From NCBI RefSeq assembly GCF_009914755.1, contig NC_060937.1: DNA of 64,000 nt; one strand, written 5' to 3'. How positions within the stretch are numbered: position 1 is the stretch's first letter; each line of letters opens with the position of its first letter. This stretch comes from the human T2T-CHM13v2.0 reference genome, Homo sapiens. The position numbers and the translations under genes were made by a program. A model generated the notes under the pieces. That model did no database searches. It saw only the letters and a program-made list of their open reading frames with translations, and had not been told where the DNA came from. Of the stretch, positions 1 through 64,000 are shown one piece after another.

Positions 1-573
<573 letters not shown>

Positions 574-579
574 TAGGCA

Positions 580-1245
580 TATATATTTGAAGGGAAAGAA
601 ATCAGTATGTTGAAGAGATGCCTGCACTCTCATGTTCATTGTAGTATTATTCACAATAACCAAGGTATGGAATCACACTAAGCGTCCATCAACAGACAAA
701 TGTATAAAGAAATTTTGTACATAATGGAACGCTTTTCACCTATAAAAAAAGGAATGAAATTATGTCATTTGCAGCAACATGCAAGAGCCTGGAGGACATT
801 ATGGTAGGTGAAATAAACCAGGCACAGAAAAAAAAAAATACCACATGATATTGGGGAAGCTAAAAAAGTTGATGCCATGTAAGTAGAGAGTTTTGGGGGA
901 TTAGGGAGTTGGGGATAGGGAAAGGTTTTCTAATGGATACAAAATTACAGCTAGATAGGAAGAATAACTTGTAGTGTTTTAAAACACTGTAGGGTAACTT
1001 TAGTTAAGAATAATTTATGGTATATTTCAAATAGCTATGAGATAAAATTTTGAATATTCTCAACACAAAGAAATTACAAATGTTTGAGGTGATGAGTAAG
1101 CTATTTGCCCTGATTTGATCATTACATACTGTATAAGTGAATTGAAATATCACTCTGTACCCCGTAAATATGTACAAGTATAATGTTATGCTTATACTTG
1201 TATGCATTATACAAGTATAATGTTATGCCAATTAAAAACAATAAT
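580..1245 (+). mobile_element. L1MA-type LINE-1 3' end
   Basis: aaatcagtatgttgaagagatgcctgcactctcatgttcattg...; 3'UTR motifs acagctagataggaagaataa and tcaacacaaagaaat; A-rich end. Confidence 0.85.
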
Positions 1246-1254
1246 AATTTTAAA

Positions 1255-1912
1255 GCAGAGAAAATACCAAGTATAGCTGAGGATGTAGAGAACACTGGTG
1301 AATGCTGAAGTTAATATACAATGGTGCAATGTTTATGAAAAACATGGCAGTTCCTCAAAAAATGAAACACAGACTTAACATATGATTTAGATTTTCACTT
1401 CTGGAAATATACACCCAAAAGAAAATAGAAACTCAAAAAGATAGTGTTAGTGTAACCATTTTCATAGCAACTTTATTTAAAATAGCTAAATGTTGGAAGC
1501 AACCCAAATGCCCATTGACACAGTTGAATGGTAAACAAAATGTGACCTGTACATACAATGGAATATTATTCAACTTTAAAAAGGAAGGAAACTCTGACGC
1601 ATGGTACAATATGGTGCAACACTGAAAACATTATTCCAACTGAAATAAGCCAATCACAAACAGATAAATATGGTATAATTCCACTTATATGAGATACCTA
1701 GTATAGTCTAATTTGTGATGACAGAAAATAGAATGGTTGTTGCTAAGACAGGGAGAAGGGGCAATGGGGAATTATTGTTTAATGGGGATCCAGTTCCAGC
1801 TTGGAAAGATACTAAAGTTCTAGAGCTGGATGGTAATAATGGTTGCATAACAATGTGAATATACTTGATCCCACTGAATTTAACAAATAAAAATTGTTAA
1901 TATGGTAAAAAA
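1255..1912 (+). mobile_element. L1MB-type LINE-1 3' end
   Basis: ggcagttcctcaaaaaatgaaacacaga, ttccacttatatgagatacctag, aaagttctagagctggatggt...acaatgtgaatatact. Confidence 0.8.
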
Positions 1913-3580
1913 AATCGTTTCACTATCTGGATGTCAGTCAGAGATGGCCAATGCACCTGATGGTCATGTGACTACTGTCTCACGTCCTCTTCTGCAAAAT
2001 TATTATCTTGGCATGATTGTTTTTCAATTAACTGCACACTCCTTTAGTGCTTAGATAGTGTGCTATGGGAAGTCCTGAGGGGGGAGAAAACATATAGCCA
2101 GGATATGCACGAATCTCATAGATATTCACAGAATGAATAGCTCCCCATTCCAGAATGGAAGAGATCTGATACAATCAACCTACCACTCCATGGCTACCGA
2201 GCATCCTGAAGGGTGAGGCTATTCTGTGGGCTCACCAACAGCCTTTATTGCTTGTAGGTAGTACATTCTTCAGCAGTCATCACTAGAGCAACGTTGGAAA
2301 GCAGGATCTCATACCTTAGTCCCATGCAGAGCTTCCATTTCTGCTACTCAATTTACTTTGTACATAGGCCTACCACACAAAATGACCAAGGAAAAAGGCA
2401 TGCTGACATCAACTGATCAAGTCACCATTGGGTATCTCATGTCTTTTTCTTAGTGTTCTCTTGTGTGTGCTGGTGAATACTATAAACTTTTCACACCCTG
2501 GTCAATACATGTGCCTCTAGACTACATATCCCTAACCATCCAATCAGCTAAGCAATTTCCTGCCATTCGTAATTCCATATCTATTCTTACTGGGGACCAC
2601 TTCTCTCTTCCCACAAGGTAGACTACAGAGTGCACTACCTAAAATAAATTTAGAGTCATCTTTGGGTGAGGGGATAAGGATACAGCTGCCCATTTGTGGC
2701 ATGCACAGCATATTAAGCTGTCTCATCTCTGAACTCAGCTCTGATTCCTTTGCTTTAACTAACTTGGTCATTAGGATCCTCTGTGAGGCCACAGATAAGA
2801 GCTGAAGAAGAGGTGTCAGTATAGCAGAGATTGGTCGCACAGGATAGGGGGCTAGGTCACTTAACACAGCTTATGTATGCCCTCTGTCCAATGCAGGAAA
2901 ACTAACTTCCATGTTATGAAAGATTGTTTTCTGAGCTTGTGAGTTGGTGGGTTTGACAGCAGCCAGCATATGATGGGCAGGTCTGGCTGCATGGTCATGT
3001 GACGTGTCACGGTCAGATATTCTGCATCCTCCAAGGGACTAGTAGCATGTCAAGAGCTATTATATTTTTTACCCTGGAAATCTAGAGGTCTGTAATATGG
3101 TTTTTCTTTTGCACTTGACAGAAATTTCAGATGACACTCTTCTACAGTAGATACCTATCATAGTTTGGGTCTGCCAGATCACATAGCCTAAACTGCTGAG
3201 CTGCCTGCATAATCGGCTAGACCTGCTGCAGAGCCATTTCTTACTCTGAACTCAGTTCAAAATTACCCACCTTCTGCACACCTATTAAGTAGGTAAGAAC
3301 AGTATTCTCAAAAGTATCATATTCTAAATCCTAATGGTAAGAAGATCTACCAACCACTCAGCTTCTTTCTTAGAGACTGACAAGGATTGCAAGGTACTAC
3401 AGACTTTTTTTTTTTTTTTACTTTAAAGGGGATGTCCTGGAATGTCCTCGACAATTCAGCTCCTAAAATCTTAACTCAAGTGGCAGGCCTTTGAATCTTT
3501 GGAAGGGTTATATCCATCATCTAGAGAAGATGTATCTTCCCAGGACATCCAGATTAGATGCCATTTTATTCTCATCAGAT

Positions 3581-3935
3581 TTAATTATCGTGATGGCATT
3601 GATAGAGTGGCTCTATGACATGTTCATAGGAATGCCAGATGGGTCTAGATTCTGTCATACTATATTGTAACAGAGTGAAAAATAATGAACTTAGCATTGG
3701 GGCAAGACCATATAGTTGTCTGTACAATGTGAATGCTATCCTATATAATTTTCCACACTGATGGGTATGGAAATTACATTTGTCCAGAGAAAGTTTTATT
3801 CTAGTGGCCAAGATTGTGTTGGTTGGCTCTAGCAAAAATTCCTTATCCAGCACAGCAGCTGCAATTGGGACTACTATTTGATTATGCTTGTGGTATCCCA
3901 CTTTCATCTGTCATTGTCCATCTGGTTTTTGCAAG
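3581..3935 (-). pseudogene. ERVL reverse transcriptase N-terminal remnant
   Basis: ORF 3581..3907 aligns by eye to ERVL RT (VDYRKLNQVVTPIAAAVPD...LLEQINT...FAF) and degrades downstream; no intact YxDD seen. Confidence 0.8.
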
Positions 3936-5072
3936 TGCCAAACTGATGAGCAAAATGAGAATATGAGAAGACAAGATTCATGCATCTTTTAGGACTTTTT
4001 GGGAGAACCTAATTTATGTTACTCCCCTAGAATGCAATTATTTTTATTTTACTCATAGTGAAGACAGTAAGTCAGTTTTAAGGTACTTTATTTAGCTTTT
4101 TCTATTACAATAGATCTAACTCTTCAGGTAAGGAAAGAAACCTGAGTCATTTTCCAATTTCTAGGTAAATGCAATCTAATTATATATTCAGCAGATTACT
4201 ACCAGGTAGGTCCATGGTTCTAGTGGACTCACTGTGACAGGGGCCTGCATAAAGACTCCTTTAATACCTGACTCCCATATATCCTTAGTCCATTAGGGGA
4301 ACTATGCTAGCACTTTGGATTCCTAGATATTTGTATCAACTCTACCCTTGTAATCAAGGATTCTCAAAAGATCTGGAAAGTTCCTTTTCCTCAGTGTATA
4401 GTTACCTAATAATATAGTTTTGGGTCCATTTTCAGCAGTTCTTGCATCTCTACTACATTTGGAGAGTTATTGGAATAATCAATACTGCATGCACTTACTA
4501 GAGTGTTTAAAGGATGTTTCTTCATTAGAACCCAATCTTTTCTTGGACTAGTTCACTCTTTCAGTCAATAGGTCTGAAAACTGGAGAAAGGATTAAGACT
4601 ACCATTGTAGCAATTGAGTGCAGTCTTACTCTCATTCATTATTAACCACTTGTGATTACACATAAACAATACTGTTATTGCTTACTTATTTATATTGCTT
4701 ACTGGAACACCAAATTATACTATCCATCTCTGTAGATTCTAGCAAGTCAAAAGCCCCAGCTCTCATTCTGAACCTGTTGCTCATTATGGAAATTATACCC
4801 ACCTTATTTCTATTTGTAAATGCTGCCACCCGGCCTTTGCATTGCTACATCTGATCATACCATTTGCTACCAGGATGACTAATTCTGTAGTAGCATCTCC
4901 TACCATTAGTTCTGGTCTACCAAGTAATAGGCATGACAAGCCTACTCAAGGAAGCTTATGCTTCTCTCGCCACTGTGTTTGTTTTTACCTTAGGTAAAGA
5001 ACACCTAAGGCTTTCCTGATATCCCTTTAACTGTTCATAAATACAATTTGCTAGCATAAAAGATTTTATCTC

Positions 5073-5485
<413 letters not shown>

Positions 5486-6400
5486 CTACTTCTTTAATGT
5501 GAGCCATTGCTTTTCTCAAACTTCTCAGAGTCACTCCACCTGTAATAGAACACACCCTGGGATTCTTGTCAGGATGTTAAACCCTTTGTCATGGCAGAGT
5601 GACTCTATATTAACAAACATTCTCTTATTCACCTTTACGTTTTACTTCCTTAGGAGGCATACCTAGTTCTACTCTCTCAGGTACATGATAGCCAGGTCTT
5701 ACAGCTTCTTCAGTATATGATCCTTCTCTTTCTTTAGCAAACCCAGAACTTGCCTAGTAAAATCATGTAGAGATTTAACCCTAGTTATTGGTCTAAGAAA
5801 GAAGAGATGAAGGCAGATTCCAAGGAAGGAAGCATTATCTTACAAGATACCTTCTTACTGGACATTTGTATAGTTCTTAAGCAAGGCAAGTTTCTACCTT
5901 TGAACTGAGGAAGGGAAACAGTTAAGTGAATTGTTCCATCCACTGATATTATGCAAATGTATCTAAACTTGATTTAATATTTATGATTTTGTTAATACCC
6001 TAATCTTGTCATTTTCTCTCTTTAAATGTTAGAGATATGGTTTGAGACAGGGCATTCTTTTCTACCTGTGTTACATTCCAGATTAACACAGGTAAAGGCT
6101 TAGCAGCTACATTCCATAATGAGCAATGAGTAGAAATGGGGTTCATCAGCCAGTAAGTAACCCAACTCTAGAAGCTCATCCATAGAGCTTACTTTGGAGG
6201 ACCAATTTTGTTTTTCCTTCCTTTATCCAGCACTCTTCGAATCCACTCCTGTCCTACCCTCCCAGTTCCTGCCTTTACAAGTTGACCAGTTTTTGCAGCT
6301 CCTTTGCCATGTAATCTATTTCCTTAATCTTGCTCAGTTGCTTCCTATAGTTATATAACCCTAGATATTGGTGTGGTAGAGGGAAGGGAAGAGTACCAAA

Positions 6401-6810
6401 TGTCTTAGTTTGGGTTTCCAAGAAACAGAGGTTGAGAAAAGTATTCAAGTGCCTGTCACTTTATAATAAAGTGTGCTTCAGAAAAACCTGCAACCGAGGA
6501 AATGAAAAAAAAGTAGAGAAGGGAAAAGAGCTTGGCAAGGATTCAGTTTCAGGTAAAGCCTTGCTAGAGTTGCCTCTACCTGAGCAAGGAAATCTAGGCT
6601 CTTGTATGTCCATATTAGTGAGCCATTTAGCTATCACTCATCCCAGGAGTGGGGGTTGGGTAAACAAAATTTCCCAGACTAAAGTGGCTCTCATTACTTG
6701 TGGCTAACTCTTTAATGAAGCTAGGATAGGTTTGGAAGAGGAGGAGGAGCTGGATATGATACTCATTTCTTACAGCTTCTGGGAGTTGGATGCACTTATC
6801 CTTTAAAAAA
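6401..6810 (-). mobile_element. ERVL LTR (LTR33/LTR16-like), probable 5' LTR of the adjacent provirus
   Basis: tgtcttagtttgggtttccaagaaacagaggttgagaaaagtattcaagtgc resembles the reverse-complemented ERVL LTR 3' end; minus strand reads ...taagaca-tttggtac (PBS-like). Confidence 0.6.
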
Positions 6811-7247
6811 GATCCTTAAAAGTAACATATTTTAAACATGTAATTCTGTTTTTTTCTACTTATATTATCTAGCAATGTAAATCAGAAAACTGCTTTACTT
6901 CTTTTTAGCTCTTGTATCTAGAAATTAGGGGAACTGACTGAATGTTAACTAGGGCTTAGTGACATCTAACATTCTTTTTCTCAATATGGAGAAAAAAGTA
7001 CCTTACTTAAGTCTTCTTTTAATGAACTTATAAGATAATGATTTGAAAGATAGCATTTAATCTATAAAGTTATATACATATGCAAAATATTTCTAAATAC
7101 ATAATCATTAATTGACAAAAATATCCATTATCAATTTATGCTAATAAATAATACATAAAAATATAAAGTTGCAACTGTATTACATAGGTCTGCATCTAGG
7201 CATATTACATGGAGGATTATAATAGAGGATGCATATGTTAATTACAG

Positions 7248-7385
7248 CAAGATTTCTCAACCTCAGCACTAGTAATATTTTGGGCCAGATAATTCTTTGT
7301 TGTAAAGAGTTGTCCTGTGCTTTGTTGGATGTTCAGCAACATCCTTAGTCTTTACCTACTTGATACTCCCAGTTGAAAATTGTTG
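7248..7385 (-). mobile_element. MER20 (hAT-Charlie) with internal deletion
   Basis: tttctcaacctcagcactagtaatattttgggccagataattctttgttg...tgtcctgtgc matches the MER20 reverse complement; terminal agttgaaaat. Confidence 0.85.
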
Positions 7386-8284
7386 GTTTAGAACAAAAGC
7401 ATAGCAACATATGTCACCTGCTTCTGCAACAGACTACTTGGGTAGTCAAAAGAGAGTCCAGACTTCTGTATGAGACAATACTAAGGAGTTCTGAATAAAA
7501 TGAAAATGTTTCCTTTTTAAATTATTTGAAATCCAAATTATTACCTGTTCTTAGTTTCCATGGGAAGCCTAACTAAGATATATATTAATATGCATTTTTA
7601 ATTGAGAATTTCTCTGGCTTTGAGCTAAAGTAGATATACCAAAGAGATTGGCACTGAGATTTCAGAAAATGTGTAATTCACAATGTCTGTATTGTATTAC
7701 TCAGGGTGGAGTGCAGAAGCAGAAGGCCCGAATGATTCAACAGGTCACCCAAGTAATGTGGAGAAATGCAGTGGTAGACTGATAGCCTAGGGATGGCAGA
7801 GCTAGATGTGCTCTAGGAACTAGCAAAAAAGAGGAAGTATGCCATATTCTGAATAATACTGAAATTCTCATCTATTGTGTTCTACCTTTCTTTGAAAGCC
7901 TACTACTTAGAACAGGCTAAAGGTGGTGCAGTTCTAATGAGCTAGAATTTGTTAATTAAGTGGGGAGTTTTTCAACACCAACTCTCCAATATGGCCATTG
8001 GCCATTGAAAGGATGGAAGCATCTGAGCTATGGAGAAAAGTCACTGCAACATACAGACTTTGCAGAGCAGCAAAATCAAAAGTAATCCAAGCAGCTTATT
8101 CAGAATCAGAAAAGACAGGAGAATTAGGCACCTCAATGGGCTGACTCAGAAACAGGCACAAATCATAACTCTTTTTCTCTAAATATTCTAGGAAAAGAAG
8201 AATCCTTGAAAGTCTATGATTTCTTATACCTAAGGGAATGTGTATCAGGAGAGAGGTGATGGTGGTGGTTAACAGGAGACAGAT

Positions 8285-8593
8285 GGCCGGGCACGGTGGC
8301 TCACGCCTGTAATCCCAGCACTTTGGGAGGCCGAGGCGGGCGGATCACGAGGTCAGGAGATCGAGACCATCCTGGCTAACACGGTGAAACCCCGTCTCTA
8401 CTAAAAATACAAAAAATTAGCCGGGCGAGGTGGCGGGCGCCTGTAGTCCCAGCTACTCGGGAGGCTGAGGCAGGAGAATGGCGTGAACCCCAGGGGGCGG
8501 AGTCTGCAGTGAGCCGAGATTGCGCCACTGCACTCCAGCCTGGGCGACAGAGCGAGACTCCGTCTCAAAAAAAAATAAATAAATAAATAAATA
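8285..8593 (+). mobile_element. AluYe5-type young Alu
   Basis: AluY backbone with ccgggcgAggtgg and gaaccccaggggggcgg Ye-type diagnostics; most CpGs intact; perfect 14-bp TSD aacaggagacagat (8271-8284 / 8594-8607). Confidence 0.9.
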
Positions 8594-10489
8594 AACAGGA
8601 GACAGATGCTGAGATTAAAGCAGTTTTCCTTGAAATCCATTATCAGCAGATACGAAAATACCAATTTTAAGATTGCCTGTTTCATTTTGGGGCCAGTCCT
8701 CCTCTTTAGTCAAACTTTGTACCCCTGGGCTGTATGTTATGACAGTTGTCACACCCACCACTGATCCAAACAAAGAATGTCTGGAAGAGTTCAATTTAAT
8801 TCTGTAATTGCAACAGAAAGAAACAGATGAAAAACATAGAAAATGCTTGGTTGCCATTTGCCAATTTAGGCAACTGCTCTGATATAATATCTACTGTTCA
8901 AGCAAATACTAATCACCTACATATCTGAGTACTAACTTAAATGTACTTTTAAGTTTCTGATAAAACTCTTATGAGCACATGTCACATTCTTCTGCTTGAC
9001 TTTATGTCACATCTCTTCCTTTCCCATTATATTTTGACTCAGACCCATTCTTCTCCCTCAAGGCAGAGATCAGCCTGACCTATTTTATTTAATTGCCATT
9101 TGGATTTCAGGGGATTTTTCATTTTGAAAAGTAGGATTTTTCTAACTGAAGGTATTTCAGTTAAATGTACTTTGAAAATTAAACAATTGAGGTGAACTAG
9201 TTATATAATGAGTTCCAGTAAACAAATTCAAATATGAAAAACAAGCAAAAGTAAAAAAGAATTTTCATCATGTGTCACAATCTAAGCAGATTCAATAAAG
9301 CTAATTAAAAATCTTTCTCATTTTCACAGTGGGTAATAGTTTCAATCAAGACTCTAATAACTCTTTCAAAAAATTATTAAACTATAAATGTGTTTTTATA
9401 CCAAGTATCAATTTTCAGGTTGATTTAGCTACAAAAGTGTATGATTTTAAAGTAAAAAGTTATTTGCTCATCAAATGAGTCATAGTAGAGGCATTAACAC
9501 ACTGCCTCTTTTAGATTAAAGTATATTCAAATATTATAGTTTTAGATTATAGTATATAATCTATATATAAAAGTATATATAGATATGCATTTAGATTAAA
9601 ATATACTCAAATATTATAGTTTTGAGGAGAATTTTGAATACCTATATAGGATGCTAAATTAGATGTGTTTTATTTTTGTTGTAGGGATATCAGATTCTTG
9701 CATGTGTTACATTGTATGCCACTACCACGTCATTGCCACTGTGCATTGAACATGAAGCCAGGTAAACATTGAGAGGAGGAAACCTATAAGCACTTGCTCT
9801 CTGAGTTATGTTGATTTAGCCTTCATTGCTCTCAAATCCTCATTTTAGAACAAAGCTTCCTTGTTCATTAATTGTGAGCAGAGCTTCCCAGTGCTTCCTC
9901 TGAGTAGGTTGTTTTTACTCTGTGCTTCAGTTTCTAACCTCTGATAATCCAGCCTTTGGTGATATTATGAAGGTTTAATAGTAAGGACATTTTTAAATTT
10001 TCATATGATTCTTTCTTATATTATGCTGAATTTAGCTCACACACAGTAGCTATTCTTCCCTTTTCTATCCCTAGTGTTGTACTTTAATGCACTCATTCAT
10101 TTCAAATGTATTTATCAAAGATGAACTCTATGCTAGGTGCTGTTCAAAGAACAACATCAAATACCGACAGAGAACGTTACTACGTGTCATCTTTGCAAAT
10201 ATTTGAGGATATTTGCCTTTTTTTCATGTTAAAGTTGAAAGTGTGTGTCAACCATTTTCTGTTGATTTTACCTCTTAAACATCACTAATTCATATGTTTA
10301 TCTTCACTGCGACAGTCTTAGTGAAAGCTGTCTAGTTATTCTTGCATAAACATAAGTTCCACTAATTATCCATTCAATAAGGATAGTAATCCCTAAAATA
10401 TGCAAAGCTGATCAATTTTCTCCCTGGATAGCCTCTATAAACAGATTTTCTTTGCAGCACAATTATAATCTATAACTTTTATAAAACGT

Positions 10490-10700
10490 TGTGCAAATAA
10501 TCTGCTTGATCTGACCCTTGCATACATTTTCAACATCAATTTCCACTACTCTCCCTTTGGGCATACCACTATTCATTCAGATATGAAGGATTCTGAGCTG
10601 TTTCCTGCCTCCCAACCTTTGCACATGCACTTCCTCTCTCTGTTTTTTCACTTCATCCTACTCTCTTCTGAGAAAACTACTCACCGTTTTTCAGGAATGA
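10490..10700 (+). mobile_element. L2 fragment
   Basis: tgatctgacccttgc...ttcctgcctcccaacctttgcacatgcacttcctctc, typical L2 3' region. Confidence 0.6.
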
Positions 10701-10729
10701 TCTGAAAAAGAGCTGACTCAAACCATCCC

Positions 10730-11050
10730 ATGGCAGAAATTGCTAGCTGTTTATCAAAATCCATTTATTCTTCTGAACTATTTGCCAGACATGTAACTAA
10801 GTGAAACCGAAATGGAAGGGATGTGTGTTACTGTACGGAAAAGGCTTTTATGAGGTAGCGTGTCTCTTACAGCTCTCATTTTCCTCTTCCTGGATTCATG
10901 TAAAAACAAGGCCCAGTAGAATTGCATAATCACTTGGAAACTGGATCAGTGAGATCTGACTGAATGGAAGAAAGCCATGCCTTAAAGAGTACATCTTCCA
11001 TGAACTACTAAGCAAGTTTAGTGCTACAATTTTTTATGATCATCTTCTGT
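10730..11050 (+). mobile_element. Old MaLR LTR (MLT1I/J-like)
   Basis: tggcagaaattgctagctgtttatcaaaatccatt start; gaaatggaagggatgtgtgttact motif. Confidence 0.45.
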
Positions 11051-11264
11051 TGCCTATTTTCCTTTCTTATAATATTTTAAATATCCATAATTGACATTAT
11101 CATTGCCAAGCACAGTTGAAGAAAGAAGAGAAAAATAAACAGAGTCACAAGACTTGTGTTATACTTATGGAGGGATAAAACATAAACAAACCAACACATA
11201 TTTACCATTGCTGGTATAAAAAGAGAAGAATAAGTTGGTTAAGAAAGCTAATTATGGAGGTAAC

Positions 11265-12170
11265 ATTACCAAAATTGGCAAAATGGGAAATTCCAGAGCT
11301 CAGTCGCTCCTCAAACGCAACTAATGAGCTGGCAAAAATCAATAGAAGTGACTTTCCAGAGCACTGGAATCTATTCGAAACCTTACTTCAAACAGGGATG
11401 GCTTGAAAACAGAAGCTGTTGCTTTGTGCTGAGTGCACTGTCCTGGTTTAAATAGCCTGACTACCAAACTCCATACACAAGATTGATAGCAGCAGTGAGG
11501 ATGGCAGCTGGAATTCTATTTCCTCAGCCAGTGCCAGAGGAAACAGACCCTGTTCTTTTTTTTTTCTTTTGTATATGTATAATTATACTTTAAGTTCTTG
11601 GGTACATGAGCACAACGTGCAGGTTTGTTACATAGGTTATACATGTGCCATGTTGGTTTGCTGCGCCCATCAGCTCGTCATTTACATTAAGTATTTCTCC
11701 TAATGCTATCCCTCCCCCAGTCCCCCACTCCCCGACAGGCCCCGGTGTGTGATGTTCCCCGTCCTGTGTCCAAGTGTTCTCATTGTTCTGACCCACCAAT
11801 GAGTGAGAACATGCGGTGTTTGGTTTTCTGTCCTTGTGATAGTTTGCTGAGAATGATGGTTTCCAGCTTCATCCATGTCCCTGCAAAGGATATGAACTCA
11901 TCCTTTTTTATGGCTGCATGGCATTCCATGCAGTATTCCATCCATGGTGTATATGTGCCACAATATCTTAATCCAGGTAACAGACCCTATTCTGAAAGAA
12001 TTGTAGTTGAGGCCTCAGTCTGCCTGGTGGCTCCTCAAATCCATGTGCAAAGTCTTCCCTTTGCTTTGCCTGACATGGGGTCTTCCTAGGGCTGGACAAC
12101 TTTCAGGGCAGCTGTGGCTAAAGACTTTGAAAGATACAGGTATTGGCCTCACCAGCCTGGGGCAAGAAAC
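11265..12170 (+). mobile_element. Old L1M 5'-region fragment, split by an L1PA insertion
   Basis: ccaaaattggcaaaatgggaaattccagagctcagtc...agctggcaaaaatc resembles L1MD/L1M4 5'UTR; sequence resumes after the TSD at 11979. Confidence 0.5.
11557..11978 (-). mobile_element. 5'-truncated L1PA (about PA6-8) 3' end
   Basis: attatactttaagttc...tttgttacatagg...gagtgagaacatgcggtgtttgg; 15-bp TSD aacagaccctRttct (11542-11556 / 11979-11993). Confidence 0.92.
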
Positions 12171-14670
<2,500 letters not shown>

Positions 14671-14751
14671 AGGAGTTGATATTCTAATGATATTCTAATT
14701 ATTACTAAACCTACGTTTTCTGTTTGAGTCTGTTACGGTTATTATGAGTGA

Positions 14752-15327
<576 letters not shown>

Positions 15328-15508
15328 TGAGTGCTTGCCTGCTGGAGAAAATGTAAGATTAACAAGAAAGGCCCATTTCTGAGACCAAGAAAAACAAGGT
15401 ATACTGTAAGCTAAATATGCTCAGGACAACTAAGAATATCCTCATCACCCACTGCCAGGCTGAAGTAAATTATATGTATACCTGCAAATGGCCACACCCT
15501 CAGGATAA

Positions 15509-15832
<324 letters not shown>

Positions 15833-16173
15833 TAAAAAACAAAAACAATAACACTGTACCTTGTTGTCCTCCGTATTGGTTGCCCTTTCAGTTTCAAATT
15901 TAGGCTTCTGTCTTCAGAAGCAAAGAGTTTTGTCAAGGCTTTTTGCCTCTTCCCTTGTGGCTGCTGCTACCTTCTTCCAGGCCTGTACCAGGTAGGTGGT
16001 TTTATCCTGCCTTTTACTCATTGCTCAGACTAACTTCTGTGTACCTTATGGAGTTTCATGATGAATAGCACAAGGGTGCCTACAAAATCTCCAACATGTC
16101 TGCAGCTCTCATGTTAAGTTACAATCAGTCTTCAGCAATAAACTGAAAGTTGTAACGGAGATTTTCTTACTTT

Positions 16174-16609
16174 TGAAACAGACATATTAATCCCATCAAA
16201 AAAATTTTAAAATCAACATAGAAATCAATATTTCTAGTCTTAAAACTTGAAAAGTACATTTGTTTTATCTGAGTTCTTTCCTCTGGAAAAGACCCTCAGG
16301 ACTCTCAAAAGGTATCAAAGAACTAAAACTCACCAGCTTATCACATCCAGACAGTGAGACGCCAGGCCCTGCATTCGCTTTCTACCCCTCCTGAGAGCCT
16401 GTTTTCCCATACACGGTTACATTTCTTCCCTGCTATATAAACCTCTACGTTTAGTCAGTCAGGGAGATGGATTTGAGACTGACTTCCCATTTCCTCTGCT
16501 ACTGCCCCCGATTAAAGCCTTCTTCCTTGGCAATAATTGCTGTCTTAGTGATTGGCTTTCTGTACTGCAAGCAGCAGGACCAAGACTGAACCCCTGAGTT
16601 TTAGTAACA
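16174..16609 (+). mobile_element. 5' LTR of MER4-group ERV1 provirus (LTR43/MER72-like; family to confirm)
   Basis: TG...CA ends; TATA (ctatataaa ~16434); ATTAAA at 16511; homologous to 23765-24203; preceded by CTTT. Confidence 0.9.
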
Positions 16610-16614
16610 GATTT

Positions 16615-16632
16615 TGGTTCCCTGACAGAAAC
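16615..16632 (+). promoter_or_regulatory. Primer binding site, tRNA-Glu
   Basis: TGGTTCCCTGACAGAAAC vs the complement of the tRNA-Glu(CTC) 3' end TGGTTCCCTGACCGGGAA (first 12 nt identical), 5 nt after the LTR end. Confidence 0.8.
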
Positions 16633-19364
16633 GTGTTGCTTGTGGCTCAGCTGTCATGGGCTGGGAGTTTCAGAAGTCCTCCTGAGCAGTGTTGTGGGTC
16701 CAGACAACAAGATCTGCTGCTCTCAATTTGGGAAATTTTAAAGGAATTTCCTCTTGCAGGCTAACAAGCCCAGCTGACTGACAGAGGGAAGCACTCTGAG
16801 TATTTTAGTATGGACACTTAGAGGCTTGTTTGTAATTGTGTGTCGTGTGTGTGTCCAGGCAAGTGAGTGTGTTTTGTGGCTACCAGATAGTGCAATCTGC
16901 TTCTCTGAAATTGGAAAATTCTGAAGGAATTTCCATTTACAGGTTGAAAAAGCCCAACATATTGAGAGGAATGGACCCTGACTGTTTCAGTTTGGACACT
17001 CTTGGGGATTGTCTGTTGCTGCAGAAGTTGCATTGCATTTTGGTGATTGTGTGTGTGTGTGCGTGTGTGTGAATATAGGTTATGGGAAATTAGAATTTGC
17101 TAAACTGATACTTTTTTGTAATGCTTTTTGGCCCCAGTATTCTTTGGAATTTGGAGTTTGCTGTTGAATTAAAAAGTGAGATGAATTTCTATGTCTTCAG
17201 GCTTTTATGTTGCTGTTTTAAGCAAGGTTGGGCCTCCTTATTAGGGTCCAAGTGATATCCTTCTGTGGTGCTGTTTGGCTCCAGTGTTCTTTGGAGTCTG
17301 GGAAAGTTTGGTCATCAAAAATTAAACTGTCATGGAAACGGCTTTACCAAAAAGTTTAGTTCACACCCTTCGCTGGGTAGCCTACTGGGGTGAAACAAAT
17401 ATGTAGCCATGTAAACTGGTGAGTTTGTATGACTATCTCATGGCTACAGTTCTGAGATAAAAGCCACTGGATCTTTGTTTTTATGTGTGTATACATTCTA
17501 TATGTATTTATGTATGTACATTTATTATGTTAAATGTTGTATCTACCAAATCGGCTTATAAATGAAAGATCACTTACAAATTAAGTAAGCCTAAAGTATT
17601 TTTCAAGTCCCCATGACATAAGTAAACCTTTAATAAACAATCTGGCTTTAAAATTATTGATAAAATATAAATAGAAGTATCTTCAGAATTGTCAGAATGC
17701 ATCTTGGTCTGGTTTATGTTTGTCTCTGCTAGATATTTTGAGGTACCAGGGTTTGGCATAGAAGGTTATAAAATGATAACTCCAGCCAAAAGGAACTAAT
17801 CTTGGTTTATGTCTCTTATTTGACAAATGAGACTAATTTAATGGTGTTAGCTGAATCTTCTGCATTATTGCCAAAAATACCTGTGTATTCAATGTTAAGG
17901 TTCTTACTTAGGTGAGGATTTGATGTTCACTGTCTATAAAAAAACAGTTAACAAGGAAATAGCTAACTTTAAATGAAGACAAGCTGTGTCTAATATCACA
18001 ATTTTCAAAAGTAACTAGAACTTAAAAATGAAAAAAATGAGTGCATGTAAGTGAGATAAATGTTGTAGGTAAACTTTTTATGTAATTTAAAATCTTAAAC
18101 TTGTTTTGGATTTTATAATCGATGCTCATTGGATATCTGGGGCATTTACAATTAAGAAAAGTTTATGATATGGGGAAATATGTCTCTAAAAATTGTGGAA
18201 TGGTTCCCATCAATAAAATGCTAATATCTAATAGCCAGTTCAGGATTTCTTCCTAAGTTTTCACTATTGAGGTTACTAAGGAGAAGAATTATATATTCTG
18301 GTTAATATATAATTTTGTATATAAAATATGCCAAAGATGTGTTTTTATAGAGAAAAAGAATCATTTTACTAATTTATAAGTTATCAAAAGGTTAATTCAA
18401 ATTATGTATTAGAAAAGGTTATTTATGAAACAGGGTAGTAAGGAACCAGTAAATATTGAAGAGAGATGTAAACACAGTTATGGATATGAAGATGTGTTTT
18501 TGTTAAGGAACACAGGTTATAAAGGTTATAAAGAAAAACGTAGTTTTGCTTGTGAAAAGATCATGTGTGGTGAATTCTTCTCCTAAAGTAAAATGACTGG
18601 ATTACTGGTTGTTTATTAAAAAAAAAATAAATAAAAGAAAAAAAAAAGAAAAGAAAGAAAATTTAGGACAAAACAGAATGTTCAAGGATATCATAGAGGG
18701 TCTGTGTAAGTCATATGCAGTTTTTATCCTGTTTCTCCATGTGTCTATATTCATGCATGTACAAAGAAAATAGGGAGTGGAAAAAGTTTAGGTAATAAGA
18801 TATTATCTAAAGCCTGATAGAAAATTGGTGAAATACGGTTGATTAATATTGCTTATAGTTAAGGCTCTTTGTCTTGATGAAGGTAAAATAAGAAATATAA
18901 TAAATAAATACATTGGCAGTTTGGCATTCTTTTTTAATATCATTAAACATTCAGCTAGGTTTAGTGTGGAGCCAAATTTCTCATAAATACTTGCATTGCT
19001 TCACACTATATTTGCTATTCTGCATAGATAGTACTAGCACTAAGGTACTTACTGATCATGTATCTAAAATGAATTACTTAATTGCACAAAATATATAGTG
19101 TTATTGACGGACTTACAAGTCATTAAATTATATATCAGGAACAAAATATCCACCTTGTATTTTATTAGGCCCTGGGTGACACTTCAGCTTATAAGGTAAA
19201 CTGAGTAGGGGGAAAAATTGGGGGTTCATTTCCTGTTTATTTGTTTTTGCTTCTAGTTTTCATTTATGTGCTGTTTGTTCTCCCTTGAGTTTTACTTATA
19301 TATACATATATAAAACCATTGATTTATTTTAGTTTCCAATAAAGGCTTTTATTGGGTTCCATGA

Positions 19365-19715
<351 letters not shown>

Positions 19716-20530
19716 AATTTGCTCTATTTATCTAAAGTTTGTAAGCTACCTTTTTCAAGCCTCCAAAAATTAATAAAGGACACCAGCTATTTAAAATTTG
19801 GTTGGTTTTGCTTAACTCTGATTATCTAGAGAGCCACAAGAGCTTTAATGTTCCTAGCAAAAAAAAAAAAAAAAAGACTTTTTTCTACAAGTTCTGAACA
19901 GAGGTAGTACCTTATTTATTTTGTTATTTGAAAAGGTGGATGATAATTAAAATGTTTAAATGGTGTTTATTTCCAAGGTTATTCAGTCTAATCAATAATT
20001 GGAGTTGATTTTCATATATTTTCCTTCAGATAATGAGGAAACACTGTGACATGGGTACAAACTTTTAATGATTGGTCTCATCCTTAAGGAAATCATATTG
20101 AATGGGATTAATCTCAAACTAATTTAGTTGTGGTGACCATTCTTAAATTAAGTGGTATTCACTTGGATTAGGTAGTAATAGGCATATGTGAGACTTACTA
20201 GTGATTTTTGATCCCAAGCCATTTATCACTGATGGACCTTTATGTGTATACTTGAAAACAAAATGTGTACAATTGTTGCACTAGTTTGAAGATATTAATG
20301 GCAAAAGTTACCTAATCAGTTGTCAGTACTGTATCTATAAATCAATTTTGGAAATGTGTGATCATGCTCTTTTAAATAGCCGAAAATAAGTTACTGTGTG
20401 GTTGTTCTTACTTTGTTTCTGTTTTGTAGTATAATATTTAAGTGGAAGGACATTATTTCTCCTCATATTTAATTTCTGATATTTGCATTTACTGTTCTTT
20501 AATGATGGAGAGAAAAGTTAGTTGTCTTAC

Positions 20531-21559
20531 TGACACAGTATTTTTCTCAGACCCTATGACAGACTCACAACAGGGGCGCCCCCCTCTACTTGGCCTGCTA
20601 CACTCAACCTCTTGCAGGAGGGAACATGTGAGCAAGTGAGTGTGGGACCTGGCAAGCCAGTCTGGGCACCGACACGGGCACAAACTCTGTGCATGTCCCA
20701 CGGCCAGACCAGACGTGAATATGTGAGTGTGGGATCTAGCCGGTTGCTCTGGGTGCTAGCTGGAGCAAGCTCCATACGGGACCCATGGCAGCACCCAGGT
20801 GTGGGTGCCTGCAACGCCGAAGCCCCAGAGGGGGTGTTACAGTGCTCTCTTAGTTCTGCTGTCTGCAGACCGCAGTGTGTTAGCGGCTCAGTTTGCTCCT
20901 GGCGGTGGCACCCTAGTGAGGATGCCCATGACCCCAAGGCCCCAGAGAGGGTGTTACAGTGCTCTCTTAGTTACACCATCCATGGACAGCAGTGTGTTAG
21001 AAACTCAGTAGGCCCCTTGCCTTATTGCATGGGGTGGCCATCCTCCACCAGCAGGGACAAAGGGCTGGTGTGTTGGCTTTTCTGGATAGCCATACACAGG
21101 GGTCCTGAGCTCTTGTGTAGTGTCCAAGAAGAATGAGGTTGCACAGACAACTGAAGGGAAGATAATTTTATTAAGCAATGAAAATGGCTCTCAGTGGAGA
21201 GGCAAGCTGCAGAGGAGACTGTACGGGCTGGTCATTTTCCCCCATAGTCAGGTTGTCTCTTCCATAGTCCAGCCATCTCTTCCCTGAAGTCCAGCCATCT
21301 CACTGAAGTCTGGCCATCTTCCCCTCTACCAAATGAGTCTGGGGTCTTCATAGGCACAGGATGGGGGCAGGAGGGCTGTAGGTAGTTTTGGAAAAAGCAA
21401 CATTCAATTCATAAAAATACATTATTTAGGGATAGAGTGGGCAAACAGGAATAGAATTTCTCACTTCGGGGTGTGGGTTTCAGGCATGGATTGAAGGTGG
21501 GGTTTCACTGGGGACCCAACCTTGTCTGCCTAGAATTTCTCTGCCTCTTACCTCTATCA
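20531..21559 (-). mobile_element. Solo ERV1 LTR (LTR1/LTR27/MER61/MER52 group) nested antisense in the provirus
   Basis: Minus strand starts TGATAGAGGTAAGAGGCAGAGAAATTCTAGGCAG and ends GAAAAATACTGTGTCA; 4-bp TSD TTAC (20527-20530 / 21560-21563); GC-rich. Confidence 0.88.
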
Positions 21560-23764
21560 TTACTTTGATAAGATTGGCAAAGAACCTATTAATTTTTGAT
21601 GCTTTTTGTCACAGTTCTGTCACTAGAATGCTAGCAGTTAGACATATGCAAGGAGTAATCTGACCACTTTAATACAATGAAGTGCCGCAGGCAGTCACTA
21701 CGGGACACCAAATCATAGTGTTTTAATTTGTAATATATTAGACAGAATGATAGGATTTTCTGTAGTATAAATATCCTATTAACTAATCCTTGTGCTATTA
21801 AGTTACGGGGCTTTGACTCCTGGGTCTGAAAAAGTCACTGCTAAATCTTGAGCATTGACACTACTCGAATTCTTGTCTTCAGACCCAGGAGAACATGACA
21901 ATCAAAATGAACTGTTTTCTTGAGACACAGGGCCAGAAATTAAAACCATTCAATTGAGGCTCAAGGACTATTGTAGAAAAGGTGGGCATGTGAGATTGTA
22001 AGAACCGATTTTGAGGGATAAGATTAGTTCAGAATTTTTCTATGAATTAAACATTAATATCAAAAGCACACTGATTCAAGGCCCAAGTCTGAGCTCATGT
22101 GTCATAATAGTAGGGTTTTCTTGGAGTATTGATCTACTCTTTAATAAAGAATTGTAAAAGGTTATTAAAAGTTTATGGATATCTTACCTTATGATCAAAC
22201 TGATTTTAAGTAAATAGACATGTTTATAAAATTTTATTGAAATTAACTTTCACATTAATAATATATCATACAAAGGTAACATTTTTATTTTCACTTTTGA
22301 ATATAATGTTTGTGTAATATTACTAAGAGATACAATATTTTTGTTTACCTTTTATGTGAACTGCAGGGAAAAAGTGGAGGGGGGAGAGACAGATTTATTT
22401 GACCTCATACTGTCTTTATTAGATCTTATTGTTTGGGAACCTGAATCTTCTATTAAAAGGTAAACATTTCAGTTTTATCATTTTGGCTAAATGAATGACT
22501 ATTTTATAATGACTTATGATCCTATTTTGTGATTTCAAGTGTCTTAATACTTTGATATTTGTCAAACTTCCCAAGAGCAAAATTTCAAGTTCTAAATTCA
22601 GTCTTTTTTACCTCAAAATAACTATTTTGGATATTAGGTTTCCTGAAGTCCAAGGGAGATATATGAGTCTTATTGGTTATGTTAGAATTATTCATCAAGC
22701 ATTATCAAATCTGAGATGGCATTTAGTTTCCTTTAGGTTATATTTATACAGATGTTTTGTTAATATGTATTCCAAGATTGTAGGATATTCATAAAAATCT
22801 GACATGTCTTAATATGTTGTCAGTAATAATTATGATGATCATGTTAAATTGTTGTATGCCACAGAAATCTAATTTTATTGTCAACTGTGTCTTTTTGACT
22901 ATGGCTGACTAAAGACTTTTGTCATCCGCAATTGTTGTTTTGCTTTGATCCTTCTCAGGAAGACGCTTATAATCAGCTGCTGTCCAGGGCTTGCTTCTTT
23001 GAGGAAGTTCATGAAAATGACTCCTGAATGCAGGTTTCTGATAATTTTGGAGATTGTGTCATTGGACAAGAAAGAAAATTTCCAGGGTACTAATTAAAAG
23101 GCTTATGTGTTAATGGAGATTGCTAACCATATGAATCAGAGCAGGAGTTGATTGAATGGATTGAACTGATAGAGGATTGAAATAATTTTTTGTTTGAAAC
23201 ATTGATGATTCTTCAGAGTCTTTGGATAACCTTTTTTCTTTTGAGCTATTTATAGCCTTTAACAATTGAGTATACTATTATAAACATAATTTGAGGCATT
23301 TTTCTCCATTTGCCTAATTTCTCCAGAATTTGTAAATTATTTGTATTTATGAATATTTTTAATTAATATAACTTCTTTGAATAATTCATTAAGAATCTAT
23401 TTTCTAACAGGATACAAGTGAAGGTACTGGTTATTTGCCCAGGGCTTTGACTGAAATGGTCTTGTGAGAGGTCTAGCAAGGCCAGTTTAGGACAGCCTAT
23501 GTGGACAATCAGTCTTGCTGCATTTTGTGTGGGTAATTAGGCCAAATATATGGGACTGCAGCTTACTTTGCAGGTAGGTTGATCCTGCTGTGATTTGTCT
23601 TTGGTGGAAGTGGGGGGCTGGAGAGAGAAAGATTGTGTTTCAGAAGAAAACTAGTCACTCATGCTATGGAGCTTCCCACAATGCCCCTCCTCAGCATGAA
23701 GAAGCCAGAAAAATTGACAACAGATTCACCATGGTTGAAGAATGGATAAATAGAAAAAAGGGGC

Positions 23765-24203
23765 TGAAACCAACCCAAATGTCCCATAGACTCTTTTTGT
23801 TTTTATTTTCATAAACATAGAAATTGACTCTTCTGGTTTTAAATCTTGAAACTTATGCCAGTTTTATCTGGGTTCTTTCCTCAGAAATGGACCTTCAGGA
23901 TTATTAAAAAGTATCAAAGAACTGAAACTTGCATCCAGGCAATAATATGCTGGGCCCCTCATCCATGATTGCTTCCTAACCCCACCTGAGTTCCTGTTTT
24001 TTTCATGCATAGTTACATTTCTTCCTTGCTAAATAAACCCATACTTTTAGTTCATCAGTGAAATGGACCTAAGACTGATTTCCCATTTATTTGGGTGCAG
24101 TACCTGATTAGCTTCTTCCCTGTTAATGCTCATCATTTCAGTGATTGGCTTTCTGTGCTGAGAGCAGCGGGACCTAGACTGAAACCCTGGCATTTAGATA
24201 ACA
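23765..24203 (+). mobile_element. 3' LTR of the MER4-group provirus
   Basis: tgaaaccaaccc...gataaca; colinear with 16174-16609; followed by CTTT TSD (24204-24207). Confidence 0.9.
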
Positions 24204-24444
24204 CTTTAATGGCAGTATTCTTTTTCTTACCCTCTGCCATTAGTGAGCCAGTCCTTGGACTCTATTTCTCCTTACATGCATCTATTACTATTTATTTATT
24301 TATTTTTAATTTTAAGCTACTAAATGTCTCTGTAACCTCAAACCTTTGATGAGTTTAAGAAGTCCTTTTTTTTTTTTTTTAGATTATTGTGCCTTTGATG
24401 TTGTTATTTCCATAGAAATAATACCTCTTCCAGCTTTATACTTG

Positions 24445-24996
24445 CAGGGCTCTCTAGAGGGACAAAACTAATAGGATATATGTATATATGAAAGGGAGTT
24501 TATTAAGGATAATTGACATACATGATAACAAGATAACCTCCTACGATAGTCCATCTACAAGTTGAGGAGCAAAGAAACCAGTGGTGGATCACTTTGAGTC
24601 CCAAAACCTCAAAAGTAGGGAAGCCGACAGTGCAGCCTTCAGTCTCTGGCCAAAGGCCCAAGAGCCTCTGGTAAACCACTGGTGCAAGTCCAAGAATCCA
24701 AAAGCTGAAAAACTGGGAGTCTAATGTTTGAGGGCAGGAAGCATACAGTATGGGAGAAAGATGAAAGCCAGAAGACTCAGCAAATCAAGTCCTTCCAACT
24801 TCTTTCTGCTTGTTTTATTCTAGCCGTGCTGGCTGCTGATTAGATGGTGCCCACCAAGATTGATGGTGGGTTTGCCTTTCCCAGTCCACTGATTCAAATA
24901 TTAATCTCCTTTGGCAACACCCTCGCGGACATACCCAGACACAATACTTTGCATTCTTCAATCCAATCAAGTTGACACTGAATATTAATCATCACA
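24445..24996 (-). mobile_element. MLT2A2-type (HERVL) solo LTR
   Basis: tctctagagggacaaaactaataggata, aaaagtagggaagccgacagtgcagccttcagtct, caatccaatcaagttgacac...atcatcaca; ~550 bp. Confidence 0.88.
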
Positions 24997-26469
24997 CTAC
25001 TTCTTAGGCAAAAGTTGGAATCCTGATTTATATTTTAACTTCTATAATTTCATTTATTGCTATAATATACTCATTGGGTACTCTCTTGTAGGTTCCTTCA
25101 TTTTAATAATGTAATTTATATTCTAGTTTTCCCAAATTATCAACAGTTTTAAGAATCTTTTACAAAAACTTCCTCTCACTCACTAGTATGATTCCCTTAG
25201 AGAGATAATCTATCAGTCTAAAATACAACTCAATTCTTGATGTGTTTTCTTTTCTGTCTAGTATCTGTAGTGAGTGTTTCATCTTATATTCCTTCCTTTA
25301 GCATCTTAAGTCTATAAATTTGCCAGGCACATGGATTACAGAAAGAGCTATTTATGCTTCCAAAACTGGAATCATTGGATTTATTTTAAATTCCCCAAAT
25401 AAGGCATAAAGTAGTCTGTGCTGATGCCTTCAAATCTAGACATATCCATACTGAATGGTTTTCTGACAACTCTTAGTATTGATTCTGCCACTGCAGCTTT
25501 AAAAAGTTCTGTCGATTTTCATTCGTCAGGGCTACTTCTGGGAAAGACTTTTCAGTTTGTTTACAAACTCTTTCTTACTCGATCTATTCCATATTACTCT
25601 GCTTTCTAGCAGTACTCCAAGATTTATTATAAGTTTAAAATTTACCTTTATAAAAACTGCTTATTTGTAGAAGCAAACAGCAAATATATTTAGAAGCAAA
25701 GATAGAACTAGAACAAGAAAGACCCAACTTTGTAAACCTAATGTAAAAGCTGGCTAAAGTCAGGATAGTAGATGGATGCAAAACTAATGGGTGTAAATTT
25801 ACTGACTAATGATGTATTTAAAAGAAAAAAATGAACTTTTGCAATGAGCTAGTTATGGCAGTTAGTATCTCATTCAAGTTGCCAAACAGTATCACCAATA
25901 GTGGTAAATGATAATTAAGATTGATCAATTAATATGGAACTATTTTAACAGTTTTTTTAAGTTTGAGGAAATTATACTATTGTTTTTAAAAAAACAAAGA
26001 TAAATAATGGATACCATCACGCTGAAAATGATGATTCCACATGACATTACCTAATCAGAGCATCAGCTTCTGAGTTGCCTTTTAAGACCATAATACAAGG
26101 TGATGGTGGGAGTGGATGCTTTAGGCTCAACAGTTATGCATCAATGGCAAGGAGAGGGCTGCTTAAGACAATGGCAAGTGGAGCATGTAATCATAAAATT
26201 GATCCACATTTTATGCTCATGCTTCTCTGGTAGTGTGTATTTTTTTAATTGATTAACAGTAGTAAACCTGCTGTGTGTATGAATATATATGTGTATATAC
26301 ATTATATATGTGTATACACATAAATAATAAGAGTGGGAGAAACAGAGTTTTTTAAACCAAAAATGGAAAGCAAACCCCAATTGAGCAAATTTTATGATGT
26401 GAGTCTGAAAATGTATCTAAAAGAGTGTGGGAAAACTTCAAGAGTTGCATCTTCAAATGATGTGGTATA

Positions 26470-26494
26470 CGTGTGTGTGTGTGTGTGTGTGTGT
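26470..26494. repeat. (TG)n microsatellite
   Basis: gtgtgtgtgtgtgtgtgtgtgtgt. Confidence 0.9.
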
Positions 26495-26514
26495 ACGTAT
26501 ATATGCATGTGTCT

Positions 26515-27580
26515 ATTCATATATATTTTTGCTTCCCTCCAGTTCTCTTCGTTCATTCTGAATTCCAATTACACAGATTTCAGACTCTTTAATAATATCT
26601 AACTGATTCTATGGCTCTGTTCATTTTCATTTATATTTGTGTGTGTTTGTGTCTGTGTATGTGTCTGTGTGTGTGGTGGTGGTGGTGGTGGTTGTTTTTA
26701 TTGCTCTTCCTTCAAGGTCACTTTCTCTTTCCCTTGTCATCTCCATTAAGGCTTATATTCATCTAGTGAATTTACTATTTCAGAGATGGTACTTTTCACA
26801 TCTAAGTTACATTTACATTTGCTTCCTCCTTATAATATGTAGATATATTAAGAATTCATATCTTTCCTTAATTATGAGCATATTGTGATCTTATAGTAGT
26901 TATATTTGCTATTTTAACATTAATGTCTGCTATTTACAATATCGAGGTTATCTTGTTATTGGTTTCATTTTTTTCCTTTTGAGAATGTTTCCCATTTTCC
27001 CAGTTTTTCTTATATAAAGTAATTTTAGATGGATTCTTCAAAATTATGAATAGAAACTTGGAAAGACAGAAGATCATGTCATTTTTCTCCGTTGAGAGTT
27101 GTTTCTGTTTAGCATTCAACTGTCTTCACTGGACACAAATCAAACCTGTTTATTGGCCCCATCCACTGTCTCATTTTAGGTATATAATTTTTTGCTGAGT
27201 TTTTTTCTTAAATCTGTTCCACACATGCATAGTTCAGGGGTCAGAGAGAGCTATAGTAGAGATAATTTCCCATCTCTTTTTTTTTTTCTTTTCTCCAATT
27301 TTCACAACTTTTTCCTCTTTTTGCAGCAACCACTGATTCCCTATTTTCAGTTCTCTAATTTTCCAGGCAACAATGACGGGATTTCCACTGCTGCCTGATA
27401 TACTGCAATATGCAGAATCTCCAGATAAAATCCACAAAAAATTGAATTCTACTTCATAAAAATCCCCTTCTCTGAGCATGTACCTGCACCAAAATATGAC
27501 AAATTCTTTTTTAACCAGTGCTGTCTTATATCATATCAAATTTCGCAGTGGTTTTCTGAAGGCAGCCATTTCAGTCAGAT
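26515..27580 (-). mobile_element. Very old L1ME-type fragments
   Basis: T-rich antisense L1 motifs (ttcaaggtcactttctc, atctagtgaatttactatttt, catgcatagttcaggggtcag). Confidence 0.5.
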
Positions 27581-29059
27581 CTTATTCATTAATGGGTTAT
27601 GTCCTGTCAATATTATTTTCTGATTATGTGGTATATTAGACTTATTGTGGTCCAGGCTTTTAAAATGATTCTTTGGACAGTAATGCTTCAGACCTTTACT
27701 TTATGTATGTCACTGAAACTAATCTTCAAATATGGTTGCATTGTTCTTTGACCAGAATATTCTCACCTTTCTGTGATCAGCAACAACCCCATTGTACATC
27801 TAGCATTGTTTTATAATCTCTATTTGCTTAAGTATTAATTCCAGTAAAGCATATGCATCTTACAATTCAGAAACATACTTTATTATTTCTCTATATCACC
27901 AAGGTCTATCTAAGTCCTCATTCATAAAGAGTAGCTAATATATGTATGTTGGATGAATGAAAGGATTAAGATGAGTAAAATTAAACTAAACCATTCTGTG
28001 ATCTCCTCTGTTGCTCCCTTGTTGATAGGGAACTTATTTGGTGTAAGTCTTGCCTCTGGATCTGAGAAAATTTGGAATATTATGTCAAGAAAATCATCCT
28101 GGAAGCTAAATGAATGCTAAAGTTAAATGGAAACATATTGATAAAGTGAATTTAAAAAATAGTTGGGGAAGGTGATTTTTCTGAAAGATATTCAAAACTT
28201 GCAAAATATTACTAAATGTTTCAAGAAACCCTTCAGCTATCAAGAGAAGCACTCCTCTGGTAACTTGAAGAAATATGCATCCTTCAAGTGCTACATTATT
28301 CACATTGGAAGAAACAGCTTCATAAATAAATCACAAGGCAGAAATGCAGAGTTTTTAATCTATGACAAATAAGGATGTTCTGCACATTCTATAGTAGACA
28401 CGTTTTTTTGGTGCTGCTTAGCATTTCGTAAAATATCCGACTCATTACCTGTCCTAGAGTCTCAGCCTTGAACAATGCAACATCAAAACAGCTCTTTGTA
28501 GACTCTTCTAGTTACTATTTCAGTCTAAAGATCACTAAGGACTTAAAAAATGCAGTATTTCATGTTATTTCACCTTTAATACTTCTCACTGAGATGTGTA
28601 TTATGTGGGTGTGAAAATGGTCATTATTACTTTTTATCTAATTATGTTAATTTGAAGTATATTTTAAGACATTCTTCTGCCCTCTTTAAAAATATAGTAA
28701 GAAAAACTAATAATAGATTCATATTCAGTATATAGTTGTGATACTCTGTGCTAGATACTATTGTAGATATTAGAGACTTATAAAATATGGCCTTCACTCA
28801 GGGGAATTATAATTGATTCAGAAAATACTATAGAATACAAAATATGTCCCAGTTATATTAATAAGAAAGACTACATTGACAAAAAGATTGGAAAGTATTG
28901 AAGGACTTGATAGGATAATAGATATCACCTATGATCCCTTTTCTTGAGGAATGTTAGCACTGTAAATCATTTTGTATACCAATGTTTTTTACACAAGATG
29001 TTATGTTTGGAGCTTATAACTTTTTTTAATTTTGTAACTTATTTCATCTAGTTTTTATA

Positions 29060-29165
29060 TCCCAATTAGCCTGATTATTACACATTTTATAATATACAAA
29101 TATCAAAATATTACACATACCTCAAAAATATGTACAACTATTATACATCCATTTAAAGAAGAAAA
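29060..29165 (+). mobile_element. L1MA-type extreme 3' end
   Basis: tatcaaaatattacacatacctcaaaaatatgtacaactattatacatccatttaaa. Confidence 0.6.
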
Positions 29166-29190
29166 GTGTTAACTACATAGATTTATGTAA

Positions 29191-29474
29191 TTTTTTTTTT
29201 TTTTTTTGAGACGGAGTCTCACTCTGCTGCCCAGGCTGGAGTGCAGTGGCACAATCTCGGCTCACTGCAAGCTCCGCCTCCCGGGTTCAGGGCATTCTCC
29301 TTCCTCAGGCTTCTGAGTAGCTGGGACTACAGGCGCCCGCTAATTTTTGTATTTTTAGTAGAGACGGGGTTTCACCTTGTTAGCCAGGATGGTCTCGATC
29401 ACCTGACCTTGTGATCCGCCTGCCTCGGCCTCCCAAAGTGCTGGGATTACAGGTGTGAGCCACCGAACCCGGCC
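29191..29474 (-). mobile_element. AluY with ~13-nt deletion at the start of the right monomer
   Basis: caagctccgcc and ttagccaggatggtctcgatc diagnostics; reads ggcgcccgc|taattttt, lacking caccacgcccggc. Confidence 0.92.
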
Positions 29475-30479
29475 AATGTAATATTTTTTGAAATGTTATC
29501 TCTGCCTTTGTAGCTTCTCTGAAAAAAATATAATATTCAAAATATATTATTTTAAAAAATATAGACATTATTTATTTGTCATAAATACAATTATATTTTC
29601 ACTGATAATTATGGCATGTGAGAGGTAAAAATAATTTTATACATTCATATAAATCAGATATCCATTTACAAAATTTATCTAGTCAGAGCATATATCCTTT
29701 TCTACGTCCCGTGATTAAAAAAATAAAAATATATTGACGTATCTGCTAAGAGGATCAAACTCCGTAGTTACAGTCAATAATCACACTTGGCCCTACTTCT
29801 TACCACACTCATACAAGATAGCTTCAAGGATCTGAAGTAAAGTGACACTGGTGGCTATGTTGAAGAAAAAAGATTGTGATCATAATATGTTGGTTTGCTT
29901 TGTGTTTAAAAAAAAAAAAGCTAAAATATTTTTTGCAAACAATTTAGGCAGGTATACATGTCAAACTTTTGTTTTATTTTGCTGTAAGGTAATAAAGGTC
30001 TTAAGCAAGCAAATTAAATATTTTACTTTCATGAGGGTGACTTTATAAGACAAGATAAAGCCAAAACTTAGTTACTACAATTACTTGTTACTACGATAAT
30101 CTCTTTATCAATATAAACTTAAATTGTATGTTTCAATATTTGTAGCAAGTATGTGGGAGACATAGACTAAGATTAGCCCACTCTTTAATCTATACTTTTT
30201 GGTAAGTCCTCCGAAGTTCTATTTAAACATAGAAACCTGCAGTATATCACCCAGTCATATCTCTTGACTTGCGGAGAAATTCTACTAAGAAAGTGATTCT
30301 GACATCTGAGAGGTGTAAAAACAAGGTGCAAAAGATAAGTGTTACAATGTTCAAGTCCGTCACTGCAGTTGTCACTATAGTCAACCCTACTCTGGTGGTT
30401 CAGTGGCTCAATGACCTAAGCCATTTAATTTCCCCCTTCCCTTTGTTTTCTTAAAGTGTGTTTGATTTAACCTTCTTAT

Positions 30480-31190
30480 CCTGAGCAGCACAAAGTCAGA
30501 GATAACCAGGTCCAGGCAGGCTTGTGTCTTTCCACAATGTCAGACTTTTATTGATGCAATTTCAATCCTAAAAGCAAGCCTCATGGGGTTCCCAAGGATG
30601 CAATTCTCCTTAGTACTTCCTGTTCACAGTAGTCAGAGCTGTGAGCGCACAGGCTCAAACAATTCCACAGGTCAGTCAATATTGCAATCCATATACAATA
30701 GTATACATAGTTAATATAAAAATGTTATAAATTAACCCACAGCAAACAAAGTATAATAACATTTAAGATCAAGAGAAAAGGGTTAGGAAAAAGGGTTAAT
30801 GAATCAGTTCGTGGAGAGCAACATGCACAAAAACACAATGTCCTGCCTTGGCCCTGTACAGCCCATCAGCATCAGCATCTTGCAAGGAAATGTCTTTGAT
30901 GTTGGCAGAGCCTTAGCCTGGGGTTGCCAGGTGCTTATCACAAGTGACAGCAAGACGTTGTCTATTAAAATGTATGTTTTTAGCTGATGAAGTCCTGCTA
31001 TTTTTATGGCCACAGAATCCTCTGGTGAGGATTGATAGTGGAAGAATGTGCTTGGTTATGTCCTTATCTGGTTGGATGCAGTCTTTATTGATTAGGCAAA
31101 ACATATTGTCTGTGTTGGCATGGTGCCTATTGAAATGTAAGATGGAGCCTTTTTCTAATACGGAGTTACTTGTGTAAGGGGTGCTGTTAG
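30480..31190 (-). mobile_element. ERVL-class solo LTR (MER70-like)
   Basis: Minus strand: acaagtaactccgtattagaaaaaggctccatcttacatttc near start; AATAAAagtctgacattgtggaaagacaca near end. Confidence 0.6.
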
Positions 31191-33304
31191 AAACAGAAGT
31201 ATCTTGATTATTAGGAAAGAAGATCACAAAAAAATGTCATGGAAGTTTAACAAGATTCAATATAGAAAGTTTAGAACACCAAAGGAGAAAGCCATGAAAA
31301 CAAAATGGGGAAGCAAAATGAAATCATGGCATTCTGAAAGTGTCTCAGTGATATTTTGGGACCCAAAAAGAGAAGTATTAGAAATAGACTTTCTGCTTTT
31401 ATTGAGAAGAAACTGGTAGCCATTTTTTTCTTATTTTCTCTCCTTAATATTATGAGCTCAGTTGGAAATACATACATGTTGACAAAATTTTAATGTGTTT
31501 TAGTCACCAGAAACCTTGACAAACATTGAAATAAACTGGTGAATATCGACTAATTGTTAGGTTGATTGTTCATAGCAGTTGAGGCTTCCTGAACTAGAGG
31601 CATTTTTAAAAAGATTGAAATATCATTGTGCACAATATGGGCAACAGTACAAGAGTATTGATGGTACAGAAGAACGGAAGTCAATGAAAAATATTTGACT
31701 TAAATGATGCATTAAAAAGTTAGACATCTTTAAGTCTGGACTGAGCAGTATCAAATCTATTGCACTCTCATAATTTGGGGATTCTTGGAGATACCTGGAT
31801 TGTTATATTTCAAAGATATTCTGGAAATAAAATGAATCAAGAAGAACTGAGGTGCGGACATGCAACCAAATCCAGGAATGTCTAAATTTATAAATATTTC
31901 TCAGAGAACTTGAAAATATGAAGTGTTTATATTAAAATTTTAAGAAACCTTTAAAAAAGTTAATTTCTAAATAAATAAATTTTAGGTCTATCATTACTGT
32001 ATTTTAAAAACGTCTTTAAAATAAAATTAGCTCTGATTTATAAAAAGTACTTGTTGAGGGTATTCAGTTTAAGAACAACAGAAACAAATTATTTTGCTAT
32101 ACTGACCAGATTCCTAATAAGAATTGTTACTACACCAAGCAAGTTAACTATTTTGATGTTTACTCTAATAAAGCTAGTTTCTTAAATGTTATACTCACAC
32201 TGCCTTTCCTTTAACCTGTCCTTAAACTTAGGTTCATGGTAAGGTCACTAGTAACAATGATAAACTTTGAGTGCCTTGATGATGGATTTTTATTCAGTTG
32301 CTCATCACCAGGGGAGTTCTATATCTAGAAAGAAAGGAGCAGTAATTAAAAGCACAGAGTTCTTCAGGGTTTCTACTATATGTGTAACTCAGGCTTGCTA
32401 AGGATTAATGCAGATTCTAGCTGAAATTCCTAGACTGCTAATGCATTCAATCACTCAGATAGTGCTAAAATATTGCAGAATAATCCTTAGAGAAATTTTG
32501 TAACAATTTTTGTTTTGCATCCTAATAGTATGTTCAGAGACAGAAAACAATTTTTAACATTAATTACACATTCTATGAAAGGCTCTAAGCTCACAACTAC
32601 ATGCATAGAAATTCCTTAAGTATACATTGATAGAGTTTAGAAGCTCATAATAGTTTGATTTTACAGTACTGTAAAGTGTTAGGGAATAGTAATAAGTAAA
32701 AATTCATTTGATATTCAAAAAAATCCAAAGTAGAGGTGATGAATAAATAATAGATTGTCAGATAATACTTTAAAAATTCTTTGTACATGTTTATGGAAAA
32801 CTATTTGATACCTTAAAAACATGATAATTACATTTGTGAAAAACAAAAACATACTGATATAATACTAAACAATATAATTTGTATTTTATTTTTGTATATG
32901 AAAGCCATGTATGTTAATTTTCACTTCAAAACCAGCAACTTAATTGTGTATTTATAAATGTTGAAGAACTCCGATTTTATGTTTTGTGATCACAATTAAA
33001 GAATAATTTCAATAAGATGGATATCAAAACAAAATATGCCCTTACTTTTTAGTAATGTTTAAAAGTACATTTGAAGAGTTATAAACGTGTTTCAGTTTTT
33101 TTCGTCAAATTTTCAGTTGGCTTAATCATGATGTTCAAACATAGACATAAAAGTTTATTAAAAATGGAATAAATATGGTCTTTGTAATAGCTTCTTAAAA
33201 ATTTCAGACTTAGCTTCAATATTTTAAAATCTATTTAAAAATACACATATTAAATAGATCCTATTGTATAAATACATACATGCTTAATTTGTACACAAAA
33301 TCGA

Positions 33305-33432
33305 TCTTCCTCCATAGAATGTAAACTACAACAAAGCAGACTTTTTTGTTCGGTTGCTTCCTCTGCTGTAATATATTTCCAACTTCTAGAATAGTGCACG
33401 GCACTTACTGAGTTCACAAAGAATATTTTTGA
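33305..33432 (+). mobile_element. L2 3' end
   Basis: tagaatgtaaactac...ctagaatagtgcacggcac...gaatattttt. Confidence 0.65.
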
Positions 33433-33439
33433 TATAGAC

Positions 33440-33883
33440 TGTGATGGTTAATTTTATGTATCAACCAGGTTGTGTCACAAGGTGCCCAGGTACTGGGTTA
33501 AACCTTATTCTGGGTTTGTCTGGGAGGATGTTTTGGATGACATTAACATTTGAATTGCCAGACTGAGTAGAGCAGATTGCTGTCACTAATGTGGTGGCCT
33601 TCATCCAACCAATTGAAACCTTGAATAGAACAAAAAAGCTGACTCTCCTGTAAATAAGAGGAAATTCCTCCTGACTGACTGATTGAGCTGGAACATCCAC
33701 CTTTTTCTTACCTTTTGATTCAAGCTGATACATGGGCTCTTTGTGGGTCGTGAGTGTGTCAGATTTTGAACCACACCATTGGCTCTCCTGGGTCTCTAGC
33801 CTGCTGACTGTAGATCTTGGGACTTCTCAACCTCCAAAATCATTTGAGCCAATTCCTTATAATCTCTCTCTCTCTCGCTTACC

Positions 33884-33945
<62 letters not shown>

Positions 33946-33985
33946 CGTGTTGGTTCTGATTCTCTGGAGAACACTGATTAATAGA
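33440..33985 (+). mobile_element. MLT2B/D-type ERVL solo LTR
   Basis: tgtgatggttaattttatgtatcaac start; tctctggagaacactgattaata end; contains a (CA)n repeat. Confidence 0.88.
33886..33942. repeat. (CA)~28 perfect microsatellite
   Basis: Uninterrupted acacac... tract inside the MLT2 LTR. Confidence 0.95.
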
Positions 33986-34143
33986 GGTAGAGGTATATTT
34001 TAAAAATTCTGTTTTTTCCAAAAAGACAAGAACGTTTTATTTATTTATTAAAGCCAAGATGAACAGTCAGCTATAGAAAAATAAATACATTTTTAAAACT
34101 AAATGTTCATCAACCCATATGAAAACATGTGTACTGGTAGAAG

Positions 34144-34638
34144 TATTGTCAGAGACTCCGCAGGGTCTCGGGATGCTGGTGAGACCTCAGCCCCAGCTGG
34201 TTCCCAGACCCTTGACATAATTGCAAGAAAGAATTCAGGGATAAGTCAGAATGAAGCAAAAGGCAAGAAATCTTATTGCAAAACAAAAGTATACACTGAA
34301 GAGAGAAGGCAGGCATGCTCATGAGAATGAGTCACACCACAGAGTTTGGGTTTCTCATTTTATGGGTGTTCCTTTAATTAGAGGGTGAAATAATCACTCA
34401 GTATTCTGGAACAATGGGGGATTTCAGGGATGCCCCTCATTGCTGTCCTCTTTCTCCCTTATTTGGGCTTGCCCAGAAGATTTATGGACATGTCACCTTG
34501 ACCAAGATTTTGGCCATTTACTCTCTCTTATTTTGGGTTTTCTGTTACCCTGTGGATTTATTTTTGTATAGTTCTTGTTTTAGTTGTTGTTTGGATTTTT
34601 CCATCCTCCTGTGACTACCCAGTGCTATTCCTATCTCA
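34144..34638 (-). mobile_element. ERV1 solo LTR (MER73/LTR29/LTR64-like)
   Basis: Minus strand starts TGAGATAGGAATAGCACTGGGTAGTCACAGGAGG; GAAG TSD (34140-34143 / 34639-34642), terminal dinucleotide mutated. Confidence 0.75.
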
Positions 34639-34975
34639 GAAGCAATTATGTACTATTCAAATAAAGTACCAACATTCAAACATTTTCTCTGTTTAAAGGG
34701 TTGTTCATTTTTTCTATTATCATTCATTGACTTTTCCAAATTTTTATTTGTATTGTTTCAGCCATTAAGTTGTGGTGATTTGTTACAGCAGCAATTTTTT
34801 TTAAAAATTATAAACGCTTCTATCTCAATGACCATATTTTGTTAATCTCCTTGGCTGTTCTTTCTGATCGCCTCTTCTGTGTGTCAGATGGGAATTTTAG
34901 GAGCTCTCCGCTTTCTTACCTAAATTCACTTTTTTTTTTTTTTTTTTGGTCCAGTCTCAGAACTTTGAAGACCAC

Positions 34976-35480
34976 TGTTATGGGTTTAAGTATGCTCTCT
35001 CCCTCTCCAAATGTGTTGACGTCTTAACCCACGGTGCCAGCGAATGTTATTTTATTTGGAAATAGGGTCTTTACAGTCTCTTTACAGACTTGATTAACTT
35101 GATTAATCAAGTAAATTCGAGTTAAGATGCTGCCATTAAGGTGGGTCTTAATCTAACAGAACCAATGCCCTTATAAATAGAGAAAAATGTCATGTAAAGA
35201 CAGAGACAAACAGGAAGAGTACCATGCAATGACAGAAGCAGAGATTGGAATGATGCAGCTGTGGGACAAGGAGAAGCGAGGATTGCTGGCCACCACAAGA
35301 AGCTACAAAGAGACAAGGAAGGATTCTGCCCAGACTTTCAGAAGGAGTATGACCACGATGAGACCATGATTGTGGACTTTTAGCTTCTAGAACTGTGAGG
35401 CAGTTGTGTTTGTTGCTTTGTTTGTTTGTTTCAAGCCACCTAGTCTGTAGTACTTTGTTATGGCAGCCCTAGGAAACCAT
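34976..35480 (+). mobile_element. MLT1C-type MaLR LTR
   Basis: ttatttggaaatagggtcttt, gcagagattggaatgatgcagct, ttctagaactgtgag, tactttgttatggcagccctaggaaac. Confidence 0.88.
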
Positions 35481-36089
35481 CTATGATGCTGCTGCTCATT
35501 CATTCCCAGAAACAAACTTCTCTATCCAATTGCTCACTAGATATTTTGATCACAAATTTATATTGGATTATATTTTTCCCAATGTGGCATACCCCTTTTG
35601 AGGTCCCTTCTGCATGGTGAGGAACAGCTAAGAGCATATCCTGGTGTCTGCTGCCCTCTACGGTTCTTGTTAGGACTATCGGTGGGAAGGTTTCAATATC
35701 TGGATAGCAAAATGATAGGAAGATCATTATTCTCTAATGGAAGTAGCAGCCAGATGTGTGTGTAGGCATGAGAGTCACAGCCAGACACATGAGAACCTGA
35801 GAATCAGCTGATTCATTGCTACATACTAAGACAATGTGAACTTTGTCAGTAAGTCTTAAGATTTAAAAATTTCCAGAGAACACTTGAGAACTATGGGCTT
35901 CAGTGCTTTGGTGTCTGCCTCACCTCTAGCTACGATTTCCCTGACCTTCAGTAATGATTTCCCTGATCAATGTACCTGAATTCCAAAATCATCCAACATT
36001 GGTATGAATCCTAATTTCTATATCCAATGGAGTTTTAATTTATAAAATTTATTTTCCTGAACAAACTCAAAGCAAAACCGAAGAGCACA

Positions 36090-36450
36090 ATAAGCATCTC
36101 AACTTTACCATGCCCAAGACTAACTCCTGCCCTTTGCTGTCCTCTGTTCTGACCCCAGACCTGCTCCTTCCAAAGTATTCCCAGCTCAGTCCATAGAAAC
36201 TTTATCTATCTAGGTGATTCGGCTATGACTACTATAACTATCCTTCATTGCTATATTTCTCTCACACCCCATTCCCAATTCATTAGTATATTCTATTTAA
36301 AAATACACAAAAATCTGACTATGTCTCACTACTTTTTCACTACCACCACACTGGTCTATTCACGGTTGCCTGAATTCTAATTATTGTCATAGTCTCAACT
36401 GGTGTTTCTTCTGCTGTTGCTCACTTACAGATTATTTTCAACACAGAAGA
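36090..36450 (+). mobile_element. L2 fragment
   Basis: gcatctcaactttaccatgcccaagactaactcc; tctcactacttttcactaccaccacactggtc. Confidence 0.65.
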
Positions 36451-36567
36451 CCGAAGCTTACGTTTTTTTCAAATGGTAAAGAAAATGTAAATGAATTAAC
36501 ATTTTCAAAGTGGTATATACCGTTAATACTATACAGAACTACATTATTTTGTCTTGAGTGTATTGAA

Positions 36568-36648
36568 GGCACAGTGGCTCATACTTTTAATTCCAGCGAC
36601 TAAGGAGGCTGAAGCAGGAGGATTACTTGAGGCCTGGAGTTTGAGAGT
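36568..36648 (+). mobile_element. Alu monomer fragment (FLAM/AluJ-like)
   Basis: ggcacagtggctcatac...gaggctgaagcaggaggattacttgaggcctggagtttgag. Confidence 0.75.
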
Positions 36649-36654
36649 ACATGA

Positions 36655-36865
36655 AAATGGTGTTGTATAGTGACTGTGAGCACCCTCTCAACTTTGATTC
36701 TACATATGCCACCTATTAGCTGGGAGGGCTTAGGAAAGTGATGTAATCTCTGTTAAATGCAATTTGTTCTTCTCTAAAATAAGCTGATAATACTTTCTAA
36801 TAGAATTGTTAGCACAGGACCTAATAAAATGTGCTCTGAAATGGTGACAATAATTACTATCATTA
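36655..36865 (+). mobile_element. MIR
   Basis: ccacctattagctggg...aggaaagtgatgtaatctctg...ctctaaaataagctgataata core. Confidence 0.6.
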
Positions 36866-37227
36866 GAAAAAAACTGGATCCCTTGAATTGTAAAATATGA
36901 CGAAAGTTTATTCTTACTAACCTCCCATGCAACATTTATCCAAAGGCATAAATACAAGAACATAAACACAGACATCTTTTCATTCCCAGGAAGAAATGTC
37001 TCTGGGTTTGGCAGATGGTCCCTGAACAAGTTTGAACAATTTTTGGGGATCATTAACTCTGAATTAGTTAAGAAGAATAAACAAATCTTACGTGTGAGAA
37101 ACTAGTCCGTTTACCTTACAAAGCAATCAAAGCAAATTTCTTGTGGGAAAAGTGGTGGAACTGTCAGCAATAGGATATAACAAGAAAATATCCTTAATTC
37201 AGAAAGAAAAGATGGTGGTTTGTTTTC

Positions 37228-37470
37228 CTTCTCTCTGCCTCTGTCTCTCTCTTTCTTTCTCTCTCTCTCCCTATCTGTCCTTCTTGCTTTCTCTCTCTCC
37301 CTCCCTTCTACCTATCATCTATCTATCTATTATCTATCATCTATCTTATATCTGTCTATGTATGTATATATGTATGTATGTATTTATCTCCATCCATCCT
37401 ATCATCTATGTATCTATGTATCTATCTATCATTTATCTATGTATGTATCAATCTACCAATTAATGTATCA
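37228..37470. repeat. Compound (TC)n/(TATC)n/(TATG)n low-complexity repeat
   Basis: ctctctctcc...tatctatctat...tatgtatgtatg. Confidence 0.9.
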
Positions 37471-38277
37471 TCTGCTCTCTGGAAAAAAGAATTGACTTTT
37501 ACAAATGTTATTTTCTTTACCTCTCAATTACCATTCACAAATTATAAAATATTATCACTTTTAGTCCTTATGAAGTATCTTCTAATGGATGTATTATTTT
37601 TTTCTTACTCAGTTAAGTTAAAAAATAATTTTCAGAGAATTTAATGAGAACCATCTCTTCAATTGCTGTCTTAAAATATTATTCAGCCTTGAGGCAGTTG
37701 GTGGTGTGGAGAGAAGGTTGAATGATGTGGTTTTGTTTGTTGTCTGCCTATGTGATGCCAACACCAGATATGGCCATTTTTTCACCACATTCTCAATTAT
37801 AGGTATAGGCAGGTTACTGACTCATTGTATAAAACAAGATCTCTTTCAACTTATTTAGCTTATTTCGATATGTCAGTTTTTCTGAATACCTCAGGTGGTA
37901 TTTGAGCACCAGGGATTAATAGGCTGCTCCAAGATCTCATTGGCTTGCAGGAAACTTACTGAGTGTCTAAAGCACGTAACACACTATCCACTGTGTATTT
38001 CCATTTAAACATTTTACACATTTTATCTCCCTGGAATTCTTTTCACCTGTAATGTGGCTCAAATCTCCTCTACACTCTCAAAACTCCTAAACTAATGGGT
38101 GAATTGCTTAAATTTCAACCCACTCAGGGATCTACCAATATTGAAGTCTTTATATTTCTCCTTATGATTTTCTAGCTCCATATACGTAGAGAAGAATAAG
38201 CAGATTTGTAAAGTTTAGGTTGCATTGTATCTATCAGATAAATATGTCTTGTGTTTCCCTCAACCTTGCTATCCCTC

Positions 38278-38278
<1 letters not shown>

Positions 38279-38309
<31 letters not shown>
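38279..38309. repeat. Poly(A) tract (~31 nt)
   Basis: Uninterrupted A run with no recognisable retroelement body upstream. Confidence 0.9.
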
Positions 38310-38311
<2 letters not shown>

Positions 38312-39060
38312 AAAGGCATAGTTTTTACTTCTTAAATGTCTATTGTCTGAGGAAGGTCAGTCTTTATAATCTAGCCATCTGAATGCAGTAACTATCAAGA
38401 AACAGAAAAATCACATAATCTTTTAAAATATCTTCATACTAGACTTTACGTTACACTGAATCTTTCAATTTGACTTCTGCATTTTTAAAATAGGTATTTT
38501 ATTTTTGCTAAAAAATAATTCAGTTTTCAGGACTCTAAGGGCTTCTCCAGGTTTAGAGTTGACTTCTCTGGGTTTTATGATTAGACCTAGATATCTTAAA
38601 ATGAATGTTTTAATTTTTTGGCCATAGATAAAACTACTACATTAATATTTAAGGTGATTGAAGGGTATGTGAAAATTTAATATGAATCTGATAATTTTAT
38701 TATTACTATAATTAAATGTTTTCTAGTTGAGATGCACTTTGTGGCTCCCCGATTCAAAAGAATCACAGTAAAACCCATTTATTTTATTTCTTAATAAGTA
38801 TACATTTAGAGAAAAGCAGCTCCATTACAGGTCAAAATACATTGCAAAACTCCAGTTATGTAAACTTTATTGTGAAGTTATATTCTAAAAAGTACTTACA
38901 TAAAATTGTTCTATGGGTGAAAATTTACATCGTTTGACATTTTTGTCATAATAAACTCTTTGTATATTTTTACACACATTAAGAGAATTTTATTAAATAC
39001 ATTCCCAGAAGCAGATATGTCAGGGCAAAGACACACACATAAAATGTCAGTATATAATGC

Positions 39061-39973
39061 TGTAAACCAAAAATAAAATCCTAAGCCCCCCAACCAACTG
39101 AATGAAATCCCCTCTTGGCCTAGAGGACCCCAGAGAAACCTGAAAAGCTGGATTGTTGGCCATGATGGAAGGGAGGCTGGACAGTTCTCATTATATCCTC
39201 TCCCTTTTGGAGTTTAGGCATAACTGATCAGCATTAACATTGAAATAGAGAGTGTAAGACTGACAAAATAGACTCTGTGACAATAAGTTACCAAATTCCA
39301 ACTTGAATCTGGTATAGCATCACATGACAGATAGCAGACCTTGAAGGAAATAAAAATATTTTACCTCAAAATAAATTTGACATGTTTTGAAATGGCCCTG
39401 CGAAACCATCTCTTGTGGGGAAAATTTGCATCTGTAGAGAATCTCCATTAATGCAGCAGACCTTCACTTTGTAGGCCTATGTCTTTCCCAGATCTAGAAC
39501 AGATTAAAAGAGTCTAACCTTTAAGGTCTGAAAAGACACATTTATAATTGATTCTCTCTGAAGGCTGCTACCTGGAGGCATCATCTGCCTCATGAGAACC
39601 TTGGCCTCCATGACTCCCCCTTACCTTAACTCAAGCTTTTACTTCAAGTCTTTAGGCAAAGCTTAACTCTTTCAACCAACTGCCAATCAATCAGAAACTC
39701 TGAATCCACCTATGACTTGTGAATCACCCTACTTCAAGGTATTCTGCCTCCTTAGGCTAAACCAACTTACAACTTCCATGTATTGACTTATGATTTACCT
39801 AAAATGTATTGACTTAATGGTTTTACCTAAAAGGTATAAAGCCAAACCATACCCTGGATACCTCGGATACACTTTCTCAGGACTGCTTGAGACTGTTTCC
39901 TGAGCCATAGTCACTCATATTAGTTCAGAATAAACCACTTTAAATATTTTACAGTTTTGTTTTTCTGTTAACA
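39061..39973 (+). mobile_element. MER4D/E solo LTR inserted into an old antisense L1
   Basis: tgtaaaccaaaaataaaatcctaagccccccaacc start; AATAAA ~39929; ends ctgttaaca; ATGC TSD (39057-39060 / 39974-39977). Confidence 0.92.
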
Positions 39974-40629
39974 ATGCCAAATTATTCCCCAAAAGTGGCC
40001 ACAATCATCTTTCAATCAAAGGTTATACATGACATGATTAATTTCCCTAAATCTAGACTAGTGTTTATAAGCAATGATTTTAATTCTTCTTTAATATAGT
40101 AATTGAGAAATGGAAATATAGTAATTGAGAAATTTGTTTTAGTTTCTTATAAAGTCACATGTTTACTGACATTGTACATTTATTTTCTTGAGTCGTCACT
40201 TTTTTGTATCATTTTCTATATTATATTTTTATTAAACTTTATGTATTATAGATTATAATCTTTTGCCAGTTCATGTTCCAATTTTTGGTTTGTTATTGTT
40301 GCTATTTTTAAAACAATTGATTAACTTTTCTTTAGCTATTGTATAACTTACTCATTTCAGGTTATTCTTTTATTATAGTAACTGTAAATTTTATTTTATA
40401 GAAATTATATTTGGCTGTTTACCAAATCTAGCTTCTATTTATAATGTTTTGAATTCTTACATTTTAGTGTCTGTTAGAGTCTAGCCATGATATTCTGTAT
40501 CCTTATATTTTTCTTTTTTTTCTTTAATGTCCCGAGGGCATTTAAACATAAATGGTTTGAGTCTCTTTCCTATTGCTCTATTATGTTTAGCTCCTGGCAT
40601 ATGGATTTGACAGCTCCTAGATGTACAAA

Positions 40630-40900
40630 TTGTCAGTTGCTACCGAGTGCCCAGTATTACTAATAACTTACCCAATGACTTGGTTTGACTGAACTTTAGT
40701 GGATTTTCTTTCCTCCCCACAGGCCCTTAAATTTTGGCTTGACTTTAAGCTTCAGCAATCAATATGGTGCCACAGCACAGAGAAGAACATTTCCTGTTAA
40801 ATCAGCAGGCGAGGGTGAACAGACAACCTGATTATGGTGTCTGCTCACCCCTACCTACTTGTCCTGCTTATCTACAAAGTTCCTGCCAGCCTTGTTTGTC
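40630..40900 (+). mobile_element. Partial MER110/MER89-90-like LTR
   Basis: aacttacccaatgacttggtttgactgaactttagt...ggcccttaaattttg is homologous to 46941-47015. Confidence 0.5.
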
Positions 40901-41099
40901 TGTTTGTTATTTTGACTGTCACTTTTCCTGACCATTCGTAGTTGTTAAATTCCACTAATTGCAGGCTGATTGCTCTAATGTTTTCAATAATGCTTTGGGA
41001 CATAACCTGCCCCACAGACTAATCTAATCAAATACTAGCACTTCAAAGGGAAAATTCCTGAAGTCAGTATTTTAGATTTGTTCTGACCACAGGAGGGCT

Positions 41100-41930
41100 T
41101 TTCCAGCCATCTCTCTCCCTGTTAATCTTTGGCAAATTAACCAGCTTACATTTCAGTCTCTATTTTAAACAAACCTACCAATTCTTCCCAATTGCCCTTC
41201 ATCACAACTTTCACTGGTTCAAGAGCTTTCATAGGAACCTCTCCGTGCACTGTTGCAAGTAAAGTCAATTTTGAGGGGAGGGATGGGAGTTTTGTACTGT
41301 GGACTGCTTCCCCCAGGGCAAAGTCCCTGAGCCATAGTGTTTTTGCTGTGGGTGTGGACGATGGTGTGCTTCTGTCTGAAGACACTCCCACTTCAGGAAC
41401 TGAGCTGTCAGTGGATAGGGAAGGCAGCTGCACTAGGTCTTCTTGACTTGCCTCTCACAGCAATGAGTTACAGCAAAGGCAATCAGGACCCCAGAATTCT
41501 CAGAGGCACAGGGTGGAGCTTAGTGGAAGAGTATTCTCTGCCTCTTGGCCACAATCACCAGGAACTTAGCCTCCACAGTAGGTAGCCGGGGGAAGCATGA
41601 GAAATGCTGTCTTGCCTGTCTTTGGAAAATGGCCTTTTTCTTGGGACCTGCAGGGAGAAAGGGAGCCCTGCGTTCTTGGCTGTACCAGTCCAAAGTGGAG
41701 TTTTCATCTCAAACAGCTGGGGGAAGGATGGAGGGCAGGCAGTCAGATACACAGATTCTGCAGATTCACAATTCTTAATGAGTTTTCGTAGATTTTCTTG
41801 AATAAATATTTCTTCATTTGTTTTATGCCCTTAGGGTTATTTTCAGATACTTTAAAAAATACATTACAACAATTTTCACTATATATGCTGAGGAGCTTCT
41901 CCTGCTGTCAAATGAGAAGTGGTTCGCTAT
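41100..41930 (-). mobile_element. Old L1M 5'UTR region
   Basis: gattttcttgaataaatatttcttcatttgttttatgcccttaggg resembles antisense L1ME/M4 5' ends. Confidence 0.5.
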
Positions 41931-42539
41931 GTTTACTTTTAATATCATTTTTTGTCACTTTGATTAAATAGGTAGCCAAGTATTGTTTCTCACAACCCAT
42001 GATTCTACTTAATCAAATGCTCAAACTTTCTGACAACTTTTAACATTTTTCTCTTCCTCAAAGCAATTCCTAAAATAAAGATATATTTTCCACATAAAAC
42101 TGTCTTTGAGATTTTCCAGAGAGTCTGTGGAAAATCACCATGGATTTGCTCTTTGACCTTGTAATGACAAAGGTGCTAGAAAAGATTAGGGTTATTTGAT
42201 GTATTGTAAATTTTATGGGGAATGTTGTCAAGTCAAATGAAATACTTGGCCCTTCCTATATTAAATATGTATAAATAAATTATTAATATAAATATTTTAG
42301 AGACTGTATAAGGCTCCTAGTAATTTATCAATGCTCTCACTGTTTTGATATATTTCTATTCATCAAAATTCAGTCCTGTTTTGCCTGATGTTTATTAGGC
42401 AAAAAAGTATAGTGTTATCAGTCATAATTTCAGTAACCTTTAACATATTAACTTGGTGACTGTTAAATGTCTCTCATTTGAATCCAGTATAGTCTAGTTC
42501 AGTGGTTTTCAATTAAGAATTAACATTACTTATTATGGA

Positions 42540-43054
42540 GTTTTTTTTTTTTTTAAACTTTTTTTCTTCTTCTTATTTTTGTACATGACTAAGTTCTTTA
42601 GTGGTGATTTCTGAGATTTTGGTGCACCCATCACCTGTAGCCTTTTCTCTGTCACCCCCCTCCCACCCTTTCCTCCAACTCCCCAAAGTCCAAAGTCCAT
42701 TGTATCATTTGTATCATTTTTTTTTTTTTTTTTGAGACGGAGTCTCCCTCTCTCCCCAGGCTGGAGTGCAGTGGCATGATCTCGGCTCACTGCAAGCTCC
42801 CCTTCCTAGGTTCACGCCATTCTCCTGCCTCAGCCTCCTGAGTAGCTGGGACTACAGCCTCCCGCCACCACACCCGGGTAATTTTATTTTTGTATTTTCA
42901 GTAGAGACGGGGTTTCACCGTGTTAGCCATGATGGTCTTGATCTCCTGACCCCGTGATCCACCCGCCTTGGCCTCCCAAAGTGCTGGGATTACAGGCGTG
43001 AGCCACTGTGCCCAGCCAATCCTTTGTATCATTTTTATGCCTTTGCTCCCTCAT
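42540..43054 (-). mobile_element. L1PB-type 3'UTR/tail, split by AluY
   Basis: aagttctttagtggtgatttctgagattttggtgcacccatcacc; ccccaaagtccattgtatcatt...atgcctttgc. Confidence 0.88.
42717..43017 (-). mobile_element. AluY inserted into L1PB 3'UTR
   Basis: caagctcc and ttcacgccattctcc diagnostics; TSD ...tcc(a/t)ttgtatcattt on both sides. Confidence 0.92.
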
Positions 43055-43374
43055 GGCACTGGGCAGGCTGAGGCAGGAGAATCAGGCAGGGAGGTTGCAG
43101 TGAGCAGAGATGGCGGCAGCACAGTCCAGCTTGGGCTCGGCATCAGAGGGAGACCGTGGAAAGAGAGGGAGAGGGAGACCGTGGAAAGAGAGGGAGAGGG
43201 AGACCGTGGGGAGAGGGAGAGGGAGAGGGAGACCGTGGGGAGAGGGAGAGGGAGACCGTGGGGAGAGGGAGAGGGAGACCGTGGGGAGAGGGAGAGGGAG
43301 AGGGACAGGGACAGGGAGAGGGAGAGGGAGAGGGACAGGGAGAGGGAGAGGGAGAGCGAGAGCGAGAGCGAGAG
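43055..43374 (-). mobile_element. SVA 5' fragment: (CCCTCT)n hexamer plus start of the Alu-like domain; no VNTR, SINE-R or poly(A)
   Basis: Minus strand: (ccctct)n, ccacggtctccctc repeats, then ctgatgccgagcccaagctggactgtgctgccgccatctctgctcactgcaacctccctgcctgattctcctgcctcagcctgcccagtgcc. Confidence 0.93.
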
Positions 43375-43415
43375 CTCGGGCTGATTTCTTATTCTCCGCC
43401 TTTGAAAAAAAAAAG

Positions 43416-43833
43416 CTGGTCTGTAGTTTTCTGTTTGGGTTATGTCCTTTCTTGATTTTGGTATTAGGGTGAGGCTGGCTTCATAGAATGATTTAGGAAG
43501 GATTCCTTCTTTCTCTATCCTGTGCATAGTGTCAAGAGGATCGCTACCAATTCTTTTTTGAATGTCTGATAGAATTCAGCTGTGAATCCATCTGGTCTTG
43601 GACTTTTTATTGTGTTGGCAGTTTTTAAATTACCATTTCAATCTTGCTGCTTGTCATTGGTCTGTTTAGAGTTTCTATTTCGTCCTAATTTAATCTAGGA
43701 GGGTCGTATATTTCCAGGAATTTATCCATCTCCTCTAGATTTTCTAGTTTATGCAGGTAAAGGTGTGCATGGAAGCCTTGAATGATCTTTTGTATTTTTG
43801 TCATATTGGTTGTAATAGCTCCTGTTTCATTTC
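43416..43833 (-). mobile_element. L1PB ORF2 fragment (start of RT domain)
   Basis: Translation [34 protein letters not shown] matches L1 ORF2p. Confidence 0.92.
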
Positions 43834-44487
43834 ATCAATATACAGATGCTACTCCAGACATACTGAATGTGTTTACTTAATAGTCTTAATGTATCTTCAT
43901 ATATTTTAATTATTGGCTTGTTATTTTTGTAGTATGTTATGTTTTGGAATTGTCATATATCTGAAGTTTTTTCTGTAAATATTATGTTCATCTCTTTTCA
44001 TAAATTAGATACATTTGATCTTTGTTGAAAACAAAATTAATAATTAAATATATTAGACAATTTCTCTAAAACATTTGGGATTTACTTTGTTTTGTTTTGC
44101 ATTCCACAGAAACAACCTTGCCACTTACATTATTTTTATAATAACTTTTATATGACATTTTAGTTTCAAAAATTATTCGCAAGATTGCCAGAACCATTTT
44201 AAGCCTTTTATCATCTACATGTAGTTTTTAACTCTCCTGCCTGCCTGAAAGCACTTTTGAATCAACTACAGGTCAGATTTGTCAAAAAAAAAAAAAGATT
44301 TTCTTACAGACTCATAAAAATAACTGTCAGCCAGGTATTTTTGAGCAAGGTCTCTGATAGAATAATTTAAATAACATTTAGACCATCTCAGTGGACTGAA
44401 TCAGGATATGAAGAATTCCAGTAAACCAAAAAGCAGATGGGATAATGAGATGCTATCCCAAGATTGAGCAGAACAAAAAATTAATCA

Positions 44488-45094
44488 CAACACTCCCCAT
44501 TCATCGGTGGTTTCCTTTTCCTCCATTTCAGTTACCTGAGGTCAACTGTGGTCTTTTCCTTTTCCTCCATTTCAGTTACCTGAGGTCAACTGTGGTCTGA
44601 AAATATTAAATGAAAAATTCCAGAAATGAACAATTCATAAGTTTTGAATTGCACACCATTCTGAGTAGTGTGATAAGATATTGTACTGTCCCACTCTGTC
44701 CTTCCCAGGACATGAATTGTCCTTTTGTCCACAGTCTCCATGTTGTATATGTTAAACATTCATGAGTCACTAAATAGCATCTTTGGTCTGGATTATCATA
44801 TCCCTTATCATATCAACTGCCCTGGTAGATCAGTGCTTATGTTCAAGTAATCCATGTTTTACTTCATAATGGCCCCAAAGCATAAGAGTAGTATTGCTAA
44901 CATATTGCTATAGTTGTTATACTTGTTCTGTTTTTAGTTGTTGTTGTTGATCTCTTACTCTGCCTAATTCTTAAATTAAACTTTATCATGGTATGTATAG
45001 GAAAAATGTAATACAGTGTTAAGTGCTATCCATGGTTTCATGTATCTCCTGGGGGCCTTGAAATGTATGCCCTGTGGATAAGGTTGGACTATTA
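44488..45094 (+). mobile_element. MER44 (Tigger7-derived) DNA transposon
   Basis: ttcagttacctgaggtcaactgtggtctgaaaatattaaatgaaaaattccagaaat; end ccctgtggataaggttggactat; degenerate TIRs. Confidence 0.85.
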
Positions 45095-46779
45095 TACATA
45101 AGACTGAATAAACTTACGTATAATTTTGAGATAAAAAAGGATAATTATGGTTTTGTTTGAAGCAAAATGGTTGCCTTGATGTTCTATTTTCTGGACTTAA
45201 GAAACCTTTCTTTTCCTTTAAGCTATTTACAACCCATAAAACTTAGTTGACTATACTTTTGTAAACAGGATTAAAATATTTATCTTTTCTCTTTGGCTGG
45301 CTCCTCTTTGAAATCTATTATTATTACTTTTCATGGCAATATAATTATTGCATAGATTCCATAAGAGTCTGCCCTACTTATTAAAGAAATACATTGGTCA
45401 TGCAACCGAGGTTTTGACTGAGATGTCATATTTAAGAATATTGCTCATTTAATCAAATATGACAAGACACTTTTTAGGAGGTAAGATTAACTTAATGGAA
45501 CCAATGCTTACAAAGCCCTCTTGAGAAAATTGTCTTGTTGACTGGGTTGTAAGATTTCCAGTCTTTCAAATGAGTGGGAAGGTTCACTTCTGTCAGACCC
45601 AGGAATCTTAGCATATTTTGGATACAAAGAGAAAAGTGAAATCCACTCAAATCTGTAAGTACTACACATAAAATTGTATGGTAAGCTCTTAGCTCGGCCT
45701 CATAGCTTTGAGAGGCTTTTAAGTCTAGTCTGATACATTTTATATAAACTTCTAGCAAAAGCAGGTTAAGCAAGGTTTTAAGGTAAATTATCATTGTTGT
45801 AGCACGTATATAAAGAATCAGGCCAAACCTAACAAGGCTAGTCTTACTTTGTTATCAAGAATAATGGATCCTTGAAATTATCTATAATCAAAGGGAGAGT
45901 GACTGTAAAATAAACATTTTGTTTATCAGAAAATTATAAGACATACTTTTGGTTTACATTTCCTCTCTCAAACAGCTTTGTCCCTTACTATGAACTGGAC
46001 TGTGTCCTGTCACGTAACACAAATTGTCAACCATTACCAAATGTTCAATCCTTCCATTTTCTTTCATCATCTGTTAAAATCTGCCAAACCAATTTGTCCA
46101 ATTTTTTTCTCTCTCTCCTGACTTGGTGTCACCAAGAACTAAAACTTGACTGTCCAACACCTTTTTGGATCTAAAAAGTACTGCAAGCTAAAATCCAATG
46201 ATTTGATGTATACTTTGAAGGACTCATCATTGTTGCAGTTCTATCATGAACAACTTTATGTGCCTTGTGCCACTGACACGTGGGCAACTCGAGAAATTCA
46301 TTGAATCTGCTATAATTTGCTAAGAGAATAACCAGGACTATGTGGCAATCCTACCAAAACTGCTAACATCATCACCAGAGAACTATAAAATGGAGTGCTG
46401 TTTCAAAATATGTGGCAGTGGACATAATTTGTGCTTTCTAGCAGGACATTTGCACAGTGGTCAGAGCAATTACTATATGTATTTTTTTTCACAATCTCTC
46501 TGATGTCTATGCCATCACCAAAAATATTCAGACCACAACTTTGAAAATTTGATGAATTGCCAGTCCTCCTTACTCCACAACCTAAGGATTCTTCAGTCCT
46601 GAAATATTCTCATCTTCCCACAAACTTCCCTTCAAAACTTACATATTGGATTTATTCACTTATTTAGCCTTTAATAATTATTATTTTTATTATATTCTTG
46701 GCATATCTTTAGTGTCTAATATATAAGGCCTTCCAACAACTGCCAGTCTCACAAATGCTCCAGAGATGAGACAGCCCAT

Positions 46780-47360
46780 CCTGCAAGGACAAAAAACTCA
46801 TAAAGGCCAGTCTATCTCTGAAAACGGCTTTGACTAATGTTGGCCTCACAGTGACTCCTGTTCTATTCCGGTCAGAGCCTAAAGGGCACATTTTTTGTCT
46901 AACAACAGGAGGTGCTGACCAAGTGCTCACAACATGCTGTAACTTACCCAGTGTCTTGGCTTGCCCAAACTTTAGTCACGCTTCCCATCTCCCCGCTCTG
47001 GCCCCTAAAATTTGACTCAATCCAGAGTTAAGCAAACACTAATGTGCAGAACATCCCCCCTTAACAACTCATTCTCAGAGTCAGCTGACAGCAGAGAACA
47101 TTTTCTATTGGACTGTTCCATTGATGCTGCATATTCACTCCCATACCTGCACTTCACCCCTACATGAGAAGGATTTGCAGGAATTTCCCCACAAAGTTCC
47201 TGTATACCCTGTTTAAACCTCCCTATATAAGAAAGCTCTTTTTCTGTGTGATTTTGAGAAGCTTGTTACAGACACTGAGGTCAGAGTGCTTTCTCTATTG
47301 TAGTAGTCTTTTCAAATAAAATCTCTTTCCTTAAGTCTGGATTTGTTTTTAAATTGAGAG
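46780..47360 (+). mobile_element. MER110/MER89-90-like ERV1 LTR
   Basis: ccctatataagaaagc TATA; aataaaatctctttccttaagtctggatttgtttt typical 3' end; boundaries approximate. Confidence 0.6.
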
Positions 47361-48522
47361 TTGGAAATAAGTTTCTATGTATGCTTTGTGATTACAGCAT
47401 GTGAGCTCATTAACCAGGGCTTTATGTTCTCCATTCATAGGTAAGACAGGCTTTGCTCAGCTCCTTGATTTATGGGATTTATCAGTTTTAGCTATAGCCA
47501 TGCATCAGTGTTAAGGCCTTGACTCTGATCTTCATACTAGTTTAAAAATCCAAGCCTCTAAGCACATTTCCAATCAAAATATACCCTGGGGATAATGCAA
47601 CTTTGATTTCAGTCTACCACTGTGGTTTTGAGTTCTTTTTTGTTAATTGGCACCTGGGCATCCCTCTTTTATATTTTTAAGCTCATATACATTAAAATTG
47701 CCTTTGTATTCAATATTTCATATGTTTGAAGTAGAAAGGCATTATAAAACATCAGTTAAATACATCATAGTAAAAGAAATTACTCATCGGAAAGTTTGTA
47801 GAATAATTTATTAAACATTATTTTATGTATTTTAAAATAGTTGAGCTCTATGCTTTGGAATAGGAAAAATACATAGTTTACATTGCATTGCTACGTAAAG
47901 CAGTAAATTATTATATTCTTGCATATCTTTTGTCTAGTGCCTGATATATAAGACCTTCCAACAACTGCCAGTCTCACAAATGCTCCAGAGATGAGACAGC
48001 CCATCCTTCGAGGCCATACTATTCATAAGATAATTTCCTTTTGTTAAAACATGTTTATGGCATAATGGTATTTACATAGATATAAATGATAATTCTTAGA
48101 AGGATATATTTAATATTAATAATAGTTAGCTTTAGGAAGTAGGATTGGAATAAGATTATAAGCTCTTCTCAGAAATCCTTGATTGATGGCCTTTTATATT
48201 GTTTAAATTTGCGCTTCATTTTTCCTTTTCTCTTACAATGTATCAGTGAGCAATTTTTGTGAGCACTTCTAAAAGATAAATTCATAGATAATAGTGCTTA
48301 AAGCATGAATGGTAGAAGTCTTTCAGGAAATTATATTATGTGTGTTCTTTATAGGACTTTAGAAAATATTACTAAATTGTTTAATAGCATTAAATATGCA
48401 CCCATTTTGTGATTAAATATAATTTAGTTTAAATTTATTTTTTATTCTTGGGTAAGAAAACTAAGTGACAAAAGATTCTTAAACAGACCATGTGATTTTC
48501 ATTCCGTAGAAGGGAGAAAACT

Positions 48523-48960
<438 letters not shown>

Positions 48961-50051
48961 CTAAAATTTCATCAATTGTGAAACATTGATTATCTCACAA
49001 AACTCTCTGGCTAATAAAGGAATAAGAAATAATCAACAGAAATGCATAATTCCCTAGATCTTGTAAGTGGACCACCAATCTTCACTGGTCAAGTCACACC
49101 ATGCAGTATGAATGCTTCAGAATGCTTCAGAGAATGAGAGGCATGCAGGAACAGGGAGCTTCTCTGTCTACCTTTTACCTACTTAAGAGCGGTGTTTATC
49201 AGTGGCACCAAAGGGTCAACATATACATTTATACTGCTGTTGTAATTATTAAATGAGTTATCTAACATAGTTTAACAGCTGGAAATATACTTCATTTTCT
49301 CCCGGGGTATTAGCCCTATCTAGGATTGGGCTGTGAAATTTCATAAACTAGTAATATCTGAATTGAAGTTTCAGGGATGAGTCAAATATTGTCGGATGAA
49401 CTTTAAACAACTTCAATGGACAGAAAGAAAGTTGTGCAGATGGAATTATGTGTGAGATGATATGGAAACTTCGGGAACACTTAAGATACACAAAATTCCC
49501 TGAAGAGGGCTGAGGAGGGTTTAGCTTGGAATTTCAGGAGATGAGGATGATAAGCAAACATTGCCCAAAAGGTAATCAACCTGTCATGACATGCTAAGAA
49601 TTTTTATACTTCACTCTCAATGGCACTTAGTTACATATATAAAAAATGCGTAGAAAATGAGTAGTAGATACTCTCAAAGTTTGTTACACATTGGTCTAGA
49701 AATCAGGAAACTATTGATTAAATAATGCTTGTAAATTGAAATAAGTACATATGTGATAGATTTATTCATATGTTAAACTAAGCTTTAAGTAAAATGACCA
49801 CTGTAAAATTTATAATTTAAAACATAAATGAAAATATATTTAATAATAAGTAAATATAACAGGAACTATTTAAGAATATTAAATAGAAAAATAAAAAATA
49901 ATACAACCATTTTGCAACATTCACTATGTTTACTAAAAACCAAGAATGGGCATAGAAATTTTGGTTAATGTTCTAAATATTTTTAAACACTTTCATGCTT
50001 CTTAGCACTACCTTTGTTTCGCTTTAGTGAAAATCTGTATTTGAAGAACAC

Positions 50052-50418
50052 TGATATTGTTTGGCTCTGTCTCCCCACCCAAATCTCATCTGGAATTGTA
50101 ATCTCCACATGTCTAATGAGGGATCTGGTGGGAGGTGATTGGATCATGAAGGCGGTATTCTCCATGCTGTTCTCATGACAGTGAGGGAGTTCTCATGAGA
50201 TCTGATGGTTTTAAAAGTGTCAGTTTCCTTTGAACACTTTCTCTCCCCTACTGTCTTGTGAAGAAGGTACCTCCTTCCCCTTCACCTTCCACCATGCTTG
50301 TAAGTTTCCTGAGGCCTACCGAGCAATGTAGAACCGTGAGTCAATTAAACCTCTTTTCTTTTTAAATTACCCAGTCTCCAGTAGTATCTTTATATAAGTG
50401 TGAAAATGGACTAATATA
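50052..50418 (+). mobile_element. THE1D-type MaLR solo LTR
   Basis: tgatattgtttggctctgtctccccacccaaatctcatc...gtgagtcaattaaacctctttt...ggactaatata; 5-bp TSD AACAC (50047-50051 / 50419-50423). Confidence 0.92.
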
Positions 50419-51590
50419 AACACAGATGGTAGTTTTGGTGTTACTTCATTACAGAGATGCAGCATTTTCCCAATTTTGTGAATATAAGGTCCTTTGTAAA
50501 TGATCCACGAGTTTTTGGTTTTAATTTTACACAGTTTTAAAATAAGATAGTGAATCAGGATGTTTTTAAATAGGACTGTGAAACATATTTTACGATGAAC
50601 GATATTGAGGAAATGGCCTGACTTTTCTAGGTCTGAGTTTCTTTATTTCTAAGCAACTGAGGGAAGTGGAAATGCATGATATCTAATATCCCTTACAACA
50701 AGAAATAATGATGCTTTATTTTCACCAAAAATATTCAGTATGAATGTGTGCATACATTTAAACACATAACCAGGTGACTATGACATGGTGGGGCAGGAAA
50801 ATTCGGTAGGCTGAATAAGAATGTGTGATCCAAGGAGGTGGTCATGCAGATTATCTCAAAAAGATATCTTTAAATCACACTCAGAAGAAAAATAGGAAGT
50901 TGTGTATTTATTGAAAATATACTGAACCTAGCACATGCAAATACTCCCTTATTTGATAATATAACATCAAGCTAAAACTAAGTCCCAGATAATGAAACCA
51001 AATATGATAAGTTAAAGCAGGAGAAGATAATGCCATGAATTAGTTGGAAGACAGGATAGATATCTTACCTAGTGTAAGTCCTATTTGCTATGGCTAGTTT
51101 TTAATACAGTTCCTATAGAGAGCAGGAGGTATGAGTTACCTTGGACCCAAATGAGTTCAGAAACTAAAACCAAAATCACTCCAAAAAAGCTTCATAATCC
51201 AATAATAGTTGTCCTCTAATAAAACTTACACTAGAGAACGATCTGCCTGTGTATTTAAGAAGGTACCAGAAAGTCTGTCCTATGCCTCTATGCTGTGGTA
51301 GAAGAAATGTCTTTTACAAAAAATTTAATCCCTGCATTTGTTCTATGTACAGGTGAGAAATCCAAGTTAACACTGTACAAATGATATGAATTTTGGGAGG
51401 AAGAATTAAAAGGAAAAATTCTAGTTTATTAACATTTTGTTGAAAGTCACAAGAAGTACTCTCTTGAGAATAAATTTTATGTCTCTAGCCAATATTTTTA
51501 GTTGACCGAATTGTGTTTATTGTCATATGTTCTTTGTAAGAGGATTTACTGGATTTGGAGTTCTGTATGTAGCTACAGAACAATTCCCAC

Positions 51591-51594
<4 letters not shown>

Positions 51595-51641
<47 letters not shown>
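51595..51641. repeat. (TA)n microsatellite (~23 units)
   Basis: Uninterrupted atatat... tract. Confidence 0.95.
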
Positions 51642-51644
<3 letters not shown>

Positions 51645-52799
51645 TGCCTTTTTGTCAGACAGTAAATTGCTTAGAAATGGAAAACTCAGTTACCTCTTTT
51701 TGTCACTCCAGCTGCATTTGAATCCATTATTCTTCATTGAGACAGCTTATTTCCCTGAGTGTTTTAATGCAGTTCCAGAACTTATAACAATAGCACATAA
51801 CATTTAGTACAATAGAATGATTATCTCTTCTACTTTCTTCTTCAGTCTCATTCAATAAATTGAAATCTTTTAGAAAAATGTATTCGGTCTGATAGGAAGG
51901 CATTTCAGTAGGCATATTACTAATTTCTAGTATGTATTCCAATAAACCTTTCCTTATTTTCCAGATGTGGTTTTTATGCTGCATTACTACTCACAGTAAA
52001 CAATAGACTAGTAAAACAGACAGTACAGGTTTAATGATGAATTAAACTTCATTGCATTGACATTCTCTAAGCCAGTAATCTCTATATAATTGATTTTCTT
52101 CCAGAGGTCAATGTGAAACAGCAGCTTGAAAGTTACATCCCCAAGTAAATTGTAATTGTTGACCCCTGCCGCAACTTTCTTTATATCATTAGCTGAGGCA
52201 TTAAACGTGTATGTTTCTTCACCTGTATTACACAATAAAAATAATGATTTTCTACCAGAAGATTATGAGTAAAATCATTGACACAATGTTTAAAACATTA
52301 TAAAATACTAATTCATACTCTTCAAAGGCAGATACAATTAACATGACTATATAATGATCATTATGAGTATATTCTCTCTCAGTGTATGTATGTATATATT
52401 AGTTATATTACAGATTATAATTATTTAGAAGGTAACCCTTCTAAAATGTCAGTGACTTAACTAGCTTTAGATAAATGTAAGAATGAAACTTTAGGATTAA
52501 TAAATAGGCAATATATTACAGTATTTGAAATAACATTTCATTTTCTTTCACTCTTAGGGTTTATATTTACTCTGTAGTTTCTCTGTCTTTACCCAAATTA
52601 TGGTGATTTACAATGCCAACTTCTGTTTGGAGTGTGTGTGATTTATAATTTTTTGACTATTTTGAGATTTTAAACTGAGAGCATGTTTTTACTACTTATA
52701 TCAGTATTATTTTCATGATATATTTGTGTAATCCTGAAGTAGAGTGACATCTTTGGAACAATCACTTCATAAATTTGATCAATTTGAAAGTCCAAACCT

Positions 52800-54660
52800 G
52801 CAGCATGTGTTAGGATTGCCTTCTTTTGTAATAATCTGAATAATATTTTCTTATAAATATATACCACATTTTGCTTATCTATTCATTCGTAGTCAAATGT
52901 TTGGATTGCTTCCACCTTTGACAATTGCACATAATTCTGCTTTGAAGATTGTTGTACAAGTATCTCTTCAAGTACCCGTTTTCAGTAATTTTGGTTATAT
53001 ACCCCAAAGAATTGCTAGGTCATATTGTAGTTTTAACTTTTGAGGAACTACCATAGATAATTCAGTGTTTCACATTCCCAGCAACTGTGCATAATGGGTT
53101 ACAATTTCTTCACATCCTCACCAATACTTGTTATTTTCTGGTTTGTTTTTGTTTTTGTTTTTTCAGTAGACACCCTCATAGGTTTTAGTTGATATCTCAT
53201 TGTGGTTATTACTTGCATTGTCCTAATGATTAGGGGTATCAAACATCTTTTCATACACTTAATATTTTCATATTTCTTTTGATAAAACATCTATTCAAGT
53301 CCTTTGTTCATTTTCCAATTAGTTTATTGTGTGTTTTTGTTGTTGCAGAAGTTTTTTTTTTTAATATTCTGGATAGTAACCTCTTATTAGATAAATAATT
53401 TGCAAATATTCCCTCTCATTTTGTGGGTGGTCTTTCACTCTATTAATTGAGTCCCTAATACACAAAAGTTATTTTGAAGTAATCCAATTTATCAATTTTA
53501 GTAGGTTTTATCTCAATGAATTTTTTATTTTACTTAAGTTGTCAATGTTTTGGCATATTATGTTTCTTGTATTCCTTAATTACCCTTTAGTGTTGTTATA
53601 ATAAATTTCCATTTGTCTTTTTTTCTATATTAGTCTGACTAGAGGTTTATCAACTTTACTGATGTTCTCAAACAAGTTTTTATTTTGAGGATTTTTCTCT
53701 GTTAATTTTCTGTTTTTCTATTTCATTAATTACTTGTTTGATTTCTGCCATTTTCTTATTTCTTCTTGTGTTTTTCTAAATTCTTAAAGGAGAAGCTGAG
53801 TTCATTGAGTGTACATAATTTTGTTTTCTAATGTTTAGTGTTATAAATATCTCCCTGAGTACTGCTTTACAGATATCTTGTAGATTTTGGTATGTTGTAT
53901 TTCATTTTTGTTTGTTCAGAATATGTACTTTTTAATTTTATTTTTGATTTCTTCTTTGACATATGTTCTGTTTAGAAGCATTTTTTTCAATTTCTATATA
54001 TTAGGGAATTTTCCTGATATCTTTCTGTTGTTTTTTTCTAATTAAATCCCACTGTGATCAGAGAATGTACTATGTAGACTTTTATCTCTTTAACTATGTT
54101 AAGACTTTTATAATGGGCCAAGGATATATTACAGGGAGAGGATACTGACATATCTGACTGTGATTGTGGATTCTTTTATTTCTTCATATGATTTTATCAG
54201 TTTGTTTCATATATTTGAAGCTATGTTATTAAGTGAATAAATATTTTGGATTTGTAGATCCTCTTGCCAAATTGACCCCCTTTATAAGTGGATGTTGATT
54301 TTTTTACCCAATCTGGTAATAATCAGGATGCCTTCCAATAATGTCTTCTAATCAGGATGTTTCCAACATTTTAATTTAATGTCATTATTGATATATTAAA
54401 ATATATCTACGGCCTTACTGGTTGTTTCTCTTGTGATTTCACTGGTTGGTCCATTGTTTTTTGTTACTTTTTCCTCATTTTCTGGTTGTACTGTATTATT
54501 TAAATTTTTATGATTCCATTTTACCTACATTATTGGCTTATTATTTGAAAACTTTTTATATCTTTTATTTTGCCCTAGAGTTTACAAAAGGCATCCTGCT
54601 TTTATTACAATCTACCTGTCAATTGTATTATACCATTTCATGTGCAGTATAAAATACCAA
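52800..54660 (-). mobile_element. Old L1M (MB/MD) ORF2 fragments
   Basis: ataccacattttgcttatctattcatt, cacatcctcaccaatacttg, gatcagagaatgtac antisense L1 motifs. Confidence 0.75.
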
Positions 54661-55518
54661 GTATTTATTTCTAAAAACTTGTTTTATTGGGAATATTTGT
54701 CATATAAAACAGTTTTTAGTAGTTACAATGAAACCAAATTTAGGATAGGAAAAATATCATCTGAACTATATTGTTATGCTTAAAATTTCCACCAACAGCA
54801 AAGGCTTAAAACTCTAACACTCATTTGTCAAAAGCTACTTACAGCCTATTTGTCAAAGAAGCATCAGTTTCTATGGGAATGAAATGAAGTACTCTCAGCA
54901 ATGGGTTACAGAAGTGTGTTAAATTTCAATGACTGAAACTCAGCACTCCTCTAATAACATAACTAATCACTCAGTAATAAATTCAGCAATAGTTTTTCAA
55001 ACACATTCTTAGAGTGACTAGCTTAATTCTCTGAATAGTGGCTAACTGAAAATGAATATTTATAGACCCGTTTTTGAAATTATTACAGTGTAAATTGTGC
55101 ATCTTTAACCCTGTACAAAATCACCATGTGATAGAATTCACAACTTGGTTGTTCATTTAAGTAAAATACTTTCAATATACCGTTACTATTCAGAAATGTA
55201 TAGAAAGCAATTGAATTCTCTGTGGGAACTTGGATATACAAGGTCTGTTATTTGTCATCACAGTATTGGCTTCCAAGTTTAAGAGCCAAATCCTCTTAGC
55301 TACCAGAATACATACTTAACGATCTCCTGATGTGATCAAATTATCATTGATGTAGTAAATCACTTCCTAGATTCACTTCCACTTGACAATGTATCAATGT
55401 CGGAGGCACAGGATATTTTTTCCCCAGAAATACTTTATTTACCAACATGATGTGATTTTAGTGTATGTTTTATTTAATCTTCGATGAAAAATATTTTTTA
55501 AAATCTCTGCATACACTT

Positions 55519-55938
<420 letters not shown>

Positions 55939-56444
55939 TTATTATTTAACAGTTTTCTTTTTTGTTTTGGTTGAAAACATTTTGAGGAAAAACAAACGTA
56001 AGTATGAAAACAAATAAAAACACAACTTTTAATATATTTCTTCAGAGAGAGTCAACACTTGTAAATTAACATGCTCCCTCCCCATCCCGAGTGCTGACAT
56101 CCTCTGTTAATTTTTACTCAATGTTTTTGGCTCAGTTACAGTGCCTCTTAATTCAGGGCTCAGTTCTGACCACCAAATATGAGAGGACACAATGAAGAAG
56201 CTGGTGGATATTCAAGTGGTGCAAAGACTAAGAAATGCTTAAATGAATGCGAATTATGAAATGTTTAAATTAGTTCTTATAATACCTGCCTTTCATTAGA
56301 AGTGCTTAGTTTGCTAACATTTAATGAAAATATTTACATGGTTGAATTTAGGTCTGCTTTTTTTTTTTCTGACTGCTCTTTTTATTTTATGTTCCTCTCT
56401 GTCCCACTTCTGGCTTTTTAAAATTATTTGGACACTTATAAAAT

Positions 56445-56755
<311 letters not shown>

Positions 56756-56759
56756 CTAA

Positions 56760-59700
56760 AATTTAACTTTTGAACTTTTCTATTGACCTTTCAGCTCAGC
56801 CTCTTTGCATTATATCTTTTAGGGATTTACTTAGGGATTAATATTTATTGTGTACCTTTTTATGTAGTATGTTTACTGATAACCTTCAATGATGTAAATT
56901 CATTTATCCACCATATCAACCTTTATACTATAGGTGTCATATGTATTGCTACCACATATATCTTACTCCCACAAAAAAAGTGTTAAAATGTTTACTTTAA
57001 ACAGTCATGTAAATTTTAAATAAATATTAAAAATATTATTGTATATTTAAAACTATATTTACTATTTCTGATGCTCTTCATTTTCTTATTTTGGTGGACA
57101 GATTTTCCCTTCTGTATATTTCCCTTCAGCTTGAAAAGCTTCCCTTAGCATTTCTTGTATCGCATGTCTAGTGACAGCAAATTTTCTTATTTTTTTCTTT
57201 CTCTGAAAATGTTTTTATTTTAAATTCACTTTTGAAGGAGATTTAAAGGAATACAGAATTACCCATTGAAAGTCTTTATTTTTATTTTTTTCTTCTGTCT
57301 CTTAAAGCTGTTGTCCCTCTGTCTGTGGTCACCATAGTTTCTACATTTGTGGTAATTAAAATTACTGGCTATTTTCAAGATTTGTCTTATTATTTTTGGT
57401 TTTTAGAAGTTTAAATATGATGTGCCTAGGATGATTCTCTTTGAATTCCTCTCATTTGGGGATTTTCTTGTATCTATAACTTTATGTCTTTTGCCAGAGT
57501 TGGAAAACGTTGGCCACAATTTTATTTTTCTCTTCTTCCTTTGTAACTCAAATCATGTAAATATTAGAACTTGGTGAAATTCTCTTAAAAGTGTGTACGC
57601 CACTTTTTGCATGTTAACATGGTTTCAGTGCCCTAGGATACCAGACTAGCAGTGAAATGCATGGATATATTGTAAGTTCTGCCTACATTTTTGAAGGACT
57701 GACAGAAAGTTTTTCACAGCAGCTGCGGCATTTGCATTGTACATTTCCACTAGCAGTGGTATAAAGGTTGCGGTTTCTCCACATCTTTGCCTACAGTAGA
57801 TTTTTTATATTTTTTGTTGGTTGCTTGGTTGGTTAGATTTGGTTTGGTTATAGTCATGTTGGTAGGTGTAAAGTGGTATTTTTATTGCAGTTTTGTTTGC
57901 ATTTTTGTAAGGACCAATGATGTTGAATATCTTTTCCTGTGTCTACTGGTCATATGTGTGTTTTCTTTGCAGAAATATCTGTTAAATTATTTTCTTTTTA
58001 ATGATTTTATTATTTTAGTACACATGATGTAAAAATATATTTTAGATACTAAAAACTTATTAGATACACGATTTACAAATATTTCCTCTCATTCTATAAG
58101 TTGGCCATTTTTACTTTTTTGATAGGGTCCTCTGAGTAACACAAGTTTTTGTTTTGTTTTCTAATTGCGATGACATCCAATTTATTTAATTCTTTTTATC
58201 TTTGTTCTTTTGGTGACATATTTAAGAAGCCATTACCTAATCCAAGATCACAAAATTTTACACCTACGTTTTCTTCTAAGATTTTTATGTATTACATTTA
58301 AATCTTTCATCCATTTGAGCTAACGTTTGTATATAGTATGTGGTAGTGGTCCACTTTTTTATTTTCCATGCAGATGTCCAGTTGTCCCAGCACCATTTGT
58401 TGAAAAGACTATTCTTCCCTTATTGAATAATCATACCTCCCTGATGTGTTTACTTCTGAACTTTCAATTATAATCCATTGATTTATATGCTTATCCTTAT
58501 GCCAGTGCCACACTGCTTTAATTACTGCAGCTTTGTATTAGGTTTGGAAATCAGACATCTGAGTCCTACAATTTTGTTTTTATTTTAGAAACTGTTTTGG
58601 CTATTCAGTCCCTTGTATTTTTATATGCATTTCAAGAGCAGCTTGTAGGCCAAAAAGGCTGTTGCAATTTTGATTAGGGATAGCATTGAATCTGTAGGTC
58701 AGTTTAGTGGCTTGCTATCTTAACAACATTATATCTTCCAATCAATGAATAAGAGATGACTTTTCATTTGTTGGTCTTATTTAATTTCTCACAATGTTTT
58801 ATATCTTACACTTCCTTCGTTAACTATATACTTACACGCTTGCTTATGTTATTATAAGTGAAATTGTTCTTTTATAGATTGTTCATGATCATTGTACAGA
58901 AATTAAACTGATTGTCATATTGAGCTTGTATCTGCTACTTTGCTGAACTTCTTTATTAAGGCTTATATAATCCTGTGTATGTGTATTATTAAGGTTTTCT
59001 ATCAATAAAGTCATAAATGAAATGTGAATTGAGATAATTTTACTTCTTTGATTCCAGTAGGAATATATTTTATGTATTTTTCTTGTCCAATTTATGTGGC
59101 TAGAACTTCTAGTATAATGTGGAATAGAATTGGCAAGTGTGGACACTCTTGTCTTATTCCTGATCTAGTGGGGAAAGCTTTTTTCAATATTATATATAAT
59201 GTTAGCTGTGGGATTTTGGAGACACTTTAACAAGATAAAGAAAGTTTTCTTCCGTTTCTACTTTGATGAATGTTTTCTCATGTTAAAGTGTATATTTTGT
59301 CTATTTTTAAAAATCAATTGAGATAATTATTTTTCTTTATTTTACTAATATCAGATATTACCTTGATTGATTTCATATTTTGTGCCTATGTTGCATTATT
59401 GTGGTGAATTCTATTTGATCATAGTGTATAATGTTTTAATATGCTGCTGGATTTTGTTTGCTAGTGTTTTGTTGAAGATAGTTGTATCTATATTTATATG
59501 GTATGCTGGTCTGTAGTATTTATTTCTTGTGATGTCTTTGTCTGGCTTTGATGACAGGGTAATACTGGCCTCATAAAATAATTTGGAAAGTATTTTCTCA
59601 TCTTTATTTTATAGAGTAATATGAGAAGTAATGATGTTAATTTCCTTTAAAGCCTTGATTAAAACAGAGAAGGCATTTCTCCTTGGGCTTTTCTTTGTTG
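56760..59700 (-). mobile_element. Old L1M fragments (L1ME then L1MB-type ORF2)
   Basis: ttcccttagcatttcttgt, ccagttgtcccagcaccatttgttgaaaagact, ctggctttgatgacagggtaatactggcctcata. Confidence 0.8.
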
Positions 59701-59962
59701 AAGCACTCAATCCTCCATACCAATAGCAGATTCTTTTACTGTTATTTAAATAGTAATTTTTAAAATAGGCAGATGCTACTTATAGTAGCCCTATAGTTAT
59801 TTAACATGGGGGAACTATGTATTTGGATATATACAAACACACACACAGAGTGAGAAATATAAACTATTTTCTATAAATATTCACACATGGGTAGGCAACT
59901 AGATAGTAGTATGCTGTATAACAAGTTACAATTTGAAAACATGAAGAATTTTTTTTGGCATA

Positions 59963-60270
59963 TTTTTCTTTCTTTCTTTTTTTTTTTTTAGACGGAGTTT
60001 TGCTCTTGTTGCCCAGGCTATAGTGCAATGGCACGACCTTGACTCACTGCAACCTCCCCTTGCAGGGTTCAAGTGATCCCCCGCCTCAGCTTCCCGAGTA
60101 GCTGGGATTACAGACATGCACCACTATGCCTAGCTAATTTTGTATTTTTATTAGAGACAGGGTTTCTCCATGTTGGTCAGGCTGGTCTCGAACTCCCAAC
60201 CTCAGGTTATCTGCCCGCCTCAGCCTCACAAAGTGCTGGGATTACAGGTGTGAGCTACCACGCCTGGCTG
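59963..60270 (-). mobile_element. AluSp
   Basis: ttgctcttgttgcccagg, gtgcaatggc, ctccatgttggtcaggctgg. Confidence 0.92.
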
Positions 60271-61824
60271 AGCATAGACTTTTTAATGAAGGAACTAAAT
60301 TATTTAAAGTGTGTAAGACCTTCTGAATACACTTTACACAAAAAATACTTATGAATAAGTGTCTCTAGAGGATGAAAAGAGAAAAATTAACTCATTTGTT
60401 GAAGAACCTGAAATTCTATGTATAAAAAAATGGGGAATTGTGTATCTGTACATATAAATATATGTATACATGTATACACATATCTACACACATATATCTC
60501 CAACAAAATCTAGTAATATATTTTAATATATTCATTAAATAATAATTATGGCAGAAAAATTTTATACATGAATTACACTTTTAAAAAAATTTTGAGCATT
60601 CTAAATATAAACCTCTCCAGATATCTGTAGAAAATAGATTTAAGAGAACAGCTGTTTTACTATTTAGTCACAATATCTGAATTAAATATGAACTGTCAGT
60701 TCTTTAATTGAAAGCATTTTTGTTTTTCATTTTCAGCTTTTACTATCATATTAAATCTAAATTAAACACTTATTGGAGACACTCAATTTTAAATCTTACC
60801 CTTTTATTTACTTTAATTGACAGTTAGATGCCAAATAGATTTGGTATTCTAATTATATACTTCTTAAGATTTCTGCACAGAAGTCTAAAGCACTTGTTCT
60901 TTTATTGTTTTGCTTTGTTATCTTCAGCTTTCTCAATTTCTCACTTCTATTTATTTTGTCACTTAATTTCTTATTTATTCACAGTTCTATTATGACAGCT
61001 GGATAATTTTTCTAATGACTTTGCTTAAATTGTTCCCTAATATTATTACTAATAGCAACAATAAATGAACTTATAATTTGAAAATTAGATCTGGAAAAAA
61101 ATATTCATTTTCATACCTATTTATAGAAAAAATTTTTGCTACAGAATACTTATTTTTATTCATGTTTATAGACTCCTCCAAGCATAACTTATTTAAAATA
61201 AGACATATATAACAATAATTTTCTGTATTTATAACTATCAAAATAACTTTTTCAAAACATTACAGATAGTTGAAAATAATATTAAACTGTAGCAAATATT
61301 TTTATTGTTAGATTTGATTATAGACTTTTACAAAATTATATTTTCTTTATACAATCTGATTATTTTTGAAGTAATCTATGCACATATAGAAAATACTACA
61401 TCTTTATATATGAAACCATGACTGAGACCATTACTTTAAGCTAAGAAAGTTTACAGTTGAATAATTTATTACCTAATTTATTGGTTTATTTGTAAATATA
61501 ACTTTTGAAATGCATATATATGTATGTATGTATTTAAAAAGATGTAAACATAGATTTTAATATAGGCAAAGTGACTAATAGATTTTCTATGTTAAATATT
61601 ATGCATTTTAGAGTTTTCATTTTTAAAATAATAAGCTTAATAAAATTAAAATTGCACTATTAATAACAATTAATTAAGATAGGCACATGAGCAGCATGCT
61701 CATGAAATGGTAGAACCCATGGGTGACCACTGGCATTAGATCAAGCTGAAGAAGTTTAAGATTTAAAGATTTTCATTTACATAAACTCCCTACAAGACCC
61801 TAGGAGAGGTATTAAGAATGGTTT

Positions 61825-62212
61825 CATAAAATGAATTGTGCCCTACCTTCACCTCCCATAAATTCACTGAAGCCCTAACCATCAATGTGACTGTATTTGG
61901 AGACAGAACCTATGGGAAAGTAACTAAGGTTAAATGAGGTCATAAGGTTGGACACTGATCTAATAATGTTGTTATAAGAAGAGACAGCAGAGAGCTCTCT
62001 CTCCTCATGCACCCGCGCTGAGGAAAGGGCAACATGAGGACATAGTGAGATTGCGGCCATCTGCAAACCAGGAAAGAGGCCTTCACTGGAAACAGAATTG
62101 GTTAGCACCTCTGTCAGTGGAATTCCAGCTTCCAGAACTTTGAGAAAATTAATTTCTGTGAAGTCACCCAGTCTGTGATATTTTGTTATGGAATACTGAG
62201 CTGACTATTATA
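61825..62212 (+). mobile_element. MLT1A-type MaLR LTR
   Basis: gaagccctaacc...aatgtgactgtatttggaga, aggttaaatgaggtcataagg, ccatctgcaaaccaggaaagaggcc, ttccagaactttgagaaa. Confidence 0.88.
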
Positions 62213-63654
62213 TCGGGTCCTATGTTTTTGTAACAGTTTCTATGTTTTAAAATATTTTATTTGCATTTGCTTAAACCAAGTTTGTTACCCCTCTTATTTG
62301 TTCTCCATCCCACCTTTCCTACTGTCGATGGTGCTACAGTGCTTCCAGATAATTTTAGGATCTGGTTCAGAAGAAGTATCTGGATTTTGTGGAATAAATA
62401 TTTTTCTGTATCACAGACACTTCCACAGAAAATCAAATTTTTACTCTCTGTTTAATCTGGGAGTGCTTTCAGAAGTAATTATATTGCCCACAATCCCTAG
62501 TCCATCGCTATTGTGCATGAGAAGTAGGGCTAGAAGAAATATCACAACATCAACGTGATACAACAAACTGCCTAGCATCAGTTATGAGGAGTCGATTAAA
62601 TAGAAGAAACAAGATTCCACATGTTTGGAGCCAGAAGATAGTCTGTGAAAAATTATACTAATCATCAGGAATATAAAATAATATGCAAAAGATTGGTTCT
62701 TATTGATGTCTAATCAAAAAGGAAGAAACGTTCAGTCAGGCATATACACTATAATGCATCATATGCCAGATAAGAAAAAAAAATAGATATTTTTCTTTGT
62801 GGGGGCATTGTATAAAGTAGAATTTGTCAGAAGCCTCGTATTTATAGGGCACAAGTTGGTATCATTAAAACAAATATTGAGTACGTCTGAGTGTGAGATC
62901 ACACGTTTTATATATTACAACTTATTATTGTGTTGTGTCAGCTCATTGGCCAAAGATTTGTTTCTTGTTTGTTTGACACAAAATACTGACATTGACAAAG
63001 ATAATAGACAATTCATAATACAAATAACACTATCAGAGCATCAGTGACAAACTGGCTAATTAGTAGCATCAATTCAGCCAGTATATAAGAAGTCACCCCA
63101 AATGAAAATTTGCAGTGACTTGTTGTTTTGTAGTCTAAGTGGAAGAAATCTGGTAATAGTTTTCCCAAATTTAACAATAAGCCTGAATATTTGATAATGA
63201 TTTCAGTATTAACCTGTGAACCTGAATTGAACACTTTCTAAACTTGCTTCTCTTTGATAACAATAATAGTAATAAATGTAACAAATTTTAACAAGCATGC
63301 TAGAGGAAAGAGAAAACTAGTTTTCTGTAATTTATATAGAAAATTATATTATGAAATCATTGTCCTTTGAAGTAGTCATGAAATATGCCACCAATATTTT
63401 AGAAAAAATATATTCTACTCTTGTGTTGAGCTGTTTATTAATAAAAATGTTTTGTTATTTTTCCAAACTATATGAATTTTGTGGTATTTGTAATTGGTGG
63501 TGATTTACTTTCTCATGCTAAACTTTTATTCTTATGTAAGCTAGTAACATTAATTTTGAATTCTTTTTCTAAGAAGACTCCACAAATTGCATATGCTTCA
63601 GAAACCACAAACTCTAGATCCTCCCTTGCCTGTATCTCTACAAAATATCTATAC

Positions 63655-63830
63655 CAATAATTACCATATGTTAAGAACCATAGAGAATATTATTTCTTCA
63701 ATTTTACAATTGAGTGGACTGAGTGGTTACCACATTTACACAAATAAGAATTGAATCGAATAATTGAATTGTCAATTGAATAGAGCTCATATCTGTCTAA
63801 CTCAAAAGTTTGAGCTGTATTTCTGTTAAA
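63655..63830 (-). mobile_element. MIR
   Basis: tattatttcttcaattttacaattgagtggactgag...atctgtctaactcaaaagttt. Confidence 0.55.
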
Positions 63831-64000
63831 TCCTGCTATATCTGATATACATGAATAGTTGGATTTTTTTCTATTGTTTGAGTCTCCGTTTTCAACTGTG
63901 TCCTTTTCTCAATTTGTGTTTCTTCTTACTCTCATTGTCCTGCCCAGCCTCCATCCCAGAGCTTGCCTTTTCTATTTATTTAATATATTATTATTTCTGT

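What the first reader, a model, noticed from the sequence alone, without database searches (positions are those of the whole stretch)
43021..43450. 5'-only SVA replacing ~2.3 kb of an L1PB with no TSD (twin-priming-like or repair-patch geometry)
Seen: the host L1PB jumps from just past the ORF2 stop (3'UTR, ...atgcctttgctccctcatggc) to the start of the RT domain (ENYRP), so roughly 2.3 kb is missing by L1 consensus coordinates. The gap is filled by only the 5'-most ~320 nt of an SVA. The left junction has GGC microhomology (43055-43057), and there is no TSD. Normal TPRT keeps the 3' end and loses the 5' end; this is the opposite. On the plus strand the order is flank, antisense SVA running to its 5' end, short piece, A10, flank. 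That is the geometry expected from twin priming or two-template repair accompanied by a target deletion. A simpler alternative is a normal SVA insertion followed by a later deletion.
Basis: partly seen in the sequence, partly recalled or inferred. Interest (0 to 1): 0.75.

Follow-up and report, generated by a model that had tools for sequence, protein, structure and literature searches.

The report
SVA-plus-U2-locus patch inside old L1
About 2.2 kb of an old L1 element has been replaced by a 360-base patch made of the front end of an SVA retrotransposon plus 34 bases copied from the U2 snRNA gene array on chromosome 17, which looks like a scar of break repair by reverse transcription rather than a normal insertion.

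Summary
One old antisense L1 jumps from the first base after its ORF2 stop (43057) to ORF2 residue ~530 (43417). Six related L1 copies carry 2124-2572 bp between these two points. The gap holds 320 nt of antisense SVA 5' end (43055-43374), which is 96-98% identical to 39 genomic SVAs. There is no VNTR, SINE-R, SVA poly(A) or TSD, and the left junction has 2-3 nt of microhomology.

It is not SVA 3' sequence, so classical twin priming on one SVA RNA does not fit. No SVA lies next to this sequence anywhere in CHM13.

Best reading (about 0.5): a single endonuclease-independent, reverse-transcriptase-mediated repair patch using two templates, with a target deletion. This is the SVA counterpart of non-classical L1/Alu insertions and class-2 templated insertions.

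Main rival (about 0.3): a classical SVA insertion, possibly with a 5' transduction from RNU2, followed by an NHEJ deletion. Only outgroup or pangenome alleles can decide, and they were not available. The mechanism class is known, so interest is moderate.

The parts
42541..42716 (-). Host L1 3' end (poly(A) seen as T14 at 42541-42554, then 3'UTR), antisense on the + strand
   Evidence: sequence; 3'UTR piece matches other L1 3' ends at 71-100% over partial lengths; the same related copies carry it colinear with the other L1 pieces.
42717..43018 (-). Later Alu insertion into the L1 3'UTR, with a ~16-bp target-site duplication. Not part of the event.
   Evidence: sequence; local alignment of the Alu flanks scores 16; an extra 9-bp tandem copy on the left flank.
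43019..43057 (-). Rest of the host L1 3'UTR, ending at the first base after the ORF2 stop codon (left breakpoint)
   Evidence: 79-85% identity to 7 related L1 copies. (stop codon directly beyond the breakpoint in 6 of 6 copies).
43055..43374 (-). SVA 5' end only: about 95 nt of the Alu-like region (43055-~43150), then six 23-29-bp 'gagaccgtgg' units and GAGAGG hexamers, the last three units being gagagc. No VNTR, SINE-R or SVA poly(A).
   Evidence: 39 SVA hits at 96-98%, all starting at 43055. (11 real SVAs continue further into the Alu-like region). (tandem repeats). (no other SVA part in the 64-kb window). (6 units here; 2 in 9 SVAs, 3 in one and 4 in one of the 11).
43375..43408 (+). 34 nt identical to the RNU2 repeat unit on chr17, positions -129 to -162 upstream of U2 snRNA +1. 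On the window + strand it is antisense to U2, so it has the same orientation as the SVA on the - strand.
   Evidence: 9 array copies at 100%, E 3e-8. (27-nt core of the piece: 12 genome-wide hits, reversed control 0). (Rfam U2 at L002 1663-1853). (identical flanks in the 7 units fetched; distance to U2 +1 is 129).
43405..43416 (+). A10 (its first four A are shared with the RNU2 piece), then 'gc', which matches neither RNU2 (ggg) nor L1 (at)
43417..43833 (-). Host L1 ORF2 segment (antisense), from about ORF2p residue 530 back towards residue ~390. The L1 is 5'-truncated at 43833 (right breakpoint at 43417).
   Evidence: 40 L1 hits at 85-87%, query 9-425. (translation). (alignment to ORF2p 464-513 in 8uw3 and other entries).

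Best explanation
A double-strand break or gap inside a pre-existing old L1 was repaired in one event by reverse-transcriptase-made DNA, without L1 endonuclease. This would be a non-classical (endonuclease-independent) SVA insertion.

Proposed steps:
1. The left DNA end (...catggc-3') annealed through 2-3 nt (gcc) to an SVA RNA about 95 nt into its Alu-like region.
2. It was extended to the 5' end of that RNA, giving 320 nt of antisense SVA on the + strand.
3. A second template carrying RNU2 sequence -129 to -162 supplied 34 more nt, ending at its first oligo-A.
4. An A/T run and two extra bases bridge to the right DNA end.
5. About 2.2 kb of L1 between the two ends was lost.

The second piece may have been joined by template switching of one cDNA, by a second cDNA primed from the right-hand end (dual priming), or as a 5' leader already attached to the SVA RNA.

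Shown: the anatomy, the donors and the junctions. Inferred: the RNA nature of the templates, the order of steps, and that everything happened in one event.
For: 1. The SVA is 3'-truncated with its 5' end kept, and has no SVA poly(A), VNTR or SINE-R. This is the opposite of target-primed reverse transcription.
2. There is no TSD (253 of 500 shuffles as good).
3. Neither breakpoint sits at a TTTT/A site. Related copies read catagc|ttagct and gatat|tggtc there.
4. The left junction has 2-3 nt of microhomology.
5. The target lost 2124-2572 bp, as measured in 6 related L1 copies.
6. Extra nucleotides from another chromosome are present: 34/34 identity to RNU2. Its 27-nt core has only 12 hits in the genome and none in the reversed control.
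7. These are the listed hallmarks of non-classical L1 insertions. In that study 15 of 21 loci carried 4-312 bp of extra nucleotides, some from other RNAs or other chromosomes, and 31 kb was deleted at the 21 loci (PMC1920257, sections 11 and 16 read). They also match class-2 templated insertions (PMC5110952, passages read).
8. The SVA part runs through the whole hexamer tract and then changes donor. An RNA template that ends there explains this; a DNA copy would continue into that SVA's own flank. No SVA adjoins the 34-mer anywhere in CHM13.
9. The SVA piece is 96-98% identical to other SVAs while the host L1 is 85-87% identical to its nearest relatives, so the L1 was there first.
Against: 1. 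No ancestral (pre-event) allele was seen, so 'one event' is inferred only.
2. Directly right of the filler the + strand reads tggtctgtagtttt/ctg (43417-43433). This could be the surviving copy of a 14-bp TSD at a tolerable endonuclease site, as a classical SVA insertion at this point would leave.
3. Post-insertion NHEJ deletions that remove part of an SVA plus flank are documented at about the same frequency as insertion-linked ones: 12 NHEJ SRADs against 13 SIMDs (PMC3362811).
4. The RNU2 piece comes from promoter DNA between the PSE and DSE, which is not a known transcript, so an RNA template for it is unproven.
5. The A10 lies on the 'wrong' side for an SVA tail, and only sub-variants of the model (dual priming, non-templated addition) explain it.
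Confidence: 0.5

Rival explanations
1. Two steps. First, a classical endonuclease-dependent SVA insertion in the same orientation as the L1, at about L1 ORF2 residue 530. Its RNA carried a short 5' transduction from a source SVA sitting at -129 of an RNU2 unit. Later, one NHEJ deletion of roughly 3.5-5 kb removed the SVA from about 95 nt into its Alu-like region through its poly(A), the left TSD copy and 2.2 kb of L1 (an 'SVA recombination-associated deletion').
For: A possible TSD copy and endonuclease-like site (tggtctgtagtttt/c) lies immediately right of the filler. The 2-3 nt microhomology at the left junction is typical of NHEJ-type SRADs, which show 0-7 bp in the part of Table 1 shown by the search (10 of the 13 loci; PMC3362811). 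The 34-mer directly abuts the SVA 5' tip in the same orientation, as a 5' transduction would. The long-read survey states that non-canonical mobile-element insertions may be products of later structural variants (PMC12350158).
Against: No SVA lies next to any of the 11 other genomic copies of the 34-mer's 27-nt core, within the RNU2 unit, or within 8-9 kb on either side of the array. No sibling SVA shares this leader. RNU2 has T4 where the filler has T10 plus 'gc' on the SVA-sense strand, so six extra T need a separate explanation. The locus is not among the human-specific SRAD or SIMD loci in the main text of PMC3362811 (0 mentions of chr13), but that list covers only human-versus-chimpanzee differences.
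Confidence: 0.3
2. DNA-templated repair (SDSA or microhomology-mediated template switching). A broken end copied from an ectopic SVA DNA copy, stalled or switched within the GA-rich hexamer tract, copied 34 nt from RNU2 DNA, and was then end-joined.
For: Microhomology at the left junction. RNU2 is reported as an adenovirus-12-inducible chromosome fragility site and is heavily transcribed (PMC3795722, passage read). Sen et al. saw traces of SDSA at 2 of 21 non-classical loci (PMC1920257, section 11). Promoter DNA is easier to explain as a DNA donor than as an RNA donor.
Against: A DNA copy would not be expected to stop at the SVA's 5' tip. The A10 and 'gc' remain unexplained. Sen et al. argue that SDSA minimises loss, whereas 2.2 kb is lost here (PMC1920257, section 16).
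Confidence: 0.12
3. Classical twin priming of a single SVA RNA at an endonuclease nick: an inverted 5' segment plus a direct 3' segment with a poly(A) tail, accompanied by a target deletion.
For: The + strand order is antisense SVA, short piece, A10, flank. L1 insertions with an inverted tail giving a 5' poly(T) are described (PMC2837659, abstract read).
Against: The short direct piece is RNU2 sequence, not SVA 3' end. There is no TSD. There is no T-rich endonuclease site at the right breakpoint on the strand that would prime on poly(A): related copies read gatat|tggtc.
Confidence: 0.05

Closest known systems
Non-classical (endonuclease-independent) L1 and Alu insertions, NCLI/NCAI (Sen et al. 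2007, PMC1920257, sections 11 and 16 read; Morrish 2002 and Srikanta 2009 known to me only from reference lists and recall)
   Same: No TSD, 3' truncation without a poly(A) tail, target deletion, junction microhomology, breakpoints away from the TTTT/A consensus, and extra nucleotides from other RNAs or chromosomes.
   Different: The element is an SVA, which Sen et al. name as still to be studied. The extra piece comes from the promoter region of a multicopy snRNA array. The ancestral allele was not examined here, whereas those studies verified it by PCR.
Class 2 templated sequence insertions (Onozawa et al.; review PMC5110952, passages read)
   Same: A patch copied from distant genomic sites at a double-strand break, without TSD or poly(A), and with NHEJ-type junctions. 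It is proposed to be made by reverse transcription of RNA.
   Different: There are two donors in one patch, one of them a retrotransposon 5' end, and a kilobase-scale target deletion.
SVA recombination-associated deletions and SVA insertion-mediated deletions (Lee et al. 2012, PMC3362811; part 1 of the text and found passages read)
   Same: An SVA fragment abutting a deletion, joined with 0-7 bp of microhomology.
   Different: Those loci were defined against chimpanzee. This locus is not in their main-text tables (no chr13 entry). SIMD loci arise by target-primed insertion, which normally keeps the SVA 3' end; this locus keeps only the 5' end.
Twin priming and 5' poly(T) 'heads or tails' insertions (Meyer et al. 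2010, PMC2837659, abstract read)
   Same: An A/T homopolymer on the side opposite to the expected tail, and an inverted element body relative to it.
   Different: Those loci keep TSDs and endonuclease sites. Here neither is present, and a foreign 34-mer sits between the element and the homopolymer.
Non-canonical mobile-element insertions in long-read population data (PMC12350158, passages read)
   Same: That survey classes 5,523 (15.7%) of polymorphic mobile-element insertions as non-canonical: 3'-truncated, lacking poly(A), or rearranged. It leaves open whether they arise at integration or by later structural variants.
   Different: That survey gives classes, not this locus. Whether this allele is polymorphic is unknown.
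SVA 5' transduction (Damert et al. 2009; seen only as a cited title in one search, content recalled)
   Same: Unique non-SVA sequence joined to the SVA 5' tip in the same orientation.
   Different: No source SVA and no sibling copies with this leader exist in CHM13.

Membership tests
SVA retrotransposon (as a fragment) | 5' (CCCTCT)n hexamer tract followed by the SVA-specific Alu-like region | tested here: met
   96-98% identity to 39 genomic SVAs over 43055-43165. The hexamer tract and 'gagaccgtgg' units are as in 11 inspected SVAs.
SVA retrotransposon (as a fragment) | VNTR, SINE-R and terminal poly(A) flanked by TSDs | tested here: not met
   none of these is present at the locus or elsewhere in the window. 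The piece is an SVA fragment, not a complete insertion.
Endonuclease-independent (non-classical) retrotransposon insertion | No target-site duplication | tested here: met
   the best flank alignment scores 6, reached by 253 of 500 shuffles.
Endonuclease-independent (non-classical) retrotransposon insertion | 3' truncation and absence of the element's poly(A) tail | tested here: met
   the SVA stops about 95 nt into its Alu-like region at the L1 junction. The only A-run lies beyond the SVA 5' end, on the other strand.
Endonuclease-independent (non-classical) retrotransposon insertion | Breakpoints that deviate from the L1 endonuclease consensus | tested here: inconclusive
   the breakpoints fall at catagc|ttagct and gatat|tggtc in related L1 copies. 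However, a tttt/c site lies 14 bp to the right.
Endonuclease-independent (non-classical) retrotransposon insertion | Deletion of target DNA relative to a verified pre-insertion allele | not testable with these tools
   The deletion is inferred from 6 paralogous L1 copies (2124-2572 bp). No orthologous primate or pangenome sequence is held.
Endonuclease-independent (non-classical) retrotransposon insertion | Junction microhomology and/or extra nucleotides | tested here: met
   (2-3 nt at the left junction). (34 nt from RNU2, plus six more A and gc).
Twin priming | Inverted 5' segment and direct 3' segment from the same RNA, with tail and TSDs | tested here: not met
   the direct piece is RNU2 sequence, not SVA; no TSD.
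SVA 5' transduction | A source SVA adjoining the transduced sequence, or sibling copies sharing it | tested here: not met
   11 other copies of the 27-nt core in CHM13 (9 RNU2 units and 2 orphan U2 units), none next to an SVA. Other haplotypes and species were not testable.
Post-insertion SVA-associated deletion (SRAD) | An outgroup or other haplotype carries the complete SVA and the undeleted flank | not testable with these tools
   No orthologous sequences are held.

The most novel reading that the evidence does not exclude
Both ends of one germline break primed reverse transcription on different RNAs. The left end used an SVA RNA, copied to its 5' terminus. The right end used a tailed, so far undescribed promoter-upstream RNA of the U2 snRNA genes, whose 5' end would lie at -129 in the antisense direction. 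The two run-off cDNAs were then end-joined. This would be a documented non-classical SVA insertion, and would be genomic evidence that RNU2 promoter-upstream transcripts exist in the germline and are captured by L1 reverse transcriptase.
Probability: 0.12. Interest if true: 0.55.

Novelty: new member of a known kind. Interest (0 to 1): 0.35.

Why it matters
If this was a single event, the locus is a clean, sequence-resolved example of an SVA RNA used as a repair patch. That pathway has been characterised for L1 and Alu, and Sen et al. listed SVA as still open. It also shows that a patch can combine a retrotransposon 5' end with a fragment of the highly transcribed, fragile RNU2 array.

It has no evident functional consequence, since the window is a gene desert with no annotated gene. 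Its value is as a mechanistic specimen and as a marker whose presence or absence in apes could date the event.

Tried and rejected
The placement on ORF2p came instead from a PDB sequence search with stops read as X.
3. TSD of the host L1: not detectable (477 of 500 shuffles as good). That the two L1 pieces are one insertion therefore rests on shared orientation, colinearity and similar divergence.
4. Source SVA next to the RNU2 piece: none at any of the 11 other genomic copies, in a whole 6.1-kb unit, or in 8-9 kb on each side of the array.
5. A 69-72% match between the filler's GA-rich tract and the (GA)n tract of the RNU2 unit. I treat it as low-complexity similarity, because the roughly 630 nt that separate that tract from the 34-mer in RNU2 are absent from the filler.
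6. Splicing as the origin of the SVA/L1 junction: no GT/AG-type site is visible at the junction in the sequence. This was judged by eye only.
7. A crude script measure of hexamer-tract length failed and is not used. Only the unit counts from that call are used.
8. Literature: searches found no paper describing a non-classical (endonuclease-independent) SVA insertion. One search (SVA + RNU2 + retrotransposon) found 2 papers, and neither title nor abstract start suggests an SVA-RNU2 link; I did not open them. The library is limited to open-access papers and preprints.
9. SVA subfamily and the 'L1PB' label could not be assigned, because no repeat consensus library is available.

Full report
**Anatomy**

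Reading the + strand from left to right:
- An old L1 lies antisense. Its tail is T14 at 42541-42554 and its 3'UTR runs to 42716.
- The 3'UTR is interrupted by a later Alu (42717-43018) with a roughly 16-bp target-site duplication.
- The 3'UTR resumes at 43019 and stops at 43057.
- A filler occupies 43055/43058-43416.
- L1 resumes at 43417 and runs to 43833, where the element is 5'-truncated.

**The two L1 pieces**

The right piece matches 40 scored genomic L1 copies at 85-87% identity. All of them start at query position 9-12, which is window 43417-43420. Its translation, with stops read as X, aligns to human ORF2p residues 464-513 in solved structures such as 8uw3. That places the break near residue 530, at the start of the reverse-transcriptase core.

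I fetched eight of the best-matching L1 copies. Six of them hold both flanks in the same order and orientation. The distance between the two breakpoint equivalents is 2124, 2219, 2235, 2258, 2293 and 2572 bp. A seventh copy (L027) has its own internal deletion (520 bp). For the eighth (L028) no left-flank match was found.

In 6 of 6 copies the sequence just beyond the left breakpoint encodes the ORF2 C-terminus and its TAA stop. The retained 3'UTR therefore starts at the first base after the stop.

The 'L1PB' label could not be checked. A TSD for the host L1 is not detectable (477 of 500 shuffles as good).

**The SVA part**

An own-genome search with 43040-43165 found 1970 first-look candidates, of which 40 were scored. 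All 39 non-self hits cover exactly window 43055-43165 at 96-98% identity.

Eleven of these loci were inspected. They are ordinary SVAs whose Alu-like region continues beyond the point where the window switches to L1. Their hexamer tracts abut unrelated flanks and carry variant units at the tip, much like the three gagagc units here.

The SVA part is 43055-43374, 320 nt. It contains six 'gagaccgtgg' units. Among the 11 comparison SVAs, nine have two such units, one has three and one has four (tandem repeats). No VNTR, SINE-R or other SVA part exists anywhere in the 64-kb window.

At the left junction L1 and SVA share 'gc', and possibly 'ggc'. Related L1 copies have a (4 of 6) or t (2 of 6) at that first position. 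The filler's flanks show no duplication (253 of 500 shuffles as good).

**The short piece (new here)**

Window 43375-43408 is 34/34 identical to nine sites on chr17, 44,116,003-44,165,328, spaced 6145-6187 bp apart.
- Rfam finds U2 snRNA in that unit.
- In all seven units fetched, the piece lies at -129 to -162 upstream of U2 +1 with identical flanks.
- This is the RNU2 macrosatellite next to BRCA1. Its unit is 6,132 bp, with five Alus and one LTR, and that paper does not mention SVA (PMC3795722, passages read).
- A whole-genome pattern scan with the 27-nt core and up to 3 mismatches gives 12 hits: the window, the nine units, and two degenerate orphan U2 units (chr17:44,237,323 and chr3:73,152,349, 3 mismatches each). 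The reversed control gives none (for the orphans).
- None of these copies adjoins an SVA. Neither a whole unit nor the 8-9 kb on each side of the array contains SVA sequence.

On the window + strand the piece is antisense to U2, so on the - strand it is co-oriented with the SVA and the L1. It ends at its first oligo-A. RNU2 has A4 followed by ggg, whereas the window has A10 followed by gc and then L1.

**Interpretation**

The features of the locus are:
- an element that keeps its 5' end and lacks its 3' end and tail
- no TSD
- breakpoints away from TTTT/A
- junction microhomology
- a kilobase-scale target deletion
- extra nucleotides from another chromosome

This list matches the one that defines non-classical, endonuclease-independent L1 insertions. 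In that study 15 of 21 loci carried 4-312 bp of extra nucleotides, including fragments of other RNAs and of other chromosomes; 31 kb was deleted at the 21 loci; and SVA was named as still to be studied (PMC1920257, sections 11 and 16). The list also matches class-2 templated sequence insertions (PMC5110952, passages).

The SVA part runs through its entire 5' tract and then changes donor. An RNA template that ends there explains this. I therefore favour a one-step, reverse-transcriptase-mediated repair patch.

The sub-variants cannot be separated: template switching, dual priming from both ends, or an SVA RNA with an RNU2 leader. Classical twin priming on one SVA RNA is contradicted, because the direct piece is not SVA 3' sequence.

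**What speaks against it**

- No ancestral allele could be examined.
- Immediately right of the filler lies tggtctgtagtttt/ctg. This could be the surviving TSD copy of a classical SVA insertion at a tolerable endonuclease site. A later NHEJ deletion with 2-3 nt of microhomology would then give the present structure.
- Such post-insertion SVA deletions are documented: 12 NHEJ-type among 13 SRADs, against 13 insertion-mediated deletions (PMC3362811). That paper's main text has no chr13 locus, but it only covers human-chimpanzee differences.
- Long-read population data class 15.7% of polymorphic mobile-element insertions as non-canonical, and leave both origins open (PMC12350158).
- The two-step model needs a source SVA inside an RNU2 unit that CHM13 does not have, and it does not explain six extra T plus gc.
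- A DNA-templated route (SDSA or template switching) is a further rival. RNU2 is a known fragility site, and promoter DNA is not a known transcript.

**Verdict**

The mechanism class is known, so I rate this a new member of a known kind with moderate interest.

The RNU2-derived piece is the one unexpected element. It shifts the reading from twin priming to a two-donor patch. The decisive test is the orthologous locus in apes and in pangenome haplotypes, which these tools do not hold.

Noticed in passing
window 42683-43045: The Alu inside the L1 3'UTR has a ~16-bp TSD with 2 mismatches. Its left flank also carries an extra 9-bp tandem copy (ttgtatcat, 2.2 copies) just before the Alu T-run.
   Followed up: partly
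window 44511-44598: A perfect (100%) two-copy tandem duplication of a 44-bp unit within otherwise old-looking sequence, which suggests a recent duplication. By recall only, the surrounding sequence resembles a DNA-transposon end.
   Followed up: no
G000:C17:44116003-44165328 (L002-L008, L031-L033): In CHM13 the RNU2 array shows nine copies of the 34-mer, spaced 6145-6187 bp apart. The promoter-proximal flanks are identical in the seven units inspected.
   Followed up: partly
L009 (G000:C17:44235300-44239400) and L030 (G000:C3:73151300-73153400): Two degenerate orphan U2 units share the same three differences in the 27-nt core (ccacgtttt). U2 in L009 was confirmed by Rfam; L030 was read by eye. 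In the chr17 orphan, Alu elements sit directly after the 34-mer equivalent, between the PSE and DSE regions.
   Followed up: partly
window 43145-43349: The SVA 5' tract holds six 23-29-bp 'gagaccgtgg' units. Nine of 11 comparison SVAs have two, one has three and one has four, so this is a local minisatellite-like expansion of the SVA 5' end.
   Followed up: partly

What the first reader, a model, noticed from the sequence alone, without database searches (positions are those of the whole stretch)
43375..43414. ~30-nt non-repeat filler resembling the U2 snRNA (RNU2) promoter, plus A10, fused to an SVA 5' end
Seen: between the SVA hexamers and the L1 ORF2 fragment lies ctcgggctgatttcttattctccgcctttg followed by A10, which is neither SVA nor L1. 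Its reverse complement, TTTTCAAAGGCGGAGAATAAGAAATCAGCCCGAG, matches my memory of the human U2 snRNA gene 5' flank between the DSE (ATGCAAAT) and PSE (...GATTTCCCTTTTCAAAGGCGGAGAATAAGAAATCAGCCCGAGAGTGTAAG...). That match is recall, not a search. The recalled source has only 4 T/A where this copy has 10, suggesting untemplated adenylation. Inference: L1 machinery copied an oligoadenylated antisense (promoter-upstream) RNA from the U2 promoter and joined it to an SVA cDNA. Alternatives are an SVA 5'/3' transduction from a source element in U2-flank sequence, or DNA capture during break repair. snRNA-promoter antisense RNA captured in a retro-chimera would be unusual; known chimeras are typically U6/L1 and use the mature snRNA.
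Basis: partly seen in the sequence, partly recalled or inferred. Interest (0 to 1): 0.85.

Follow-up and report, generated by a model that had tools for sequence, protein, structure and literature searches.

The report
U2-promoter snippet in inverted SVA stub
A 34-base piece of the human U2 snRNA gene promoter really does sit between the head of an SVA retrotransposon fragment and a short A-run, but it looks like the filler often left by irregular, repair-type retrotransposition, not a new kind of element.

Summary
Window 43375-43408 (34 nt) is 100% identical, in antisense, to -162..-129 upstream of U2 in all 9 RNU2 repeat units on chr17. It occurs nowhere else in this genome except in two diverged orphan copies. 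The surrounding anatomy changes the reading. The 3' end of the tag (ctc) overlaps the true 5' terminus of an SVA lineage that starts (G)AGCTCTCG. Its last 4 A overlap the A10. Only about 323 nt of SVA are present (5' terminus to Alu-like position ~95), inverted relative to the A10. The block replaces about 2.1 kb of an old antisense L1 (ORF2 side confirmed). There is no target-site duplication and no endonuclease-like site, and the far junction has 2-3 nt of microhomology. This is the architecture of twin/dual-priming "5' poly(T)" insertions and of endonuclease-independent, break-repair insertions, which commonly carry extra nucleotides from other RNAs. An oligoadenylated antisense U2-promoter RNA is allowed but not required. 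A template jump onto either strand, or a short 5' transduction from a lost SVA in an RNU2 unit, fits as well. Interest is modest.

The parts
42571..42716 (-). 3'-terminal part of an old L1 (antisense), left host flank, first piece
   Evidence: blastn to L1 relatives L014-L016
42717..43017 (-). Alu inserted in the L1 (T-run first), bounded by ttgtatcat(t) direct repeats. A separate, ordinary event.
   Evidence: read from the sequence; the repeat is reported by TRF at 42700-42719
43018..43057 (-). L1 3' part resumed; last host bases before the insertion
   Evidence: aligns to L014 2869-2908; junction alignment
43055..43057 (.). ggc: a 2-3 nt overlap shared by the L1 flank and the SVA (left junction microhomology)
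   Evidence: L1 homology reaches 43057; SVA homology reaches 43055 (query 1-121 of 43175 downwards)
43055..43377 (-). SVA 5' fragment: 5' terminus (G)AGCTCTCG..., hexamer/23-mer array, and the first ~95 nt of the Alu-like region. It is 3'-truncated, with no VNTR, SINE-R or tail.
   Evidence: 97-98% identity to 40 scored of 1975 candidate SVAs; SVAs L019 and L020 continue where the window switches to L1; TRF arrays 43145-43374; same 5' start in other SVAs
43375..43408 (-). RNU2 promoter-derived tag, identical to -162..-129 of the U2 genes. The core is 43378-43404. 43375-43377 is shared with the SVA terminus and 43405-43408 with the A-run.
43405..43414 (+). A10 (T10 on the SVA sense strand). Four A can be templated by RNU2 and six cannot. 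Not part of L1.
   Evidence: L1 relatives have GATAT before TGGTCTG at this point
43415..43416 (.). gc: two bases that match neither the A-run nor the L1 relatives (junctional filler, or two substitutions)
43417..43833 (-). L1 ORF2 segment (antisense), right host flank. About 2.1-2.3 kb of L1 is missing between this and 43057.
   Evidence: 85-87% identity to 40 scored of 6144 candidates; L014 2908 to 5033 gives 2124 bp missing and L016 2797 to 5056 gives 2258 bp; ORF2p residues 496-532

Best explanation
One irregular, reverse-transcriptase-mediated insertion/repair event in an old antisense L1.

Inferred course of events:
- One DNA end (...ctcatggc) primed on an SVA RNA through 2-3 nt of complementarity, about 95 nt into the Alu-like region.
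- Synthesis ran to the capped 5' terminus of the RNA ((G)AGCUCUCG...).
- The nascent cDNA end (...ctc) then jumped, by 2-3 nt of microhomology, onto a nucleic acid from the RNU2 promoter. This was RNA of either orientation, or possibly single-stranded DNA. About 27-31 nt were copied.
- The terminal aaaa paired with a short T/A run made at the other DNA end from a poly(A) tail.
- The result is an SVA head inverted relative to a 10-nt poly(A) stub, with a U2-promoter filler at the internal junction, no target-site duplication, and loss of about 2.1 kb of target L1.

Shown by tools: the parts, their identities, the overlaps at the junctions and the missing L1.

Inferred only: the order of steps, the enzyme (L1 ORF2p) and the nature of the template.
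For: - The tag equals RNU2 -162..-129.
- Only 34 nt of the 6.1 kb unit are present; other matches to the unit are 21 nt or less, in Alu or CT-rich sequence.
- The SVA part ends at a genuine SVA 5' terminus. Of 21 other SVA 5' ends examined, 12 start with the same G-type hexamer units and 7 with AGCTCT. L028 has an identical GAGCTCTCGCTCTCGCTCTCGCTCTCC (these loci were chosen by similarity, so the sample is biased).
- The U2|SVA join therefore overlaps by AG or GAG, and the U2|A-run join by AAAA.
- The left junction overlaps by ggc.
- The A10 is not L1, and L1 relatives show no T-rich nick site there.
- 2124-2258 bp of L1 is missing.
- Precedents: 39 L1 loci with a 5' poly(T), read as twin priming with a very short non-inverted part, 22 of them with extra sequence (PMC2837659, abstract and section 4 parts 1-2). 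In endonuclease-independent L1 insertions, 15 of 21 carry 4-312 bp of extra nucleotides, including an 18-bp mRNA piece and U6, with deletions and microhomology (PMC1920257, abstract and section 11). An untemplated G occurs at full-length SVA 5' ends (PMC3287187, passages).
Against: - No pre-insertion allele or ape orthologue could be examined. The deletion and the absence of a TSD are inferred from diverged L1 relatives (85-87% identity).
- T10 is shorter than the 14-39 nt of the published poly(T) loci. Those loci had TSDs, endonuclease-type sites and almost no deletions, and that screen found no SVA example (PMC2837659).
- No RNA covering -162..-129 of RNU2 is documented in the papers found.
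- The 303-nt U2 flank has no other dispersed fragment in this genome. There is thus no sign that such an RNA is copied repeatedly.
- The orientation and chemistry (RNA or DNA) of the template cannot be read from the sequence.
Confidence: 0.4

Rival explanations
1. Short 5' transduction. A full-length SVA of the (G)AGCTCTCG lineage once sat in an RNU2 repeat unit at -129, in the U2 sense orientation. It was transcribed from a start at or upstream of -162, under the influence of the U2 distal enhancer. That RNA was inserted here by twin priming: the inverted part runs to the RNA 5' end and the non-inverted part is reduced to the poly(A) stub.
For: The tag lies directly 5' of a complete SVA terminus, in the same orientation. 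De novo SVA copies carry 44-45 nt of upstream promoter sequence when driven from outside (PMC3287187, passage at section 23). [quoted passage not shown] The A/T-rich gaataagaaatc just upstream of -129 could serve as an L1 endonuclease site with a 13-16 nt duplication (read by eye; weak evidence).
Against: All 9 RNU2 units have the 303-nt flank intact and 100% identical. No other SVA carries the tag: of the 12 places matching the 30-mer with up to 3 mismatches, the 11 other than the window itself are all U2 units or orphan units. No 3'-transduced flank fragment occurs elsewhere. This model needs an extra, unobserved generation. The 2-3 nt overlap at the U2|SVA join is less expected for a full-length insertion junction than for a template jump.
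Confidence: 0.25
2. A short antisense promoter-upstream RNA of RNU2 (5' end near -129, 3' end at -158..-162) received an oligo(A) tail and served as the template on which reverse transcription started at the right-hand DNA end. Its cDNA was then joined to an SVA cDNA made from the other DNA end (dual priming).
For: Six of the ten A are not templated by RNU2. From recall, not tested here: -129 lies in the range where divergent antisense starts occur at active promoters, and a ~30-nt length fits promoter-proximal short RNAs. In a dual-priming version no antisense SVA RNA is needed, and the ctc/gag overlap could pair the two cDNA ends.
Against: No paper found reports antisense transcripts at RNU2 promoters (only passages and listings were seen). 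It requires the RNA 3' end to fall by chance at a genomic AAAA. A 10-nt tail and a target with no T-rich primer make a poor start for target-primed synthesis. No other copy of such an RNA exists in the genome.
Confidence: 0.15
3. DNA-level filler. During end joining of a double-strand break, a polymerase copied about 30 nt from RNU2 DNA in trans, or a stray RNU2 DNA fragment was ligated in, together with an SVA-derived fragment.
For: Microhomology at all three joins. A gc filler is present. Patches from distant loci are known at break repair sites (PMC5110952, abstract and sections 4-5).
Against: A pure A10 and an SVA piece ending exactly at the RNA 5' terminus point to RNA templates. Published distant patches were enriched for transcribed sequence and were reduced by reverse-transcriptase inhibitors (PMC5110952, section 5).
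Confidence: 0.1
4. Two steps. A full-length, tagged, minus-strand SVA insertion occurred first. A later deletion removed most of the SVA plus 2.1 kb of L1.
For: The single left breakpoint, with a ggc overlap, could be a deletion junction.
Against: It leaves the T10 at the SVA 5' side unexplained. It needs two rare events. It still needs one of the other models for the tag.
Confidence: 0.05

Closest known systems
L1 insertions with 5' poly(T): twin priming with a very short non-inverted part, or dual priming (Meyer et al. 2010, PMC2837659)
   Same: A retroelement fragment is inverted relative to a short poly(A) stub, so it appears to carry a 5' T-run. There is microhomology at the far junction. 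Extra non-element sequence was present in 22 of 39 loci.
   Different: Here the element is an SVA; that screen of hg18 found no SVA or Alu case. T10 is below their 14-39 nt range. Here there is no TSD, no endonuclease-type site and a ~2.1 kb deletion, whereas theirs had 7-20 bp TSDs and 5 bp deleted in total. The filler here sits at the internal junction.
Endonuclease-independent (non-classical) L1 insertion at double-strand breaks (Sen et al. 2007, PMC1920257)
   Same: No TSD, departure from the endonuclease consensus, target deletion, junction microhomology, and extra nucleotides copied from other cellular RNAs (an 18-bp mRNA piece, U6).
   Different: The element is SVA, not L1. An A-run is present. 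The extra nucleotides come from a non-transcribed-unit promoter interval of an snRNA gene rather than from a mature RNA. The ancestral state was not verified here.
SVA 5' transduction (for example the MAST2/SVA_F1 groups; 5' TD groups in PMC12593883)
   Same: Non-SVA sequence lies directly upstream of the SVA head, in sense orientation.
   Different: No source locus, no siblings and no TSD. The SVA is 3'-truncated and inverted relative to the A-run.
U6/L1-type chimeric retrocopies made by template switching (recalled; mentioned in PMC1920257 section 11)
   Same: The reverse transcriptase switches from one RNA to another at an RNA 5' end.
   Different: The partner is not the mature snRNA. The tag lies wholly upstream of the U2 coding region, and the chimera is not framed by TSDs.

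Membership tests
5' poly(T) twin-priming insertions (PMC2837659) | Homopolymeric T directly 5' of a sense-oriented, truncated retroelement | tested here: inconclusive
   T10 is present, but it is separated from the SVA by the 27-30 nt tag and is shorter than the published 14-39 nt
5' poly(T) twin-priming insertions (PMC2837659) | Target-site duplications enclosing the insertion | tested here: not met
   The flanks are non-adjacent parts of one L1, 2124-2258 bp apart in relatives. No repeat is seen at the junctions.
5' poly(T) twin-priming insertions (PMC2837659) | Canonical TTTT/A cleavage site on the poly(A) side | tested here: not met
   L1 relatives read GATAT|TGGTCTG at the breakpoint and the window has gc there. 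This is inferred from relatives, not from the ancestral allele.
Endonuclease-independent / non-classical insertion (PMC1920257) | No TSD, non-consensus target, deletion of target DNA | tested here: met
   The ancestral allele was not available, so the deletion is inferred.
Endonuclease-independent / non-classical insertion (PMC1920257) | Microhomology at junctions and extra nucleotides from elsewhere | tested here: met
   ggc; (G)AG; AAAA; 27-34 nt from RNU2
Endonuclease-independent / non-classical insertion (PMC1920257) | Insertion verified against an empty orthologous site | not testable with these tools
   Only this one genome is held (header: no relatives)
SVA 5' transduction | Unique sequence in sense orientation abutting a full SVA 5' end | tested here: met
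SVA 5' transduction | A source SVA next to the transduced sequence, or siblings sharing it | tested here: not met
   The 30-mer with up to 3 mismatches occurs at 12 places, none at another SVA. The 303-nt flank is intact in 9 of 9 units. This covers one haploid genome only.
snRNA/L1-type chimeric retrocopy | The 5' partner is a mature small nuclear RNA | tested here: not met
   The tag is at -162..-129, outside the Rfam U2 match at L002 1663-1853
SVA retrotransposon (the fragment itself) | Hexamer array followed by the Alu-like region, matching other SVAs | tested here: met
   97-98% identity over 121 nt to 40 scored copies; alignment. The VNTR, SINE-R and tail are absent.

The most novel reading that the evidence does not exclude
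The 27-34 nt are a germline fossil of a short, unstable promoter-associated RNA, sense or antisense, made between the distal enhancer and the proximal element of the very active RNU2 genes. L1 reverse transcriptase would have captured it in a template jump from the capped 5' end of an SVA RNA during repair of a chromosome break. That would be rare sequence-level evidence that such snRNA-promoter by-product RNAs exist in the germline and are accessible to L1 machinery.
Probability: 0.4. Interest if true: 0.5.

Novelty: new member of a known kind. Interest (0 to 1): 0.3.

Why it matters
It is a clean single example in which a retrotransposition or repair junction recorded three things at once. 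These are an SVA RNA copied to its exact 5' end, a snippet of one of the most heavily transcribed promoters in the genome, and a poly(A) stub, together with loss of about 2 kb of target. It extends the 5' poly(T) / non-classical insertion architecture from L1 to SVA; a published screen had found no SVA case. It also gives a concrete, testable pointer (-162..-129 of RNU2) for short promoter-associated RNAs. As a single, functionless locus in a gene desert it changes no general picture.

Tried and rejected
- Hexamers derived from the RNU2 (CT)n microsatellite: rejected. Only the 34 nt match the unit; everything else is 21 nt or less, in Alu or CT-rich sequence.
- Orphan U2 units (C3:73152205, C17:44237196) as source: rejected. 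They have 3 mismatches in the 30-mer and 87-89% flank identity.
- A10 as part of L1, or as a target A-run: rejected.
- Another genomic copy of the block: none.
- Other dispersed fragments of the U2 5' flank: none, apart from the window itself, among 13 matches.
- Pfam scan of three L1 peptide pieces: 0 families. The ORF2 identity came from the PDB sequence search instead.
- Literature searches for RNU2 + SVA (+ transduction or retrotransposon): 2 papers and 1 paper, none relevant.
- Literature search for snRNA genes, divergent or upstream antisense transcription, RNU2: 6 papers, none describing RNU2 promoter antisense RNA in the passages seen.
- PMC3362811 has no chr13 locus in its main text. 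PMC10681720 and PMC12593883 do not mention snRNA. PMC12593883 has no chr17 or chr13 hit, and PMC10681720 has one chr17 occurrence that was not among the passages shown.
- Supplementary tables of these papers were not opened and could list this locus.
- SVA subfamily assignment and dating were not attempted, because the fragment lacks the diagnostic 3' parts.

Full report
**What is there**

Read on the + strand, the region contains, in order:
- an old L1 in antisense, its 3' part at 42571-42716 and 43018-43057, interrupted by an ordinary Alu with ttgtatcat(t) direct repeats;
- the reverse complement of an SVA head (43055-43377);
- ctcgggctgatttcttattctccgcctttg (43375-43404);
- A10 (43405-43414);
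- gc (43415-43416);
- antisense L1 again from 43417 to 43833.

Tandem Repeats Finder reports the hexamer array at 43163-43374 and the 23-mer array at 43145-43349. The translation of 43417-43575 on the minus strand matches human L1 ORF2p residues 496-532 (8sxt_A, E 3e-9).

**The U2 match is real**

A search of the window's own genome with 43340-43440 returned 11 matches:
- the window itself;
- nine 34-nt, 100% matches (window 43375-43408) on the opposite strand of C17:44116003-44165328, spaced about 6.15 kb apart;
- one 89% match in a diverged unit.

The 30-mer with up to 3 mismatches occurs at 12 places. Ten are exact (window plus nine units) and two have 3 mismatches. The reversed control gave 0.

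In locus L002, Rfam finds U2 at 1663-1853 (193 bits) and the match is at 1501-1534. That places it at -162..-129, downstream of atgcaaat at -221..-214. The proximal element, which I recall lying around -55, was not located by a tool.

The source reads tttt where the window has ten T/A. A 34-mer is expected about 2e-11 times by chance in this genome.

The rest of the 6.1 kb unit is not represented. Against a 7-kb stretch of the array, only the 34 nt match; everything else is 21 nt or less, in Alu or CT-rich sequence. The 303-nt U2 flank has 13 matches in the genome: nine identical units, the chr3 orphan (one match), the chr17 orphan (two pieces), and the window's 34 nt.

**The SVA piece and its terminus**

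The 126 nt at 43050-43175 (minus strand) match SVAs at 97-98% over query 1-121 (40 scored of 1975 candidates). SVA homology thus ends at 43055. SVAs L019 and L020 continue into their Alu-like region where the window switches to L1.

I searched with the hexamer end and inspected 21 other SVA 5' ends. These were chosen by similarity, so the sample is biased.
- 12 of 21 begin with the same unusual G-type units (CTCTCG).
- 7 of 21 begin with AGCTCT.
- L028 has GAGCTCTCGCTCTCGCTCTCGCTCTCC, identical to the window.

Two conclusions follow. The window holds a complete SVA 5' terminus. The uniquely U2-derived core is 27 nt. It is flanked by that overlap on one side and by the 4-nt aaaa overlap with the A-run on the other.

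**The host site**

- In the L1 relative L014, window 43018-43057 aligns to 2869-2908 and window 43417 onward aligns to 5033 onward. That leaves 2124 bp of L1 missing. In L016 the gap is 2258 bp.
- At the right breakpoint the relatives read GATAT|TGGTCTG. The A10 is therefore not L1, and there is no T-rich nick site.
- At the left breakpoint, L1 homology reaches 43057 and SVA homology reaches 43055. This gives a ggc overlap.
- No target-site duplication is present.
- All of this is inferred from relatives that are 85-87% identical, because no ancestral allele is available.

**Reading**

On the SVA sense strand the order is T10, tag, SVA nucleotides 1 to about 320, then host. An SVA head with a 5' T-run and no 3' end cannot come from ordinary target-primed insertion in that orientation.

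It fits a published architecture. Meyer et al. (PMC2837659; I read the abstract and section 4, parts 1-2) describe 39 L1 loci with a 5' poly(T). They interpret these as twin priming in which the non-inverted part is reduced to the poly(A) tail, or as dual priming. Extra sequence was present at 22 of the 39 loci. They found no SVA or Alu case in hg18, and their loci had TSDs and endonuclease-type sites, which this one lacks.

The missing TSD, the deletion, the microhomologies and the extra nucleotides instead fit endonuclease-independent insertions (Sen et al., PMC1920257; abstract and section 11). There, 15 of 21 loci carry 4-312 bp of extra nucleotides, including an 18-bp mRNA piece and U6, and 31 kb of target was deleted in total.

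Untemplated G at full-length SVA 5' ends, and 44-45 nt of upstream promoter sequence on de novo SVA copies, are reported by Raiz et al. (PMC3287187; passages). Patches templated from distant, transcribed loci at break repair sites, sensitive to reverse-transcriptase inhibitors, are reviewed in PMC5110952 (abstract and sections 4-5).

**Mechanism, with odds**

I consider it most likely (0.4) that the event ran as follows. One DNA end primed on an SVA RNA by ggc. Synthesis ran to the capped 5' end. The ...ctc end then jumped onto an RNU2-promoter template for about 30 nt. The new aaaa end paired with a T-run copied from a poly(A) tail at the other DNA end.

The sequence does not say whether the U2 template was sense or antisense, RNA or DNA.

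Rivals:
- a short 5' transduction from an SVA once resident at -129 of an RNU2 unit (0.25). No source, sibling or 3'-transduced fragment was found in this genome;
It is allowed but not required, and I found no supporting paper;
- DNA-level filler (0.1);
- insertion followed by deletion (0.05).

**Novelty and interest**

Two literature searches combining RNU2 and SVA found nothing relevant. SVA surveys searched by passage do not mention snRNA; PMC10681720 has one chr17 occurrence that I did not see, and PMC12593883 has no chr17 or chr13 hit. Their supplements were not opened.

The locus is a further member of the known class of irregular L1-mediated insertions. Two features are noteworthy: the element is an SVA, and the filler comes from an snRNA promoter interval rather than from a mature RNA. 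As a single event it cannot establish a new RNA species or a new mechanism. I score interest at 0.3.

Noticed in passing
L046 (G000:C9:142707500-142712700, minus strand): A full-length SVA with its own A12 tail and a 15-nt duplication (agatttactataggc) carries gc plus T10 between the 5' duplication and the hexamers. This looks like a TSD-framed SVA example of the 5' poly(T) architecture that Meyer et al. did not find for SVA. The gc + T10 matches the window's gc + A10 on the other strand, possibly by coincidence.
   Followed up: partly
L002-L008 (seven of the nine RNU2 units on G000:C17): The 303-nt promoter flank is identical in all seven units. The U2 coding region occurs in three variants, differing at positions 18 (C/T) and 160 (G/A).
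   Followed up: partly
L023 (G000:C3:73150500-73154500) and L009 (G000:C17:44232320-44242319): These are two orphan U2 units outside the array. Each has a full-length Rfam U2 match (156 and 178 bits) and an 87-89% identical 5' flank. They share the same 3 differences in the 30-mer. The chr17 unit is inverted and split by Alus.
   Followed up: partly
window 43145-43349: The 23-nt unit containing ccacggtctccctct is present in about 8 copies here. Most other SVA heads inspected have one to three.
   Followed up: no
window 44511-44598: A perfect tandem duplication of a 44-nt unit (2.0 copies, 100% matches) lies in unique-looking sequence downstream of the L1.
   Followed up: no
window 42700-43040: An Alu in antisense orientation sits inside the L1 3' part. 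The short repeat ttgtatcat occurs twice before the T-run and once after the Alu.
   Followed up: no
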